Sequence record: PP496436.1
Length of the DNA: 64,000 nt
Direction: 5' to 3' (one strand)
Shown in pieces: positions 1 through 64,000 of the stretch. Below the pieces are notes generated by a model. That model made no database searches and was not told the origin of the DNA. It saw only the letters and a list, made by a program, of their open reading frames with translations. Both the position numbers and the translations under genes were made by a program. Numbering within the stretch: the stretch's first letter is position 1; the number at the start of each line of letters is the position of its first letter.

Positions 1-381
1 AACGCTGCGCTGCTATTCAAGCCGCCGGTCAAACATCCGTACCCTATCTCGGAGTATTCAGCCGAGGATTGGTGGGTAAAAGAGATTGAGGGGATTGCGT
101 CTTCACTGGTGCCGCTTACTTCAGATCAATACCGCGCCATCCACATTGCCCGTAACTTCGCCCGTCTGGTGTTCGACACAATCGAGGCACCGAGCGAAGA
201 CGATGTGGTGTATCAGTACCGTTCGCGATGGAAAGCGGAAGACTCTTGGAGCGAATGGCATACCACGACGAAGGCTAGCTTCGACACTATTAAGGTCACG
301 TGGGGTCACATGACTGACCGTTACGAGTTCCGTCTTTTGCGAGTTATCCCGGAGGTGTCAGATGTACCGCAGCGCAGTTAA
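1..381 (+). CDS. Hypothetical protein, 5'-truncated by window edge
   Basis: Frame is open from base 1 (NAALLFKPPVKHP...) in frame with the 109..381 ORF. Confidence 0.7.
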   Translation, partial: NAALLFKPPVKHPYPISEYSAEDWWVKEIEGIASSLVPLTSDQYRAIHIARNFARLVFDTIEAPSEDDVVYQYRSRWKAEDSWSEWHTTTKASFDTIKVTWGHMTDRYEFRLLRVIPEVSDVPQRS

Positions 382-532
382 GTATAAAGACCACGGGTAT
401 CTTGCGCCGGGTAGCCGTGCGTTCGAACTCTACCACGACAAGTCCGACAAAGGTCACAAGTTGCTGGATCAGCACATGGCCGAGGTGGATGCCGCGTGGC
501 GCAAACTGGAGGGGCGCAAGAATGGAAAGTAA
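362..532 (+). CDS. Small hypothetical protein (56 aa), absent from the ORF track
   Basis: GGAGGT SD at ~352-357, ATG 362, MYRSAVKYKDHGYLAPGSRAFELYHDK...RKNGK*; fills the gap and overlaps both neighbours. Confidence 0.65.
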   Translation: MYRSAVKYKDHGYLAPGSRAFELYHDKSDKGHKLLDQHMAEVDAAWRKLEGRKNGK

Positions 533-974
533 ATGGGTACGGGTCAAGTCCAGCCTGCTCACTTCATTGATGGTCATTCTGATTATCTCCGGGTACTACA
601 TGTTCACGGTCGGCCAGCACCGAAGCGAAAAGGTAATGCGTTACGCCTCAATGGTGGACACCAGCGCAGACTCCAGTCGTCACAAGTCCAACTACTCGTA
701 CAACACGTCTGGTTACTTCCGCGACGAAGAGACCAACGCGTTCTTTCGCGACGACATCTCGGACAGGCTGTACCGGCAGTTCGAAGCTGGAGGCAACAAG
801 CCTATCCGCATGAGCTGGCCTTACAGCATCGACAAGCGCGAGCAGACCAGTTCAGGTGTCTTCTACATGATGGGTGGCGTGATGTCAGAGGTAATTGCGC
901 TCATTATCCTCATCCATCTGACCATAGTGGCGTGGGCACGACACATGCGGGAGCGCAAATCTGATGTGGATTGA
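522..974 (+). CDS. Membrane protein with two TM segments
   Basis: GGAGGG SD before ATG 522 (MESKWVRV); hydrophobic segments SLLTSLMVILIISGYYMF and VIALIILIHLTIVAW. Confidence 0.7.
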   Translation: MESKWVRVKSSLLTSLMVILIISGYYMFTVGQHRSEKVMRYASMVDTSADSSRHKSNYSYNTSGYFRDEETNAFFRDDISDRLYRQFEAGGNKPIRMSWPYSIDKREQTSSGVFYMMGGVMSEVIALIILIHLTIVAWARHMRERKSDVD

Positions 975-1347
975 TTACGTCTGGGGTTACAAGCTGTTTG
1001 GTGGCCTGTACGAAACAGTGCGGGTCAAGTTCCAAAGCGAAGAGATGGACAAACTGGATAACGTCTTCCTCAGTGAAACGGATGCCCGTAAAGCAGTCGA
1101 GACGTTGAACTACAAACGCATTCAAGGTGCCGTTACCTACTTGCACGCTCTCAACAAACTCGACACCGAATCGGTGCAGGGTGAGCAGGCTGTGTACAAC
1201 GTTACTGCAGGGTATGGCGAACCCGACGCGTGTATAGACGGTTACGAAGATAGGTTGCTGCTCAGAACCAAGACGGCATGCCTGATTCGCTTTGACCGCC
1301 GCATCACTCAGAACCCACGCAACATCTCATTTCCGGCGATCCTATGA
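964..1347 (+). CDS. Hypothetical protein
   Basis: 127-aa ORF coupled to neighbours by overlaps. Confidence 0.7.
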   Translation: MWIDYVWGYKLFGGLYETVRVKFQSEEMDKLDNVFLSETDARKAVETLNYKRIQGAVTYLHALNKLDTESVQGEQAVYNVTAGYGEPDACIDGYEDRLLLRTKTACLIRFDRRITQNPRNISFPAIL

Positions 1348-1895
1348 ACATCAAAGAATTCAAGCGACCGGCTGACCACATCTGGCGTGGTCATCCCATC
1401 ACCAAAGAGCAATTCAGGATCATTATCGACATAGCTCTTTCCAGAAACAGTCTGGAGAGTTACGATAGCCTACGCGGGGACGTAGACTCCGAAGAGAAGT
1501 TCAATGCTGCGGTGGAAGAGGCGTTGGAAGCCAATGGGTGTCCGGTCCCTGAAGGTCAGGGTGAGTGGACTCTGGAAATTCCACCAGAGGTACTGGAAGC
1601 TCACGCCAACGCAGACTGTCAGGACCGTCGTTGGTTATCCGATCAGCACAAGGAGAACGGTAACTACGGCAGTATCTGTTACGTTTGTAAAACAGAATTC
1701 GTCGGCAGTAAGAACCGAAATGCGTGTAAGCTCTGCCACGATATGCTTCGTGAGATGAAGCAGCGTCGGGACTTCGAGTTCCATGCCAAGGAGAACTTGG
1801 GTCTTAGCATTCACCGCCTTGCCACTGGCGACTATCAATCATTCGGTGCCCAGATGGCGTGGGACACATGGCAATATCTGAGGGCTCAGCAATGA
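1344..1895 (+). CDS. Hypothetical protein with CxxC...CxxC zinc-ribbon-like motif
   Basis: ATGA overlap with upstream stop; SICYVCKTEF...NACKLC. Confidence 0.75.
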   Translation: MNIKEFKRPADHIWRGHPITKEQFRIIIDIALSRNSLESYDSLRGDVDSEEKFNAAVEEALEANGCPVPEGQGEWTLEIPPEVLEAHANADCQDRRWLSDQHKENGNYGSICYVCKTEFVGSKNRNACKLCHDMLREMKQRRDFEFHAKENLGLSIHRLATGDYQSFGAQMAWDTWQYLRAQQ

Positions 1896-2296
1896 CCGAC
1901 AACAAAGATCCAGTAGTTGAAGACCGTGACTATCAACAACCTGTCAACGTCGGCACTGTAGGTCACGTTGATAACCGGAACAGAGTAGGTATCCTCGGTG
2001 GTGGATCGTATCGCCGCAGTCTAGGGCTGGCCGTACTGGCGATTGCAGCTGCCTCTGCTGGTGCGTTCTCAACTTCACTTCCGCCTATGGTAGAACGTGA
2101 GGTAGGGCCTTCCCGCCGACGTAAACCGGAACGCATGGTACCTCGGGTGCTGCCCAAACAGTGGTACACGGACGAAGGTGGCCACCAAAAGAGGACCCCC
2201 GTGACCGAGGACGATCATGCGGCCGTCTCAGCCGCCGAAGCCAAGCGCCAACGGAAAGCTAAGAAGCTTGCCGCTGCCCAATCTAAGGAGTCTTGA
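1892..2296 (+). CDS. Hypothetical protein with an EF-Tu-like VNVGTVGHVD stretch and a hydrophobic segment
   Basis: ATGA overlap at 1892; hydrophobic SLGLAVLAIAAASAGAF; basic C-terminus. Confidence 0.7.
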   Translation: MTDNKDPVVEDRDYQQPVNVGTVGHVDNRNRVGILGGGSYRRSLGLAVLAIAAASAGAFSTSLPPMVEREVGPSRRRKPERMVPRVLPKQWYTDEGGHQKRTPVTEDDHAAVSAAEAKRQRKAKKLAAAQSKES

Positions 2297-2298
2297 TC

Positions 2299-2727
2299 AT
2301 GGCACCGCAAAAGAAAACCAAGCCTGCACCCAAGAAGGTAGTTCCCGGTCGAGACGATGGCAAGTTCGTCGCCCGGCTAGGCGCCCTCCGTGATCTGGTT
2401 GCCGCACGGGCCAAGGAACAAGGCGTCAGCATGAACACGTGGCTGGTTAGTGCGGCTGCGCAGGTCCTTGGCGTGGAAAAGGATGAAGACGGTAATCAGT
2501 TGCTCCTCCCTCATCTTGGGCAGAGCCAGCCTCCGTTAGTACCGGGCATGATGGTGCGCAACAAGAAGGCACCGTATCAGGTGTTCCAGATCAACACGTT
2601 CTCCATCAGCCGCTCCGTTGAATCAGCGAAGCAGGTGGATCAGCGACCGTTCATCAAGGTGTATGGTATCGATCTTAAAACCGGTAAGGGTGTCTCGGCA
2701 TCGTTGAACGACGTGCAGGGGGTGTGA
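2299..2727 (+). CDS. Arc/HicB-like ribbon-helix-helix DNA-binding protein
   Basis: AAGGAG SD; GKFVARLGALRDLVAARAKEQGVSMNTWLVSAA fits the RHH pattern. Confidence 0.6.
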   Translation: MAPQKKTKPAPKKVVPGRDDGKFVARLGALRDLVAARAKEQGVSMNTWLVSAAAQVLGVEKDEDGNQLLLPHLGQSQPPLVPGMMVRNKKAPYQVFQINTFSISRSVESAKQVDQRPFIKVYGIDLKTGKGVSASLNDVQGV

Positions 2728-2728
2728 C

Positions 2729-3001
2729 ATGGGTACTCGGGCAGACGCATATCGCCAGCTCAATAAAGATATGACCAATACGTTGAACCGTCGCCAGCGT
2801 CTTGACCGAACAGTGGACATCCTGTTGCGAGCTCTCGGGGTGGACGATGATGCCGCCGACAAGATGTTGGACGAAGTACAGGCGTGTGACTTCCGTTCGC
2901 TGGGTAAATTCCTGCGAGAGAAGTTCCCGGACAGCCCGGATATCGAGTGGTGTCTGAAGACGCATCAAGGTTACGACACCATTCAAGTTGAGAAGTCCTA
3001 A
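2729..3001 (+). CDS. Hypothetical protein
   Basis: 90-aa ORF directly after the upstream stop, with a GGGG SD-like run. Confidence 0.7.
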   Translation: MGTRADAYRQLNKDMTNTLNRRQRLDRTVDILLRALGVDDDAADKMLDEVQACDFRSLGKFLREKFPDSPDIEWCLKTHQGYDTIQVEKS

Positions 3002-3039
3002 TTACTGACTGATGATTCAACTCACTCAGGAAGACAGTT

Positions 3040-3720
3040 ATGACCATTTTACTCTCGAAGTATGTTGTCACCACGCCGATGACCGCCAAGGTAGTTAAGG
3101 GCAAGAACATTGCCCTTACGGTCAAGGGTGACGAGGCATGCGCCCGTTGCGCGGAGTTCATCTCGGTCAACGCTGACGATGAACTCGATCTGTTCGCACC
3201 CACCCATGGCGCAGCCACCGAGTCAGTACACAGAACACGTACCGAACTGATGGAAGCAGAGTACTGGTCGTTGGATTCTGCTGCTCACCACTGGCTGCGT
3301 CTGGCGATGACCGTCAAGTGCGTCAACCAAGGCGGCCGTGTCGTTATCGGCCAGTGCCACGTGGAAGACAGCAACAACCCGCTGATCAAGATCTTTTGGG
3401 ACAAGGAGTCCATCAAGATTGGTTTCCGTGAAAAAGAAACCGAAGAGCCGGTTACTACCACGGTATGTCGCGGTGTAGACCTAGGACAGCGTTTCACCTT
3501 GGCGCTGCACATCACCAAGGCGGGTAGCGTTTCCCTGACCGTATCCGTGGACGGCAAGAAGTACAACTTCACGGAGAAGATGGATCCAACGTGGAAAGAC
3601 TTCGAGTTCAACTTCCATGCCGGCCTGTACAACCAGCTGGACTACTCGGACAAGATCCCTACCACTGACTGCTCCCGTGCGACCATCCACATGCTGGACG
3701 TAGACCACGACGCAGCCTAA
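3040..3720 (+). CDS. Polysaccharide lyase family 7 (alginate lyase)
   Basis: Three PL7 motifs in order: RTELME (R-S/T-ELRE), IGQCH (QIH/QVH) and FHAGLYNQ (YFKAGxYxQ); no signal peptide. Confidence 0.85.
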   Translation: MTILLSKYVVTTPMTAKVVKGKNIALTVKGDEACARCAEFISVNADDELDLFAPTHGAATESVHRTRTELMEAEYWSLDSAAHHWLRLAMTVKCVNQGGRVVIGQCHVEDSNNPLIKIFWDKESIKIGFREKETEEPVTTTVCRGVDLGQRFTLALHITKAGSVSLTVSVDGKKYNFTEKMDPTWKDFEFNFHAGLYNQLDYSDKIPTTDCSRATIHMLDVDHDAA

Positions 3721-3818
3721 GCCCCACCAGCCGCCGCAGGCTGAATGATCCACTAGTGACATGGGCCATCGGTCCGGTTATCCACTAGCGTTCAGCCTGC
3801 GAGCGTATACGCGCCCAC

Positions 3819-3865
3819 AAAAAAGCCCCACCATCCGGTCAAGTGCCGAGTGAGTGGGGCTTTTT
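3819..3865. terminator. Bidirectional intrinsic terminator between convergent genes
   Basis: AAAAAAGCCCCAC...GTGGGGCTTTTT with A/T tracts on both sides. Confidence 0.85.
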
Positions 3866-3869
3866 CGTC

Positions 3870-6716
3870 TTACATGGTTACCAGAGTTACGAAACGGTTG
3901 GACATTGCGCGAGCTGTCAACAGAGTTGCCAACAGTCCGGTGTCTGCCCGATACTTCAACACCACCTTGTACACTTTGCCCGGTGTCAGACCAGTCGCCA
4001 CGTATTCCCAAGAGCAAGTAGCAGCAGTCGCCGAGTAGCAGCTTCTGTCGTCACTGGCCGCGATCACAACCGTAGCACCTTCGGTCATTGTAAAACTGAC
4101 CCGAGTACCTGCTGCACACTGAGCCCCGAAGGTGACCCTGATAATCCCGGACAGCCCACACGTTATCTGCGCAGTCGGTCCTACCGTGGTCAGATCCACG
4201 AAGCCCACACTGAGAGTATCCTCTGATGTGTTGAGCACAGCGTTGACCAGCGAGGTACTGTTCGGCGGAATGGCGTAGGTTCCATCTGCCTTGAGGAACT
4301 TGCCGGTGTCAGCAATCTTCGGAGCCGGAACCAGACCATGCTTGCCGTCGGCAGTTGCAGTAGATCCCACCATGTCGGCCAGTCCGGCCAGTACGTTCGC
4401 CATGAAGGTGGAACTGTCCTTGACCGACATCAGGCTACGTCCGTAGTCCGTGGTCAGGAATGCCTTCACCGAACTCGCCAGTGCATCCCCCATGAGCACA
4501 GCGTTCTCAGGAAGGGCCAACGCTGAGATGTTGCTAAGGACGGTAGCCTTGGCTTGATACCCCGACAAATCTGGGGGCGCTACGACGGGTTGCCCACCTT
4601 CCAGCTCCACCGTGGTTACCTTGATGGCGTTGTCCGGCAGTGTAGGTTCCGTTACCAGCCCATTGGTTTCCGTACCTTTGCGCAGCTTGAACGTACCAGT
4701 CGTGTCCGCGTAGATCAAATCAATCCGTTGCTGACTGGTACCTGCTGCGGCAATCGTGAACGTCACCGAGGTACCGTTGATGGTGTAGGTATTTCCTTTT
4801 ATCCGCCACTGGATCTGAGTGCCACTGCGCAGCGTCAGGGTCACGTTCAACCCCGTCTGTGTGACTTCCAGCGGAGTCAGCAATCCATCTGCCAGCCCAG
4901 CTTTCAACGCCAATGCCTGCGTGATAGTATCCAGTGCCTGCTGAACCGTCTTGGAGATAGGCTTGTCCGTGTCCGGCGTGTTGTCTACCTTATCCAGTCC
5001 GATGTTTGTCCTCACCTGAACTTTCTGGGCGTCGGCCAAGGTCTGGGCGTTATACCGAACCAGCTCGGTGATTCCCAGATTGGTACGTACCTGTGCACGC
5101 TGCTCCGCAGTTAACACCTGATCGGCATCATACCGGAGGAAGTATCCGGTCAGCAGATCACGCAGCGACGGGCTGTCACCTAACCCCAGCATCTTCAGTC
5201 CGAAATCACTGTAAGGTATGTTGACGTTGCTGCCGTCCAGCTTGAAGCCTAAGAGCGTGGCGGGCGTGGTTCCCATCTTGGCGAGCGCATCCAGCACGTT
5301 ACTCTTGGCTTGGAACCCCGATAGGTCCGGGGGCGTAACCATCGGTTGTGCACCTTCCACAAAAACCGAGGTGATACGAATGGTGCTATCCGGCAAGGCA
5401 GGTTCAACCGCAGTGACGCTGGACTCCACGCCTTTGAGGACGTGCACAGTGCCGGTCGTATCCCCGTACAGAAGATCATATCTCTGCATGCCAACGGCCG
5501 ACGCATCCAAGACAAAAGATACCGAAGGCGTAGGAGACGTATAGGTAACCCCGTCGATCCGCCATTGCAGGTTGCCGCCATTGTCACTCGCCAATCCAAT
5601 CAGCAGGCCATTGCTGCTGGTCGAGATTGGAGTCAGTAATCCATCCTGAAGGTCTGCCTTCCCGTCCAGCAAGGCGAGGATGTTGGACAACTGATGCAGG
5701 ACCGAGGTGGGGATCGGCTTGTCGATGTCCGCTGTGTTATCTACCTTGTCCAGATGCAAGTCAGCTAGGGTTACAGCACCTGTAAGTCCATTGATCGATG
5801 CGACGACCAGACTGTCCTTGAGCCGGTCCCAGCTTTCCCCGTTGGAGATAATCCAATCCCCAATCTGCCAGTCCTTGTTGCCGTCGATACTGGTAGATCC
5901 CGCTACCTTGACGATGTAATACAGACCCTTGTTCGCTGTGCTAGCCGCAGGCATGGCTGGCAAGTTCTTATCCGCATCCCACGTCCCCGCGTACCGCAGG
6001 CTACCGAGAATGGATTCCGGAAGATAGGATAGGTCGATCTTACGATTGCTATCCAGTGGCACCAGCCCACCTGACTGACCCAGCAGAAGAGCGTCCAACT
6101 TGGCGTCCAAAGCCATCTGTTGCGGTAGGGATACAGGCTTCTGAGAATCGGGGATATTGCTTACATGTTCCAGACCTACAGCAGCAGGGGTCAGCACGTC
6201 TAGCAACCGGTCACCCCGGATATACTGACGGAAGGTACCCAACGGAATCAGGGAGCTGATATCTGGTGCCGTCACCTTACCCAAGTCCGCGAGGGTTCCG
6301 TCGGTGTACATCACCATCAGGTTACCCGCAGCATTGATCATCGATGTGGAGATACCCCGTCCGGCAGACCCTTTGACCGTGCCCGCATATTCCTGATCCC
6401 CGTTGGCATAGGTGATCAACAAGCGACCGTCAGAAGTCACCTGAGTTTTCTGTACCACCTTACCCGTGGTATCACTACCGGCATCCGAGGTGAGTTGATC
6501 CTGTGCTGTCAGGAAGGCCTCGTAGCTGGTCATCAAAGACGGACGTGAGCAGATCAACAGATTACGGTTGACCAACTTGGCGAGTTCTTTCCAGTTCTTG
6601 TCAACAACTGCTAAAGACACGTAGTACCACTCGTCTACGCGCATGCGTTTTCCATTGACCTGTACGTCTTGCTTCACATTCGGAAATTTCCGGAAGCCTA
6701 CTAATACGTTATCCAT
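3870..6716 (-). CDS. Fibre-like virion protein with a duplicated ~150-aa module
   Basis: AGGTG SD before ATG 6716; LDKVDNTxDxDKPI and VRTNLG fibre-type motifs; two homologous modules 756 nt apart. Confidence 0.75.
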   Translation of the reverse strand: MDNVLVGFRKFPNVKQDVQVNGKRMRVDEWYYVSLAVVDKNWKELAKLVNRNLLICSRPSLMTSYEAFLTAQDQLTSDAGSDTTGKVVQKTQVTSDGRLLITYANGDQEYAGTVKGSAGRGISTSMINAAGNLMVMYTDGTLADLGKVTAPDISSLIPLGTFRQYIRGDRLLDVLTPAAVGLEHVSNIPDSQKPVSLPQQMALDAKLDALLLGQSGGLVPLDSNRKIDLSYLPESILGSLRYAGTWDADKNLPAMPAASTANKGLYYIVKVAGSTSIDGNKDWQIGDWIISNGESWDRLKDSLVVASINGLTGAVTLADLHLDKVDNTADIDKPIPTSVLHQLSNILALLDGKADLQDGLLTPISTSSNGLLIGLASDNGGNLQWRIDGVTYTSPTPSVSFVLDASAVGMQRYDLLYGDTTGTVHVLKGVESSVTAVEPALPDSTIRITSVFVEGAQPMVTPPDLSGFQAKSNVLDALAKMGTTPATLLGFKLDGSNVNIPYSDFGLKMLGLGDSPSLRDLLTGYFLRYDADQVLTAEQRAQVRTNLGITELVRYNAQTLADAQKVQVRTNIGLDKVDNTPDTDKPISKTVQQALDTITQALALKAGLADGLLTPLEVTQTGLNVTLTLRSGTQIQWRIKGNTYTINGTSVTFTIAAAGTSQQRIDLIYADTTGTFKLRKGTETNGLVTEPTLPDNAIKVTTVELEGGQPVVAPPDLSGYQAKATVLSNISALALPENAVLMGDALASSVKAFLTTDYGRSLMSVKDSSTFMANVLAGLADMVGSTATADGKHGLVPAPKIADTGKFLKADGTYAIPPNSTSLVNAVLNTSEDTLSVGFVDLTTVGPTAQITCGLSGIIRVTFGAQCAAGTRVSFTMTEGATVVIAASDDRSCYSATAATCSWEYVATGLTPGKVYKVVLKYRADTGLLATLLTARAMSNRFVTLVTM
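4548..5753 (-). repeat. Intragenic duplication (approx. 5753-5304 and 4997-4548)
   Basis: LDKVDNT..DKPI..DGLLTP..QWRI..QRxDLxYxDTTGT..EPxLPD..PPDLSGxQAK occurs twice at a 252-aa offset. Confidence 0.85.
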
Positions 6717-6744
6717 TATACGCACCTATAACCGGATTGAAGAT

Positions 6745-6776
6745 AAAAAACGGGGAACCAGTTTAAGGGTTCCCCG
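6745..6776 (-). terminator. Intrinsic terminator after the SGNH gene
   Basis: CGGGGAACC/GGTTCCCCG stem followed by T6 on the minus strand. Confidence 0.8.
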
Positions 6777-6793
6777 TGGGACTCAGATTAAGG

Positions 6794-9190
6794 TTAAATA
6801 TGCTTTCGTGGGGCGAACTGGCCGATACGAACCACCGAGTCTTGAGCAACGTTCTGCGCGAAGTAAACGGTAACACGAACAGTCACCGCAGTCTCCGTGC
6901 CGTCCCACGTGTAGCGCTGAGTCTCCAGCGATGTCAATGGAACAACGGCGGGCAGGGTGTACGGATCTACGTACTTGTCACCGTCTCGGAAGTAGAACAC
7001 GGTTGATGCGGAGTTGACAGGTTTGGTTACCAGTACCTCGGTAGTTACCCCGAGGATACCGGACGTAGTACCGTCTACCCGAATCGCACCCACCAGACTG
7101 AACACGTCACCCACGGCCATGTTGGCAAGTGAGAAGGTAGTCGTCGGGGAGAACGCCAGATACGCAGCGGCTACACTAGGCGTACCCCCGAACTGAATTA
7201 CCTGGTATTCACCGGGACCGTCAGTACGTACTTCTTTGCTCCAGGTGGTAGTCAACCCGGTGAACGCCGAGCCAGCAGCCTTGAAGCCGGTCGCAACCAC
7301 CGAACCTGCTGTGGGGTTGACCGAAGCCGTAGACATGTTCGAGGAACCGAGCAGCAACGGATTCGCGCCGAGAGATCCGGTCTTGTTAACCGCGCTGTAG
7401 AGGTCACCCGAGTCAACTGGCAGGTCAACTGGCAGGAACTCCAGTCTACGAACCAATGGCAGGTAGGGTTGAGCGAGCTTGAACGCACCTTGTACGTGTG
7501 GGTGCAAACCATCACGCAGGTCGGCTTCCACGATAGCGTCCCAGGTATTGACTACCGGAGTCCACTTCGACACCTCGTTGGTGATCCAGTTGTGCACTTC
7601 GATGTGGTCTGCGAGTGCTTGGCCGGTAAGTGCCTTGTCGCCGAAACGGGGAGTCTCGTTACCCACGATAACGATCTTGCCAGCACGTTGCAGGCGGCGG
7701 ATGATTGCCGTTATGTTACGTTTGGAATCACCTGCAGTCATCGCGGGTGCGGAAGCGGTACGGTCGTTGGTACTGCCGAGGAAGAACACGATATCGCCTA
7801 CCGCAGCAGCAACTGCCTCGACACGTGCCAACATCTCAGCAGTGTTCTGGCCGCCGATACCGAAGTTCAGCGTGTAAGGCAACCGGATCACGCCGGTGAG
7901 CATGGCTACCCAGTTGTAGATGCCATAGTTCTTGGTCGAGAACGCGGTGGATGATGCGGTTGCCGCGAGGCCTGTAACCGCGTGGTTCATCTCTGTACGG
8001 CTGTCACCAAAGAGGATAACTTCCCGGAGCAAAGGTCGGGACGGGAACACCAGCTTGTTCCAAGACCCGTTGGACCGAGTGAACTGACCTGGAAGTGATG
8101 CACTCACATCCGAGATCAGACCGGATAGATCTGTTTTACTTGCCAGCCCTGCCAGATCTGTTTTACTTGCCAGATTAGCGATTTCGGTCTTGGTCGCAGC
8201 TCCTGACACGCCCTGACTCAGCGTACTAAGCGAGGTGGACAACCCGTTGATCGTGTTGATATCTTGAGTGCCGGTATGAGTACCCCGGTCACGCAGACTC
8301 GCATCGGTGTCGTTCTTGGTGGCGCCGACAGCAACCCCCGTGAGCTTGTCCTTGTCTGCGGTTACGTAAGCATTGGTATCAGGGTTGCTTTCGTACAGCG
8401 TCTTGACCTGGGAAGCTGTCACCGGGGTGGCGCTGCTGGAACTCAAGACCCATTTGTTGTCCGACGCGTCCCATACGTATCGGGCTACATCTGCACCTGC
8501 AACGTCCACGTCAGCATAGTTACCAGCGACCGGCAGCGATACGCCTGCGGTGAGTGCGGACAGCGACGTGAACGTACCTCGGAACATCGGACCTTCGACA
8601 CCCGCAAGCTTGGTCTTTTCCGCTGGGGTGAAGTTGGACTGGGACAGTGCATAGCCCGTCTGCTTTTCTACCTTGGTGTCCAACAAGTTCTGCAGGACGG
8701 CCCGAACGTAGGCATCGTCATAGTTGAACAGTTCGGCAAGCTTATTCTTCTGAGCCGCGTCGAAATCGTTGGTGGATAGCATCTTGCCGGGGACTACGGC
8801 AACCGCACCGAGGTCAGCAGCCGTCTTCGGAATGTAGGGGGCATCAACCAGATCCCCGAACAACCCGGTGGTAGCCACCTTGGCGAGTCCGGGAATGTTA
8901 CCGCCGCCACCGGAACCATCACCTGCCGCGACTGCCGCCGCCGTACTGGTGCTGATCGAGGGGTCCATGACTCGACGGTGGAACTCTTGAGCGTTGGAGT
9001 ATGAGAGGATAGAGTCTTCGGAGCAAACCAACAAGCCCCGTGCTACCTGAGTCCTCAACATCTCAAAGCTTTGCAGTACGAATTTTTCCGAAGGGTAGAA
9101 GAAATTACCCTCCGTCAAAGTAGTACCTTCGATGGACAGTCCCTTCGGGGCGGAGGCCGTTCGTTTGAAACCAATAGATGATGCTGCCAT
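6794..9190 (-). CDS. Fibre/spike protein with an SGNH/GDSL esterase domain
   Basis: Blocks FGDSRT, NFGIGGQ, GSTND and DGLHP (Ser-Asp-His triad); N-terminal fibre repeats GKMLSTNDF, LSQSNFTPAEKTKLAG, GTHTGTQ. Confidence 0.85.
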   Translation of the reverse strand: MAASSIGFKRTASAPKGLSIEGTTLTEGNFFYPSEKFVLQSFEMLRTQVARGLLVCSEDSILSYSNAQEFHRRVMDPSISTSTAAAVAAGDGSGGGGNIPGLAKVATTGLFGDLVDAPYIPKTAADLGAVAVVPGKMLSTNDFDAAQKNKLAELFNYDDAYVRAVLQNLLDTKVEKQTGYALSQSNFTPAEKTKLAGVEGPMFRGTFTSLSALTAGVSLPVAGNYADVDVAGADVARYVWDASDNKWVLSSSSATPVTASQVKTLYESNPDTNAYVTADKDKLTGVAVGATKNDTDASLRDRGTHTGTQDINTINGLSTSLSTLSQGVSGAATKTEIANLASKTDLAGLASKTDLSGLISDVSASLPGQFTRSNGSWNKLVFPSRPLLREVILFGDSRTEMNHAVTGLAATASSTAFSTKNYGIYNWVAMLTGVIRLPYTLNFGIGGQNTAEMLARVEAVAAAVGDIVFFLGSTNDRTASAPAMTAGDSKRNITAIIRRLQRAGKIVIVGNETPRFGDKALTGQALADHIEVHNWITNEVSKWTPVVNTWDAIVEADLRDGLHPHVQGAFKLAQPYLPLVRRLEFLPVDLPVDSGDLYSAVNKTGSLGANPLLLGSSNMSTASVNPTAGSVVATGFKAAGSAFTGLTTTWSKEVRTDGPGEYQVIQFGGTPSVAAAYLAFSPTTTFSLANMAVGDVFSLVGAIRVDGTTSGILGVTTEVLVTKPVNSASTVFYFRDGDKYVDPYTLPAVVPLTSLETQRYTWDGTETAVTVRVTVYFAQNVAQDSVVRIGQFAPRKHI

Positions 9191-9301
9191 AATACTCTCC
9201 AGTTCGGTCCTGACTACGTTGTATGTCTATACCACCTTTGATTAGGTGGGACGGAATGCCCGAAAACAGATCTGGGAAATAACGTCCTGATTTAACCTGG
9301 T

Positions 9302-9320
9302 ATGCGTGTAATTAGGACTT
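9302..9320 (-). promoter_or_regulatory. Candidate phage late promoter (AAGTCCTAATTACACGCAT)
   Basis: Intergenic, just downstream of a terminator; the 13-mer AAGTCCTAATTAC also occurs at 2993-3005 on the plus strand upstream of the lyase. Confidence 0.45.
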
Positions 9321-9327
9321 TCAGACA

Positions 9328-9363
9328 AATAAAAGCCCGCACGGCGGGGGCCAATGCGGGCTT
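9328..9363 (-). terminator. Intrinsic terminator
   Basis: AAGCCCGCA/TGCGGGCTT stem followed by TTTATTT on the minus strand. Confidence 0.8.
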
Positions 9364-9366
9364 AAA

Positions 9367-10575
9367 TTATGCAGATGGTACAGGATCCCAACTTACCTTG
9401 AATACTTTGCCTAGGTATTTGACAACCCGGCTGTAGTTCTTGGACTCGTCCATAATGCCGATCACGTAGTTGAGCACGTCACCCCGGATCTGTGAATGAC
9501 TCCACGCTTGGGGTACACCTTTCATGTAGTCCTGTGCTGGACCTGGAATCCACTTGGCGCTGGCTGCGGAGTGCAACGTCAGGTTAGTAGCACTCATCTC
9601 TGTCAGCTTGATCGCACCCAAGTCCCGGAGGACCAGCATCAAGGTGTTGATTGCCCGGTAGCTTGGCAGGTCCATATTGCGGCATACGCCTTGAACCGTG
9701 GCGAAGTCGATGAACTCATTGGGCTTGAACATTTCCGCAGGCTTAGGGTAATGATCGATAACCTTGAATGGTTCGTAGTACGGCCCCTTCTCAGTCTTAG
9801 GCGGTTCCTTTTCCATGGATCTAACCAGATCGTCGATAGCCTCCGGACACATTGAGTTCTCACGTCGCGGTTCGCTGACGATGGTTGCCAACACCTTAGG
9901 GGCATCCCACTTGGCTGGCTCTTTAACTGACAACGGCGGCGATGGGTCAACGGCCAGCACTGGCGCTGGAACTTCCGGTTTGGCCGGGGTCACCGGCTTC
10001 GCAGGCTGCGTTTTGGGCGGCTTTGCTGGTTTGGCCGGGGATTGTGTAGCTTTCGGCAGTTTGTTCAAGGCGGAGCGTTTTACGGGCTTGCGAGTGGCGA
10101 GCATGATGTCGAGCGTGTGCTTGGTCTCAGGACACTTGCACGCGTTCATCAGATCCACGATGGCGTTGATCGGCATCATCATGCTCTCAGCTTGCAATTC
10201 TCCGTCAGGAATCTTGATCGGTTTGCTTTGGCCCGGCTGACGTACTATCTCAAAGTGCAGCAGGTTGTCAGCCAGTCCCGGAATGTTGGCCCAGTACTCA
10301 CAGACGGATTTTATGTCGTCGTGAGTCTTAGGCAGTTGAAGCAGATGCTTGCGCAGGGACGCGCCGGAATAGGTGAGCCCGCAAGACTTGAGTGCCGAAG
10401 CAATCTGCTCGAACGAGGCGCCATACGTACGCATCCTGACAATACCCGGCAATGCCTTGTCCAACAACAACTGTACTTCTTTTCTTATCTTGCGCGGTCC
10501 ATCGTAGTCGTACTCTTCGGCCAGCTTTAGGAACTGGTCAAGATCAAACTGTGGTTTATCAGTTGTGTCTTTCAT
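9367..10575 (-). CDS. Hypothetical protein, possible N-terminal HTH and Pro/Lys-rich linker
   Basis: GASFEQIASALKSCGLTYSGASLRKHL resembles an HTH; central PAKP repeats. Confidence 0.7.
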   Translation of the reverse strand: MKDTTDKPQFDLDQFLKLAEEYDYDGPRKIRKEVQLLLDKALPGIVRMRTYGASFEQIASALKSCGLTYSGASLRKHLLQLPKTHDDIKSVCEYWANIPGLADNLLHFEIVRQPGQSKPIKIPDGELQAESMMMPINAIVDLMNACKCPETKHTLDIMLATRKPVKRSALNKLPKATQSPAKPAKPPKTQPAKPVTPAKPEVPAPVLAVDPSPPLSVKEPAKWDAPKVLATIVSEPRRENSMCPEAIDDLVRSMEKEPPKTEKGPYYEPFKVIDHYPKPAEMFKPNEFIDFATVQGVCRNMDLPSYRAINTLMLVLRDLGAIKLTEMSATNLTLHSAASAKWIPGPAQDYMKGVPQAWSHSQIRGDVLNYVIGIMDESKNYSRVVKYLGKVFKVSWDPVPSA

Positions 10576-10628
10576 TTAGGGTAGTCTCAAAGTGGGGAGG
10601 AACCTACCCTCCCCTTGTTACGTACAGT

Positions 10629-11747
10629 TTATACCGGATGGTGATCAGGGTCTGTATCAGCGAGTGTCGTATCCTTGCTGAAGTCTTCATCTTCCGCAGG
10701 TGATGTGGGCACCTCCTCGGAATCATCCATAGTCCAAATAGGGAGATCAGCTAGCGAAATGTACCGACGCTCCTGACGATCCCCACCGACGCACGCACTT
10801 CCCTTGCCAGCCATGCGAGGATCATCTACGCTGTCCACGTTCTTGGCGCGGGCGTACGCGAACATCTTCTTGCCGAAATACTCGCCTGCGTACACATTGG
10901 AAGCTACGGGGCTTACGTCTACTGGCCCGCTATAGTTAAGGTGATCCAGTAGTCGATACAGAGTGTAAGGATCGAGCACCCGAGCAGTCTCATCCGTGAT
11001 GACCAAGTTCATCTCACTCATGTAGACCCAATCCTTGGTAGTTGCCTCCAAGATGGCGATGGCGCGGGCAGGGGTAATATGGAGGAACTTCTTGAGCTCT
11101 TCATCCCCAACCCAAGCGTTGGTCAACCGATCAGGTGATGAATCACCCTCACTCTCTTTGATGTGCAGGTTGAAGTTACCGAATCCTTTACCAAACCTGT
11201 CGGCCCAGCGTGGATACCAGGTTCGCTCCAGCGCGTATTTGGTGTACAGATCAGGGAATACCCAGTGCGAAGGGTGGACGAGGTATCCGGTAGGGCTGTA
11301 GCCTAACGTGCGCTCCACGATCTCCGACATCAAGCAGCAGGTGAAACAGTGTTCCATCTTGCCAACATCGGGGAGGAAGACCACATAACCGAAAGCATTG
11401 CACTTGATCTCGGAATGGTGGGAGTCCATTCCGAGACACTGGATGTGCGCTGGGATGTCTTTGGACTTGACCACATCCCGGTAGAAGGCTTCGGCCATGG
11501 CGATGCTGGAGCCGATCAAGGTGAGCAGTGCAACTTCTCCGGAAACCGCAGCTTTCATCACTTCCGTTTCACGGGTGGATCGGCATACTCTGGTCAATGC
11601 CATCTTGCTGTAGCTGTGTAGCAGGCCGCTCAGCGTGGCCGTGAACAGTGGCTCTGAATCAAGCAACACGAACTGCGACGCATCCTCGGGGAAGACGAGG
11701 GAGTGTGCAGATGATGGACGTACTTCTCTTGGTTTGATATAGCTCAT
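10629..11747 (-). CDS. Hypothetical protein
   Basis: 372-aa ORF with AGGA SD; no recognisable motif. Confidence 0.75.
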   Translation of the reverse strand: MSYIKPREVRPSSAHSLVFPEDASQFVLLDSEPLFTATLSGLLHSYSKMALTRVCRSTRETEVMKAAVSGEVALLTLIGSSIAMAEAFYRDVVKSKDIPAHIQCLGMDSHHSEIKCNAFGYVVFLPDVGKMEHCFTCCLMSEIVERTLGYSPTGYLVHPSHWVFPDLYTKYALERTWYPRWADRFGKGFGNFNLHIKESEGDSSPDRLTNAWVGDEELKKFLHITPARAIAILEATTKDWVYMSEMNLVITDETARVLDPYTLYRLLDHLNYSGPVDVSPVASNVYAGEYFGKKMFAYARAKNVDSVDDPRMAGKGSACVGGDRQERRYISLADLPIWTMDDSEEVPTSPAEDEDFSKDTTLADTDPDHHPV

Positions 11748-11827
11748 TTGAGGTTTCCTGCGCCATTGCGCATGGGTGGGTGAAAGAGTGGCCTACGCAT
11801 TGCAGGTCCACCCCAGTTGCTTCAGTG

Positions 11828-12118
11828 TTACTCGACCAATACTTTGACGAAGATTACGTCTTCGTATTCACGCAGTCGCTTGGTGAAGGACTCTACAACT
11901 TCGGCCAACGGCACGAAGATCATGTCGCGGGCCACGGTCTCTACTGCGAAGAAAGACGCATCGGTGCGCACGTATACTCGATTGACCGCTGATTTCGAGG
12001 ACGATTCATCTTCGCACTCCGTACACACGGCGGTAGAAGACTGGAGCGTAACGATATACGACTTAGTGTTATCCGGTTCCAGAGAATCGAGCGTGCCTAC
12101 GTCTTTTGTATCACTCAT
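11828..12118 (-). CDS. Hypothetical protein
   Basis: 96-aa ORF overlapping the RecA-like stop. Confidence 0.65.
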   Translation of the reverse strand: MSDTKDVGTLDSLEPDNTKSYIVTLQSSTAVCTECEDESSSKSAVNRVYVRTDASFFAVETVARDMIFVPLAEVVESFTKRLREYEDVIFVKVLVE

Positions 12119-13667
12119 CTTCTACTTCCTCTTCTTCCTCATCCAACCCGGCGCCGGACAAGTGGTTGAAATACAACTCCAGGCCACGGCCCGAAGAAAT
12201 CTGTGCGGCCAGCACTTCACGGATGTCGAAGTCTTTCACTTCCCATTCCGCCGTCAGCTCCTTGCGGGCTTTGCCTTTGAACAGAACCAGTTGCTTCAGG
12301 TCTTCCCACGTCAAGTCCAGCTCAGGGATAGACTTGCTGTCGGCGTGCAGCGTGAAGGTCTTCATGTTGCCGGACAACTGGCCGGTCATCCGCAGGTAGT
12401 ACCACGTATCCCAGACCGGATCGAAGCCACGACCTTTACCGGTGGCGTCACTGATCCACAAGCGCTGCCAGATTTCAAGGTTGTCAACCCCGTACTTGTT
12501 CTTGATCGCCTTCATGTTGATGAAGCGGTAGGTATCCGTACCGGATGCACCAACGCTCGGCTCTTCCATCGTTGCGCCAGTGGCCGAGATGAAGTCCGGA
12601 CAAACGCGAGGGGTCTGCATGATCCGGGCGCCCGTGGCGTGCTTGATCGCCATACCGCCAGGTTCGTAGTTCGGGTTGCCCATTCTCATACCCGGATTCT
12701 GACGAATCTGGTTAATCGACACCACGGTAGCCATCTTCTTACGGAGTCGGCCCCACACCTTCTTGATGTGTTTGGAGTGCATGCGCGCATCCAGAGCCAT
12801 ACCCCGGCTACCATCACCGTCTTCCCCTTCGTCTTCCTCGGTGGTCATCGAGGCGATGGAGTCGAGCAGGATCAGGCACTGCATCATGCCGCCGTTGGGC
12901 GACTTCATCCGCAGCTTGCCCTTGTAGATGGTATACTTGCCCTTGAACTTGCTCATGTTCTCTTTGGTGCGGTCATACAGCAGATACCACTCGCCGTTGA
13001 TATGCACCTTGTCGGGCAGCTGTTTCAGGATCGACGACATCACCTTGTAGAACTTCTCGCCCGAAGATTCGTTGTAGTAACGAATGCGAGGCGGGATGAT
13101 GTAGTTACCTTTGTCGTCCTTCACGCCGAACATACGCTTCATGCTGATCTTTATGCCTTGAGCTTCGAGCATGTTGACGATGTAGTCTTCGGCACCGGTG
13201 TTCTCATAGTCCCACCAAAAGGACATAGGAACGCCAGCCAGACAGATGGAACCCAACCACGACATCAGGTTGGTGGACTTGCCCGAGCCTTCTGGCCCTG
13301 AGAAGTTGTACCAGCCGCCGGGATAGATACCACCCGCCAGCATAAGATCGGTGCACAGCATCCCCGTGGACACTCGCCCTTCCCGGAGGATCTCCAAGTC
13401 CGATACGCCTTGGACGATGTTGAAGTGTTCCTCCACCTTGTCAATCATGGCGGTGACGCCCATCATGTCAAGTATTTCGTCTACCATGTCTTCGCGGGAC
13501 TTGGCAGGTGGTTCAGATTTTGCAGCGGCTGCTTTGTTGGCCCCACGCTTCGCGGGTACCTTGGCGTCCTCGATCAGCTTTTCCGCAAGTGCGCTGACCT
13601 TTTTCTTGGTTGCTACCGTCGCAGTCTTGACGGGTTTAGCTTTAGCTCTGGTAGTGGCTGCTGCCAT
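12111..13667 (-). CDS. recA: RecA/UvsX-like recombinase
   Basis: Walker A GPEGSGKST; RVSTGMLCTDLMLAGG; LILLDSIASM; VVSINQIRQ; GGMAIKH; KNK. Start moved to ATG 13667, downstream of the terminator. Confidence 0.9.
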   Translation of the reverse strand: MAAATTRAKAKPVKTATVATKKKVSALAEKLIEDAKVPAKRGANKAAAAKSEPPAKSREDMVDEILDMMGVTAMIDKVEEHFNIVQGVSDLEILREGRVSTGMLCTDLMLAGGIYPGGWYNFSGPEGSGKSTNLMSWLGSICLAGVPMSFWWDYENTGAEDYIVNMLEAQGIKISMKRMFGVKDDKGNYIIPPRIRYYNESSGEKFYKVMSSILKQLPDKVHINGEWYLLYDRTKENMSKFKGKYTIYKGKLRMKSPNGGMMQCLILLDSIASMTTEEDEGEDGDGSRGMALDARMHSKHIKKVWGRLRKKMATVVSINQIRQNPGMRMGNPNYEPGGMAIKHATGARIMQTPRVCPDFISATGATMEEPSVGASGTDTYRFINMKAIKNKYGVDNLEIWQRLWISDATGKGRGFDPVWDTWYYLRMTGQLSGNMKTFTLHADSKSIPELDLTWEDLKQLVLFKGKARKELTAEWEVKDFDIREVLAAQISSGRGLELYFNHLSGAGLDEEEEEVEDE

Positions 13668-13686
13668 GGAGATGTACCTGCGTCGT

Positions 13687-13731
13687 AAATAAAAATGGGG
13701 CACCGACCAGCGAACCGGCAGATGCCCCATT
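13687..13731 (-). terminator. Intrinsic terminator after the acidic protein and its in-frame extension
   Basis: AATGGGGCA/TGCCCCATT stem followed by a T-tract on the minus strand. Confidence 0.8.
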
Positions 13732-13747
13732 AGGGTTGCGCAACAGA

Positions 13748-13924
13748 TCACTTACGTGACTTGCGACGCTTCGCTTTGACCGTACTCACCGCCTTGAAGC
13801 CGGGCTTATTGTAGTCCGGTCTGGCATCGGCGGCGAGGTTGAACAACCCCCCGCTGCTCGGGTCAAAGCCTTTGGCGGATCGGCCCTTCGGCTTACCGCC
13901 GCCGGACTTACCGCCGGCCTGCAG
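13748..13924 (-). other. In-frame 58-codon basic extension after the UGA of the acidic protein (read-through candidate)
   Basis: TGA CTG CAG GCC GGC GGT AAG ... AAG TGA gives LQAGGKSGGGKPKGRSAKGFDPSSGGLFNLAADARPDYNKPGFKAVSTVKAKRRKSRK*; no ATG or SD of its own. Confidence 0.55.
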
Positions 13925-14728
13925 TCACTCGATGTCGAGTTCGATCTTCAGCTTTTTGGCCGCTTTGACGATCTTGTCCTTGCCCGCTTCGACAACTTTC
14001 TCGACGATGGCGTCGGTGTCGTCCTTGCGGCCGATGGTGATCTTCAGCGCTTTGGCCAGCGACTTCAGTTCGTCTTCGTCCAGCTCTTCGAGGGCGTCTT
14101 GGAGTTCTTCTTCCTCCTCTTCTTCCTCCTCGTTTTCTTCTTCCTCTTCTTCACCGTCGCCCAGTTCGATTTCCAGCTCTTCAGCTGCGTCACGAACGTC
14201 GTCTTCGTCTTCTTCGAGGATCAGCGCGATGATCGCGTCTTCGTCGTCTTTCTTGCCGACTTTGATTTCCAGCTCTTTGGCCAGCGCTTTGAGGTCTTTC
14301 AGAGAAACTTCACCGAGTTCGGCTTCGAGGTCGCCTTCCTCTTTTTCGTCTTCCTCTTCCTCTTCCTCCTCGTTTTCTTCTTCCTCTTCTTCGGATTCCT
14401 CCAGTTCGAGGTCGATGTCCAGCGCGTCGGCCGCGTCTTCGATGTCCGACTGCGAAGCACCTTCGGCCAGAGCTTCGGCCATGGCTTCTTCGTCAGCGCC
14501 CTTGGCGAACTTGACCTTCAGCTTCTTGCCCAGCTGCTTCAGCTCGTCTTCGTCCAGATCGGCCAGCGCTTCGATCAGTGCTTCCTTGTCGTCGCCCTTG
14601 TCACCGCCGCCTTCTTCGTCCAGCTCTTCCGCCAGTTCAGCGATTTCGGCGAATGCTGCCTTGGCCTTTTTGTCCTTGGTCGCTTCTGCTGCTGCTTCGG
14701 CCAGTTCGATGATTTTTTCAACAGACAT
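13925..14728 (-). CDS. Highly acidic protein with three Rho-N/HeH-like helical repeats and poly-Glu linkers
   Basis: Repeats LDEDELKQLGKKLKV, SLKDLKALAKELEI..KKDDEDAIIALI, LDEDELKSLAKALKI..RKDDTDAIVEKV; EEEEEENEEEEEEE occurs twice; GAGG SD. Confidence 0.85.
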   Translation of the reverse strand: MSVEKIIELAEAAAEATKDKKAKAAFAEIAELAEELDEEGGGDKGDDKEALIEALADLDEDELKQLGKKLKVKFAKGADEEAMAEALAEGASQSDIEDAADALDIDLELEESEEEEEENEEEEEEEDEKEEGDLEAELGEVSLKDLKALAKELEIKVGKKDDEDAIIALILEEDEDDVRDAAEELEIELGDGEEEEEENEEEEEEEEELQDALEELDEDELKSLAKALKITIGRKDDTDAIVEKVVEAGKDKIVKAAKKLKIELDIE

Positions 14729-14826
14729 GGTACATCCTCTTTACGGGTAGGGTGCCAACTAAGGCTCTTTAATCAACGGGGCGCCGTTTGGCTCACCCCG
14801 TTATACGAATGATTTACAGCGGTCTT

Positions 14827-15909
14827 TCAGCGACGACTTGAACGCGAGGATCTTGTCGAAGTTTTCTCTTTGTCGCGGCTGGTACGGCTGCTGCGTTCCG
14901 ACCGGCTCGACGTTGATTTACCGGACTTCTCCGGCTTATCCGCTTTCGCAGTCTTTTCGCGGCGGGAAGTACGCTCTGGCTTCTCTTCACGGCTGCTGCG
15001 CTTGCTGCCTCGCAGTGGACGATCCGATTCACGTTTACGCTTGCTGCCCCGGTCGAGATCCTTACCAGCTTTCTCTTCTTCCTCCTCGACTTCCTCGGCG
15101 TCAGGAGCCTTGGATTCCAAGCTTGCCACTTCCTTTACAGCATCTGCGTAGGACATTGGCTGGTCGAGGTTGCCGAGAATGTCCCACTGCAGATACTTCT
15201 GCTCGGTGCGGGACAGCGGGGTATGGCCTGTGCTGGAGTCCAACTGCACGTCATACATGTCCGACGCCGACTTCGCGTCTTTGTCGTAGGACACCAGAAT
15301 GTCCCGACCGAACTCGGGATCACCCAGCGGCATAATCTGCACGCCCTGCTTGGTTTTCACCTTGTTGGTGTCTTCCAGCTTCTTGATCTTACCAGCGATA
15401 CGGTCAGTAACCCGCATGACGCGAACCGGGGTCCATGAGGCGCTGTTGATGTTGTCCACGAAGCCGGTCTTCTTCTCGTTGGCCGAGTGCTCGGGGACAC
15501 GCTTCGGCTCGCTGTCTTGCAGTTCCCGCACGATGACCGGTACGTAGTAGTACTTCTTGGTCTGCTTGGGGTTTTCGATCTCAGCGAACGGGCAGTCGAT
15601 GGTGGTGTCGAAGGTGTCTGCATCCCGGTCGAAGTTCAACGGGGTATGCGAGATATCGAACTCACCCTTCGGCGTAACGATCTTGATCGAGTACACCACA
15701 TCTGGAATCGGATCACCGACGATACGCACAGCGATGAAAGCACCACCTGGCGGGTATTCGATCATCTTCACTTTCTTGTTGAAGTACACCCGTTTGCCGC
15801 CGGTCTGGCCAGCATTGGTCGCACCGAAACCTTTACGGGCTGGGGCAGCACCAACGCTACCACCTCCACCAGTACGGGTACGACCTGTTCTTGCACTGTC
15901 ACGTGCCAT
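14827..15909 (-). CDS. Putative single-stranded DNA-binding protein (gp32-like) with an Arg/Ser-rich tail
   Basis: Lies upstream of RecA; YYVPVIVR, GRDILVSY...MYDV pattern typical of phage SSBs; basic low-complexity C-terminus. Confidence 0.55.
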   Translation of the reverse strand: MARDSARTGRTRTGGGGSVGAAPARKGFGATNAGQTGGKRVYFNKKVKMIEYPPGGAFIAVRIVGDPIPDVVYSIKIVTPKGEFDISHTPLNFDRDADTFDTTIDCPFAEIENPKQTKKYYYVPVIVRELQDSEPKRVPEHSANEKKTGFVDNINSASWTPVRVMRVTDRIAGKIKKLEDTNKVKTKQGVQIMPLGDPEFGRDILVSYDKDAKSASDMYDVQLDSSTGHTPLSRTEQKYLQWDILGNLDQPMSYADAVKEVASLESKAPDAEEVEEEEEKAGKDLDRGSKRKRESDRPLRGSKRSSREEKPERTSRREKTAKADKPEKSGKSTSSRSERSSRTSRDKEKTSTRSSRSSRR

Positions 15910-15968
15910 GGGACATCCTCTTTCGGTTAGCTTACATCCCGTATTTACAGGATCTGATTTGGGGTGGA

Positions 15969-16478
15969 TTATTTCGGATCTGAAACTGGCTGCATGTCCA
16001 TTAATTTACCGGACACCAGCACGAACATCTCCAGAAAAGCGCGGGTAACCACGTTCTTCTTACGCTGGGACTCTTGAATCCGCAGCATGGAGTTGAAGGT
16101 GGCCAGCCGCAACGATGCCGAGGCGCTAAGCGCTGCATCGAAATACTCGGTCAGAGCCATTCCTTCCAGAACCTTGAAAGGAACCCCGGTAGTCTTCCAA
16201 TCAACGGGTAGGACCACGGAGTCTGCGTCGCCGTTATAATTAGGCCACCCCGGCTTGCCCAGGCTTGGAACGTATACCGAATCCTTATCCAGACCGGACT
16301 TACCAATCTCGGATAGCACGCGGTCCACCTGCATGTCGAACCACGCCCGTAGCGTAGAATCCATGGCCTCGAACTGGGCAAGACTCATAGTGGACAGGAT
16401 CACCGGGGTCAGTACTGTCTCGTTCGTGAACACCGGCAGTTCTTTATCGAACGGTGAGCTCTCGTCGTTACTGAGCAT
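15969..16478 (-). CDS. Hypothetical protein
   Basis: 169-aa ORF overlapping the upstream stop. Confidence 0.7.
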   Translation of the reverse strand: MLSNDESSPFDKELPVFTNETVLTPVILSTMSLAQFEAMDSTLRAWFDMQVDRVLSEIGKSGLDKDSVYVPSLGKPGWPNYNGDADSVVLPVDWKTTGVPFKVLEGMALTEYFDAALSASASLRLATFNSMLRIQESQRKKNVVTRAFLEMFVLVSGKLMDMQPVSDPK

Positions 16479-17013
16479 CGTTGTTACCTTTGGCTACGTG
16501 CATCAGGTGTTGATCCCAGTTCTCCATGGTGGGGGAGCTCTCATCCTGAGCCATGCTCGAATAATCTACGAGCTGCTTTTTGCCTACCCAGTCCTTGAAG
16601 GCTTCTACCGCAGGCGATGCATCGTGACGGGCGCTGAGAGTGATAACTTCATCACGGGTGGTCAGGAAGCCGAGGAAGTCCATGATTGCCATCTGCACCA
16701 GCTCGGTATTGATACGAGACTGATCCGGGTGCGGCTGGTAGTTCTGGCTGAACTGGGTCTTACCAATGACATCGAGCCGACGCTGACCATGCTCATCCAG
16801 CTCTTTCTGCAAGCGGACCAGTCCGTCCAGTCCTGCATAACCTGGGTGTTCGGCGGCTTGTGCAGCGGAATCAATCGCGGTCTTGACGGCTGCATGTTGA
16901 TCTGGAGTCAGTTCCTCCACTTTGGCGTATGCGACGCCTGTGGTGTTCAGCTGCTTGATCTGATCTTCGGTCAGTTGCGCGCCCATGGAGGGGTAGTCTT
17001 TCTTGTCAGTCAT
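16468..17013 (-). CDS. Hypothetical protein
   Basis: GAGG SD before ATG 17013 (MTDKKD). Confidence 0.7.
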   Translation of the reverse strand: MTDKKDYPSMGAQLTEDQIKQLNTTGVAYAKVEELTPDQHAAVKTAIDSAAQAAEHPGYAGLDGLVRLQKELDEHGQRRLDVIGKTQFSQNYQPHPDQSRINTELVQMAIMDFLGFLTTRDEVITLSARHDASPAVEAFKDWVGKKQLVDYSSMAQDESSPTMENWDQHLMHVAKGNNDAQ

Positions 17014-17084
17014 TTCAGATGCCTCATTAGGGTAGGAACACCAGATGTCGTACAGTGGTGTGTACATTGGGGTAGGGCCTTATG

Positions 17085-18044
17085 TCAGTCCAAGTTGAAT
17101 GCTGACCTGGCATAGCCAACTGGGTCTGCGTATACACATAACTGGTAGATGCGGTCCGTACTGTTCTGCTCCACGATAGCTTCCTCGTAAGACGGAACCG
17201 AAACCTCTTCCACCGAAGGGTCGTCCATTCCCGTATACAGATTGGTTTGGCCCTCACCTTCTACCGCTTCCACACTCGGGACGTAATACGCCAGCCCCAG
17301 ATAGTGGTTGAACTCGTTACTGGTCTTCGCATCCTTCACCCAAAACTCAAGGTAGGATGTGAACGTACCCTTGCTGACCTTGTACTTGTTGATCGCCCGC
17401 AGGGTGGCCAGCATGTAATTCTGGGCCATGTCATTGATGTCCACCTTGATCTTGGACATCGTGACTTCCTTGCGCACCTTGGAGAACAACCACCGGCTGT
17501 ACTTCTTAGCGATCAGCTTGCGCAACTCATTAGCCAGACCATACCACATGATTACCTGACGCCGGGCTGCCCAAAGATCACGGTGACCGGTATAGCGAAC
17601 ACTGGCTTCGATCTCTGACTTGCTCCGAACCAGCGTGTGGTAGTTAGCTTTAGTCGCGGTTGCCAGCTCAAGGCACACCCCGTCGTAGCCTTCCGTACGC
17701 TCAAGGAAAGCCTCGATGATGGCGTGATACATGGTTCTTTCCAACTGCATATCGAAGAACAGGGTCAGCTTTTCCTGTGGATCTTTCACCGACAGGAACC
17801 CGGCCATCAGAGATACAACGTCACCCCGTGAGAAGGAGGACAGCTTGCGCCGCTTGTTCATCATCTGCCACGACATGGTAGTGGATACCACCTCATCGGC
17901 GATCAGCGTGGTTTGGAAGATGACCAGTAATGCCCGGCCAATGAGGTCATCAAGTAGGCCGAACATCTGTGCACTGGTCAGGGTGAGATCATAGGGGTTG
18001 TTGCCTTTCATCCACCCCATCACGTCTTGATAGTGACCGGCCAT
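17085..18044 (-). CDS. Phage sigma-70-like factor (region 2 only, no clear region 4)
   Basis: DINDMAQNYMLATLRAINKYKVSKGTFTSYLEFWVK matches sigma-70 region 2 (DLIQEG..GL..AVEKFD...G.KFSTYA.WWIR). Confidence 0.75.
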   Translation of the reverse strand: MAGHYQDVMGWMKGNNPYDLTLTSAQMFGLLDDLIGRALLVIFQTTLIADEVVSTTMSWQMMNKRRKLSSFSRGDVVSLMAGFLSVKDPQEKLTLFFDMQLERTMYHAIIEAFLERTEGYDGVCLELATATKANYHTLVRSKSEIEASVRYTGHRDLWAARRQVIMWYGLANELRKLIAKKYSRWLFSKVRKEVTMSKIKVDINDMAQNYMLATLRAINKYKVSKGTFTSYLEFWVKDAKTSNEFNHYLGLAYYVPSVEAVEGEGQTNLYTGMDDPSVEEVSVPSYEEAIVEQNSTDRIYQLCVYADPVGYARSAFNLD

Positions 18045-18053
18045 GACCTACTC

Positions 18054-18398
18054 CTAGTTGAGCGCTTTGAGCGATTTCTTCTTTTGGAAGTCATCCCACA
18101 TCACGTCGTACTCTTCACGGGTGATACCCGGCTTGGCAATCTTGGCAACGTCCCAGAATTCGTCCTTAGTCATCAAGGAAAGCGACTCGGCGTTTTCACC
18201 GGTCAAGATCAGTTCGGCGCTGATGCAACTGAGAGTATACGAGCAGTTTGGGTCACCTCCCTCTCGGAGGCACAGTTCCCGTGATGCCAGCTTACGAGCT
18301 GAGAGTTCATCGTCAGCTTCGACAATGCCCAGATCACGTTCGTCCGGTTGGTCCATGCCTTGAACCATGTGATAGAACCTTACCTTGTACTGTGGCAT
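18054..18398 (-). CDS. Hypothetical protein
   Basis: AGGA SD before ATG 18398 (MPQYKV). Confidence 0.7.
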   Translation of the reverse strand: MPQYKVRFYHMVQGMDQPDERDLGIVEADDELSARKLASRELCLREGGDPNCSYTLSCISAELILTGENAESLSLMTKDEFWDVAKIAKPGITREEYDVMWDDFQKKKSLKALN

Positions 18399-18400
18399 GA

Positions 18401-18853
18401 TCAGTATCCTTTGGCCTTGATAGCCATGAGTAGGCGCAAGACGTGCTTGCATACCAGTGGGACCATTGAGGCGTTCTTGACGATGGGCTTCTCACCGTTG
18501 GAGTACACGATGTCGGCGGCACCTACTCGGTACAGCGCCACTTCCCACGTGAAGCAATGGTCTTCGCAGTCGCATTCCACCTTGATACCCGCAGCACGGC
18601 TCACCTTGGAGGCACGATCCAGCGCGGTGATCTTCACGCGGCGCTTCTGCGGGTTGGTGTTGATCCGGGTGCGCCGACTCTTAGCCGTGCACTCGACGAC
18701 GAGGTTGCCTTCCTTGTCAACGGAACGCTTTGGGGAATACAGGCGAACGTCACGGCTGCGCTCATACGTGTAAGGCATGTAGCGCACGGTTTCGTTGATC
18801 AGCTTCTTGAGGGGCAATCCCTTCTTACTTTTTTGCTTTACTACGCTCGCCAT
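18401..18853 (-). CDS. SWIM zinc-finger protein
   Basis: VECDCEDH...CKHVL matches CxC...CKH; start uncertain. Confidence 0.75.
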   Translation of the reverse strand: MASVVKQKSKKGLPLKKLINETVRYMPYTYERSRDVRLYSPKRSVDKEGNLVVECTAKSRRTRINTNPQKRRVKITALDRASKVSRAAGIKVECDCEDHCFTWEVALYRVGAADIVYSNGEKPIVKNASMVPLVCKHVLRLLMAIKAKGY

Positions 18854-20426
18854 CGCTCTGCTTCCGTCTCTTAGCAACCCGATCCCGCGCTTCCTTGGAA
18901 GCCTTCGAGCCACGTTTGGTTGAAGTACTGGATGCCTTGGTATGACCCTTCGGTGCCCCGGTCTTGGACTTCACGCCGTGCTTGACCTTGGCTACCGTGT
19001 CGGACTCGTAACGCTCCAGAATGCTGGTGATACGGTCACGTGCGTCTTCCTCGGTCATCTCCGGAACAGGATCCCCGTTCTCGTCCAGCACCTGTGTTTC
19101 AGGAACTGCGCCGAACAACGACGAGGTCTTGCCGGGGCCAGTGGTCGGCAGCGAGTTCAGGAAGAAGGAATACTTGTTCCGAGTCGCGTCGTAACCTACG
19201 TCCACTACGCTGTCGATCAGATCGTACAGCTTCATCGACTCACCCTTGCCACCGCGAGTCTTCAAGTGACCGTTTACCACCTCACGCACTTCCTTGTCGG
19301 TAGAGTTCATGATGATCTCAGTCATCGATGTCACAATCCGATTGTAGGTGTACATGTTGTGGTAGGCCAGCAGGAAGGTGGACACGTTGCCGCCAATCAC
19401 GCTGAGAACGTCGGTGTACTTGATCGCGGTGCACACTGGGCAGTTGCACGGCAGATGGTTGAACGGGCTCGGGCTGTTCACCTTGTCGAACATCTTGAAG
19501 AAGCCCGGCGGGGTGCTGATGTGCTCTTGGAAGTAGTAGCCCTTGGATACCGATTCCTGCAACCACGTAGAGGCGTCACTGGTGATCAGCGGGGCCAGGC
19601 CTTTCTTCGCCATGTAGATCAGCGGATAGACCAGCGAGAGCTTGGCGACACCGAGCATGTGGTACTGCTCGTATTTGCGACCGGTAACCATCTGCTGGAT
19701 GATCTTGGCGATGGCAGTCATCTGGGTATCGTAATACGTGCCACCCATGGCCAGACGAGTTATGTCGTCACGCTCTACCAGTTCACGGTAGCGGCTTACT
19801 TCTTCCTGCGTGTTACCGTGGAAGATGTTCATCAGCTCCAAACTGGGACGCTTGTTCTGCATCATCAGTTCGGTGTTTGCAGCCTGCACTCGACCCAAGC
19901 GCTGATACAACTCTGGATCGTTGAAGTGCATCGGGATATCGAGCACGATACCGATGTCTGCATTGTTGTTGTACCACTGGATGATCTCCATCGGGTCTAG
20001 GTAGTCGAGACGACCCATACCGAGCTGGAAACCTCCGGAGTCCGCGACGATGTGTCGAGACTTGTCAGCGAATGCAGTCACGTCACCTTTACGGGTGTTG
20101 TGAGAAATACTGTCTTTGTTGATGTGCTGGGTGTAGTTGACCATGTACTGGCTGACACCCATATCTCGCGCCGTAAGATCGTCAAACGCACTCATGTGAT
20201 ACATCTCGTCGAACGACCCATCTGCCCAGCGCGTGGACACAGCATGGTGGGTATTGGACACGATGAACAGGTCACGGTCGGGACACTTGAGGAAGATATG
20301 GTTGCCACCGATTTCCACTAAGTCGATCTTGTTGGGGTTCTTGGCGTAACGGACGTATACCGAAATGCCTCCATGCGCGGGGTAGAACACTCCAGCAGGC
20401 ACCAGTTTGAATTGACCAGGCGTCAC
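18825..20426 (-). CDS. tRNA-guanine transglycosylase-fold protein (TGT/DpdA-like)
   Basis: IVADSGGFQ, VLDIP, HMLGV, ITSDAST and zinc site CNCPVC...HN; AGGAG SD before GTG. Confidence 0.85.
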   Translation of the reverse strand: MTPGQFKLVPAGVFYPAHGGISVYVRYAKNPNKIDLVEIGGNHIFLKCPDRDLFIVSNTHHAVSTRWADGSFDEMYHMSAFDDLTARDMGVSQYMVNYTQHINKDSISHNTRKGDVTAFADKSRHIVADSGGFQLGMGRLDYLDPMEIIQWYNNNADIGIVLDIPMHFNDPELYQRLGRVQAANTELMMQNKRPSLELMNIFHGNTQEEVSRYRELVERDDITRLAMGGTYYDTQMTAIAKIIQQMVTGRKYEQYHMLGVAKLSLVYPLIYMAKKGLAPLITSDASTWLQESVSKGYYFQEHISTPPGFFKMFDKVNSPSPFNHLPCNCPVCTAIKYTDVLSVIGGNVSTFLLAYHNMYTYNRIVTSMTEIIMNSTDKEVREVVNGHLKTRGGKGESMKLYDLIDSVVDVGYDATRNKYSFFLNSLPTTGPGKTSSLFGAVPETQVLDENGDPVPEMTEEDARDRITSILERYESDTVAKVKHGVKSKTGAPKGHTKASSTSTKRGSKASKEARDRVAKRRKQSDGERSKAKK

Positions 20427-20518
20427 TGCGCGTACTCCTATGTAAGGGTTAAAACCCGCGTCCCAGTTTCCCAGAACGCGGGTTGGTTACACGCTATTTA
20501 CAGGCGTGTTGGCCCTAC

Positions 20519-21094
20519 TTACTTCGAGTCGGCAGCTTTGGCTTCTTTCTTGGCTTCCTTTTCGGCAGCCTCGGAATCAGCCTTGGTGAAGATCGCTTGG
20601 ATCAGGTGTGCGGCGGCGCGTGGGTTGTGCGAGTTGCGATCCAGAATCGTGCGGATCTCTTGTAGGCTGGCACCCGCACCCGACTTGCCGGAAGTGGACT
20701 TCGCGCCTTCGTCGTGAGCATTGATCTCGACGGCGTGGAGTTCGTCCTTGGTCAGCAGGGTCAAGCCGTTGGCTTGGACGTAACGATCTACGACCAGCTT
20801 CGTGTCGGACTCGGACAGTTCTTCCGGGTTGAACGACTTGATCTGTTCGTTGCCAACCTGGCCTTCAACGTCGGAACCGATCACGTTGGTGGCTTTGGCC
20901 AGATCTTCCGGAGTGGCCTTGTCTTTCGCAGCCGCTTGACCTGCACCGCCGGTATCGACCGCGCTCGCATCGGAAGAAGTGGAAGGAGTGGGCTTGGCCG
21001 AGGTTTCAGACTTGGCAGCAGTTTCCTTCGCTTCTGTAGTCGCTTTGGTTTTGGTCTTGTCGTCGGCAGCAGGTTTCGAGGATTTAGCAGTCAT
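20519..21094 (-). CDS. Low-complexity Ala/Thr/Lys-rich hypothetical protein
   Basis: AGGAG SD before ATG 21094. Confidence 0.75.
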   Translation of the reverse strand: MTAKSSKPAADDKTKTKATTEAKETAAKSETSAKPTPSTSSDASAVDTGGAGQAAAKDKATPEDLAKATNVIGSDVEGQVGNEQIKSFNPEELSESDTKLVVDRYVQANGLTLLTKDELHAVEINAHDEGAKSTSGKSGAGASLQEIRTILDRNSHNPRAAAHLIQAIFTKADSEAAEKEAKKEAKAADSK

Positions 21095-21175
21095 GGTGAA
21101 TCTCCTAACATTGGAATTACCACCCAAGAGGCCTCTCGGTGTGGGATGTTGCAGTGCAGCACTTGCGGTAGATGG

Positions 21176-22273
21176 TTACTCCGGGTTCCGGTCGAAGCCC
21201 TTGCCGCGCATGGCGGTGAAGCTCTTCTCAACCAGCCGGTGGATCGATTTCGGCAGCTTCTCACCTATGGCGTACCAGCGCACGGCTTCACAGAAGAATT
21301 CCGATGGGTTCTTCTGGCTGTACTCACCGATAGGTGATTCCATGATGTTGACCGGCAGGTCAGTGGTCGGCCACACGGCGTCGGGCACCAGATTGCCGGA
21401 CAGGAGGATGTTCAGCTTCTCCTCATCCAGATAGTGGTTCTCGCCGACGTACGTGATGATCGCTGCCAGAGCCGCTTCATCTTTCTCGTTCATGCTGGCG
21501 TAGGCCAGTTCGGTGTTGCCCTTCTTGATCAGCGTACGCACGATCCGATCCAGCTGCTTCTTCGACGCCGTATCTTCGATTACGTACTTGTGGTACTCGC
21601 TGATCCAGAGTGCCTGAATGGAATCAGGCATCAGTCGGCTCATCAGTCCGTGGGCGAACTCATGCGCAACCAGATGCTGCACGTAGTTGACGTTCTGAGC
21701 TTCCTTCGGTCGCAGGCGAACACGGTCCATTGGCTCTTTCGCCATGTTCACCGTGGTGTAGTCGCCGTCGTACTTACCTTTCGGTTCATGCAGCTCGATG
21801 CGCAGTGGGAAGATAGCGTCCAGTCCCCAGCCTTTGTACTGCTCGTACACGTTGTCCAGCCCGGTCATCAAACCTTTGAAGCTGGCTTCGTCCAGATCGG
21901 GGATGTAGCTGAACACCGGACCGTAAGGCTTGTCGTCGAAGCTGTCATGGCGCAGCAAAATGGTGCAACCGTAGACGCTACCCGGCTCAGGACGTGGGCC
22001 AAGGTTGAGGATGACTTGAGCGTGCGGGACACGGGTGAGCATCTCGTCATCCAGCTCGTAGTCTTCCGACTTGTTCAACGCACCCAAGTCGGCGCCGGTG
22101 ACTTCGGAACCTTTGAGACTGTACACACGCAAGGCGAGCTTGCGGTACTTAGGTTCGCCGCCTTCATCCTCGTTCTTGGACGACTTGCTGATCTTGACGA
22201 TCACGATGTCCCCGGCATTGACCGGGACCAACGGCACCTCTGGAGCTGCCTTATTACGGTCTTTCTTTTTCAT
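21176..22273 (-). CDS. Zincin-like (HExxH) metallopeptidase-domain protein
   Basis: LVAHEFAHG and downstream YSQKNPSEFFCEA. Confidence 0.7.
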   Translation of the reverse strand: MKKKDRNKAAPEVPLVPVNAGDIVIVKISKSSKNEDEGGEPKYRKLALRVYSLKGSEVTGADLGALNKSEDYELDDEMLTRVPHAQVILNLGPRPEPGSVYGCTILLRHDSFDDKPYGPVFSYIPDLDEASFKGLMTGLDNVYEQYKGWGLDAIFPLRIELHEPKGKYDGDYTTVNMAKEPMDRVRLRPKEAQNVNYVQHLVAHEFAHGLMSRLMPDSIQALWISEYHKYVIEDTASKKQLDRIVRTLIKKGNTELAYASMNEKDEAALAAIITYVGENHYLDEEKLNILLSGNLVPDAVWPTTDLPVNIMESPIGEYSQKNPSEFFCEAVRWYAIGEKLPKSIHRLVEKSFTAMRGKGFDRNPE

Positions 22274-22292
22274 CGGTAGGGTCTCTTGCGGA

Positions 22293-22580
22293 TTAAAGGC
22301 GGGCAGCGAGGAGTTCGCAGAACTGCTGCACGGTTAGATACTGGGCTTCAGCTTGCTTGACCAGTTCACTGACCAACTTGTCTGGCACTTCACAATCAAT
22401 GCCTTCATAGTCCTCCAGTGCCATGGCAAACTCTACCCAGTCCAGTGAATCGAGTCCCATGTCTAGAACCAGTGTATCCGGCTGCGCCATAAAAGGTGCA
22501 ACGTTCACATTCAACCTCGGTGTGGGCAGCGCGTGCAGACATTGGATGACAGCAGATGTTACAACATTGATGTGAAGCAT
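22293..22580 (-). CDS. acpP: Acyl carrier protein
   Basis: DMGLDSLDWVEFAMALED matches the phosphopantetheine site (LGxDSLDxVELxMxLEE). Confidence 0.85.
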   Translation of the reverse strand: MLHINVVTSAVIQCLHALPTPRLNVNVAPFMAQPDTLVLDMGLDSLDWVEFAMALEDYEGIDCEVPDKLVSELVKQAEAQYLTVQQFCELLAARL

Positions 22581-22642
22581 GAATCTTACCTATGACGAAT
22601 ACGAACAAACCCGCCAGACAGTAGCCTAGCGGGTGCTGGGGT

Positions 22643-23263
22643 TTAGTTTACCGCGACTTCAACCTCGGGTGCTTCCGGGACCGCATTGTCTCGGATACGA
22701 GCCGCCCAAGGCTTGTCAGCGAATGTGCCCCGCTTAAGGTGAATGTGGGGCAGGATCGGATCAGGTATGGCCTGATTGGGAAGCAGCGTTGTCTCGATGC
22801 GCTTCCCATTACGCTTGCGGGCGCCCAGCTGAAAGATGTACGTTGGGACTCGACTGCCCGCCACCACCTTCGGGAACCTGCTATTCAGGGTAAGCTGATG
22901 TTCTACGTCTTTTGCTTGATGCAGGAACACTACGCCGACCAGGTTGGGATTCGCCAAGATAACGACATCCCGCTTGACCCCGGCCAGTTTGTTGTACTCT
23001 TTGCCGTCAGCCCGATACGCAATCTCACACGGTTCGGACATATCGCCCCACGGCATCTCCACGCCGACCGGATCGTTCCCCAACTCATCCAGACAGTATG
23101 AAGCGGCATGGGTTTCAGCACCTCGGCAGCGGCTGTTAATGATCGCCACCTCTTTCGGATTGAGTCCCATGTGTTGAATCACAGAGTTCAAGCATGCAAC
23201 CATCAAAGGATAGGTCGTGAAACCATAATCCCCGATCACGGCGATCAGCTTCTTATCGGACAT
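22643..23263 (-). CDS. SLOG-superfamily (YspA/DUF2493-like) protein
   Basis: LIAVIGDYGF...IINSRCRGAETHAASYC...RDVVIL resembles iiv.GsR.f....GgarGaD..a; AGGAG SD. Confidence 0.55.
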   Translation of the reverse strand: MSDKKLIAVIGDYGFTTYPLMVACLNSVIQHMGLNPKEVAIINSRCRGAETHAASYCLDELGNDPVGVEMPWGDMSEPCEIAYRADGKEYNKLAGVKRDVVILANPNLVGVVFLHQAKDVEHQLTLNSRFPKVVAGSRVPTYIFQLGARKRNGKRIETTLLPNQAIPDPILPHIHLKRGTFADKPWAARIRDNAVPEAPEVEVAVN

Positions 23264-23310
23264 GGTAGTGCTCCTACAGGTAGACTTATGGGTAGTGTTG
23301 ACCCATTGAA

Positions 23311-23934
23311 TTAGTAGGTATAACGGGGAGCTGCTGGAGTCTCAGGAACGACCAGTTGGTGCGTAGGGAAGAGCGAACCGATCACGATGCGGAAATACTG
23401 GCCTTCGCCGCACTCCGGGATATTGAACGACATAAAGAACTTTCCGTCGTCCTTATCGGTGCCGCTTTCCAGTCCCATGTCTTCCCAACGCAGGATCTTC
23501 TGAGCTTCCAGATACTTGGTGTCGGCGATCTCAACGATGGTGACTTCGTGCAACATGGTCAGCAGGCTGGCGCTACCCCGCAGTGCCTTGAGCGGCAAGC
23601 GATAATACTCGTAGCACAGATCGTTGAGAACCTTGAGGAACGTAACGTCGCTCACCTTGGGCAACTTGGTGAAGTCCACCGTGTGAGAGTAACCCTGCGA
23701 ACCCAGCTTGCCGCTGATGTTGCGGGTCATCATCGGTGGGCGGGCTACAGGCTGGTCTTGGTGGAACTGGGCCAGCGCCTCTCGCACGTTGTCCTGTGCG
23801 TCACGTGCCGACTGTTGCGCCTCAGTCAGTGGCTTGTGGTGCTGGCCGCGACGAGAGCTGGCGTGCTGGAAGGCGTCGTTGTTGGACGCATTGTGCTGGG
23901 TACGATATGCCGAAGTAGGTGCTGGAATGGTCAT
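23311..23934 (-). CDS. Hypothetical protein
   Basis: AGGA SD before ATG 23934. Confidence 0.7.
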   Translation of the reverse strand: MTIPAPTSAYRTQHNASNNDAFQHASSRRGQHHKPLTEAQQSARDAQDNVREALAQFHQDQPVARPPMMTRNISGKLGSQGYSHTVDFTKLPKVSDVTFLKVLNDLCYEYYRLPLKALRGSASLLTMLHEVTIVEIADTKYLEAQKILRWEDMGLESGTDKDDGKFFMSFNIPECGEGQYFRIVIGSLFPTHQLVVPETPAAPRYTY

Positions 23935-23944
23935 GGTCTTGTTC

Positions 23945-25045
23945 CTATAGGTTGCGGACTTTAATGAGGTTGCCACTGGATGCGGCGATTAACATGGTCT
24001 TGGTTAGCCCTCGCTTGCTGAAGCACAGATCGTCATCGGCGAGCGGGCAGCTGAAATAATCATTCTTCATGATCTCGTCGTGATCCGCCTTGCAGTGGCA
24101 GGGTCGCAACTTTTCGATCTTGTCGAATGTGGTCAACAATGCTGATTTACTGCGAACTTTCAACAAGTCCCTCCAGAGCTCCCATCCCAGCTCGTATTCT
24201 GCCATGAGTTTTCGCAGTTGGCGCTTCTCTTTCTCTGGCAGTATATCGCCCACGATCACGCGGCGATGGAAGTTGTCTCGGGTGATGTAGATCAGCATCC
24301 ATCCTTCAATGACGATGTTGTGCATCATCTCAAGCAGCACGATGTACGACTTGATCTGGGGCACGTTGGCTTTGGCCGGGAACACGCCACCTTCTTTCTG
24401 GTGCTTCATCACCTTGTAGCTGGACGTGGTCTTGTAGTCGATCACGTAGTACTTGCCGTCAAGCCAGAGCAGTCCGTCGGTGTGACCCGTGATGTTCTTG
24501 CCATATCGAACTGCCAGCTCTTCATAGCGGAAGAACTTGTGCCCACACTTGACGCACTTGCCGGGATGGGGCGAGAACTCGTGGTTGTGTTTACACTTCT
24601 TGCAGTAGTAGTCGCCGACGATGGCCCGCTTGAGGCCCTTCATAAATTTCTGGCGACTCAGCTTCTTCTTCGTGGCTGTATCAAGGACCTTGGCGTTACG
24701 GCGTGCCGTGTCTCCCATGGCGAATGGGGTCAGGCTGACAGCGTGCTGGAACGTCTCGTGCACCGCCGTACCGATGGACGTATAGAAGCCGCCACCGACA
24801 ACTTCTTCCTCACGTTCCATAACCAGACCGCTTTCCAGCGTGGCGATGGCATGGTAGATTGGGCAGAACGGGAACGAACTAGGATGAAGATCCATCACCC
24901 GTGTTTCAGACATGTGGCGAACGTCCGTGACTTTGCACGCCTCCGCCATGATGCGTTCCATTTCTTTGAGCGCGTCGGCCATAGGACCAGATACTACCTG
25001 ATGCCGACTCACTAACCCGATGTTTGCTTTTCCGAAACCTTTCAT
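23945..25045 (-). CDS. Cas4-like PD-(D/E)XK exonuclease
   Basis: PSSFPFCP, GTAVHE, TGHTDG...VIDYKT, C-terminal Cys cluster; inserted CKKC..CVKC ribbon. Confidence 0.8.
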   Translation of the reverse strand: MKGFGKANIGLVSRHQVVSGPMADALKEMERIMAEACKVTDVRHMSETRVMDLHPSSFPFCPIYHAIATLESGLVMEREEEVVGGGFYTSIGTAVHETFQHAVSLTPFAMGDTARRNAKVLDTATKKKLSRQKFMKGLKRAIVGDYYCKKCKHNHEFSPHPGKCVKCGHKFFRYEELAVRYGKNITGHTDGLLWLDGKYYVIDYKTTSSYKVMKHQKEGGVFPAKANVPQIKSYIVLLEMMHNIVIEGWMLIYITRDNFHRRVIVGDILPEKEKRQLRKLMAEYELGWELWRDLLKVRSKSALLTTFDKIEKLRPCHCKADHDEIMKNDYFSCPLADDDLCFSKRGLTKTMLIAASSGNLIKVRNL

Positions 25046-25293
25046 ACTTCAACCCACCGGGCTAACTTGAACCGTTGAGACTTACTCATGGTTAGCAGGA
25101 GGTGGCCGAGTGCTTCGCCTTCCTGATCCCCTACCTGCCTAGCATTGTTGATGCACCAGTTCACGTGACCGTCGGCCATGTTGAAATCTTCCAGTACGAT
25201 ATGCAGGCTACCCCATGTAGGGTTCTTCTTGTAGTAGCGAAGAAAGCGCTCCAGTACATCAGGTGGCACTGGCTTATTCTTTGGTGCAGTCAT
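25042..25293 (-). CDS. Hypothetical protein
   Basis: 83-aa ORF with ATGA overlap to the next gene. Confidence 0.7.
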   Translation of the reverse strand: MTAPKNKPVPPDVLERFLRYYKKNPTWGSLHIVLEDFNMADGHVNWCINNARQVGDQEGEALGHLLLTMSKSQRFKLARWVEV

Positions 25294-25356
25294 ATATAAG
25301 CCTTTTGAGTCATGTAAATGTTCGATAATTATGGGCTATTTACCGAGGTAATGGCA

Positions 25357-26475
25357 ATGGCCAGCCACGTCAAGCAAGATTATGCAGCGATCAGTGCGGC
25401 GCACCGTACGATCCTGCGGGAGATCGAAAGAATCCCAGGTCGCAAGAAACACAAGCCGACCAACATCGAGATTCAGTGCCCGTTCCACCCCGGAGACAAT
25501 ACGCCGTCCTGCGGCATTTATATAGGCACGGGCGGCACGCTACCCCTAGGTTGGTTCTACTGTTTGGGTTGTGGTGCCAAAGGTCCGTGGAATAAGCTGG
25601 CCGAGAAGTTGAAGCTGCAAACCATTGCGAGGTCCGATACCAAACGGGACAGCGCCTCCGTATCCAGTACGGAAATGGATCGGGCCAGGTTGAAGTGCAT
25701 GGGTGCCGACAAGACCGGGGTAGATCAGTACGCCAGTGTGATGCGTCTGGGAATGCCCAAGCCGTTTGACAGGCCCAAGTGGCGGGGTATCAGTGGTGCC
25801 TTGATGCGGGACTTGGGTGCTCAGATAGCAGTAGACACGACCAGCAAGCGGCTGCGTGAGGTGTTGCTGCTACCACTGACTCTATATGGGGAATTGGTTA
25901 CTGTCATCAAGGCAGCGATGTACAAAGTGAAGGGTGACCTGAGCTATGTCGTGTATGACGAAGCGGATACCAAGACGAAAGGGTTGTTCGGCTTCGACCT
26001 AGTGGTGGATATGCTGAACAAAGGCAAGTATCAGTGGGTGGTGCTCGTTGAAGGCCAGCGTGATGCGTTGCGCCTGATCCAGTACGGCATCCCGGCCATC
26101 GCTATCCTTGGCACCCAGAGTTGGACAGCGGAGAAACGTGACCTGCTGGTAGGCTTGGGTACAGGGGTGGCCGTGATGATGGATGGTGACCCGGCAGGTG
26201 TAGCGGCAGCGAGAAAGATCATGCCGGATTTGCGCCGTCTAACCGAAGTCCGGGAAATAGATCTGATGCCGCTGACTGAGGAATTCGGGCAGAAGGTGGA
26301 TCCCGGCAACATGCCCATCTGGAAAATCAAGGAGCTGCAGACACTCAATGTCAGCAGTCGCAAACTTCGGGGTCGCAGAGTTCCCCGGTACAGTCGCAGG
26401 CAGGAACGTGTCGATAAGCAAACACGTCAAGGCCAAGTTAACCGATATCAAGTTGAACTGGAGCAGTCAGAATGA
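25357..26475 (+). CDS. dnaG: DNA primase (CHC2 zinc finger + TOPRIM)
   Basis: CPFH..DNTPS..FYCLGCG; VVLVEGQRDA..AIAILG..MMDGDPAG; GAGG SD 8 nt before ATG 25357. Confidence 0.9.
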   Translation: MASHVKQDYAAISAAHRTILREIERIPGRKKHKPTNIEIQCPFHPGDNTPSCGIYIGTGGTLPLGWFYCLGCGAKGPWNKLAEKLKLQTIARSDTKRDSASVSSTEMDRARLKCMGADKTGVDQYASVMRLGMPKPFDRPKWRGISGALMRDLGAQIAVDTTSKRLREVLLLPLTLYGELVTVIKAAMYKVKGDLSYVVYDEADTKTKGLFGFDLVVDMLNKGKYQWVVLVEGQRDALRLIQYGIPAIAILGTQSWTAEKRDLLVGLGTGVAVMMDGDPAGVAAARKIMPDLRRLTEVREIDLMPLTEEFGQKVDPGNMPIWKIKELQTLNVSSRKLRGRRVPRYSRRQERVDKQTRQGQVNRYQVELEQSE

Positions 26476-27566
26476 AGAAGAGTTCGTGGGGTGCAATCTT
26501 TCGATATACGTGGGCAGACATGTTCAGGGGAATGGGGCCAGACTGGGCTCGTACGTGGAAAGACATACACGGAGGTATATACGGACCCAACACGCCACTG
26601 ATGTGGGTTCTTAAAGCGATCATCACCGTGATCATAATCTTGGTATCCATGGTGGTGTTCGTTATTCCTCTTATGATCACCGTATTCTTCGGAAACCTGT
26701 GGGAGAACTACAAGCGGTTCCGTAGTCCGGACAGGCACTATGCTGCGGGTCGCCGTACCAGACGAAAGCTTGATCTTCTCCTTCGTGCGTATAACGTCGT
26801 GGACATTGATCGGCAGCAAGGAACCCGGCCAATGGTGCGTGAGGTTATGTTCGAACCGTTCTGGGGCGACTTCATTCGCCGATGGAGGTCAGTGGCTTCG
26901 GATAAACCTGTGAGCCGTGACGATATTCCCAAGCCGGATGCGTCCGGGGTCATTCCAGTCGTGCTCCCGCTTGTGCGTAACGCTGCAGGCGGGGTTTCCG
27001 ACATTCCGGCACCCCAACGTACCGTTCCACGCATATCGAAGCGCCTGGACCGTCCTGTGAAGCGTCGATCAGTGGCAGTGACTACCGTGACGGTGGAAGG
27101 TGAAAGCCGTCCGTTAGGGCACGGCTGGACGATCAGGGAAGAGATTGTTGCGGGGCATGTAGCACCCGGTCTTGAAGTTAAGGTAGGCCGCATGTACCGG
27201 GAACCCGAGGGAGAGGAAGTCAAAACTGCGCAGGGGACTTTAGACTCAGGTGAAGCTTGGATTGACGCGAGCACTTTCCCTGAGAGTTATATCCTGTCGG
27301 CAACAGGAGGCGGAGGACGGTCAATTCGGGTGAAAGCGGGGACCGAAATCACCCGAGGTCAGTTGGTCGTCCTTGAACGAGGAAAGGCGTATCCGGTCCT
27401 CACGACTGCGGAGATCAACCGGCGAAAGGAAATACAGGAACAGGTGGCGCAGGAGTTCCTCAGTATGCTAGATCCAGACATGGCCGATCACAAGTTCTCC
27501 TTTGGTCGAATGGGTACCCTCGAGGGTATGACGATCCACTGTGACCTGAATAAACCCGAGCAGTAA
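26472..27566 (+). CDS. Membrane-anchored hypothetical protein
   Basis: Long hydrophobic stretch AIITVIIILVSMVVFVIPLMITVFF; ATGA overlap with primase. Confidence 0.7.
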   Translation: MKKSSWGAIFRYTWADMFRGMGPDWARTWKDIHGGIYGPNTPLMWVLKAIITVIIILVSMVVFVIPLMITVFFGNLWENYKRFRSPDRHYAAGRRTRRKLDLLLRAYNVVDIDRQQGTRPMVREVMFEPFWGDFIRRWRSVASDKPVSRDDIPKPDASGVIPVVLPLVRNAAGGVSDIPAPQRTVPRISKRLDRPVKRRSVAVTTVTVEGESRPLGHGWTIREEIVAGHVAPGLEVKVGRMYREPEGEEVKTAQGTLDSGEAWIDASTFPESYILSATGGGGRSIRVKAGTEITRGQLVVLERGKAYPVLTTAEINRRKEIQEQVAQEFLSMLDPDMADHKFSFGRMGTLEGMTIHCDLNKPEQ

Positions 27567-27571
27567 GAAAT

Positions 27572-27622
27572 AAAAACCCCCCAAGCATCTCGGACATTGC
27601 GCCGATGGCTTGGGGGGTTTTT
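27572..27622. terminator. Bidirectional intrinsic terminator
   Basis: AAAAACCCCCCAAGC...GCTTGGGGGGTTTTT between convergent genes. Confidence 0.9.
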
Positions 27623-27627
27623 ATTTC

Positions 27628-28074
27628 TTACTTGACAGCTCCGCCGACAATTGCGGCAGCAGGGCTGTACTTCGCCATCGGGTCTTCCGGCAAGGGAACG
27701 TCTTTGCACTGGTCCTCCTTGAGGTCACGCCGGTAGTAGCACAGGAGTACCTTGTCCGACTTGATGTACCCCATGATCGATTGCAGATTGACACCCATGC
27801 TCAGGTAGTCCTGCCATGATAGTGCCACGAACGTGGTCTTTCCATCAGCGACTTGCTTCTCGAACTCATCGATGTTCTTGTCGCTGACCACTTTCCACGT
27901 GACCGACTTAAGGCTTAGCGCTTGCTGCCTTGGTGGATGGAACTGGGGGATTACTCCCGCATCTTCCGCCGGTTGCACATTGGAGGTCGTTGAGCACGCT
28001 GTTAGAAGCATTGTTAATACGACGCTCAACAAGGGTAGGCTTCTTGCGTACGACTTCTTCAGTCTTTTTATCAC
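27628..28074 (-). CDS. Outer-membrane spanin (Rz1-like lipoprotein)
   Basis: GGAG SD before GTG 28074; lipobox LLTAC; overlaps the i-spanin in another frame. Confidence 0.75.
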   Translation of the reverse strand: MIKRLKKSYARSLPLLSVVLTMLLTACSTTSNVQPAEDAGVIPQFHPPRQQALSLKSVTWKVVSDKNIDEFEKQVADGKTTFVALSWQDYLSMGVNLQSIMGYIKSDKVLLCYYRRDLKEDQCKDVPLPEDPMAKYSPAAAIVGGAVK

Positions 28075-28411
28075 GGTGACTCTCCAATTTATCGGTAGCG
28101 GTTTCTTTCTCACTGCGGATGATGTTCAACTGTTCGTTGACCGCGTTGGCAAAGAGTTGGGTAGACGTGGCGGAAGTCTGTAGCCGGGAAATCTGGAACG
28201 CGGCTTGGCCCAGTTGCAGGTCACGTTGCGCGATAGTTCCCGCCTGCTTTTGGTTTTCTTCCTGAAGATGATACACCACGAGAATGCTGGCACCCAGTAG
28301 CGTTGCCAGAACAAGCGTAACCCCGATCATCACCTTGCCCAGCATTGAACCGATAAGGCTCTTGCTGCCGGTAACCACCGCTTCCTCCACGGTATCGATC
28401 ACGTTACTCAT
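27908..28411 (-). CDS. Inner-membrane spanin (Rz-like)
   Basis: N-terminal TM segment followed by coiled coil; position in the lysis cassette. Confidence 0.75.
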   Translation of the reverse strand: MSNVIDTVEEAVVTGSKSLIGSMLGKVMIGVTLVLATLLGASILVVYHLQEENQKQAGTIAQRDLQLGQAAFQISRLQTSATSTQLFANAVNEQLNIIRSEKETATDKLESHRDKKTEEVVRKKPTLVERRINNASNSVLNDLQCATGGRCGSNPPVPSTKAASAKP

Positions 28412-28724
28412 TGGTAGGATCTCTAGTTATGATTACAGATGGGGGAGGGCCATTGTCGAACTTCCCGTTAGGTCCAGTTTCCACATAAAACTTGAAATAG
28501 GCCGCAGCAGAACCTACAGTGGCAGCTAAGATTGCAGCTGCCCCCAGACCATCCATGGACGACGCCTTCATCCAGTTGATAACATCGAATGACAGCTTCA
28601 TCCAGAAGAAGAGGAGCAGGATCGGAAAGATCCGCCATGCGACCATGATGTATTGCACGTGGTCCACGAAAGACCTGAACCACGGATTTAGTTGTTGCGG
28701 ATCAGGTTTCTGTGACGAAGCCAT
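28404..28724 (-). CDS. Putative holin
   Basis: Two TM helices (WRIFPILLLFFW..., GLGAAAILAATVGSAAAYF); lies between the amidase and the spanins. Confidence 0.7.
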   Translation of the reverse strand: MASSQKPDPQQLNPWFRSFVDHVQYIMVAWRIFPILLLFFWMKLSFDVINWMKASSMDGLGAAAILAATVGSAAAYFKFYVETGPNGKFDNGPPPSVIITRDPTNE

Positions 28725-29196
28725 ACGGCACCCCTTGTAGTGACTGCACTAGATCTTGTACGTCAAAGCATGGACTCTCAGTCGGCGGCTGTCCTTCCAC
28801 TGGGGGATGTTCCTTGGCCCCGCGTATCTCCGTGATGGGAATCCTGTACTTGCTGACCAGACTGTCCAGCAGATAACACAGCGACTCTTTCTGCACCGGC
28901 GTGAAGTTGTCCACCCACTCGCCTTTATTGTTCAAGCCCCCGATCAAGCAGATACCCAAGTTGCCCTGAGACTTGTTCGGGGTGTGCATGCCGATCGATC
29001 TGTCGTCCCGACCATTGATCACGTTCCCGTTCGGAAGAATCAGGTAGTGGAAGTCAATGAACAGGCCGGTGTGTGAACACTTGCGCTTCGGGTCTGACTG
29101 GCAGGACTTCATAGTCTGGGAGTTCAGGAATTCAAGCCATGAGAACCCCGTCATCTTTTCAGTCCCGGAGCAATGGATTGTTACCTCTGAGATCAT
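28702..29196 (-). CDS. Amidase_2 / T7-lysozyme-fold protein with divergent active site
   Basis: IHCS, HYLI..NG....GR..SIGMH, GICLIGG, NFTPVQKESL align with T7 gp3.5; TAATG coupling; GGGGAG SD. Confidence 0.85.
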   Translation of the reverse strand: MISEVTIHCSGTEKMTGFSWLEFLNSQTMKSCQSDPKRKCSHTGLFIDFHYLILPNGNVINGRDDRSIGMHTPNKSQGNLGICLIGGLNNKGEWVDNFTPVQKESLCYLLDSLVSKYRIPITEIRGAKEHPPVEGQPPTESPCFDVQDLVQSLQGVPYGFVTET

Positions 29197-29663
29197 TATA
29201 ACTCCCCTTGCAGCAATTGGCGGGTGTTGCCAGTTTTCCCGGTCAAGCCAAGGTTCTTGGTGAAGAAGTCGAACAGGACTTTGCCCGTGACCGCGTGGTT
29301 CTTTGGCATCACTTCGATACCGTTCTCGCGAAGGCACTCGGAGATGAGTTCGAAGCAGTACCACCTGTCCTTGGAGTGAATGTGCAGGAACCACAAGGCG
29401 ATCCCGAGGAAGTCGTACTTACGGCCTCTGTTCCGTAGCAAGAATTCCTTGGCATCCATCTGTGGGAAGTCGAACACCATGATGGTGCGATCCATCTCAT
29501 GCTCCGGGAACGTGTTGATGTCGAGGTGACCCCGAGCCATGTTCGAGTCCCAGACTTCGTCTCCCTGCACAATGGACGCATGCGATACAGGATAGCCTGT
29601 GCCGATACTGACAGCCATCGATGCGATATCGTAGACATAGGCTTGATGAAGAATAACGCGCAT
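29196..29663 (-). CDS. Permuted papain-like (YiiX/NlpC-P60) enzyme
   Basis: VSHASIV ... GRKYDF ... WYCFELI (His before Cys); real start ATG 29663. Confidence 0.75.
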   Translation of the reverse strand: MRVILHQAYVYDIASMAVSIGTGYPVSHASIVQGDEVWDSNMARGHLDINTFPEHEMDRTIMVFDFPQMDAKEFLLRNRGRKYDFLGIALWFLHIHSKDRWYCFELISECLRENGIEVMPKNHAVTGKVLFDFFTKNLGLTGKTGNTRQLLQGEL

Positions 29664-29749
29664 GATCCTAACCTTCCCTATTAAGCGGAGCCACTGGTAC
29701 CTGTATGATGTCGCGGATTGGGGGTAGGCAATCCTTTGCCTGTTCTTGC

Positions 29750-30310
29750 TTACCAGACGATAACGTTCAACTGTTCCCGAGTTTCTGCCACTTTGATCTG
29801 GTTTTCCAGCTGATCCTTCTTGACCAAGGTATCCAGTATAAAGGCTTTGGCATCTTGCCCCACCTTTTGAATCTGGTCCTTGTTGTGCATCCGGTACTGA
29901 CTCACGTTGTCCGAATCGGTGCACCAGAACGGAGTCTGCCAGTTGTCATCTTTACTCAACAGCGAATCCACGACGGATGCTGTAAGGTTGGCCTGATCCG
30001 TAACCTTGGACGGGTACGTGTAAGACTTACCCAGCGCCGTGCTGACAAAGCCACTGGTGATCGCCACGGCACACGCCTTGGCAATGATGTCCAGCTTGTT
30101 CTCTCGCAACGATTCCACGTCGATCATCTCAACGGGGGTAAGAGGTGCTTCGAACTGACCAGAACGGTATGTCCATCCCACTTGAACAGGTGAATCATCG
30201 CGAAGGCGTTGAAGTGTTCGGTTTGCTTCAGGTTTCCAATCGGATATACCATCCCACATCGCAATAGATTCCACGACGCCCTTGTAGATTACTGCGTAGT
30301 TATCACTCAT
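29750..30310 (-). CDS. Tail fibre assembly protein (DUF4376-like)
   Basis: YAVIYKGVVESIAMWDG; ITSGF.S.ALG..YTYPS..DQANL..; directly downstream of the tail fibre. Confidence 0.75.
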   Translation of the reverse strand: MSDNYAVIYKGVVESIAMWDGISDWKPEANRTLQRLRDDSPVQVGWTYRSGQFEAPLTPVEMIDVESLRENKLDIIAKACAVAITSGFVSTALGKSYTYPSKVTDQANLTASVVDSLLSKDDNWQTPFWCTDSDNVSQYRMHNKDQIQKVGQDAKAFILDTLVKKDQLENQIKVAETREQLNVIVW

Positions 30311-30320
30311 TGTATCTCCT

Positions 30321-30342
30321 TAACTGGGCCGAAGCCCAGTTA
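30321..30342 (-). promoter_or_regulatory. C(UUCG)G tetraloop hairpin abutting the RBS of the fibre chaperone
   Basis: TAACTGGGC-TTCG-GCCCAGTTA (9-bp stem) immediately followed by AGGAG. Confidence 0.7.
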
Positions 30343-30362
30343 TCTAACTTGGGTATTAAGGG

Positions 30363-33300
30363 TTACCACTGGAGGAAGATTACGCCTGATTTACCCGCGC
30401 TGCCGTTCCCGCCTTTTGCCGCGCTGACGTTGGTGTAGTTCTGGCGAGTATACGCACCGCCACCGCCACCGCCACCTGCACCGTAACCAATCGAGGCTGA
30501 ACCGTTGCTACCCGGACCGTTGGCCTGACGACCACCACCACCGCCCGTACCCCAAGGAGTACCTGCACCGGCACCGCCCGCACCACCCAGATACAAGCCG
30601 GGGGCGTCTTGTCCGTCGGTAACACCGGGGACAAGGCTGATACCGCCTGCACCGGAAGAAGTACCACCGTACGCCCCCCGTGTGCCGCCGCCCAAAGTAA
30701 GAAGTGTGGTAGATCCGAGTTTGAACGTGGTAGCACTACCGTTACCTCCCAGAGCACCTGCACCCGCCTCACTACCTACCACACCTTGGGCCAAAGCCGG
30801 GCCACCATTACCGCCTGCGCCACCGCCACCGATGGTAATGGTATAGGTGCTTCCCGGTACTACCGTGATCGGAGTAAGAACTGCATACGTACCACAACCA
30901 CCACCCGAACCCCCACCTGCGCCACTGTCTGAGGCGCCACCGCCACCCGCACCACCGCCACCGCCACCGCAACCCGAAAGGTAAACAGTGGTCACACCTG
31001 CTGGACACAACCAAGAGCCGCTAGCAGTAAACGTCTGAACGCCGGTGAATTGTCCGATCATGTCTTGCGGAGCAACAATCGAACCTCGGTCAACGATCCA
31101 GTAGGAGGTGCCACTTGTTGCCAGCTCCAATGTCTCCAGTGGTTGCATGGTGATCTGCTGCACCGAACCAGAGTCACTGATGGTTGCACCGGACGGAGCT
31201 ACAATAGTCTGAACCGTGGAAGTCGGGTTGCGGAACACGAAGGTTGCACCCGGAAGCAACGTGGTAGGATCTGGGAGCGTTACTGTGATTCCACTACCCG
31301 CCAGGTTCAACCAGTAGCCGGAATGCGAGACGTCCAACGTGATGCTGGCGGATACCCCGACACCGACACCTTTGAACTTACGCGACTGCGAGAAGTTCAA
31401 GTTCTGTGCATAGGCCGTGTTAGCCAGACGAGTGCTGTTGTCCGTGGTAGGTGGTGTAGGTGCGGTCGGAGTTCCGATTAATGAAGGCGAGTCAGTGGCT
31501 ACCGCCTCGTTCCACGCAGTCCAGTTTCCACCTGCCTGACTCCGCCAGAACATCCTGTTGTTGGAGTTAAGAGCAGTAGCAATCTGTAGGCAACCCCCAC
31601 CGTTGTAGGGGACCACGATGACTGAGAAGTTAGACGAGATCGGAATGTTGGCCGTGGTAGACTGAGCGCGGTACAAGCCACCCAATACAGCCTGGTTCAT
31701 GTCGTTGCCGGTGACGATGTTGCTGACCAGCGTGCCCAGGCCCCATGATGCCAACTGGTTCTGAACGAACGCGGTGTTGGCGATGGTCAGGTCGGTATCA
31801 CCCAGCGCAGCTGTAGGGGCCTGCGGGTCACCAGTGAATACCGGAGAGTCAGTAGCTGCCAGTTCTCTCCATGGGAACCATGCACCATCATGCTTGACCC
31901 GCGTGAAGGTACGGTTGCGGCCCGACGGGAAGATCGAGCTGGCGTACTGCGTTACTCGAAACGCCCCAGGTACACCAATGGTGATCAGGGTGAAGGCTAC
32001 TGCTGTCGTACCCGCAACACCCAAGAGTGGACGGTTGTAGGTGGTCGAGTTGGTTTCCGTACCTTCGGCCTTAACGAAGGAGTTCAACGGGGCGTCGTTG
32101 AAGTTCAGAGTGTCGCCGCTGATCGCGGAACCACCCAACCCAGATGCACCCATCAAACCTTGCACGAAAGCGGTGTTGGCAATACTCAGGTCGTTGTCTG
32201 CCAACGATGCTGTAGGAGCCTTTGGATCGCCAGTGAACGTCGGCGAATCCAGGCTTGCAATTTCACGCCATTGCGACCATTGAGTAACGCTGTTTACCTG
32301 CCCGTTGGACACCCGCTGGAACATGCGGTTGTTAGCCTGCGGCATGAAAATCTGCTGGGTGTAATACAGAGCGTTAGTGGCAACAATCACAACGCCGGAC
32401 AGATAGTTCACGCCGTTGATCGTGATAGTCGAACTAACCTGATACGTACCACCCTCGGTTAGCGTACCAACGTCGGCAACAGTATCGTCCATGTCTGACG
32501 TACCAATACCGTACCGCGCCAAGACATTTCGGACGAAGTTCGTGGTAGCAACCGAGGTATCGTTATCCGTGGTTACCGGCGTCGGAGCCTTAGGATCCCC
32601 AGTGAAGACCGGGGAGTCCAGCGCTGCGAACTCTTTCCACCCACCCCACGAATTCGACGCACGAACACGCCAGAAGATGCGGGTAGGGTTCAACGGTGAT
32701 GCCCAGATCTGCAACGCGGCGCTGCCATCCCCAAACGGGGTATGGATCATCAGGCCGTTAGACGCAATCGGAACACCGGTGGCCGTGGTAGAGGAGTTGT
32801 AGTAGAAACCACCTGCACCCACGGCGTTAAGGTCTGTGACGTTCGCAGCATTCGGCGTACCGATACCGAACAGGGCCATTGCTGCTCTTACGAACGCAGT
32901 GTTTGCCACCGAGGTATCTATGTCACCTGCCGCTGCCGTCGGGGCCTTGGGGTCGCCCGTGAACGTTGGCGAGTCAATTGTCGCTCTCAGAGCAATGGCG
33001 TTGTTGACCGTGGTCGCGAAGTTGGGATCGTCTCCCAGCGCCGCAGCCAGTTCGTTCAAGGTGTCCAGCGCGCCCGGCGAAGAGTCGATCAGCGCAGCAA
33101 TCGCTAGCTTCACGAAGGCCGTAGTAGCAACTGAGGTGTCGTTGTCTGTCAACGGCGGCGTCGGAGCCTTTGGATCGCCAGTGAACGTTGGACTGTTGAT
33201 CGGAGCGTAGGCCGTCAGGTCAACTCGGGAACCGCCCACAATCTGGAAGCGGGAGCCGTCGTAGAAGACGTCGTGTACTTTACCAACCGACAGTTCACCA

Positions 33301-34403
33301 CCTGTGAGGGCGTCCGTACCATTGACCGAGATTGCCTTGGCACCCAATCCGTTCAGGTTCAGGGTGGCTGCGCCCGTGTTGGCCGTGGCGACCGTGAACT
33401 GGAAGCGTTGACCCGCTGCATAGCTGGTGAACGCTTGACCAAATGCGCCTGCTGTCGGAATGCTGTAGGTAAGTACGTTGGCACTCGGTTGAGTGACTTG
33501 ACCGAGGAAAGTAAGGCCTGCACCGCGTTGAGCCGCAGTCTTGACGAAGCCCGCGTGAGTGGCATCGTCTACCACACGCCAGCCAGTCGTGGCGTTGACG
33601 TACTGATAGCCTCGCACCCCATTGATCGATTGGATGTAGTCAGATCCAGTCACAATGCCTTCGAACGCTTGGCCCGCTGCCGCTGTGATCTTGATCGGAT
33701 ACAGGTTGGAGTTGGCCGAGTAGTCGCCAACAAACACCAGGTCACCAACCCGGCCTTGTGGCAGGGCTACCGAAGGTGCGGCAATACTGTTGGTGTTGTT
33801 GACCCACAACATCTCGCCGTTGTTGACGGGCAAGGCCGTGGCTATAGCTACCGCGACCCGGCTGTTACCGAAGCCGCCGACACCCATCTGACCTACAGCC
33901 AGTTGAACGTCCCACGATGCACCGTTCCAGATGAACCGGTAGTCTGCGTAGGGGGTTGCCATTACGAAGTTCGGCAGACCGCCGACAGCGACGCCGTTAC
34001 CCGAGATGGTCACCGGATACGTACCGATGGTGCCCCCGGTTACCTGCACACGGACCGCGTCGCCGACGACCAGAGCAGTACGCTTGGTGGCATCAGACTG
34101 GTTAGGAATCTGCTTGTCAGTAGGTAGCAGCATGGTTACAGGGTTGAGCAAAGCCTGATGCTGGTACATGCCGTTGGCGAACAACAGGGTGTTGTTGTCC
34201 GAGCCGTTGGTCTGAAGCAGTGTCAGATAGGCACCCATGGCTTGCTGCAACATCTCGGTGCTTTGGTACAAGCTATACAGCGGCCTGTTCAGCACACCTT
34301 CCGTGGGTACGGGCGGTTCTTGAATCGAACCGTCAGCATGCTCGCCGTCTTTAAACCAGCCGACCAGTGCCTTTGGAATGAATTTGAGTAAGTTATTAGC
34401 CAT
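30363..34403 (-). CDS. Long tail fibre
   Basis: Six xSPxFTGDPKAPT...AxTAFV fibre repeats, knob-like inserts and a Gly-rich C-terminus. Confidence 0.9.
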   Translation of the reverse strand: MANNLLKFIPKALVGWFKDGEHADGSIQEPPVPTEGVLNRPLYSLYQSTEMLQQAMGAYLTLLQTNGSDNNTLLFANGMYQHQALLNPVTMLLPTDKQIPNQSDATKRTALVVGDAVRVQVTGGTIGTYPVTISGNGVAVGGLPNFVMATPYADYRFIWNGASWDVQLAVGQMGVGGFGNSRVAVAIATALPVNNGEMLWVNNTNSIAAPSVALPQGRVGDLVFVGDYSANSNLYPIKITAAAGQAFEGIVTGSDYIQSINGVRGYQYVNATTGWRVVDDATHAGFVKTAAQRGAGLTFLGQVTQPSANVLTYSIPTAGAFGQAFTSYAAGQRFQFTVATANTGAATLNLNGLGAKAISVNGTDALTGGELSVGKVHDVFYDGSRFQIVGGSRVDLTAYAPINSPTFTGDPKAPTPPLTDNDTSVATTAFVKLAIAALIDSSPGALDTLNELAAALGDDPNFATTVNNAIALRATIDSPTFTGDPKAPTAAAGDIDTSVANTAFVRAAMALFGIGTPNAANVTDLNAVGAGGFYYNSSTTATGVPIASNGLMIHTPFGDGSAALQIWASPLNPTRIFWRVRASNSWGGWKEFAALDSPVFTGDPKAPTPVTTDNDTSVATTNFVRNVLARYGIGTSDMDDTVADVGTLTEGGTYQVSSTITINGVNYLSGVVIVATNALYYTQQIFMPQANNRMFQRVSNGQVNSVTQWSQWREIASLDSPTFTGDPKAPTASLADNDLSIANTAFVQGLMGASGLGGSAISGDTLNFNDAPLNSFVKAEGTETNSTTYNRPLLGVAGTTAVAFTLITIGVPGAFRVTQYASSIFPSGRNRTFTRVKHDGAWFPWRELAATDSPVFTGDPQAPTAALGDTDLTIANTAFVQNQLASWGLGTLVSNIVTGNDMNQAVLGGLYRAQSTTANIPISSNFSVIVVPYNGGGCLQIATALNSNNRMFWRSQAGGNWTAWNEAVATDSPSLIGTPTAPTPPTTDNSTRLANTAYAQNLNFSQSRKFKGVGVGVSASITLDVSHSGYWLNLAGSGITVTLPDPTTLLPGATFVFRNPTSTVQTIVAPSGATISDSGSVQQITMQPLETLELATSGTSYWIVDRGSIVAPQDMIGQFTGVQTFTASGSWLCPAGVTTVYLSGCGGGGGGAGGGGASDSGAGGGSGGGCGTYAVLTPITVVPGSTYTITIGGGGAGGNGGPALAQGVVGSEAGAGALGGNGSATTFKLGSTTLLTLGGGTRGAYGGTSSGAGGISLVPGVTDGQDAPGLYLGGAGGAGAGTPWGTGGGGGRQANGPGSNGSASIGYGAGGGGGGGAYTRQNYTNVSAAKGGNGSAGKSGVIFLQW

Positions 34404-34473
34404 TTAAAGAATCCCTGAATCAGTGGTGGCTGTACATCTGAGGAGCCTAGGCCTTAGGCGAATATGATTGGGA

Positions 34474-35070
34474 TCAAGCAAACACAATCGTCCACCTTAG
34501 GACTAACTTGCGCTGGTTGGTCTTGACCAGTGCGGGGAACGTCTCGCGGCAAAACAGGTTGCCGTTGGTGCAAAACATCCCTGCTTCGGTATACGCCAGA
34601 CCAGCCGACGGCGTGGTGGGGTTGTTACCTTCGGACTTGTCAATGACCAGCGTGTACTGAACCTGGGTCTCGCTGCCGGTCGGCTGATACGTGTAGTCTT
34701 TCGGATCGACCGACGTGTTGAAGAGCTTGCTGAACACCGTGGAAGATACGTCTAGCAAGCCGGTGTCTGTTTCTTTCGGCGCAACCGGGGTCATAATGTC
34801 GCCGGTGGTCAGGTTGTGACCTTTGGTGCCGAACTTGAACGACGCGATGGAGTAAGCTGCGTCTGCTGACGCCAGCAAGTGAGCCAACGCCTTGGCACCG
34901 AGCGTTACCACGAGGTTGGGTTTGAAGTGCACCAGTCGAGTGATACCGTCTTCCTCGATGTATGCTTCCACCTGACCACGGCACTTGATGCCTTCAGCCT
35001 TGTCCATGCCAATACCCGACTCCATTGCAGCAATGGCCTTGATGGCTTCTACGGTTTGATGCGTGCTCAT
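34474..35070 (-). CDS. Baseplate/tail-fibre-associated protein
   Basis: NLVVTLG..ALAHLL..YTEAGMF..LF.RETFP..KT pattern; position in the baseplate cluster. Confidence 0.65.
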   Translation of the reverse strand: MSTHQTVEAIKAIAAMESGIGMDKAEGIKCRGQVEAYIEEDGITRLVHFKPNLVVTLGAKALAHLLASADAAYSIASFKFGTKGHNLTTGDIMTPVAPKETDTGLLDVSSTVFSKLFNTSVDPKDYTYQPTGSETQVQYTLVIDKSEGNNPTTPSAGLAYTEAGMFCTNGNLFCRETFPALVKTNQRKLVLRWTIVFA

Positions 35071-36263
35071 GCGGTCTCCTCAGCTGGGGCATAGTCTACC
35101 CATTCAGCGTCAATATAATCGTGTGCGTAGATGTTGGAACCACCGATCCACTTGCCTTGGGTTGCCGGGGTTGCTCTCACTACATCGGGATTGTTGATGT
35201 AGAACCCACCGATGACCGGCATGCCTCGCCCATTACGGCTTGGCTCGCTGATATTGGTGACGATCTCACCTGCGTCGAATTCTAGCACTGACAGCGAAGA
35301 CGAAGGAATCGCCGGTTGCGTTATCAATACCTCAATGTCGAAATCTAGAGTAAGCTCTAGGGCCTTGATGCGGGGTTCAACCACGTCATGGTAGCTTTCG
35401 ATTGAATTAGCATCGAGGTACTTTTTGACGATATCCCGGAAGTCCGCACCGTAGAAGTCCATCTCGTACTTATCGTACCAGCCATCCAAGGCGTTGATAG
35501 GTTTGTTCCTATGATGGCCTCCGATAATCGGGTAGGGATACGGCAGCGGTGCACCCTGACCGATGAAGAAGCCACCGATGTCGAATGGCGGGTACGGATA
35601 GTCTCGCAGCTTACCGACACGGAACGGCTGGCGGATGTCTTCGTTGATTTGCTCCTCGATGTCTTCCGTGAAAGGAACAATGTCTTTGATGTTGACGCCC
35701 AGTTTGAAGCCGATGATGTTGGAGCAGACCCACATGAACTCTCGGGCCAGCACCAGCAACTGTGCCTCGGTCAGCAGGTCAGGAGTGGAGGTAGGGGAAG
35801 CCTCAAGTCCGATTATGATCTCGCAGTTGTTCAACCCCACCAGCTCCGGGTCATCTGCCCACGCCACGCCGTTGGCGGTTTGAAGTTCAATCTCCCGCTG
35901 AACCCGTGTACCTTCGTAGATGGTTGCACCAATGCCCAGTAAGCGAAGGATGAACACCAGTCCACGTGACGTACCTTTCAACCGGTAGATCATACGAGTG
36001 ACGCCGACCAACGATCGGTCTTCAATGACAGCCCCGGCGGCACTCAGGATGCGCTTGATCTCATCCGCACCGAACTCGTCTGCGCCGATGCCCGGATCAT
36101 AAGCATCACCTTGAATGTTGAACCGGTCTACCATCTCCTCCACGTTCGCATAGTGGTTGGTCAGCGAGATGAAGTCCATGATCGCTGCCACTTTCTGGAA
36201 CACAGGGTGATTACGTTGTTGCTCTGGAACCAGCTGAATGCTTGGTAGGATCTCCATAGCCAT
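35067..36263 (-). CDS. Baseplate wedge protein
   Basis: IYRLKGTSRGLVFILRLLG (KGT motif of P2 gpI-like proteins). Confidence 0.65.
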   Translation of the reverse strand: MAMEILPSIQLVPEQQRNHPVFQKVAAIMDFISLTNHYANVEEMVDRFNIQGDAYDPGIGADEFGADEIKRILSAAGAVIEDRSLVGVTRMIYRLKGTSRGLVFILRLLGIGATIYEGTRVQREIELQTANGVAWADDPELVGLNNCEIIIGLEASPTSTPDLLTEAQLLVLAREFMWVCSNIIGFKLGVNIKDIVPFTEDIEEQINEDIRQPFRVGKLRDYPYPPFDIGGFFIGQGAPLPYPYPIIGGHHRNKPINALDGWYDKYEMDFYGADFRDIVKKYLDANSIESYHDVVEPRIKALELTLDFDIEVLITQPAIPSSSLSVLEFDAGEIVTNISEPSRNGRGMPVIGGFYINNPDVVRATPATQGKWIGGSNIYAHDYIDAEWVDYAPAEETA

Positions 36264-36266
36264 GGT

Positions 36267-37751
36267 TTAATCCTCTGTAACGACGGTGTAACCCGTTGAG
36301 AGATCACCGTCATCAGGCCCAAAGTTAGCCAATTGGGTTTCGTCCGTGGTGAAGGAAACGTTCAACTCTCCGGGAATGAAGTACTGGTAGAAGCGCAACT
36401 TCTTATCCTTGATCGGGGTCTTGACATACACCCGAGTAACCTTGTCCAGTTTCTGCCCAATACCGCCGGTGAAGAACGTCCCACCCAGCTTGTAGCATTG
36501 GGCCAGACGTTGCTTGGCGATAGCAGCTTCCAGAGCCGTGGTGTCGGCCGTCTTATCGATGACCAGTACCAGCTCAAGGTCAACTCGTACCGCAACCGAA
36601 TCGATCCACACAATGCCTTCAGCACTGATTTTGAACTTGGCCAGATAGTCCAGCAAGGCCAGCTCTTCAAGCGGGGACAGGGAATGGGTATCGTCGAACA
36701 GGTAGGCGATGGCGCACCGGCAGCAACCTTCCTGCTTGCCGTCGTCCCACGTACCCCCAGCAACTTCACAGGCTTCCTTGCTCCACTTGTCATCGAGGTT
36801 GCATTCACCCCGGTGGAACTTGGCATCGATCATACCTGGGTACGACTTCACCAGAGCTTCGTGGTCGCTCGGGGTCACCATACGCCTTTGAGTTGAGTGG
36901 TACGCCGGGGCCAGTGTAGCGATCTTTTCCAGTGTGTCAGCGGGGTAAAACGGGGTGGACGTCTCGATGGCTTGCGGCGTCATAAAGGCTGAATCCAACG
37001 ACACCTTGGGCAGCGTCAGGTTGAAGCTTGCCAGCACACGGGTATCTACCACCCGCAAATAGGACAATGACACCTTACCGTTGAATGGCAACCGGTAGCC
37101 GATGGCCCCGTCACCTGATTTCAAGGCCAGCGCGTCGGGAAGGGTAGCTACAGGCAACGCACCTTCGTACATGTCGTCGGTGAACTTGCTGGTCGGAACC
37201 ACCTGATCCTCAACCGTTACCTGAACGAAATTGTTGTCCACGGTCATGATGTCTTCGACAGGAATCACGAACGTGTAGAAGTCTGTGTCGGAGTCCACGA
37301 ACGTTTCAATGGTCTCCCACGTGCCCAGTAGCAAGGTAAGTTTGTGCGTACCGACTGCAAGATACTGGGACTCTCGCAAGGAAAGCGGTTGGCTGTCAAC
37401 GTAGCCGAACGGCACTTCTCGCAGGAAGTAATTCGCTTTGGTAACCTGAACTGTGACGTCGATGGTCATGGCCGTACACCTGTTGACCGGGTAGTCAAGG
37501 TGATACGCGATGTTCAGGATCGTGCTCTGAAGTTTTGCGGTGACCAGCGAGCGTTCCCGTAGCAGGGACATACTGTGGAAACGCAAAAATGTCCCCAGAC
37601 CAGCAGCCAATTCCTTGACAACCGTACCTGTGGACATGCTGAAATAGTCTTTCCACTTCGCTGCGTCGTCTTGGCCGTCTAGAAATGTATTCAGGTCGTC
37701 CAAGATCGTAGCTTGGGAGATGCGGCTAGGATCAATGATGGTAGTGCCCAT
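36267..37751 (-). CDS. Baseplate wedge protein (T4 gp6 / P2 gpJ-like)
   Basis: TAKLQSTILNIAYHLDYPV, GDGAIG, QRRMVTPSDHEAL; GAGGA SD. Confidence 0.8.
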   Translation of the reverse strand: MGTTIIDPSRISQATILDDLNTFLDGQDDAAKWKDYFSMSTGTVVKELAAGLGTFLRFHSMSLLRERSLVTAKLQSTILNIAYHLDYPVNRCTAMTIDVTVQVTKANYFLREVPFGYVDSQPLSLRESQYLAVGTHKLTLLLGTWETIETFVDSDTDFYTFVIPVEDIMTVDNNFVQVTVEDQVVPTSKFTDDMYEGALPVATLPDALALKSGDGAIGYRLPFNGKVSLSYLRVVDTRVLASFNLTLPKVSLDSAFMTPQAIETSTPFYPADTLEKIATLAPAYHSTQRRMVTPSDHEALVKSYPGMIDAKFHRGECNLDDKWSKEACEVAGGTWDDGKQEGCCRCAIAYLFDDTHSLSPLEELALLDYLAKFKISAEGIVWIDSVAVRVDLELVLVIDKTADTTALEAAIAKQRLAQCYKLGGTFFTGGIGQKLDKVTRVYVKTPIKDKKLRFYQYFIPGELNVSFTTDETQLANFGPDDGDLSTGYTVVTED

Positions 37752-37767
37752 ACGTTCCTCGATTCGG

Positions 37768-38151
37768 TTAGGAGGCTGGGCGTTTAAGATCGCCGCCAAC
37801 GGAATAGTTACCGTCTAAGCCTTGGATGTAGAAGTTCAGCTGGACGTAATACATCTGGGCGTCCATGTAGGGGATAACCGAGGACGACTTCATGTCCAAT
37901 CGAAGGCGGGGTTCATACTTCTGAATGCCCCCGATGAAGTGAGCCATGATCATCGAGGCCGTATCGGAGTTGATGGGCTCGAATAATAGGTCTCGAAGAT
38001 CGGGATCGATGTCAGGCCGAAACAATCGCTGCTTCTGCCCGGTGTTCATCAAATTGTCCAGCGCCTGATAAACCGCTGACTCATTGAACTGGAGCGGAAG
38101 CCCAGACAATGGATCGTTGCTCAAGTCGCTGTAGAGTACCGTGATCGCCAT
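37768..38151 (-). CDS. Baseplate wedge gp25-like protein
   Basis: AVYQALDNLMNT..QRLFRPD..LLFEP..IQKYEPR. Confidence 0.85.
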   Translation of the reverse strand: MAITVLYSDLSNDPLSGLPLQFNESAVYQALDNLMNTGQKQRLFRPDIDPDLRDLLFEPINSDTASMIMAHFIGGIQKYEPRLRLDMKSSSVIPYMDAQMYYVQLNFYIQGLDGNYSVGGDLKRPAS

Positions 38152-38287
38152 AGTCCGGCTCCAGCGTGCCGCCCGTATACGCTCACAGGCGGGGTTTTAC
38201 GTGATGAGTGGTTAAATGGTACGTCCCGATAAATAACGAGCCCACCTGCCGCCGCTGGGGGCCGTTACAGTTCAACCTGATTCCACG

Positions 38288-38788
38288 TCAGTTCTTGCCG
38301 CGTAGTTCCAGTGTGCTCGCCGACGAAGCCGTCGGAAAGAACTCTACTACAGGGTCTCCCTTGGAATCAGTGAAAAGCCGCTCCGGTAGATTAACCTCAG
38401 GGATTGTCGTTGCAGCGTTGGACGCCGCTGACGGAGATAAGCTACTGGGAGGTGGAACGGCTACCATTTTTTCCTTGTCGTCTCCTTCCTTACTTCGGGA
38501 GGAGTTGAACCTGCTATACAACTCGCTGATCTGACTCTGTTGATTTCGGAACTGCTCCGTGGTTTCCCGGTTGAACTTGGTCTGGGTAGACACGAAGGAG
38601 ATTACCGTCTTCTTCAGGGCATCGATGTCAGCGCTAACAGGAGCCTGCTTGGCATAGCGATCTTCCACAAAGAAATACATGGAGAACAACGCAATGACAA
38701 TGGCTATTACTTGGGTAGGCGAGAGTCGGATGGCAGAAACTTCTGTGTTAGGAGAAGGTGTGCCTCCGCTTGCGGGTTGACCAGCCAT
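38288..38788 (-). CDS. Membrane-anchored hypothetical protein
   Basis: One TM segment followed by coiled coil; GAGGA SD. Confidence 0.65.
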   Translation of the reverse strand: MAGQPASGGTPSPNTEVSAIRLSPTQVIAIVIALFSMYFFVEDRYAKQAPVSADIDALKKTVISFVSTQTKFNRETTEQFRNQQSQISELYSRFNSSRSKEGDDKEKMVAVPPPSSLSPSAASNAATTIPEVNLPERLFTDSKGDPVVEFFPTASSASTLELRGKN

Positions 38789-38826
38789 ACTACCGTCCTC
38801 TACAGGCCATCAGGCAGTGGGTTAGC

Positions 38827-39834
38827 TCAGGCGAGGAATCTGTGTAAGCCCGAGGAATATTTGTTCTGGTACATGGTCATCACCTTATTGGACGCGGTGG
38901 TGGCTCGGTTACCAGATCGGTTAAACGACATATGCAGCCAAGGTCGGTTTCCATGCTCAAAGATGAACTGGTCATAGTTGATGTTGTCTTTGACCCAATT
39001 GGCACGATCCCAATATTCTTGATTGCTAATGCCGGGCCACTGTACATCGATGGCTTGTCCCGTTTCATGCTGGGACCTACCATTCTGCTGTGTACGGAAA
39101 CCGGAGTTGAAGGAAAAACCTGGGTAGGCGTCCCACAACGGTTCCAGTATATGCTCGGCCAATGCCTTGAGGTTGCAAACGATCTCCTGTTCCGTCAAGC
39201 CCCGTTGAGCCTTGATGGTGTGAGGGAAAGCAGTCTTGATCGATACGTTAGCCAACGTAAACCTTGCGGATAGACGCAGCCCGTAATCCAGCGGTAGAGT
39301 AATCATGGCGCAGTCAGTGATAGGTGTAACTCGGTCCGGCGGGGGCACCTTGTTCTCTTCCTGTGCGGGTGTGTCTATTGGCGGTGGCGGTGAAGTCTGG
39401 GGTGCCGGTGGATAACTCTGCTGCGGAGTACCGGGACTGGTCTCGTATTCATCCGCGAAAGCGTCGTAACCGGCAGTCCGAATAAGCTTGGCTGCATTCT
39501 CAGGGCTGTTCTGATCCACCGGAATAATAGTGGCAGCGACAATCTCCACCTTACCCTTATCCGATGTACCGTCACCTACCAGCACAGTAGGTGAGCCTGT
39601 CATGGGTGCGTCATTGTCTTGGAACCCGTCACCCAGTCGGGCAACTGGCAGGCCGTTGGTGAACACCGTGGCACTCCCAACTCTTTGAGAAGTAGGTCCG
39701 GGTGGGCCGATCCAGGTATCGCTGACCCGTACAACAGGGAAGCCATTGACCATGTGATTCGGGGATCCAGACACTGCCACCCGTTTAGCGTTTGACAAGT
39801 CTGGGCCTTGCCGGGCCACTGGTTTCAATGCCAT
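38827..39834 (-). CDS. PAAR-repeat spike tip fused to an M15 zinc peptidase
   Basis: PVARQG, PVVRVSD, PVARLGD, GSPTVLVGDG; C-terminal SGFR..SQHETGQAIDV..WLHMS. Confidence 0.85.
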   Translation of the reverse strand: MALKPVARQGPDLSNAKRVAVSGSPNHMVNGFPVVRVSDTWIGPPGPTSQRVGSATVFTNGLPVARLGDGFQDNDAPMTGSPTVLVGDGTSDKGKVEIVAATIIPVDQNSPENAAKLIRTAGYDAFADEYETSPGTPQQSYPPAPQTSPPPPIDTPAQEENKVPPPDRVTPITDCAMITLPLDYGLRLSARFTLANVSIKTAFPHTIKAQRGLTEQEIVCNLKALAEHILEPLWDAYPGFSFNSGFRTQQNGRSQHETGQAIDVQWPGISNQEYWDRANWVKDNINYDQFIFEHGNRPWLHMSFNRSGNRATTASNKVMTMYQNKYSSGLHRFLA

Positions 39835-39843
39835 GTGCCCACC

Positions 39844-40482
39844 TTAAGGGTTGTCCTGAATCATGCCAGCCTTACGAGTCTCGATACCGATGGTGTTGGT
39901 ATCCTTAGCTCCTTCGACATTTTCAGCCAGATTGCCTTTGACCAGTACCGCGCTGTCACCCACCACTTGCCGTGAGAAGTTCCTGCCGACAACCTCGATC
40001 AAGTCCCGCTTGGCAGTTCTGATGATGTCACCGTCGTTGGTGAATACTTCCTTACTGCCGGTGTGGTGGATGAACGTCACCTCACCACTGGTCAGGTCCG
40101 TGATCCACTGGTTACCAGACGCATCAATCTGGCCGTAAGTGGTCGGGTAGTTGGTGCCCGACACATCCGTCTGCTGCGTGCCCGCCGACTTCCAGAACCC
40201 CGTATATACTGGGAAGTGGGGATCTTGGCTGGGGAACTCGATGATCAGTTCAGATCCGACGATAGGCACTCCGAAGGAACTGGTGCCACCTCCGCCACCC
40301 TGATCAGCAGGAACCTGAGCGTAGCACCATGGCAGGGAATCCACGTCTCCGTCGATGAACGGCGGAATGCGACACTTCACCCGTGAGATGCCACGTGGGT
40401 CTTGGTTGGTGACCACGATGCCTTTGAGCGGCTGATCGAAGAACCGCCGGGGTTTCATCACTTGATTGATAGAAAAGAGCAT
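39844..40482 (-). CDS. Central spike (gp5/gpV-like OB-fold), short, no lysozyme domain
   Basis: GIVVTNQDP.GISRVKCRIP..LPW..VPIVGS..F..DP..PVYTG. Confidence 0.85.
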   Translation of the reverse strand: MLFSINQVMKPRRFFDQPLKGIVVTNQDPRGISRVKCRIPPFIDGDVDSLPWCYAQVPADQGGGGGTSSFGVPIVGSELIIEFPSQDPHFPVYTGFWKSAGTQQTDVSGTNYPTTYGQIDASGNQWITDLTSGEVTFIHHTGSKEVFTNDGDIIRTAKRDLIEVVGRNFSRQVVGDSAVLVKGNLAENVEGAKDTNTIGIETRKAGMIQDNP

Positions 40483-40500
40483 GGAAACCTCTCGTGCCGG

Positions 40501-41322
40501 TTAGAAATATTCCGGCTTGAACTGCTCGATCTGAACCGCGAATTCCTTTTTCAACTTCTCCTGACGATCCTGATCTTCCATCACGATGATGTGGCGACGG
40601 ATCTTCGAGCACGCGGTCAAGTCACTGGCAGCACGTTCCAGGTCACGGGCGTAATCCTCAAGCTCGCTGATCTGTTTATCCAGCTTGAACGTGGTCTCAC
40701 CCTTCACATACTTCTGGATGTAGAACTTGCGCATCTGCTTGTCGTACAAGCTGCGGTAGGTCTTCTCGTATTCCGCCAGCGCATCCGCCGGTTTCATTTT
40801 GAGTGGACCTTTACGCACCTTGTCGGTCTTGATGGTATGAACGGTGTCCTTCGTTTCCACCTGCTTGATCGTCGGGATCAGCGGGTTGTTCTTGTCCGCT
40901 TTGGTTTGCGTAGGGATCTGCGCTTTGGGCTTTTCCTTGGCAACCTTGACGGTGGTGTCTACCTTGGGCCGTGCACGACCGAGGAAACCAGCGACGTCAT
41001 CTGCGCTGACCCACTTCGGCAGTTCCTTGACCGGTAGGGCAGTCTTACGCACCTTGTTGCTGGTGCACTTGCCCAGTACCCACTTACGGGTGGCCGGGAA
41101 CTCTGCAACTTCGCCGTCGTCGAAGCGGATGAACAAAGTCTTGTCCGCCACACTGCGTTTGGATACGGTGCCGATGAAGATCAGCGGGTCTTGCTTCTTG
41201 CCGTCGTAGTTGATAACGAGCCGGTCACCTTTCTTGAATTCATCAATCAGGGCTGACGTTTCGATCTCTTGCTTGTCGTGCGACGACGTAGAGCGGGCCG
41301 GGTTAAGAGTCCGAATGCTCAT
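40501..41322 (-). CDS. Hypothetical protein with an SH3/Tudor-like domain shared with 58186..59334
   Basis: AGGAG SD; KKGDRLVINY..DP..FDD..VA..KWV. Confidence 0.75.
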   Translation of the reverse strand: MSIRTLNPARSTSSHDKQEIETSALIDEFKKGDRLVINYDGKKQDPLIFIGTVSKRSVADKTLFIRFDDGEVAEFPATRKWVLGKCTSNKVRKTALPVKELPKWVSADDVAGFLGRARPKVDTTVKVAKEKPKAQIPTQTKADKNNPLIPTIKQVETKDTVHTIKTDKVRKGPLKMKPADALAEYEKTYRSLYDKQMRKFYIQKYVKGETTFKLDKQISELEDYARDLERAASDLTACSKIRRHIIVMEDQDRQEKLKKEFAVQIEQFKPEYF

Positions 41323-41390
41323 TATTTTCTCCTGTTCGGGCGCTGTGCCATGTCATTCAAATCATGCCCATAATTAGGCCTTTTGCGTGT

Positions 41391-42554
41391 TTAGCGAACG
41401 TTGCCTTTGAGGGCAGCTGGCGCTTCCCGACTCATCTCAACCCGAGTAACCATATCGCCGTTGATAATTCGCCTTGAAACCATGTTGACCAAGTACATCC
41501 CGGTATACGTCTCCGAGGTTTGCTTGTTCTGGTTATTCACCTCAAGCTCATCGTCCTTGAACAGCACCAGATCCAGTAGCCGCACAGGATAGAACTCGTT
41601 CTTGAACGACACGTCCACGGTGCACGCCGAGTAGCTGCACAGGTAGTTCAAGTTGTTGATGTAAGACTCGTTGTACCGGGCGTGAACGTTGTCTCCCACG
41701 AAGGAGTTAGGCACCCGGCGAATCTTGACATCCGCGTTACGGCCCAGCGTCTTGGACGCGGCCAGCAGTGTTGATACCGTACTGCTCTTACCGATGCTAC
41801 CCCCACTGTCCAGGTTATACTCCAGCGTTTCCAGGCCGTACCCGGCGAACTGGTTCAGCAGGCCGTTGGACAACTGGATCGTGTACTCACCTTCAATGGG
41901 GATCTGTACGCTCGCTGCCTTCTGCTCCGGCGAGGATGCCCCATAGTTGAAGATGTAGGACGGAGCCAAGCTCAACATGGACTTCAGACTGCGGAACCGG
42001 AAGATGGAATCCGACGTGATGCCGATCAGAGGAACGTTGTTCAACCCCACGTCAGTGCGCAACCAGGTGCTGTTGACGAACGCACGGTCTGTCGTGTACG
42101 GCTGAATCCACTTCATCTTGTCCACGGACGCGGGAAGATTGGTGTCGAACTTCATGTTGTTCCGTTGGGCAACCCCGGCCATCACCTCGACACCCGACAT
42201 CAGCTTGGTGATCTGCTGGTGGCAGTCGTTCACATAAGACGGATGGTACGCCAGCCCGGACAGGTTGAACACATACTCCGACTGACCATTCCTTTTTACC
42301 TTGGGGTTCAGAATCCAAAGGCGATAGTCCATCATGTTGTCCGCTGTCCGACCAATGGAGATCGTCAGCGGATTGCCTTCGTTCATGTTGTACATCACTT
42401 CCTTGTTGCTAGTTGAGAACGTCATCTCGAACTGTGGAAGCTCGCCCCCGGCACGTTCGATGATCTGGAAGTCAGTGAGCTGATCCCCGGACAAGAAGTC
42501 CTTGATGGTGCCGATGGATGCCGAGAGTCGCCACTGACCGTTAACGCCGATCAT
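41391..42554 (-). CDS. Baseplate hub / tail protein (gp27-like)
   Basis: 387 aa between the spike and the gp53-like gene; assignment mainly positional. Confidence 0.55.
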   Translation of the reverse strand: MIGVNGQWRLSASIGTIKDFLSGDQLTDFQIIERAGGELPQFEMTFSTSNKEVMYNMNEGNPLTISIGRTADNMMDYRLWILNPKVKRNGQSEYVFNLSGLAYHPSYVNDCHQQITKLMSGVEVMAGVAQRNNMKFDTNLPASVDKMKWIQPYTTDRAFVNSTWLRTDVGLNNVPLIGITSDSIFRFRSLKSMLSLAPSYIFNYGASSPEQKAASVQIPIEGEYTIQLSNGLLNQFAGYGLETLEYNLDSGGSIGKSSTVSTLLAASKTLGRNADVKIRRVPNSFVGDNVHARYNESYINNLNYLCSYSACTVDVSFKNEFYPVRLLDLVLFKDDELEVNNQNKQTSETYTGMYLVNMVSRRIINGDMVTRVEMSREAPAALKGNVR

Positions 42555-42940
42555 AATGGAGAACTCCCGTAGGACGTGGTAGGCACACCTGAAGACTTCA
42601 GCGGCTTGAGTCGGAAGTACAAGTCTTCCAAGTCAGATAGGCGGAAGTAGTTCATCACGGTGCCCACCTTCAGCTCGGTGAACAGGCACTTGTTGTTGTA
42701 GTGCATCAGCAAGGCCCAATAGTCCACGGAGCCGTAGATGGTATAGGACAAGAACTCAGGGTGGTACTCATCTTCCGCACCGACCAGTAGTGTGCCTGCC
42801 TTTTCCAACAGCGATACCTGCTTGAGGAATACACTGCTCAGGGGGTCATACATCTCAACCCCACCGGCGCTGACCGTCTGGATGAATTTCTCCAGATCGT
42901 AGCGGCCATCACCTTTTCCTTCGTCAATGATGAAACCCAT
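42551..42940 (-). CDS. Baseplate wedge gp53-like protein
   Basis: HPEFLSYTIYGSVDYWALLMHYN matches RPD.iAy..YG....wW.i...N. Confidence 0.75.
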   Translation of the reverse strand: MGFIIDEGKGDGRYDLEKFIQTVSAGGVEMYDPLSSVFLKQVSLLEKAGTLLVGAEDEYHPEFLSYTIYGSVDYWALLMHYNNKCLFTELKVGTVMNYFRLSDLEDLYFRLKPLKSSGVPTTSYGSSPL

Positions 42941-42948
42941 GACTCACC

Positions 42949-43824
42949 TCAATTAAGCTTGGCCGCGCCGGAAGTCAATAGGTCCTTCAACTGCGCTGTT
43001 GTCTTGGTGCCTATTGCGGTGGCACTGGCATAAGACTTATCGAACTCAGATGATATCTGAGCCAGCCGTTGCTGATTGGTAAGCGAAGGGGTTGCGGCGG
43101 CAACGGCTGGCGCAGAGGCTGTAGCCGTGATGCTGGACAGCAGACCCAACCCTACGTCGCGGAAGAAGGCGAGGAACTCTTGATCGGAAACCAGACGGTA
43201 CGGTTGCACCGTCAGGGAACCTGTGGCGTACAGCGGCGTGCCGTCAACGGTGACTGCCTGCGAGAATTCGAAGTTGGCATCCACCAAGATCAGGTTGGTG
43301 GCGCGGAACCACTGCCCGATCTCCAGCGTCCACGTACCCTGCGCTTCGGACTTACCCGAAGGCAAGTATCCGCCCGGCGGGGTGAGGAATGCCGAGAGGA
43401 AGGAATCGACGCCTACCTTTTCGTTCTTACCTTCACCGATCCGAGGGTACAAGTAGCTTTGCAGTTTGGCGGACTTTAGGTGGACGGGTTCCTCACTCTC
43501 GTTGTACCGCACGATAGCCACCTGAAGTGGGAACGTCGGGCGCTGTGTGCCGTTCCAGGTAGACACCGTGTTGAGCAGCGTCTTAATTTGGAAGGTCTTG
43601 AAGTCCGTACCGAAGGCGATGTTGGTCGCCGTGGTCAGCTCGGTAAGCTTCTGGGACTTGTCGTTGAAGAATTGTTCAAATGGACTCTCATAGTTGGCCG
43701 AAGAGTTGATACCGAACGGCGCTGTGATGATGCACTTGAACTGATAGAGGTCTAACTGGTGGGAGAGGCGGATCGTATGATCCGCACTCCCCATCAGCGC
43801 AGCGTAATCTAAACCGGCGCTCAT
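42949..43824 (-). CDS. Tail tube-like / baseplate-tail junction protein
   Basis: Directly downstream of the tape measure; assignment positional. Confidence 0.5.
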   Translation of the reverse strand: MSAGLDYAALMGSADHTIRLSHQLDLYQFKCIITAPFGINSSANYESPFEQFFNDKSQKLTELTTATNIAFGTDFKTFQIKTLLNTVSTWNGTQRPTFPLQVAIVRYNESEEPVHLKSAKLQSYLYPRIGEGKNEKVGVDSFLSAFLTPPGGYLPSGKSEAQGTWTLEIGQWFRATNLILVDANFEFSQAVTVDGTPLYATGSLTVQPYRLVSDQEFLAFFRDVGLGLLSSITATASAPAVAAATPSLTNQQRLAQISSEFDKSYASATAIGTKTTAQLKDLLTSGAAKLN

Positions 43825-43833
43825 GGTATCCCC

Positions 43834-46800
43834 TTAGAAGGATGAATTGTTGACCATCATCACCATAATGTCATCGATGTTCTTGGCCGCTTTGGTCGTA
43901 CCATTACCAGAGTTGCTGCCCCCACCACCGGATTGAACCACTTGTGGTGCAGGTTGCTCTTTAACCGCATTGGTGGTACGGTCCTGTGTCTGAATGAGTG
44001 CTGCCGTCTGCGCAGTCTGCAACTGCGACTTGCTCTCATTGAGACTGCTTCGCGCGGAACCAACGTCTTGCAAGCTGTTGTTGGCTGCACTCAAAGACTT
44101 GAACTCACCTGTGACAAGGGGTGCCGAAGATTCTACTGGCTTGATCATCGACAGTCGTTGTGCCGGTTCGGTCAGCACACCTTTGCTAACCAGTGGGTCC
44201 AGCACAATTGCCGGATCTGTAGGCTTGCTCTGGGTGATCGGGACCGGACCAGTAACACCTTTAGTTGCCGACATTGGCTGATTAGCCGCAGGCGTGGACA
44301 CAGTGGTGGCTGGCAGCGGAGTAATGCCTGGAATGAATGGCGTGGTAGGTGCAGCGTCGCCTTTAACCGGTACGTCGGTAGCCGGGCCAGCCTTGCCGAT
44401 AGCCAACGGAGTTACTACCTTGCCGTTGGTGTCTACCTTAGGTACAGTCATGGACGTACTGATCGCAGCATCCACTTTGTTCTTCATGTCCTTGCTGTAC
44501 TTCTGGTTGTTCTCCGTACCGTTCCAGGCGTCAAGCATTTCGATGTCGGAGATCTGACCTTGGTAGCCTTCCTGACGGAACACTGCCTTGGCAATCGCCA
44601 TCATCGTCGGCTGGTCGTTAGGATCCAGCTTCTGGTTTGGATCGATACCGGTTTCCTTCGAGACGGCCGTGACATAGCCACTGGTATCGTTCTCGTTCGG
44701 CGGTGTCAGCTTGTTGACCAACTGCTTCAAGGTCATGCCTTCCGCAGACACGTGCTTGCGCGCCAGTTTGAACCATGCCCTAGCACCGTGCACGACAGTA
44801 TCGAACTTCTCGAAGCCACCTTCCTGACCGACTTCACCTACCCACTGGTTCTTGTCGCTGGCCCGGATGTTACCTGGGTTGAAGTTCCGGGTTGCCAGTG
44901 TGGCTTGTCCTTTGAGTGGCCCAGAACCGGAACCCTGATACGATACGCTCTGATCCAGCGTACCCGGCTGCGGCAGAACAGGAATGGCTTGTCCCTTGAT
45001 GTTCGGCGATGCGCTGAAGTCTTCGGCAGGGCTGGATACGGACTGTTCTTTGTCGAACCAGTTCATCGGGTTGATGCGGGTTGCCAGATCCTTGGCTTTC
45101 TGCACCATATCTGCAATACGGTTCGGGTTGCTGAAGAAGTCGATGGCCGCACCGATGGCGATACCCGTCGGGCCAAAGATTGCACCCTTGAGTCCACCTT
45201 CACCGAGGTAGTCCTTGGCGGTATCCAGCATGTTCGTGCCGAGCTTGGTCACAGAGTCCAAAGTACCCGACGCCAGATCCTGTACCGACTTCCAGCCCTC
45301 CGTGCCCCACGTTGTGACAGTATCCCAGCCTTTGCTTAGGCCGGTCATCATGTCATTAGTGAAACCTTCCATATACTTCGATGCTTTGTCCAGGCCACCG
45401 GCTACTGTGTCAGTGACGAACTTGGATGCAGGCCCCAGTACATCGGTAACCTTGTCCAGTCCCGCATAGATGTCTTTGGTGTCGATCAAGCCGAACGACA
45501 ACCCCGAGGCAATCGAGGACAGTGCCGCTTGAGACTTCTGACCGAACGTGGCTTCTTGACCCGGCTTCAACCCGGCGATGTCTGAGGCGTTATTCCAACC
45601 GTCGAACCCATCGTAGGCCGCCATCGCAGCGATACCGATAGGACCTAGGAGTTTGCTGGCGCCGGAAATCAGCCCTCGACCCGCCAGCCGTGCTACCTTA
45701 CCCCCAGCTTTGGCTAAACCCACGCCTCGGCTGGCAAGCTTACCTGCACGGGTAGCTGGCTTTGGGCGTGCCGACGGAACGTGAGGTTCACCAGCGGACG
45801 GGGCGGAAGTACGTGAAGATGAGGGAACAGTCGTGTGTGGATTAGAAGAAGAATTACGAGGACGAACTTCACCCGTGGCCGTATCCAGAACTGCATCAAT
45901 GTTGTCATCTGTTCGGTCGCGACCCCGACGTAGGCCGACCAGACTACCAATAGCCCCGGCTCCGGCACCTACGAATGCTGCCATCTTACCGACGCGACCC
46001 GTGGCGAAGCGTCCTACACCTTTAGCAGCACGCCCAAGACGACTACCGCCCCGAGCGGCACCTTCCGCCGTACCCGCAGCACCCCTTGCAGCACCTTTAC
46101 GCGCAGCGCGGCCTGCGAGGATAGCCGAACCAGCGGCACCCAGACCACCCACGATACCGTCGGATAATCCCAGAGCAGCGTCGAAGTTACCCAAGCCTAG
46201 AGCATTTAGCAACCCGGAGATTGCAGTGGACGCTACGCCTTTACCGGCGGCAACGATGCCGGGGTTACGGACGAAGCGATCACTCAATTTGTTCTTTTGC
46301 AGCCCAGTCTCTACGTCGCTATGATCCAGCAATGACTCATCGAACTTCTCATTCAACTCTTTCAGGTTGAATACGATCTTTTCGTCAGTGGTGTCCGCCT
46401 GCACTTTCTGCAAGATGTTGGCAACTTTCTTGCTGGTGTGTGCGTTCAGCTTACCGTCTGCCCGGAACGCCTTCTGCATAGCCACCACTTGCGCGGCGAA
46501 CTGCGGAATGGCAGACAGCTGTTTGATCACACCTTGCATCGCATCCTTGCGCTCGTTCAGATTACCGTTCTTCAACGTCTTGATAGCACCCGCGATATCC
46601 GCGTCTACCGACTGGCGTTGGAATGCAACCTTCTCATATCCCTTGAGCATGGTTGCAATCTGAGCGTATTCCTTCTCCGAGATGTCGCTGTTATGCGACA
46701 GGAGCTTCTCGATGTCCTTTAACTGCGGGTTCTCTTTAAGCTGACGCGACTGGCGCAGGAAACCCACAGTCTCACCGGCAATGGTGCTACGGTAGTTCTT

Positions 46801-47385
46801 GCCCAGTCGGCGGTCCGTGATCCTGTCCGTCATCTGATTGACGACTTTGCTGCTGTCTACGTGCGCAATAGGAGCAACCGCTTTTAGATCGGTAGCTACC
46901 GCTTTGGCAGACTCGACAACGGCGTGCGCCTGATCAGAGTCAACTGACTTCCGGTTCAACACATCTTCGTACAGCTTGCGCTCAGGACCGGAGCGGAACT
47001 TCTGCAGGCGTTCCAGTGCGTCCATCTGGTTTTGAATGGTCTCTTGCAGGGAATCATCGCCCTGCTTCTGAGCCTTCTTCATCTGTTTCATCAGTTCCAG
47101 CTGAGTCTTACTGTAATCCAGCAGATCCGACTGGTTGCTCACCGAGTCCAGAATGGTGGTCAACTGATCGTGTAAACCTTTACCCATGAGGAAGGTGGGC
47201 ACCATGGATTTCATGGCACGCTTGAGCACGTCAACGCCTTCCGTGAAAGCACTAGATGCCAATGCGTTTGACCGCTCGGCCATCTTGAGTTGCTTTTCAC
47301 TCATCTTGTCCCGATCAATGGAACTCGGGTCGATGTTGTTACTCTTGAGGATGTCTAGGTACGTTTCATTGATTAGGGTCGGCAT
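43834..47385 (-). CDS. Tape measure-like protein with a lysozyme-like RNFNPGN domain
   Basis: Helical N-terminus, Gly/Ala-rich middle, ATRNFNPGNIR..F.T..HGARA..P.NENDT.GY. Confidence 0.75.
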   Translation of the reverse strand: MPTLINETYLDILKSNNIDPSSIDRDKMSEKQLKMAERSNALASSAFTEGVDVLKRAMKSMVPTFLMGKGLHDQLTTILDSVSNQSDLLDYSKTQLELMKQMKKAQKQGDDSLQETIQNQMDALERLQKFRSGPERKLYEDVLNRKSVDSDQAHAVVESAKAVATDLKAVAPIAHVDSSKVVNQMTDRITDRRLGKNYRSTIAGETVGFLRQSRQLKENPQLKDIEKLLSHNSDISEKEYAQIATMLKGYEKVAFQRQSVDADIAGAIKTLKNGNLNERKDAMQGVIKQLSAIPQFAAQVVAMQKAFRADGKLNAHTSKKVANILQKVQADTTDEKIVFNLKELNEKFDESLLDHSDVETGLQKNKLSDRFVRNPGIVAAGKGVASTAISGLLNALGLGNFDAALGLSDGIVGGLGAAGSAILAGRAARKGAARGAAGTAEGAARGGSRLGRAAKGVGRFATGRVGKMAAFVGAGAGAIGSLVGLRRGRDRTDDNIDAVLDTATGEVRPRNSSSNPHTTVPSSSRTSAPSAGEPHVPSARPKPATRAGKLASRGVGLAKAGGKVARLAGRGLISGASKLLGPIGIAAMAAYDGFDGWNNASDIAGLKPGQEATFGQKSQAALSSIASGLSFGLIDTKDIYAGLDKVTDVLGPASKFVTDTVAGGLDKASKYMEGFTNDMMTGLSKGWDTVTTWGTEGWKSVQDLASGTLDSVTKLGTNMLDTAKDYLGEGGLKGAIFGPTGIAIGAAIDFFSNPNRIADMVQKAKDLATRINPMNWFDKEQSVSSPAEDFSASPNIKGQAIPVLPQPGTLDQSVSYQGSGSGPLKGQATLATRNFNPGNIRASDKNQWVGEVGQEGGFEKFDTVVHGARAWFKLARKHVSAEGMTLKQLVNKLTPPNENDTSGYVTAVSKETGIDPNQKLDPNDQPTMMAIAKAVFRQEGYQGQISDIEMLDAWNGTENNQKYSKDMKNKVDAAISTSMTVPKVDTNGKVVTPLAIGKAGPATDVPVKGDAAPTTPFIPGITPLPATTVSTPAANQPMSATKGVTGPVPITQSKPTDPAIVLDPLVSKGVLTEPAQRLSMIKPVESSAPLVTGEFKSLSAANNSLQDVGSARSSLNESKSQLQTAQTAALIQTQDRTTNAVKEQPAPQVVQSGGGGSNSGNGTTKAAKNIDDIMVMMVNNSSF

Positions 47386-47395
47386 GGCCTGTTAC

Positions 47396-47605
47396 CTATT
47401 TCCGCTGGATCAAACTGGAGAGCATCTTCAACATGTTAGCGTTGCGGTCAGCCTCCTCTTTGAGACGGATCGTTAACAGGTTGTTCAGCTTCACTAGTCT
47501 GTCGTACGGCATAAATTGAATGTGGAAGGCATCAACTATCCCTTCCGCGGCCAAATCGCAAGCCATTTTTAGAAGTAGGCGTGGCTCCACGAAAGGGTGT
47601 GACAA
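47396..47605 (-). CDS. Small tail-assembly-chaperone-like ORF (TTG start or frameshift extension)
   Basis: AGGAGG 9 nt before TTG; overlaps the previous gene in the +1 frame; FMPYDRL..L...LKEE. Confidence 0.6.
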   Translation of the reverse strand: MSHPFVEPRLLLKMACDLAAEGIVDAFHIQFMPYDRLVKLNNLLTIRLKEEADRNANMLKMLSSLIQRK

Positions 47606-48539
47606 GCATCGAGTCCTCCTTCACCTCGACACGAACATTTTTGATGACCCGTTCAATGAACTGCGGATAGAAGTTCTTTTGACCTTCCTCTTTCTCCGCT
47701 TCCATTTTTACCCAATCTTCGTTGAGCACTTTCTCTTTGACCGGGACGATCAAGTCCGAGATACCGTGGTAGAGCATGGTATCGATGGCCGTCAGCATCA
47801 TCATCCGCTCGCCTGTGGCGTCGGCCACCAGCTTCAACATGGGCTCAAGGTCCTGATCGCTGCCCAAAGCCAACCATGCGTGAGCCTGATTGATATCCTT
47901 GCGAACTTCTTCCGGGACATTGAGGTAGGCCAGATGCTGGCGCAGAGTGACCGGCATGAACTCGATGCTCTGCATGCGACCACTGATCTCAGTATCGAGG
48001 ATGATCGGCAATTCTACAGTGAGTTCATCGAATTCCAGCTGAGATGCACGCATGATGTGGTGACATTCTACATCATCCACCACGAAGGACAGCTGCACTT
48101 CTTCCGTACCCATGGTGGAGAACTTGCGATACATAGCGATACAGATGAAGTCACCCATAGTCAGGTCGAGCGGATCGATCCCGGTGGCAGTAATGCCGTC
48201 GAGTATGTGCATGAACCGCTCAATCTCAGAGAACCGCCCTTCACTGACCGTTTCGATCTCGGCAAACGTGTAGGGACGGTAAGACACCGTGACACCCGCC
48301 GGATAGGGGCGGAACTGGCTCGGCAATTCCTTCATCTGGAACCACGGTACGTCCACTTCTTCAGTGGTGAGCTTCTGAGGGGGCAGTGGCTCGGGTGCTG
48401 CTTGCATCATGGAGGCCAAGCTTACTGCATCACCATCCACGGAGTCTTGATCAACGTCTCCCCAATCAAGGCTTTCCTTTTTAGGGTCGGGCGTATCCGC
48501 CTGCCGTTGGTGTGGGGGAATGGGGTTCTGGGTGAACAT
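47532..48539 (-). CDS. Tail assembly chaperone / baseplate hub assembly protein (gp26-like)
   Basis: ELPSQF.PY..VSYRPYT..E..LTMGDF..I..RK.S; lies upstream of the tape measure. Confidence 0.65.
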   Translation of the reverse strand: MFTQNPIPPHQRQADTPDPKKESLDWGDVDQDSVDGDAVSLASMMQAAPEPLPPQKLTTEEVDVPWFQMKELPSQFRPYPAGVTVSYRPYTFAEIETVSEGRFSEIERFMHILDGITATGIDPLDLTMGDFICIAMYRKFSTMGTEEVQLSFVVDDVECHHIMRASQLEFDELTVELPIILDTEISGRMQSIEFMPVTLRQHLAYLNVPEEVRKDINQAHAWLALGSDQDLEPMLKLVADATGERMMMLTAIDTMLYHGISDLIVPVKEKVLNEDWVKMEAEKEEGQKNFYPQFIERVIKNVRVEVKEDSMLVTPFRGATPTSKNGLRFGRGRDS

Positions 48540-48566
48540 TATGGTGACCTCATTTATAGGTAGGGT

Positions 48567-49649
48567 TTAGCTGAAGAACTGACCGATACTCGTCTTGGCC
48601 GACTTGTAGCCACTGGCTACCTGGTTTGCACCGCTGTTGATCGCGTTGTTAGCTGACTGCGAGATTCCACTAGTGGCGCTGTCGAACTTGCTGGAGACGG
48701 CACCGATGGCGCTGGTGTAAGCATTGCTGACATCATTCTGCAGGGTGGTCAAGCCGGTGGAGATGCGGTCGATGGCACTGTTGGCCGTGCTACTCAGCCC
48801 CGCAGCACTCTTGAGCAAGCTGGTCGCCGTTCCAGATGGATCCAGGTCGCTACGGGTTGCACCTGGCGAACCGATGACCTCAAGCTTGAGCACATACTGG
48901 CTCAAGTCCCCTTGTGACTTGCCCGAGAACGTGAGCGTACCCGACGGAACTACCTTGTAGGGGCGAATCTCCACGGTATCCTTTTGCCGGGACATCTTCT
49001 TGATGTACAGCATCTTGTACGCATCACCCATGGGCACGATACGACCACCTGACCCGCCGATGTTCTGGTTCATCCACGTGGTGAAGTAGTTGAACAGACT
49101 ATTGACATGATCGTCCAAGAAGACAATCTGGATCGACATGGCATGCGTACCTTCCATGATGGTGATCGTGGTCGGCCCCATCTGGAAGTCACGGGTGGTC
49201 ACGTGCGCAGCGTCTTCCTCGATGTCAATGACCGGGAGCCAAGACTGGAAGTACGAGGGCAGCGCATTGGCGTCGGCCAGCTTGATATCCCAGAGCTGAT
49301 CGGTATTCCACTCCACCTGTTGCAAGTCCAGCACGTTCTGCAAGTAGCCGGAGTGTGCCGGGATAGGAGGTGACGCATTGGCGTAGTTGCCGATGCTGCC
49401 TTGGAACAGCCCGAGGGACGTAAGCCCGCTCTTGATGGCTCCCAGTGAAAGGGAGTTATCACCTGTTAGTCGATACAACTTGTCGTTGATCTTTTGTTCA
49501 ACGTAGCCACCCAGCCGACTCTGAATGGTGTTGCCGATGATGCCTGTTACCGCGCCAAGTGATCCACTCTTGCGATAGGTACTGATTGCCTCGATACCCG
49601 TAGTGAATGCCCCCAGCGCGCTATTGGTCTTTAGACTGAAAAGGCCCAT
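48567..49649 (-). CDS. Tail tube initiator / baseplate protein (gp54-like)
   Basis: GAGG SD; IQIVFLDD..N..FNYF.TW.N resembles tube-fold proteins. Confidence 0.5.
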   Translation of the reverse strand: MGLFSLKTNSALGAFTTGIEAISTYRKSGSLGAVTGIIGNTIQSRLGGYVEQKINDKLYRLTGDNSLSLGAIKSGLTSLGLFQGSIGNYANASPPIPAHSGYLQNVLDLQQVEWNTDQLWDIKLADANALPSYFQSWLPVIDIEEDAAHVTTRDFQMGPTTITIMEGTHAMSIQIVFLDDHVNSLFNYFTTWMNQNIGGSGGRIVPMGDAYKMLYIKKMSRQKDTVEIRPYKVVPSGTLTFSGKSQGDLSQYVLKLEVIGSPGATRSDLDPSGTATSLLKSAAGLSSTANSAIDRISTGLTTLQNDVSNAYTSAIGAVSSKFDSATSGISQSANNAINSGANQVASGYKSAKTSIGQFFS

Positions 49650-49721
49650 ACTGATATCCTCTTGTATGTAGCGGCGGCGCATACACGTAATTAGCGTAAG
49701 GGCCTAGTTGCCACACAGACG

Positions 49722-49757
49722 AAAAAAGCCCGCGCAGCACAATGGCCGGGCGGGCTT
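49722..49757 (-). terminator. Intrinsic terminator
   Basis: GCCCGC/GCGGGC stem followed by T6 on the minus strand. Confidence 0.75.
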
Positions 49758-49778
49758 GAGGTGGTACAATTACATGGT

Positions 49779-50270
49779 CTAGCGTTTGCTGAGCAACCCC
49801 ATGATCGCCAGCAGTCGATCCTTCGTTGTGGATTCGCCTGATGCGATTGGGGGCGTTTCCGGGGTTTCCTCCGCCGTTGATACGTCCAACGGGGTGATCG
49901 TGTCGCCTGCGGCTTCCTGCGTCGGTTCCGGTGCGTCAGCCACGGCCAGCGCATCGACCCACGTTGAATCTGCGGGACCACGTTGCACATCCCGGCCAGT
50001 CAGATCCACATTGGTTGCGACGATGAGTTGATCGTCTTGGGTGTCAGTAGCCCCACCCTTCTTCATGGACAGCACCGAAATGATCTCCTTGACCAGCAGT
50101 ACGTCATTCAGGTTGATTTGCTTGGGGTAGCGTTGCACACTCTTACTTCGCATGTAGGCCACGTAAGCGCGAGTGGTAGGTGCATCCCACACACCAGGTT
50201 CATAATCGTCGTGCAGCAGACCACGGCGTATGAACGCCCGCTGCACCTTGGCTAGCAAGGCGGTATCCAT
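49779..50270 (-). CDS. Protein with an N-terminal peptidoglycan-binding-like domain
   Basis: VQRAFIRRG...PGVWDAPTTRA resembles lQ..L...G....DG.fG..T..A. Confidence 0.5.
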   Translation of the reverse strand: MDTALLAKVQRAFIRRGLLHDDYEPGVWDAPTTRAYVAYMRSKSVQRYPKQINLNDVLLVKEIISVLSMKKGGATDTQDDQLIVATNVDLTGRDVQRGPADSTWVDALAVADAPEPTQEAAGDTITPLDVSTAEETPETPPIASGESTTKDRLLAIMGLLSKR

Positions 50271-50291
50271 TCAACAACTCCTCTTGGTAGG

Positions 50292-50321
50292 CAGGGTGGA
50301 TGGGAATTCCCATCCACCCTG
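50292..50321. repeat. Perfect 30-bp palindrome
   Basis: CAGGGTGGATGGGAA|TTCCCATCCACCCTG; no U-tract on either side. Confidence 0.9.
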
Positions 50322-50330
50322 TATCACGTG

Positions 50331-53300
50331 TTACGCCACCTCACGCAGCTTCCACTTGGTTTCGGCCTTGACTGCTTTCGCCAGTGCCCGACCGGCAGCA
50401 GCCTCGCTTACCTTGCCGAGATCTGTGTTGCCGTCCTGCGTTTCGAGTACGTAGCCATCCTTGGTCTTGACCAGTGCGATGAAGCGCGTGCCAGACTTGG
50501 TTTGGAAGCGACGGATCGTCTTGCCGGTTACTTCGGTGTTCACCTTGGCAGCGGGTGTACGCTTCTTCGTGCGCAGCGTCAGCGACTTGATCGTTTCCAT
50601 GACCTCGTCGTAGTTGGCGATGCTCACACCTGAACGCACGATGGCGTCCAGTTCTGCCTTGGCTTCCGCCTTGCTGTTCGACAGGATGAACCACTCGCTG
50701 TCCGAAGACTCCCACTTGACCGTAGGAACAATAACCTTGCGACGCACCTGTACAGCCGATGGTTGCTTAGTCATGTCTACCAAGATCCAGCATTCACCTT
50801 CGTAGAACATCACGTATGGACGCAGTTCACCTTTAGGCACCGCACGTTTGCGGTCCAGGTGGAAGTTGCGAACGTCGGTGTCGAGTGCAGCCTCGAAGTT
50901 CAGGAGTCGGCGCTTGCCCTGTGTAAAAGCGGCCAGTGCTGATTCCAGGTCCTTCAAGTAGCGGGGCTGAACCTCGAAGTTCTCTTTCAGCTTGTCGATA
51001 ACGCTGGACAACGCCCGGTAGGTCGGCACGATTGCGTAGATGAACTTTCCGGTCTCGCGGAAGCCCAACTGCGTAGCCATCTTGTCCGTGACATCCGGGT
51101 CTTCACGATCCAATGCCAACTGGATCATGTTGTTCAGCACGCCTGGGTACACGTAGATCTCACCGTCAAGGTCACGGTTACGCTCAACCACCGCCTTCTT
51201 AACCGGCACTTCCGGTTCAGGGGCCGTCTGTTCCTCCGGCTCCTCGGTGTCATCGTCTTCCTCCGGTTCCTCTACCACTGGATCGGATTCAGGCGTCGAG
51301 TACTGCGTGGCGCGTTCCGGCATGCCCACCATCTCCGCCAGTCGCTGGCGTACGGGCACCTTGTTCGGCTTGAGGATCACGAACACCGCCAGCTTGTTCA
51401 CTGAGACAGTACCGATTTCCTTGATCTTCACCTTGAGGGTGTTTTTACCGGAGCTGATAACCTCGCCATCCCCGTACTCGGTATGCACCTGCAAACCTTT
51501 CATGTCGGCGTCATCCGCCGTCAAGTCATTGTCTGCCAGCCAATCAGCGACCGGGATGATACCCAGTGCGTCTGTGAATGGCAGTTGTTGGTTCGAGGTA
51601 TACGGCACCGTGATCAACGCGGAGCCCGGCAGGTTACCCGCTGTCGGAATCTCCTTGGCTTTCGTTGGGCCGTCGTACGTCTTGAGGAAGTCGGCGTACT
51701 CATCCCGGCGGATCTTGGTGTACTGCCCATAAGCATCTACGTAAGCGAACAGCGAACCCTGATCGTCTTCGGAGCCGAACTTGTTGGCATCCATGATCGA
51801 GTCGAGGGTCATGCTGACCAGCGGCAGGTTAGGCAGCTTGTCGTAACGAGCATCCGAAGCCTGGAAGCGAACCATCGTCAAGAGCTTAGACATCATCCGT
51901 GCGGTCTTGGTCACGTCGATAGTGCCGTCGGCAATGATGCGGTCGAAGAAGATCTTGTTGCGCTTGCCGTACTTGTTCTTCGGATCGGGGCGGTTGAGTC
52001 GCGACTGCCCTTGTTCGAATTCCCCCGGCGACCATACCGAGTCCGTCGAGATCAAGCGGTTGACGAACTGGAAGTTGTGGCCTGTGTTCAGGGATGTCTC
52101 AACCCCGATCAAGCCGATGATGCCGTCATCCTTCTCGAACTTCGGCAGCAGCTTGTCCTTGTCTGCGGCGTAGTACAGGATGACCTTCTTCTGGAGGTCA
52201 GGTGGAAGCGACGCGTGCAATGCCTGAGCTGATGCCACGTAAGCACAGAAGATCAGCACCTTGCCGTTAGTCTTGTCCTTGGAGTGCTCATCGAACAACC
52301 GGATGATCTCTTTGGCTTTCGGGCTGATACGATCCGAGCCCTGCAATACCTTATCACCAACCTTATCGTGCGCCGGTGCCGAGATGAACATCTCCAGTCG
52401 TTGCAAGTATGGACGCAGCAGCATCTCGATGTTGGCGACGTTTTCCTCACCTTCATCCGACGCTTTCAGTTTCTTCATAAGATCCGCGTCGGCCATGATG
52501 GCTTCTACGGCATCGTTCAGAATGTCCTGATACACGGCCATCTGTTTCTTCGACAGCGACACCTTGTGGAACGTCTCGGTGGCCGCTGGCAACAATGCTG
52601 CCCACTCCCGCCGGGATACACGCACGTAATCTGCTGCGCTGTTCATCTGGTTACGCACATCACGCTCGGCATTGTTCTTCCAGCTGAGCGGCTTACCTTG
52701 GAACGTTTCGGCAGCGTACCGCTCGATGAAGTCCTTCTTGGAACCGAACGTTGAGGGCGACATGATCGAGAACTGACCAGCAGCATCCGTCAGTTGCCCG
52801 TGCACGTAGGTACCTGTGGTCTGCCGGAGGTTGTCCGACAGGGTAGCCTGAGCCCGTACCGAAGCAGAACGTGCACTGTCCAAGTTGGCCAGATACTGTG
52901 ATTCGTCCATGGACAAGTAGATCCACTCGAAGCGACGCATCAGCTCTGAGTTGTTCGACAGGATCAGATCGGTGTTGCCGTACTGAATGCTGTACTGCCC
53001 GTTCTTGGGGAAGTCGAAGTCACACAGAACCAACGTGTTGATCGGCGCGTTGTAGATCAAGTTGTACATGTAGTCGTGACCGTAACGGTTGATCACGTCT
53101 GTGGACAGCACAACTACGTTGACCGCGCCTTGGGTCAGATAGGTGATATCCTCGATATAGTTCTTGATCAGGTTCTTCGGACACATCATCAGCGGACGTT
53201 TCTGCTGATTGCCTTTCAGATCGCCACGCTCGTAATACTGACCGAGGGTGTACAGGCAGTCCAGCACGTTCATCAGCGTCTTACCGCCGCCCGCATCCAC

Positions 53301-56084
53301 GTGGTCAACCTTCTTGTCCGGCTGACGCTGACCCGACACGATAGCTCGGATCTGGTGAGCCAGTGCGGAGAAGTCTGGGCGAATGAATGGCACGGGAGCC
53401 ACTTCCGTCTCGTCGTTGACCTTGACCGGGTTCAGCGAGTACTTCGCCTGCTTGGCCGCTACTTGAGACTTCAGTTCATCCTTGGCCGACTGCTCTGCGT
53501 ACTTCGCCATGGCAAAGATCGAAGCCACACCCTGCATACGACTGGTGACCGAAAGCACATTGCTGGTGCCGATGGCCTTCGGATCGCTGAGTACCTTGAA
53601 CAGCGAGTCCGCACCGTCTTGCATGGCTTCGACCGCGATACGGCCAATGCCTCGAAGCATAGGGATGTCGGAGTCCGCAGTCAGGTGACTGATACGCAGG
53701 TCCTTGTAGACCTCTTCGAACGGGTAATCGTTCGTCGCGATGTCTCGGTCAACCAGACGCTTCGCCAACGACTGAATCGATGCCAGAACTTCGTGGATAG
53801 TCGGGTTGCCGCCCACCGGGAACAGGAAGTCTTTAACGCTCTCCCCCAGCACGTCAGTTACGGCCCCCGGTACTTCGAAGTCTCCATCCTCGAAGTAGTC
53901 GGTAACCTTCTTGCCCTTGTAGTTCAACCACGCCGTCAGCGAGTTACGCAGATAACCGAACGACAGAGCCTTGGGGTTTACTTTTTCTTCCATCGACTTC
54001 TGGTATTCCATGACACTGGCCGGTGAGTAGGCCGAGACGTCAGCGGTAACCAGTCCACCAGATGCGGTGGTGTAGCTGAGGATGTCTGCGCCCCAGTCGG
54101 TGAAGATGTAGTAGGAACGGAGACGGCCTTGAGCGAACTGCTTGATAACCAGATTATCCGTCTTGGCGTTTTCCGGGATCATGTACTGGTTCTGGATACT
54201 GATCTCAGGAGTTTCCTGACCCTCTACGTCTTTGAACTTCGCTTTGACGTTACCCATACCCACGTCTTGGCGCGTGTACTCGTTGTCTGCGAAGGCGCCG
54301 CGATACGAGTCCTCGATGGCCTTCTCGTACTGCGTAACGATCTGTGGGTCAGCGGTGGGCACGAACACCAGGTCAGCATCGGGGCCGACCATCATCTGGT
54401 CACCGTTCAAACGCGAACGCTGCGGCATTGCGCGGGTATCTGCGATTGCCTTGCCCACGGCACGATAGAACGATGCATCTGTCTTGGCGAACGAGTACTG
54501 CGCGTCAGTCATCTGATACGCCCACTCGGCCACGTCAACCGGAGCGGGTGGAGAATGCTGAGTCACGAACGCGGCTACGTCTTCCGAAATGGTGAACTCG
54601 GAGAAAGCAACAACCTCGGCATCACCCGCTTCACCGATGTTAGACAGACGGCACATGAACGAGCGGGACTTCAGACGCGCCATTGCATCTTTGTAATCTG
54701 CCTTGTCCACCACATCAGTCTGCAGGGACGGTGGCACCGGCATCTTGTTGGACGTCAACCAGCCGTTGAGGCGGGTCATCGGCGTGTTTTCCAGAAGCCA
54801 GTTGATGAAGTCAACCGGAGCCGTTGGCATGGTTGGTTCTTCCGGCGCACCCGCAGTCAGGTTGCCGTCCAGCCCACGGTATGCGTGGTTCCAGTTCTTG
54901 AGCAGGCGCTCCAGAATCTTGCCGCCCACCTCGTCCTTCACTCGCTGGAAGGATGGCTTGTCTTCTTTCGAATAGGCGAAGATGATCTTGGCGACCATAC
55001 TGTCGTTGACATCAGACCAGTTGTTGTCGTAGTCCAGATCGTCGATGCGATACTTGCGCAGCACATCCAGCTCTTGCTGATTGGCAAAGCTGCAATACAT
55101 CACGCTCTCGCCGAGGGTACGGCGCACGTACGGCATCTTGCCAGCGGTGCCAGTGCCGTTGATGAAGCTAACCTCATTGATGCTTTGTACGCCTGCTTCA
55201 CCACGGGGTGGGGATACTTCGATCAGCAGGTTGAGCCCACCGACAAGTTCCTTCAACCCATCTTTCTCGAAGGCGAAGTCGTTCTCGCCCATCAAGATTT
55301 CCTTGTCGATGAACGGACTGTTCAACGCAGATTTGAAGTTGACAGGGATGCGCAACCTCATCTGGCGGGTCATGTCGTCCAGTGCCAGCGGATCTTCCAT
55401 GAACTTGCCCAGTGCAGTCTTGAGCAGTTCCAACTGGCTGGTCATCAAGGCGTCAACCTTGGTTTGCATCCGGCTACGCTCTTCCGGCGGCAGATACACC
55501 ATGGCATTTTGCAGGATCTTCACGCGGGGAACAATGTAGGCCATGTCGATCCTGCTCTCGACGCAAATACCGATTGCGTCGAGCATCTCAGGGACCGAGA
55601 AGCCGGGAATGCGGGATTCTTTGACGTTGCTGCCCATGGCCGGGATAGCCAGCGTGAAGTCACCTCGACCATTCGCTGTAACCTTGGTATACGGCGCCAG
55701 CGTACGCATGCCTTCCGACATCTCGTCCCATTTCTCAGCCTTGATCGTAGCGCGGTTGGCACGGAAGGTAGCTGGTGGGGTCACACTGTAGTCTTTGAAC
55801 TCCAGGCTTTCCTTCATGTCCTGCAACAGACGCTTGCCGTTGTCGAACAGCTTCGGCAGCTCGGTCTCGAACAAGTTCGGTACCTTGGACAGTTCGTCCA
55901 TCAGCGATGCGCCACCTACGGAGAGGACGGCATACGCCATGCTATGCAGGTCACCCAGCTTGTAGTCGAACGTGGACTCGTAGTCTTCCGGTTCTTCAAT
56001 CGGCTCGGCCAATGGTGCCGCCAGCGAGCGTAAGCGTTCCATCTCTTCCGGGGCACGACTACGCCGTCTTGATTTCTTGCTCAT
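50331..56084 (-). CDS. Large SNF2/SF2 helicase-like protein
   Basis: DAGGGKT (motif I), LSMDESQ (II), QTTGT (III), VLIFC (IV), TGHNFQ (V), QGQSRLNR (VI); ~900-aa unknown N-terminus. Confidence 0.8.
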   Translation of the reverse strand: MSKKSRRRSRAPEEMERLRSLAAPLAEPIEEPEDYESTFDYKLGDLHSMAYAVLSVGGASLMDELSKVPNLFETELPKLFDNGKRLLQDMKESLEFKDYSVTPPATFRANRATIKAEKWDEMSEGMRTLAPYTKVTANGRGDFTLAIPAMGSNVKESRIPGFSVPEMLDAIGICVESRIDMAYIVPRVKILQNAMVYLPPEERSRMQTKVDALMTSQLELLKTALGKFMEDPLALDDMTRQMRLRIPVNFKSALNSPFIDKEILMGENDFAFEKDGLKELVGGLNLLIEVSPPRGEAGVQSINEVSFINGTGTAGKMPYVRRTLGESVMYCSFANQQELDVLRKYRIDDLDYDNNWSDVNDSMVAKIIFAYSKEDKPSFQRVKDEVGGKILERLLKNWNHAYRGLDGNLTAGAPEEPTMPTAPVDFINWLLENTPMTRLNGWLTSNKMPVPPSLQTDVVDKADYKDAMARLKSRSFMCRLSNIGEAGDAEVVAFSEFTISEDVAAFVTQHSPPAPVDVAEWAYQMTDAQYSFAKTDASFYRAVGKAIADTRAMPQRSRLNGDQMMVGPDADLVFVPTADPQIVTQYEKAIEDSYRGAFADNEYTRQDVGMGNVKAKFKDVEGQETPEISIQNQYMIPENAKTDNLVIKQFAQGRLRSYYIFTDWGADILSYTTASGGLVTADVSAYSPASVMEYQKSMEEKVNPKALSFGYLRNSLTAWLNYKGKKVTDYFEDGDFEVPGAVTDVLGESVKDFLFPVGGNPTIHEVLASIQSLAKRLVDRDIATNDYPFEEVYKDLRISHLTADSDIPMLRGIGRIAVEAMQDGADSLFKVLSDPKAIGTSNVLSVTSRMQGVASIFAMAKYAEQSAKDELKSQVAAKQAKYSLNPVKVNDETEVAPVPFIRPDFSALAHQIRAIVSGQRQPDKKVDHVDAGGGKTLMNVLDCLYTLGQYYERGDLKGNQQKRPLMMCPKNLIKNYIEDITYLTQGAVNVVVLSTDVINRYGHDYMYNLIYNAPINTLVLCDFDFPKNGQYSIQYGNTDLILSNNSELMRRFEWIYLSMDESQYLANLDSARSASVRAQATLSDNLRQTTGTYVHGQLTDAAGQFSIMSPSTFGSKKDFIERYAAETFQGKPLSWKNNAERDVRNQMNSAADYVRVSRREWAALLPAATETFHKVSLSKKQMAVYQDILNDAVEAIMADADLMKKLKASDEGEENVANIEMLLRPYLQRLEMFISAPAHDKVGDKVLQGSDRISPKAKEIIRLFDEHSKDKTNGKVLIFCAYVASAQALHASLPPDLQKKVILYYAADKDKLLPKFEKDDGIIGLIGVETSLNTGHNFQFVNRLISTDSVWSPGEFEQGQSRLNRPDPKNKYGKRNKIFFDRIIADGTIDVTKTARMMSKLLTMVRFQASDARYDKLPNLPLVSMTLDSIMDANKFGSEDDQGSLFAYVDAYGQYTKIRRDEYADFLKTYDGPTKAKEIPTAGNLPGSALITVPYTSNQQLPFTDALGIIPVADWLADNDLTADDADMKGLQVHTEYGDGEVISSGKNTLKVKIKEIGTVSVNKLAVFVILKPNKVPVRQRLAEMVGMPERATQYSTPESDPVVEEPEEDDDTEEPEEQTAPEPEVPVKKAVVERNRDLDGEIYVYPGVLNNMIQLALDREDPDVTDKMATQLGFRETGKFIYAIVPTYRALSSVIDKLKENFEVQPRYLKDLESALAAFTQGKRRLLNFEAALDTDVRNFHLDRKRAVPKGELRPYVMFYEGECWILVDMTKQPSAVQVRRKVIVPTVKWESSDSEWFILSNSKAEAKAELDAIVRSGVSIANYDEVMETIKSLTLRTKKRTPAAKVNTEVTGKTIRRFQTKSGTRFIALVKTKDGYVLETQDGNTDLGKVSEAAAGRALAKAVKAETKWKLREVA

Positions 56085-56094
56085 GGGTTGCACC

Positions 56095-56568
56095 TTACTT
56101 GACTAAGCCGTTGTTGTTGACCAGTAGATCCCAGTACGGAATCGGCGGGGTGAGCTTGCGGCGCTGGAAGAAAACCAGAATGGTCTTGGCCACCTTGATA
56201 CGGTCATACGCACGCAAACCTTCGATCAGCGTGGGACCGTACAGCGTCTCCGCCAGATTGCTTGCTTCTCGATCCGTGTAGCCATCGAGGTTGGTGTTGA
56301 TGACCGTACACAGACGATCGATCGGCATGTCCAAGCCTTTTTCGTACAGCTGGACGTGCATCTCGTTGATCTGCCCACGAAGACGGCGCAGCGTGTTGTA
56401 CAACTGCGTGATCTGCTGGGCGTTGAGCTGGGGCACTTCCATGGTGCCTGAGTCATCGGCGCCGGGGACAGGAGCCACCAGGCTCTCAGCGATGGTCACA
56501 TCCTTGATCAGCCTGTCGTACTGGTCAAGCATGGTGACGCTGATACTCTTGATGCCTTTACTTTTCAT
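56095..56568 (-). CDS. Hypothetical protein
   Basis: 157 aa with AGGAG SD. Confidence 0.75.
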   Translation of the reverse strand: MKSKGIKSISVTMLDQYDRLIKDVTIAESLVAPVPGADDSGTMEVPQLNAQQITQLYNTLRRLRGQINEMHVQLYEKGLDMPIDRLCTVINTNLDGYTDREASNLAETLYGPTLIEGLRAYDRIKVAKTILVFFQRRKLTPPIPYWDLLVNNNGLVK

Positions 56569-56615
56569 ACTAGTGCTGCTCCTACTCTCGAATTGGCATG
56601 TGTCAATACGGCTAT

Positions 56616-57026
56616 TTACCGTTTGTTTTGCCGTGCGATCTTCTTCCGCTGCTCATCTTTATATAGGTGACCATGCAGGAAATTCTTGGAATGACACGCG
56701 GGACATAACGGGATCAGGTTGGACTTGCTGTCGGTGCCCCCACGGGATGCCTGCTTGATATGGTGCAGCGCGAGCCGCCCACCGTCAGGGATCTTGCTCT
56801 GGTGAATACCACAGCGACCGCAGCAGTTGTTGAAGACCGCTTTGACTTCCTTCTTACGGTCCTTCCACTCGTCCGTCTTGAGCCCACCCAAGTACGTTGC
56901 CTTCTTGGATCGCTTGACGATACCGGTCTTGCTGATACCCGAACCAGTCGATGGGCGTGCTATCTTGATGCCCGGTTTGCCCGGCTTACGGGGGCCATTG
57001 ATCCGGGCACGGGGCGGCGTTTTCAT
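56616..57026 (-). CDS. HNH endonuclease
   Basis: CGRCG..LHHIKQASRGGTDSKSNLIPLCPACH. Confidence 0.9.
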   Translation of the reverse strand: MKTPPRARINGPRKPGKPGIKIARPSTGSGISKTGIVKRSKKATYLGGLKTDEWKDRKKEVKAVFNNCCGRCGIHQSKIPDGGRLALHHIKQASRGGTDSKSNLIPLCPACHSKNFLHGHLYKDEQRKKIARQNKR

Positions 57027-57029
57027 AGC

Positions 57030-57779
57030 TTACTCCAGAAACGATTTCAAGTCAACGTTGATCTTCCCGTACATTTCCTCGGTCTTTTTGCCCATGTCGC
57101 GGAAACATTGCAGCACGGCGTCTTCAACCTTGGCCCAGCGCTTGTCCTTGATATGCGGTGCCAGTGCAGTCTTCAGCATGTTGGCCTGACTCACGTACAT
57201 GTGCGCGAAGCCAATGAAGATAGGGTACATAACCTTCTCGCTGATGTTGGCCGCGAGATTGCTTTGCTCCTGATTCGCCTGCATGTCGTTGATCAGTTCT
57301 CGGATCGAGTTGATCATGGCATTCAGAGAGTAGACAGCGGACTGTGAGCCTTCCGTGTTCCTCACTCGGAGTTCGAGAATGGGCACCATGTCAATCAAAG
57401 TGATCAACATGCGTACCTGGAACATGGAAAAACCCCGATCTTTTTCCTCAGCGGACGAGATCAGGGACATAATCTTATTTGAGTCAGTGCCGAAGATCGA
57501 CTCCAGCATATCCGGGTCAACTTCCAGTTCACCACCTTCCGCCATGGAAGTTTTCATCTTAACCAAGTAGTCCCGCAGTTCATCCGGGTTCTTACTGGAC
57601 ACGGCGTCAACCCCGGTGAATCCGCAAGAGTCACACACGGGATCATCGTTGAGTATCTCGGAGGACAACTCATCTGGTGCACGGCATTTGGTACACCGGC
57701 ACTTGTATGTATCTTTGGTCAAAGTCTTCACGACACGGAACGCGCCGTAGGTGGCCTTCACCTTGATTGGATCAGCCAT
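57030..57779 (-). CDS. Hypothetical protein with an N-terminal zinc ribbon
   Basis: CRCTKC...CDSCG followed by a helical region. Confidence 0.75.
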   Translation of the reverse strand: MADPIKVKATYGAFRVVKTLTKDTYKCRCTKCRAPDELSSEILNDDPVCDSCGFTGVDAVSSKNPDELRDYLVKMKTSMAEGGELEVDPDMLESIFGTDSNKIMSLISSAEEKDRGFSMFQVRMLITLIDMVPILELRVRNTEGSQSAVYSLNAMINSIRELINDMQANQEQSNLAANISEKVMYPIFIGFAHMYVSQANMLKTALAPHIKDKRWAKVEDAVLQCFRDMGKKTEEMYGKINVDLKSFLE

Positions 57780-58179
57780 GATTGAGCACCTCTAATACAT
57801 TCACGGTAGACAGGAAGTGTTTGGTCGGCGGGTTGGTCTGGAACAAGCGAAGCATCTGTGGTTGGATCCACAGGAACCTGTCATGTTCGTCGTTCAAAGT
57901 GATGGGTGGCACATGAGTCAGATTGATCAGGACGTACACCCGGTCGGCATCCAGCTTATCCGCCTTGATGCGTTTCCACGGCTCGCTCTTGATCGTGTGC
58001 CAGCCCAACTCCTCTGCCAGTTCCCTGCGCAATGCGACCGCTGCCTTCTCCCCCGAGTCTAACCGACCACCGGGGAGATTCCACGTTCCTGCGTTATTCA
58101 CCTTAGCGCTGCGGCGTGCCAGTAGCACATCGCCTGTTGCAGTGTTTCGAATGATGGCGTACACGCCGCGCTTTTCCAT
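57772..58179 (-). CDS. NUDIX hydrolase
   Basis: PGGRLDSGEKAAVALRRELAEELG is a Nudix box. Confidence 0.9.
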   Translation of the reverse strand: MEKRGVYAIIRNTATGDVLLARRSAKVNNAGTWNLPGGRLDSGEKAAVALRRELAEELGWHTIKSEPWKRIKADKLDADRVYVLINLTHVPPITLNDEHDRFLWIQPQMLRLFQTNPPTKHFLSTVNVLEVLNHG

Positions 58180-58185
58180 ACCTAC

Positions 58186-59334
58186 TTATCCTTGACGTGA
58201 AGCCCATGCTTCCAGAATCTTTTCCGCTTGCTCCGCTACATCACCTGCAAACTTCGGATTGGGTTTCTGTTGCTTCGAGCTCTTGACAGCCCACTGACCA
58301 ATCTGAATCGTCGGACACGCTGGAACACCGGTCTCTTGGGTGGAGGCCATGAGTTGTGCAAACTCGACTGTCCCATTTACTGCTTTGTTCAAGACGTCAC
58401 GTGCGAAGCTGTTCAGACGCTCCGCTGAAGCAGTGCCGGCCTTGAACGCCATGGTGACGATGAACGACGTAGTGCTCTTGTCCACCGCGATGACAAGCGG
58501 CAGGGTATCCGTGATACTACCCGAGGCGCTGGAAGCCGTAATGCGCTGCACGTCACCGCTGGCCAGACCCTTGAGTGCATCCAGCTCTTTCTTGCCGAGC
58601 GAAGTCATGGCCGCTTTGATCTTGTCAAGGCTGGTGTAGTCTTCGATGCGGAACGTGGACTTGTCTTTCAGCAGGGTGAACTCCTTGCGGAATCCGGTCT
58701 TGGAGCCGATGTAGATGGCGAACGTGTCGTCTTCGTACGAACGGTACACCGCGTAGTTCTTGTCGCCGGGGTCTGCGAAGAAGAACTGGTGAATGACACC
58801 CCGCGCCGAGTCCAGCGTGCCCTTGGCGACTTCCTTGAACTGCAACGTCTTGACCAGTTCGGAGAACGCCTTGCGCAGCTTGCCGTACGTACTGTCTTCA
58901 TCGCCGTACAGAATGAACACGTCTTTGCCGTTGGGGCTGGCCTTCACCTTGTCCAATCCGAGCGATTCGGTGAGCTGATCCACGTATCGTCTGACCACGG
59001 TGCTGCGGCCAGTGTCCGGGTTGAGCTTCTCGAAGTCCTCCGGAACTACCCACTTGGAGAGCTGGCTGGCCGGGATCGGTTTGGTACGGGCGGTGAGGAT
59101 GGCAGCGCGTCCGATGATGCCAGACATATTCATCATGGCGTAGTACATTGCCACGTCATCATCGTCGAACAGCACCTTGATGCTGTCTTTGCCCCGGTAC
59201 TTGGAAAACTCTGTGATCACCACAGTGTAGTAATACGGGTCGCTCTTATCACCGTAGTTGACGATGATGCGGTCATTGATCTTTACGGGTGGGAGAACCG
59301 CAGCCACCACGATTTCTGCATGTACTAGGGGCAT
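58186..59334 (-). CDS. Hypothetical protein with an SH3/Tudor-like domain shared with 40501..41322
   Basis: KINDRIIVNY..DP..FDD..VA..KWV. Confidence 0.75.
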   Translation of the reverse strand: MPLVHAEIVVAAVLPPVKINDRIIVNYGDKSDPYYYTVVITEFSKYRGKDSIKVLFDDDDVAMYYAMMNMSGIIGRAAILTARTKPIPASQLSKWVVPEDFEKLNPDTGRSTVVRRYVDQLTESLGLDKVKASPNGKDVFILYGDEDSTYGKLRKAFSELVKTLQFKEVAKGTLDSARGVIHQFFFADPGDKNYAVYRSYEDDTFAIYIGSKTGFRKEFTLLKDKSTFRIEDYTSLDKIKAAMTSLGKKELDALKGLASGDVQRITASSASGSITDTLPLVIAVDKSTTSFIVTMAFKAGTASAERLNSFARDVLNKAVNGTVEFAQLMASTQETGVPACPTIQIGQWAVKSSKQQKPNPKFAGDVAEQAEKILEAWASRQG

Positions 59335-59372
59335 GATTTATTACCTTGAGTTGCGTGTCCACATGCGTTAAA

Positions 59373-59921
59373 TTAGACAGGCTGGAAAGTGAAGGCCGTG
59401 TGGCGGGTTACTTCAGAGCCACTGGCATTGATGGCGTCATCGATGAATGACAAGACCTCCCAGTCACGGTCTTCCGCGTACCGGGTCAGCGTGATTCGGG
59501 CCAGGTCGGGGAGTGACACCGGTGGACATTCAACCTCACGCAGTGGATCCGTTTGGGACACTGCACCCTGTAGCTCGTCAACCACCATCACGACGCCTGT
59601 GATGTTACCGCTGGCGTGCATGTTCAGCAGGATGTCTACTAAGGTGCCTATGACGCGTGACTGATCATCTCGGTCTGCCATCAAGGCCATTACCACATTG
59701 CCGTGGGTTTCAGGGATCGACAGGTTCCACACGGTGTCCAGCGGGTATGCCGGGGTAGGATCGATCAGCAGGTCAGCGTCCACTCGATCTAGATCGATGC
59801 GAAACTGCGGCATGTTAGGCAGCGCTACCGTGGCCTGCATTTTGTTGGGCGCCTGCAGTGACCAGCTCCACTGCAAGGGCTCGAAATAGGACAACACAAC
59901 CTGTTTGGCTTGTTTAATCAT
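59373..59921 (-). CDS. Hypothetical protein
   Basis: 182 aa with GAGGT SD. Confidence 0.75.
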   Translation of the reverse strand: MIKQAKQVVLSYFEPLQWSWSLQAPNKMQATVALPNMPQFRIDLDRVDADLLIDPTPAYPLDTVWNLSIPETHGNVVMALMADRDDQSRVIGTLVDILLNMHASGNITGVVMVVDELQGAVSQTDPLREVECPPVSLPDLARITLTRYAEDRDWEVLSFIDDAINASGSEVTRHTAFTFQPV

Positions 59922-59943
59922 TGGAATGTCACCTCACACATAC

Positions 59944-59975
59944 AAAAATGGGGGATGAACGTGTCATCCCCCATT
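59944..59975 (-). terminator. Intrinsic terminator
   Basis: AATGGGGGATGA/TCATCCCCCATT stem followed by a T-tract on the minus strand. Confidence 0.85.
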
Positions 59976-59998
59976 GGGTGCTTCGTCTGCGCTACCGA

Positions 59999-60271
59999 TT
60001 AACGGTCGCCCAGTTTGATCTTGACTGGAGCACCAACCTTGCTACGTTTGCGAGTGACGCGCAGGTCACCCTTGGCTTTCCGCGAGCGGCGAACCTTGGC
60101 CCGTTTCAGGATCTCGGACTTGTTTTTGCGGTAGTACTGCTTGCTCGCCAGCTTGCGGGCTGCACGATTCTTGCGAGCTTCCACCAGCGCCTTTTTGCGC
60201 TCAGCGGCAGTACGGGGTTTGGTACGACGGGTCAGGCCATTGCCTTTCAGCTTCAACCGTTTCATAGCCAT
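59999..60271 (-). CDS. Small highly basic Lys/Arg-rich protein
   Basis: GGAG SD; K/R-rich throughout. Confidence 0.75.
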   Translation of the reverse strand: MAMKRLKLKGNGLTRRTKPRTAAERKKALVEARKNRAARKLASKQYYRKNKSEILKRAKVRRSRKAKGDLRVTRKRSKVGAPVKIKLGDR

Positions 60272-60287
60272 GGTGGTATCTCTCCAG

Positions 60288-62267
60288 TCAATTGATTCCG
60301 TACTTTTTGATAAAAGCGGAATAAGGGGTTTTATCGCCTTCGAAGGAATTGACCTTCGAGTTACTTGCCCCGTCTTTATAGATCAGGGTCGTGGTAAGGT
60401 TCGCGCTGAACGGCCCAATGACGCCGCCGTTCTTCACGATGAACTCGTTTACCTTGCTGTCCCTTACACCGGTCAAGTAAAAGCGCTGACCTTTGAACAA
60501 CTGGGACGCCACCCGAACCTTCTTCGGTGGCTTCGGCAACACGTACGTCACCCCAGCCTTGGTATACGCCATGAAGGCCGTCATGAAGGCCGGAAGTGCT
60601 GCAATGAACTGATCCGCGCGCTTAGGTCCGAATCCATCCAGTTCTGCCAGCTTTTCCCGCAATGCCTCACGGGAAGCTTTGGTCCGCTGCAAGCCCGTAG
60701 GATCGCCCAGGCTCAACGCTGCCGGTTTCAGCAGTGTGAGTCCCATCCCGTGGCCGAACGCCCCGCTGGCGACCATTAGGTCGGCTAGGTCAACGTCCAC
60801 CACACAGTCGGCCAGCGCCGCGACGAACTTCTTAGCCGTCGGGGCACCGAACCCAGCTTGCTCGACCAGTTCTTTGGCGAACCGGATCGGGGTTTTGGTC
60901 ACTTTACGAATTAGGCCCTGTACGCCGCCAACGTCCATGTACTCTAGCATAGCGTCAAACGTGGCTTCCTTGAACCCTTCCAGGCCGAGCGTCACGAAGA
61001 AGAACGTCATGGACTTCGTAAGCTGTTGCTCTCCGCTACCAATGGTGCGGATGTTAACCCCGTTCTCATCCCAGTCGTACGACCCCGACTTGGGCAGATC
61101 GGCTTTACGTGCGGGGGTGACAACACCTGTGATGTAGGGAATCACGTCACCAGACCGGACTAGGGTGATGACGGCGCCTTTCCCGATCTTGTTGTCCTTG
61201 ATGAACTTGGCGTTATGCCCTGTGGCCCACGTAACTTTGACACCCGCCAGTCGTACGGGAGTGATCTTGACGCGGGGCTTGAGCGTCCCGTATCTTGATT
61301 CGTTCCACTGGACTTCCTCAACAGTTGCTGTTGCCACCTCGGACATCAGTGCGGACTTGAAGGCGAACTGATAGTCCGGGTTACCTGAACCCGAGGGGAC
61401 ACGACCCACCTTGGTCGTGGACACGATCACGCCGTCCATCTCGTATATCGACTTCTTGCGGCGGTCCAACAAGTAATCGGTCAGCTCATTGACATCCAGT
61501 CGCGGTACCTTCTTGACCGTGGGGATCAGGAAACCCATTGCCTTAAGTTTGGCGAACTGCTTGTCCACGTCCATAGCAGGCTTGACGATCTGATACATGA
61601 CAACTTTGATCTTCTTGCCCTTGAACACCGGCGGAATGATCTTGCTGTTCGCGGCACCGGCCACCAGATTGCGGGGGTTGGCGAAGTCGTCCTTGAACTG
61701 CTCGAAGGTGGCCACCGGCATGATCAGCTCACCACGACCTTGCCAACCGTTGGGGATTGGTGGTAGTTCCAGATACGGTGCCACGTGGCTGATGTCCAAG
61801 CCTTGGTCCCCGTCGCCACGGGTGTACAGCTCCGGCTTCTTGGGATTGGTAGTACCTTTGATACCGATGGAGATCCCGTCCAGTTTGTCCGACAGCACGT
61901 AGGGGCCGGGGTTCGCCCCGGCCCAGCGCATGATGGACTTCTCATCCAGGTACTTATTCATGCTGCCCATGCCGAACGGAAGCGAAGTCTTATTCAGCTC
62001 GTTGGACTTTGAACCCACCTGATACAGTTTCTTGTCCACGGTGAGGATGACGGTCTCATACTTGTCGAACTCCGCATCCGTCACGACAGGCACACCAGCG
62101 TAGTAGGCGTCTTTCAGCAGTAGGTAGGCGTCGGCTAACTGCTTCTTTGGCACTTCTTTAGCCGCTTCCACCTGCATGGCTTTGCTCAAACTGGAGATGA
62201 TACCGAACACGAAGTCTTTCAGTTCTTGGCGACCTTTCTTGGTGCCTATGGTGAACTTGGTCGCCAT
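60288..62267 (-). CDS. ligA: NAD+-dependent DNA ligase
   Basis: Domain Ia (YY..V.DAEFD), KLDG, EMDGVI, FAFK, OB-fold (PVRLAGV.V..ATGHN), RSGDVIP, C-terminal BRCT (F.GQRFYLTG); no zinc finger. Confidence 0.92.
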   Translation of the reverse strand: MATKFTIGTKKGRQELKDFVFGIISSLSKAMQVEAAKEVPKKQLADAYLLLKDAYYAGVPVVTDAEFDKYETVILTVDKKLYQVGSKSNELNKTSLPFGMGSMNKYLDEKSIMRWAGANPGPYVLSDKLDGISIGIKGTTNPKKPELYTRGDGDQGLDISHVAPYLELPPIPNGWQGRGELIMPVATFEQFKDDFANPRNLVAGAANSKIIPPVFKGKKIKVVMYQIVKPAMDVDKQFAKLKAMGFLIPTVKKVPRLDVNELTDYLLDRRKKSIYEMDGVIVSTTKVGRVPSGSGNPDYQFAFKSALMSEVATATVEEVQWNESRYGTLKPRVKITPVRLAGVKVTWATGHNAKFIKDNKIGKGAVITLVRSGDVIPYITGVVTPARKADLPKSGSYDWDENGVNIRTIGSGEQQLTKSMTFFFVTLGLEGFKEATFDAMLEYMDVGGVQGLIRKVTKTPIRFAKELVEQAGFGAPTAKKFVAALADCVVDVDLADLMVASGAFGHGMGLTLLKPAALSLGDPTGLQRTKASREALREKLAELDGFGPKRADQFIAALPAFMTAFMAYTKAGVTYVLPKPPKKVRVASQLFKGQRFYLTGVRDSKVNEFIVKNGGVIGPFSANLTTTLIYKDGASNSKVNSFEGDKTPYSAFIKKYGIN

Positions 62268-62278
62268 CTGGATCGTCC

Positions 62279-62863
62279 TTATATGGGAATGGTGTCTATG
62301 TCAGCGAACCGCTGCATGCACCACTTGACGTAGGGTTTTACCTGCTCTGGCCATCGCTTCGTATACCCACGGGCGTACAACTCTACCATGCCGGGCACAG
62401 CTTCATAGTAGTTGCCGAAGGGATACACATCGAAGTTCTTGAGTTTTAAGCCGAGCAGCTGCATCAGTAATTTACCGTTCTGGATAGTCGTAGCATACGC
62501 CGGATTATCATAGGTAAACCCCTTACGCCACTCGTTGAACTTCGGGTCTTGCGGGTTCTGGCCGAGCAAGGACAGCAGCAGGTCCCCGCTACGCAGTTGT
62601 TGCAGTGTCGTCCCTTCCTTCTCCAGCAGTGCGTGTGTACACTCATGCAGCAAGGTGGCCCACGCTTTCGGCTCGGTGAAGAAGGAGTCCCGGAGTAGGC
62701 AGGTGCCGCCGGTGAATGAAGCAGTAGGCTGGCCGTTGCCCGGAATCAACGTGAAGGTGTGAGTCCGTGCATAACCGTAGACGGGCGCCCGCATGTTCTG
62801 CGGCATCTTGTCGATGATCTTCAGTAACGCCGAATTGTCAACCTCTGTCCCGCTTCGATCCAC
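62279..62863 (-). CDS. HExxH metallopeptidase-like protein
   Basis: TLLHECTHAL with downstream YYEAVP; start uncertain. Confidence 0.6.
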   Translation of the reverse strand: MDRSGTEVDNSALLKIIDKMPQNMRAPVYGYARTHTFTLIPGNGQPTASFTGGTCLLRDSFFTEPKAWATLLHECTHALLEKEGTTLQQLRSGDLLLSLLGQNPQDPKFNEWRKGFTYDNPAYATTIQNGKLLMQLLGLKLKNFDVYPFGNYYEAVPGMVELYARGYTKRWPEQVKPYVKWCMQRFADIDTIPI

Positions 62864-62868
62864 CGTTG

Positions 62869-63435
62869 TTACTTTGGGACCTCGGCAACCTCCATCAGGT
62901 GTGCCACTTCCGCAAAGTTCTCAGCGCTGGACAGGGCCGACATGCGTTCCCGGTACAGCTGAATCTCGATGGGTTCCTCCAGCTCTTTCAGGAACTTTTC
63001 CAGCTTGGTCTTGAACCGCTCAGTATACGGCTTCTGAATGGTGATGTGTGCCTTGTAGTCGGGGAACGTCGGCGCCGCACCGATACCCAGTAGCTGGTTG
63101 TGCAGGTCAGTCAGCTCCTTGCAGTTGACCAGCAGGACCAGAGTGTCATCCTTGGGGCCGAACACGTCAACACCTGTCACCTCCGCGGTGTACTTGTGCG
63201 ACGGGTTGAGAACGCCACGGGCTGCTACGTCGTCGATGGTTGACGAAGAGTACATCACGGTGCAGTGCAGTTCAGACATCGGCATCACGTCTGGCTCACG
63301 GTCGTAGCCGGACTTACTCAGCGTCAGCAACATCTTGGCGAGGGTCAGTTTGGAGTCCGGGTGGATCTTGACATCTACGTAAGAACCTTCCTTGATCAAC
63401 GACCGGGCCGTCTCCATTACCTTAACTGTTTTCAT
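62869..63435 (-). CDS. acb1: 2H phosphoesterase, Acb1 (T4 gp57B)-like anti-CBASS nuclease
   Basis: Two HxT motifs: ELHCTVMYS and PTFPDYKAHITI. Confidence 0.75.
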   Translation of the reverse strand: MKTVKVMETARSLIKEGSYVDVKIHPDSKLTLAKMLLTLSKSGYDREPDVMPMSELHCTVMYSSSTIDDVAARGVLNPSHKYTAEVTGVDVFGPKDDTLVLLVNCKELTDLHNQLLGIGAAPTFPDYKAHITIQKPYTERFKTKLEKFLKELEEPIEIQLYRERMSALSSAENFAEVAHLMEVAEVPK

Positions 63436-63928
63436 TGGTGAACCCCTCGAGTGGGAATAGCGTAGCCGTGGACTTGTCCGGGTTGATCTGAATACTCGCC
63501 GGGTTGACTTTCAGGTACTGCTTCAAGATCTTTTCGATCCGCAGCAAGTCAACGTTCTCTCCTTCCTTTTTCTCTACCCACGGCAGCATCACGTAGGAGT
63601 ACAGAGCGGGATTGATCAGGACTACGTTGAAGAATGCAGTGATGGCGTGGATCAAGGTGTTGCCATCGTGTTTGGTACTGGTCGGGTCTCCTTCCTTACT
63701 CCGGAGGATCACCCGAGGTTGGATAGTGTCGTAGGTGATAATCACCCCGAAACTGTCCGCAAGATTCGCTGGCACATTAACGCCTGCCGGGGCGCCGCGT
63801 GTCCAGAACGTAACGCGTGACTTGGTTCCGTCTGGGCGGTGGATTGTTGCCTTGGTGCAGTATTCCGAGGAAGTCCATAAGACCGGATAGGTCGGGAGGA
63901 TATCCACCTGGGGGATAGACTTTATCAT
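63422..63928 (-). CDS. Hypothetical protein
   Basis: GAGG SD before ATG 63928. Confidence 0.7.
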   Translation of the reverse strand: MIKSIPQVDILPTYPVLWTSSEYCTKATIHRPDGTKSRVTFWTRGAPAGVNVPANLADSFGVIITYDTIQPRVILRSKEGDPTSTKHDGNTLIHAITAFFNVVLINPALYSYVMLPWVEKKEGENVDLLRIEKILKQYLKVNPASIQINPDKSTATLFPLEGFTNENS

Positions 63929-64000
63929 GGTTGCCTCTAAGCCAACGGGGCCTTTCGACCCCGTGCCATTGTTCACTGGGGAACCAGAGGACTCAGTTTG

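Follow-up and report, generated by a model that had tools for sequence, protein, structure and literature searches.

A gene for a Glu/Asp-rich protein in Pseudomonas phage vB_PpuM-Illi-2 ends at a TGA that is followed, in the same frame, by 58 open codons and a second TGA. Four distant phage lineages carry the same arrangement, and the pattern of substitutions between lineages indicates that the extension codes for protein and does so in the same frame as the acidic ORF, to which it is joined by the conserved TGA. Judged from these comparisons, the extension is quite probably made as a C-terminal product of programmed UGA read-through, in which a host near-cognate tRNA would decode the stop. 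The stretch of DNA analysed here (the window; 64,000 nucleotides) consists of bases 62001-126000 of sequence record PP496436.1. The phage, a lytic jumbo myovirus with a genome of 201 kb that infects P. putida, comes from the CEPEST collection in Estonia and belongs to genus cluster G3 (PMC7616413).

Organization of the locus

The features of the locus are given in Table 1. A sequence-only reading of the window had drawn attention to an acidic ORF of 267 codons, the TGA that closes it and the 58 codons that stay open up to the TGA at 13748, and all of these were confirmed in the sequence. The extension occupies positions 13751-13924 between the two TGAs; its translation contains 10 Lys, 5 Arg and 3 Asp, in agreement with the earlier count. 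The absence of an ATG from the extension, as far as in-frame codons are concerned, and the location of the terminator beyond the second stop only were likewise as described. The gene had also been placed between the genes of SSB and RecA, and the matches of its neighbors to PHROG 15004 (E 1e-34 when rounded) and PF00154 bear this out; the upstream gene is labelled SSB in the PP496436.1 record as well. The downstream recombinase gene, whose start ATG is at 13665-13667, was used as the synteny anchor for finding related loci.

Table 1. Features of the acidic-protein locus and its neighbors (positions are those of the window)
Feature	Position	Strand	Remarks
Single-strand DNA-binding protein (SSB) of 360 aa; C-terminal tail basic and rich in Ser, Arg and Lys	14827..15909	(-)	Upstream gene; PHROG 15004, E 9.6e-35
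Acidic ORF Illi2_00094, 267 sense codons, Glu/Asp-rich	13928..14728	(-)	Labelled 'hypothetical protein' in the record
In-frame TGA, proposed leaky stop, with C as the next base	13925..13927	(-)	Sequence and conservation
Extension codons 1-19, flexible Gly/Ser/Lys-rich linker	13868..13924	(-)	Translation
Extension codons 20-41, conserved core peptide including FDPSSGGLFN	13802..13867	(-)	Alignments
Extension codons 42-58, basic tail with a Lys/Arg cluster at its end	13751..13801	(-)	Translation
Second stop TGA, end of the putative long form	13748..13750	(-)	Invariant in nine isolates
Intrinsic-terminator-like hairpin and T-run, G+C-rich	about 13691..13730	(-)	3' of the second stop; sequence and scan
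UvsX-like (RecA family) recombinase, 518 aa	12111..13667	(-)	Downstream gene; PF00154, E 6e-15

In none of nine related-phage records is anything annotated over the extension, and it is absent from all twelve annotations or gene calls. It is missing from annotations because annotation pipelines end a gene at TGA.

Conservation among close Pseudomonas relatives

Nine independently sequenced isolates, namely Illi-2 and eight others, are 92-100% identical, with 92-98% identity over the locus for the eight others. All of them keep both TGAs, the TGA-C context and the 58 codons between, with no indel. This agreement rules out a mistake in sequencing and likewise a nonsense mutation private to one isolate.

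Within this group of phages taken alone, the coding signal of the extension is weak. There are 13 variable sites, which are split 3/3/7 by codon position, and the comparison of Illi-2 with phage Peetri gives a pS of 0.094 and a pN of 0.046. The diversity of the extension (pi 0.022) compares with 0.016-0.019 for true intergenic sequence and with 0.039-0.067 for the flanking genes. The third positions of the extension are unusually conserved in the Pseudomonas group, which may reflect an extra constraint at the RNA level or merely the small sample.

Open frame and codon usage

The openness of the frame is by itself no evidence of coding, because 18% of the genes of Illi-2 match it: in a crude gene set for the whole genome, 38 of 214 genes are followed by at least 58 open codons past their stop, in most cases because the gene that comes next lies in the same frame. 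The extension is set apart by its codons and its conservation, both of which go beyond chance. Its frame-0 codon score is 0.47 per codon, as against 0.51 +/- 0.22 for real in-frame windows of Illi-2 genes, and only 0.2% of out-of-frame windows reach that value. Its codon usage is typical of Illi-2 genes, as the sequence-only reading had proposed. Furthermore, the five other frames over the Illi-2 extension all carry stops. Of the six frames, frame 0 alone is open throughout the four lineages scanned, and it is also the only one open in metagenomic contig L026, described below.

Homologous extensions in distant lineages

A tblastn search with the extension returned two matches, in the Vibrio coralliilyticus phages GR7B and GR11A. 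With database-wide E values of 8-9 these matches are insignificant as such; both sit exactly in an unannotated gap upstream of recA. In the phage collection, no recombinase from beyond the Pseudomonas group is closer than this Vibrio phage recA (48% identical). In both phages the gene order is sigma-like factor, SSB, acidic protein, gap and recA, and the gap is filled in the same manner. In GR7B the acidic ORF is followed by TGA, 44 in-frame sense codons, TAA TAA, a hairpin terminator and recA; in GR11A the order is identical, with 50 in-frame sense codons. Two metagenomic contigs that were found via recombinase homologues add further examples. In L025 (recombinase 53% identical) TGA is followed by 79 codons, TAA, a terminator and recA, and in L026, where recA contains an intein (recombinase 49% identical), by 41 codons, TAA and a terminator. 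The synteny of SSB, acidic gene and recA is thus common to GR7B, GR11A, L025 and L026, whose recombinases are 48-53% identical to that of Illi-2. Whether or not a lineage has the extension, its last stop is followed by a hairpin and a T-run.

The extensions of the five lineages are homologous by the evidence of sequence alignment. The extensions of Illi-2 and GR7B match each other in pairwise BLASTP at E 8e-8, in an alignment that starts from the second codon past the TGA. An alignment of six extension sequences has five invariant columns, and a Lys/Arg run ends each sequence. The core peptides are FDPSSGGLFN in Illi-2, YNPSSGGFFN in GR7B, FNPSAGGLLQ in L026 and SKRGGFFN in L025. Linker lengths vary among the five lineages, and the indels in the extension are multiples of three only.

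The mode of substitution between distant lineages bears directly on translation. In a gap-free block of 36 codons, the extensions of GR7B and GR11A differ in frame 0 with a pS of 0.65 and a pN of 0.13, values that are indistinguishable from those of RecA in the same pair of phages (pS 0.69, pN 0.12). The acidic body is less tightly held than the extension (pS 0.66, pN 0.26). In the two shifted frames of the extension the pattern of pS and pN is reversed. Between GR7B and L026 the silent sites of the extension are saturated (pS 0.97), with a pN of 0.34. This frame-specific and protein-like pattern therefore argues that the extension is translated and that it shares the reading frame of the ORF before it. 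The check that had been set beforehand, an alignment of the locus in related phages, accordingly came out with the in-frame TGA kept and with a synonymous bias in the extension between distant lineages. The two isoforms of 267 and about 326 aa that had been predicted from Illi-2 alone are strongly supported by the presence of the TGA, the frame and a homologous tail in the nine isolates and in four distant lineages.

Other collections gave no further members. IMG/VR, scanned with extension and recombinase sequences as well as with alignments of them, yielded no relative of the clade and one NCTB-like locus only; a scan of metagenome contigs found only NCTB-like loci, at 38% identity and without the acidic gene, and a scan of genome contigs gave no match.

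Identity and context of the junction stop

The stop at the junction is TGA in five of five lineages with an extension, no more than these five being known. The final stops of the extensions themselves vary, being TGA, TAA TAA or TAA. Two related lineages lack the extension: in L027 the acidic gene ends with TAA TAG, and in L028 with TAA, in each case directly before the terminator. Because these two relatives manage without it, the extension is dispensable in some backgrounds. As a gene end, TGA is used by 86 of 214 genes (40%) in Illi-2 versus 32 of 217 (15%) in GR7B, both being crude gene sets. On the assumption that the AT-rich lineages resemble GR7B in TGA usage, the probability that the four further junction stops would all be TGA by chance is about 5e-4; with the two Vibrio phages taken as one it is about 3e-3. 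The agreement in frame of the four lineages beyond the discovery lineage has a chance of about 1 in 81.

UGA is the leakiest of the stop codons (review PMC7026636). The sequence-only reading had gone further and attributed the leakiness to a C after the UGA, and this part did not hold up outside the Pseudomonas phages: the base 3' of the junction TGA is C in that group and A, A, G and A in the other four lineages. With the next base varying, no conserved stimulatory context was found at the TGA across the five lineages. Nor does RNA structure stand out, as the 80 nt past the TGA fold no better than shuffled sequences (z -0.6 to -0.9) and the folds differ among lineages. A downstream hairpin was considered as a read-through stimulator or as a SECIS element and was dropped, being insignificant and unshared among lineages. 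A stimulatory context or a downstream RNA structure is present in many, not all, known cases of read-through. Since no stimulatory signal was found, read-through may be basal only, at perhaps 1% or less in hosts with an efficient RF2.

As to the decoding mechanism, the inserted residue and the ratio of the isoforms, we infer the following. Most ribosomes would terminate at UGA 13925-13927 and release the acidic protein of 267 aa. A minority would decode the UGA and go on for 58 codons to the second UGA, giving a form of about 326 aa. The residue inserted at the UGA would most likely be Trp, delivered by a near-cognate tRNA of the host; a host tRNA is favored because Illi-2 has no tRNA genes. 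Past the UGA the longer form would have a flexible linker of Gly, Ser and Lys, then the hydrophobic peptide that is conserved, and would finish in a polybasic end.

Alternative explanations

The same 58 codons might instead form a separate small gene that is translated from an internal or re-initiation start and lies in frame with the acidic ORF by accident. Annotation often misses small ORFs, and in three lineages an in-frame candidate start does precede the core and may allow internal initiation: a GTG in GR7B, a TTG in L025 and, in the linker of GR11A, an ATG that has an AAGGG stretch four bases ahead of it, which is the best argument for such a gene. These candidates are at non-homologous positions, however, and upstream of the conserved core the Pseudomonas phages lack any in-frame ATG, GTG or TTG. 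The near-starts of the Illi-2 extension are CTG at codon 1, TTG at codon 27, which is within the core, and GTG at codon 46. L026 has no in-frame ATG, GTG or TTG across its whole extension. Conservation moreover begins at the second codon past the TGA, upstream of the GTG of GR7B; and in five of five lineages the extension continues the frame of the upstream ORF after a single stop, always TGA. A profile of the extension had no match among 5.8 billion proteins, so no stand-alone homologue has been called there, and the extension matches nothing at all in Pfam and PHROGs. A separate gene is considered unlikely. It is less likely still that the 174 bases are untranslated, whether as a conserved 3' UTR, as a regulatory RNA of the recombinase gene or as a remnant that decays after a nonsense mutation. 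What speaks for this explanation comes from the Pseudomonas group, where the extension is conserved about as intergenic sequence is, with little excess of third-position changes, and is more conserved than the flanking genes. Between lineages, on the other hand, the amino acids are preserved in spite of saturated silent sites, and this holds in frame 0 only; the stops in the five other frames and the gene-like codon usage point the same way. The stretch belongs to no Rfam family and has no significant fold, and a remnant would not hold its frame and its TGA over five lineages with indels in triplets.

Two further explanations let the UGA be read as sense by a dedicated system. Insertion of selenocysteine through host SelB and tRNA-Sec would fit the occurrence of UGA in every lineage, and we regard it as very improbable: no Rfam SECIS family is matched even at E values up to 10, the sequence past the UGA folds like its shuffles and is predicted to fold differently in each lineage, and the codon opens a linker of Gly, Ser and Lys that is disordered, without any redox motif close by. 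Reassignment of stop codons is known in other phage lineages, so that TGA might be a sense codon throughout the genome, or be read by a phage-encoded opal suppressor. A single tRNA-like gene, unannotated and aberrant in its anticodon loop, does occur in GR7B, but that loop contains no TCA triplet, and ARAGORN finds no tRNA gene in the whole Illi-2 genome. The annotated features are all protein-coding in Illi-2 (235 of 235) and in GR7B (240 of 240). Above all, TGA terminates genes in both phages in the numbers given above, and the earlier statement that there is no genome-wide recoding is upheld. The chance that TGA is a sense codon in these phages is accordingly put close to nil. Read-through of the UGA by a host tRNA is the explanation we retain.

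The acidic protein and its possible function

The DNA of the acidic ORF is internally repeated. An AlphaFold model of the acidic body (mean pLDDT 86) contains three four-helix modules and is disordered at residues 115-129 and 194-197. The body is thus predicted to be built of three helical repeat modules, similar to SAP, HeH and Rho_N domains, that are joined by disordered poly-Glu linkers. The Illi-2 protein on its own gives no match above threshold in Pfam and PHROGs and none (0 matches) in the PDB by sequence, and Foldseek against the PDB returns nothing significant, the best match being to a SAP domain at E 9.8. A word-indexed protein search with the alignment of the acidic proteins recovered only their own members and was swamped by low-complexity candidates.

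A profile search among 1.8 billion representatives was more productive, identifying 20 proteins with the repeat module of the acidic body. When 15 sequences of the family, including 14 profile homologues, were scanned in Pfam, 7 matched Rho_N, 5 SAP, 1 HeH and 2 DUF669; the best Rho_N match among the homologues has an E value of 1.7e-15. In several homologues the module forms the C-terminal tail of an SSB-type N-domain. The same module, consisting of helix-extension-helix and an acidic run, is found in phage SSBs of the DUF669 type and in gp32-like ones (P0031, P0039, P0042, P0044 and P0045; E 1e-10 to 5e-4). There the module is fused to the SSB fold, whereas in Illi-2 it is a separate gene beside an SSB with a basic tail. 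None of these SSB homologues shows a read-through tail. The best full-length homologue outside the clade (P0033) lies in another gene context and has no extension, and the more distant relatives NCTB and Yoloswag have no acidic gene; their SSBs carry long tails in which acidic and basic parts alternate. Every SSB of the family has a polybasic run at its end, and so does the extension.

The acidic body thus resembles a detached SSB-tail module, and therefore it may work with SSB and UvsX on intermediates of replication and recombination. We tentatively suggest, as a possibility that is still more likely wrong than right, that the protein is an accessory of the SSB/UvsX module made of SAP/HeH-like repeats, and that its long form, the minor one, acquires a peptide for docking together with a basic tail; this model is drawn from domain resemblance and gene order. 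The roles put forward in the sequence-only reading, a nucleic-acid mimic or chaperone for the short form and a DNA-binding or condensate-forming protein for the long one, are conjectural. Read-through would place the putative docking peptide and an end that could bind DNA or acidic partners on a small fraction of the acidic molecules, and the tail would tether or cross-link the acidic protein at replication and recombination intermediates. Two specific roles for the extension were considered and given up. The core is not retained as a RAD51/BRC-type 'FxxA' recombinase-binding motif, as the Ala is lost in L025 and the Phe is replaced by Leu in L026; mimicry of the conserved N-terminal Gly-Phe-Gly peptide of the SSBs obtained a profile-profile probability of 0.4%.

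A bolder proposal is that UGA read-through serves as a regulated dosage device of the replication and recombination machinery of a dsDNA jumbo phage, beyond basal leakiness. How much of the acidic protein carries the docking peptide and basic tail would then depend on RF2, the release factor specific for UGA, or on the condition of the infected cell, and that fraction would control tethering or cross-linking to SSB- and UvsX-coated DNA. We consider this proposal speculative and rather improbable.

Comparison with known recoding systems

Programmed read-through of stop codons is textbook knowledge for small RNA phages and many eukaryotic viruses. In Qbeta-like phages, a leaky UGA ends the abundant coat protein, and its decoding by a host tRNA yields the minor, extended A1 protein. 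The likeness of the Illi-2 locus to the coat/A1 pair is one of mechanism only: a minor form extended at its C-terminus would be made from the same mRNA with no phage tRNA. Qbeta is a small ssRNA phage, and there a virion protein receives a long folded extension; here the phage is a 200-kb dsDNA jumbo myovirus, the gene belongs to an SSB/recombinase module, and the extension is short (41-79 codons), basic and apparently disordered.

In dsDNA phages, isoforms are produced in a fixed low ratio by frameshifting, as in the tail assembly chaperones G and GT and the T7 capsid proteins 10A and 10B. These pairs are similar to the proposed case in that recoding takes place near the 3' end of the gene, the two products share their N-terminal body and differ in their C-termini, and the arrangement is kept by position rather than by sequence. 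They differ in that the ribosome shifts frame at a slippery sequence in structural or assembly genes, whereas in Illi-2 the frame would be unchanged and the stop decoded. No sequence relationship was found with Qbeta-type or frameshift systems. TGA is also decoded in phages with a reassigned code and in selenoproteins; Illi-2, by contrast, lacks a suppressor tRNA and a SECIS-like element, and TGA is a common true stop in its genome.

To our knowledge, nearly all recoding described so far in tailed dsDNA phages is frameshifting in structural genes. A literature search aimed at read-through in dsDNA phages returned no case, and the term read-through is absent from the paper that describes these Pseudomonas phages (PMC7616413).

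Implications

The evolutionary signature usually demanded for read-through, that is, a conserved leaky stop together with an extension that is protein-like in a specific frame, is present at this locus. If the reading is true, it would be a rare instance of programmed read-through in a DNA phage, shared by phages of Pseudomonas and Vibrio and by uncultured phages, and affecting a non-structural gene. The setting would be unusual, comprising a dsDNA jumbo phage, a gene of DNA metabolism and no detectable stimulator, and research on recoding would gain a system in bacteria for which the phages are in culture and the hosts are tractable. Should the doubtful dosage proposal also prove true, this would be a programmed read-through with no described precedent among the DNA-metabolism genes of tailed phages. 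For the biology of these phages, the locus points to an uncharacterised acidic partner of phage SSB and UvsX, the two forms of which may differ in localization or binding.

Sequence variation and repeats at the acidic gene

Nucleotide diversity (π) was compared among nine Pseudomonas isolates (Illi-2 and eight close relatives) between window positions 13748-13924 and 13668-13747 and the flanking genes. The extension, that is, the in-frame codons between the two TGAs proposed as a UGA read-through tail, has a π of 0.022, and the true intergenic stretches range from 0.016 to 0.019. Both are less variable than the genes for SSB (0.067), the acidic ORF (0.039), and UvsX (0.041). Conservation at the third codon positions of the extension is unusually high in these isolates.

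Within the acidic gene, two poly-Glu linkers form a 65-nt direct repeat (86% identity), and its repeated helix modules are spaced roughly 96-150 nt apart. The Ser-rich ORF on the opposite strand is an antisense shadow of this GAA-rich gene.

SSB and recombinase homologues

SSBs of the Illi-2 phage family have in common a short basic Gly-Phe-Gly-type peptide at the N-terminus, and polybasic runs occur at their C-terminal end. The more distant relatives NCTB and Yoloswag have no separate acidic gene, and their SSBs carry a long tail in which poly-Asp/Glu blocks alternate with poly-Lys blocks. In several of the recombinase homologues, the sequence is broken by an intein or a homing-endonuclease domain (Pfam LAGLIDADG_3, Intein_splicing). 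The gene caller divided recA of the metagenomic contig L026 into two ORFs, and the tblastn match in Erwinia jumbo phages falls in two pieces across about 2.3 kb.

Feature locations
Feature	Location or identifier	Strand
SSB gene	window 14827-15909	-
SSB genes, other loci	L010 1629-2624; L025 (metagenomic contig) 1323-2420; L012 2104-3402; L013 2057-3319	
Poly-Glu linkers, direct repeat	window 14105-14169 and 14345-14409	
Ser-rich ORF, 303 codons, opposite acidic gene	window 13839-14750	+
Interrupted recombinase homologues	L026 453-3962; proteins P0006, P0011, P0025; Erwinia jumbo phage hits H54-H81	
tRNA-like gene, unannotated (Rfam tRNA match)	L035 11562-11646 = Vibrio phage GR7B MT366760.1 111562-111646	+
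7-deazaguanine genes, Illi-2	L022 32652-35031; L023 16957-20637	
7-deazaguanine genes, GR7B	L034 4211-7496; L035 500-2090	
TGT domain	L010 1-187	

tRNA-like and 7-deazaguanine genes

Phage GR7B has a tRNA-like gene (45.5 bits, E 2.5e-8 against Rfam tRNA) with an encoded CCA end, flanked by GR7B_00128 and the gene for RNase HI. Its anticodon-loop region is 17 nt, versus 9 in the Rfam model, and ARAGORN could assign no anticodon. Because the loop lacks a TCA triplet, the gene is no obvious opal suppressor.

The Illi-2 and GR7B phage groups share a 7-deazaguanine gene set (QueC-like, QueE-like, GTP cyclohydrolase, and a TGT-domain protein), which suggests that the DNA of both carries modified guanine.
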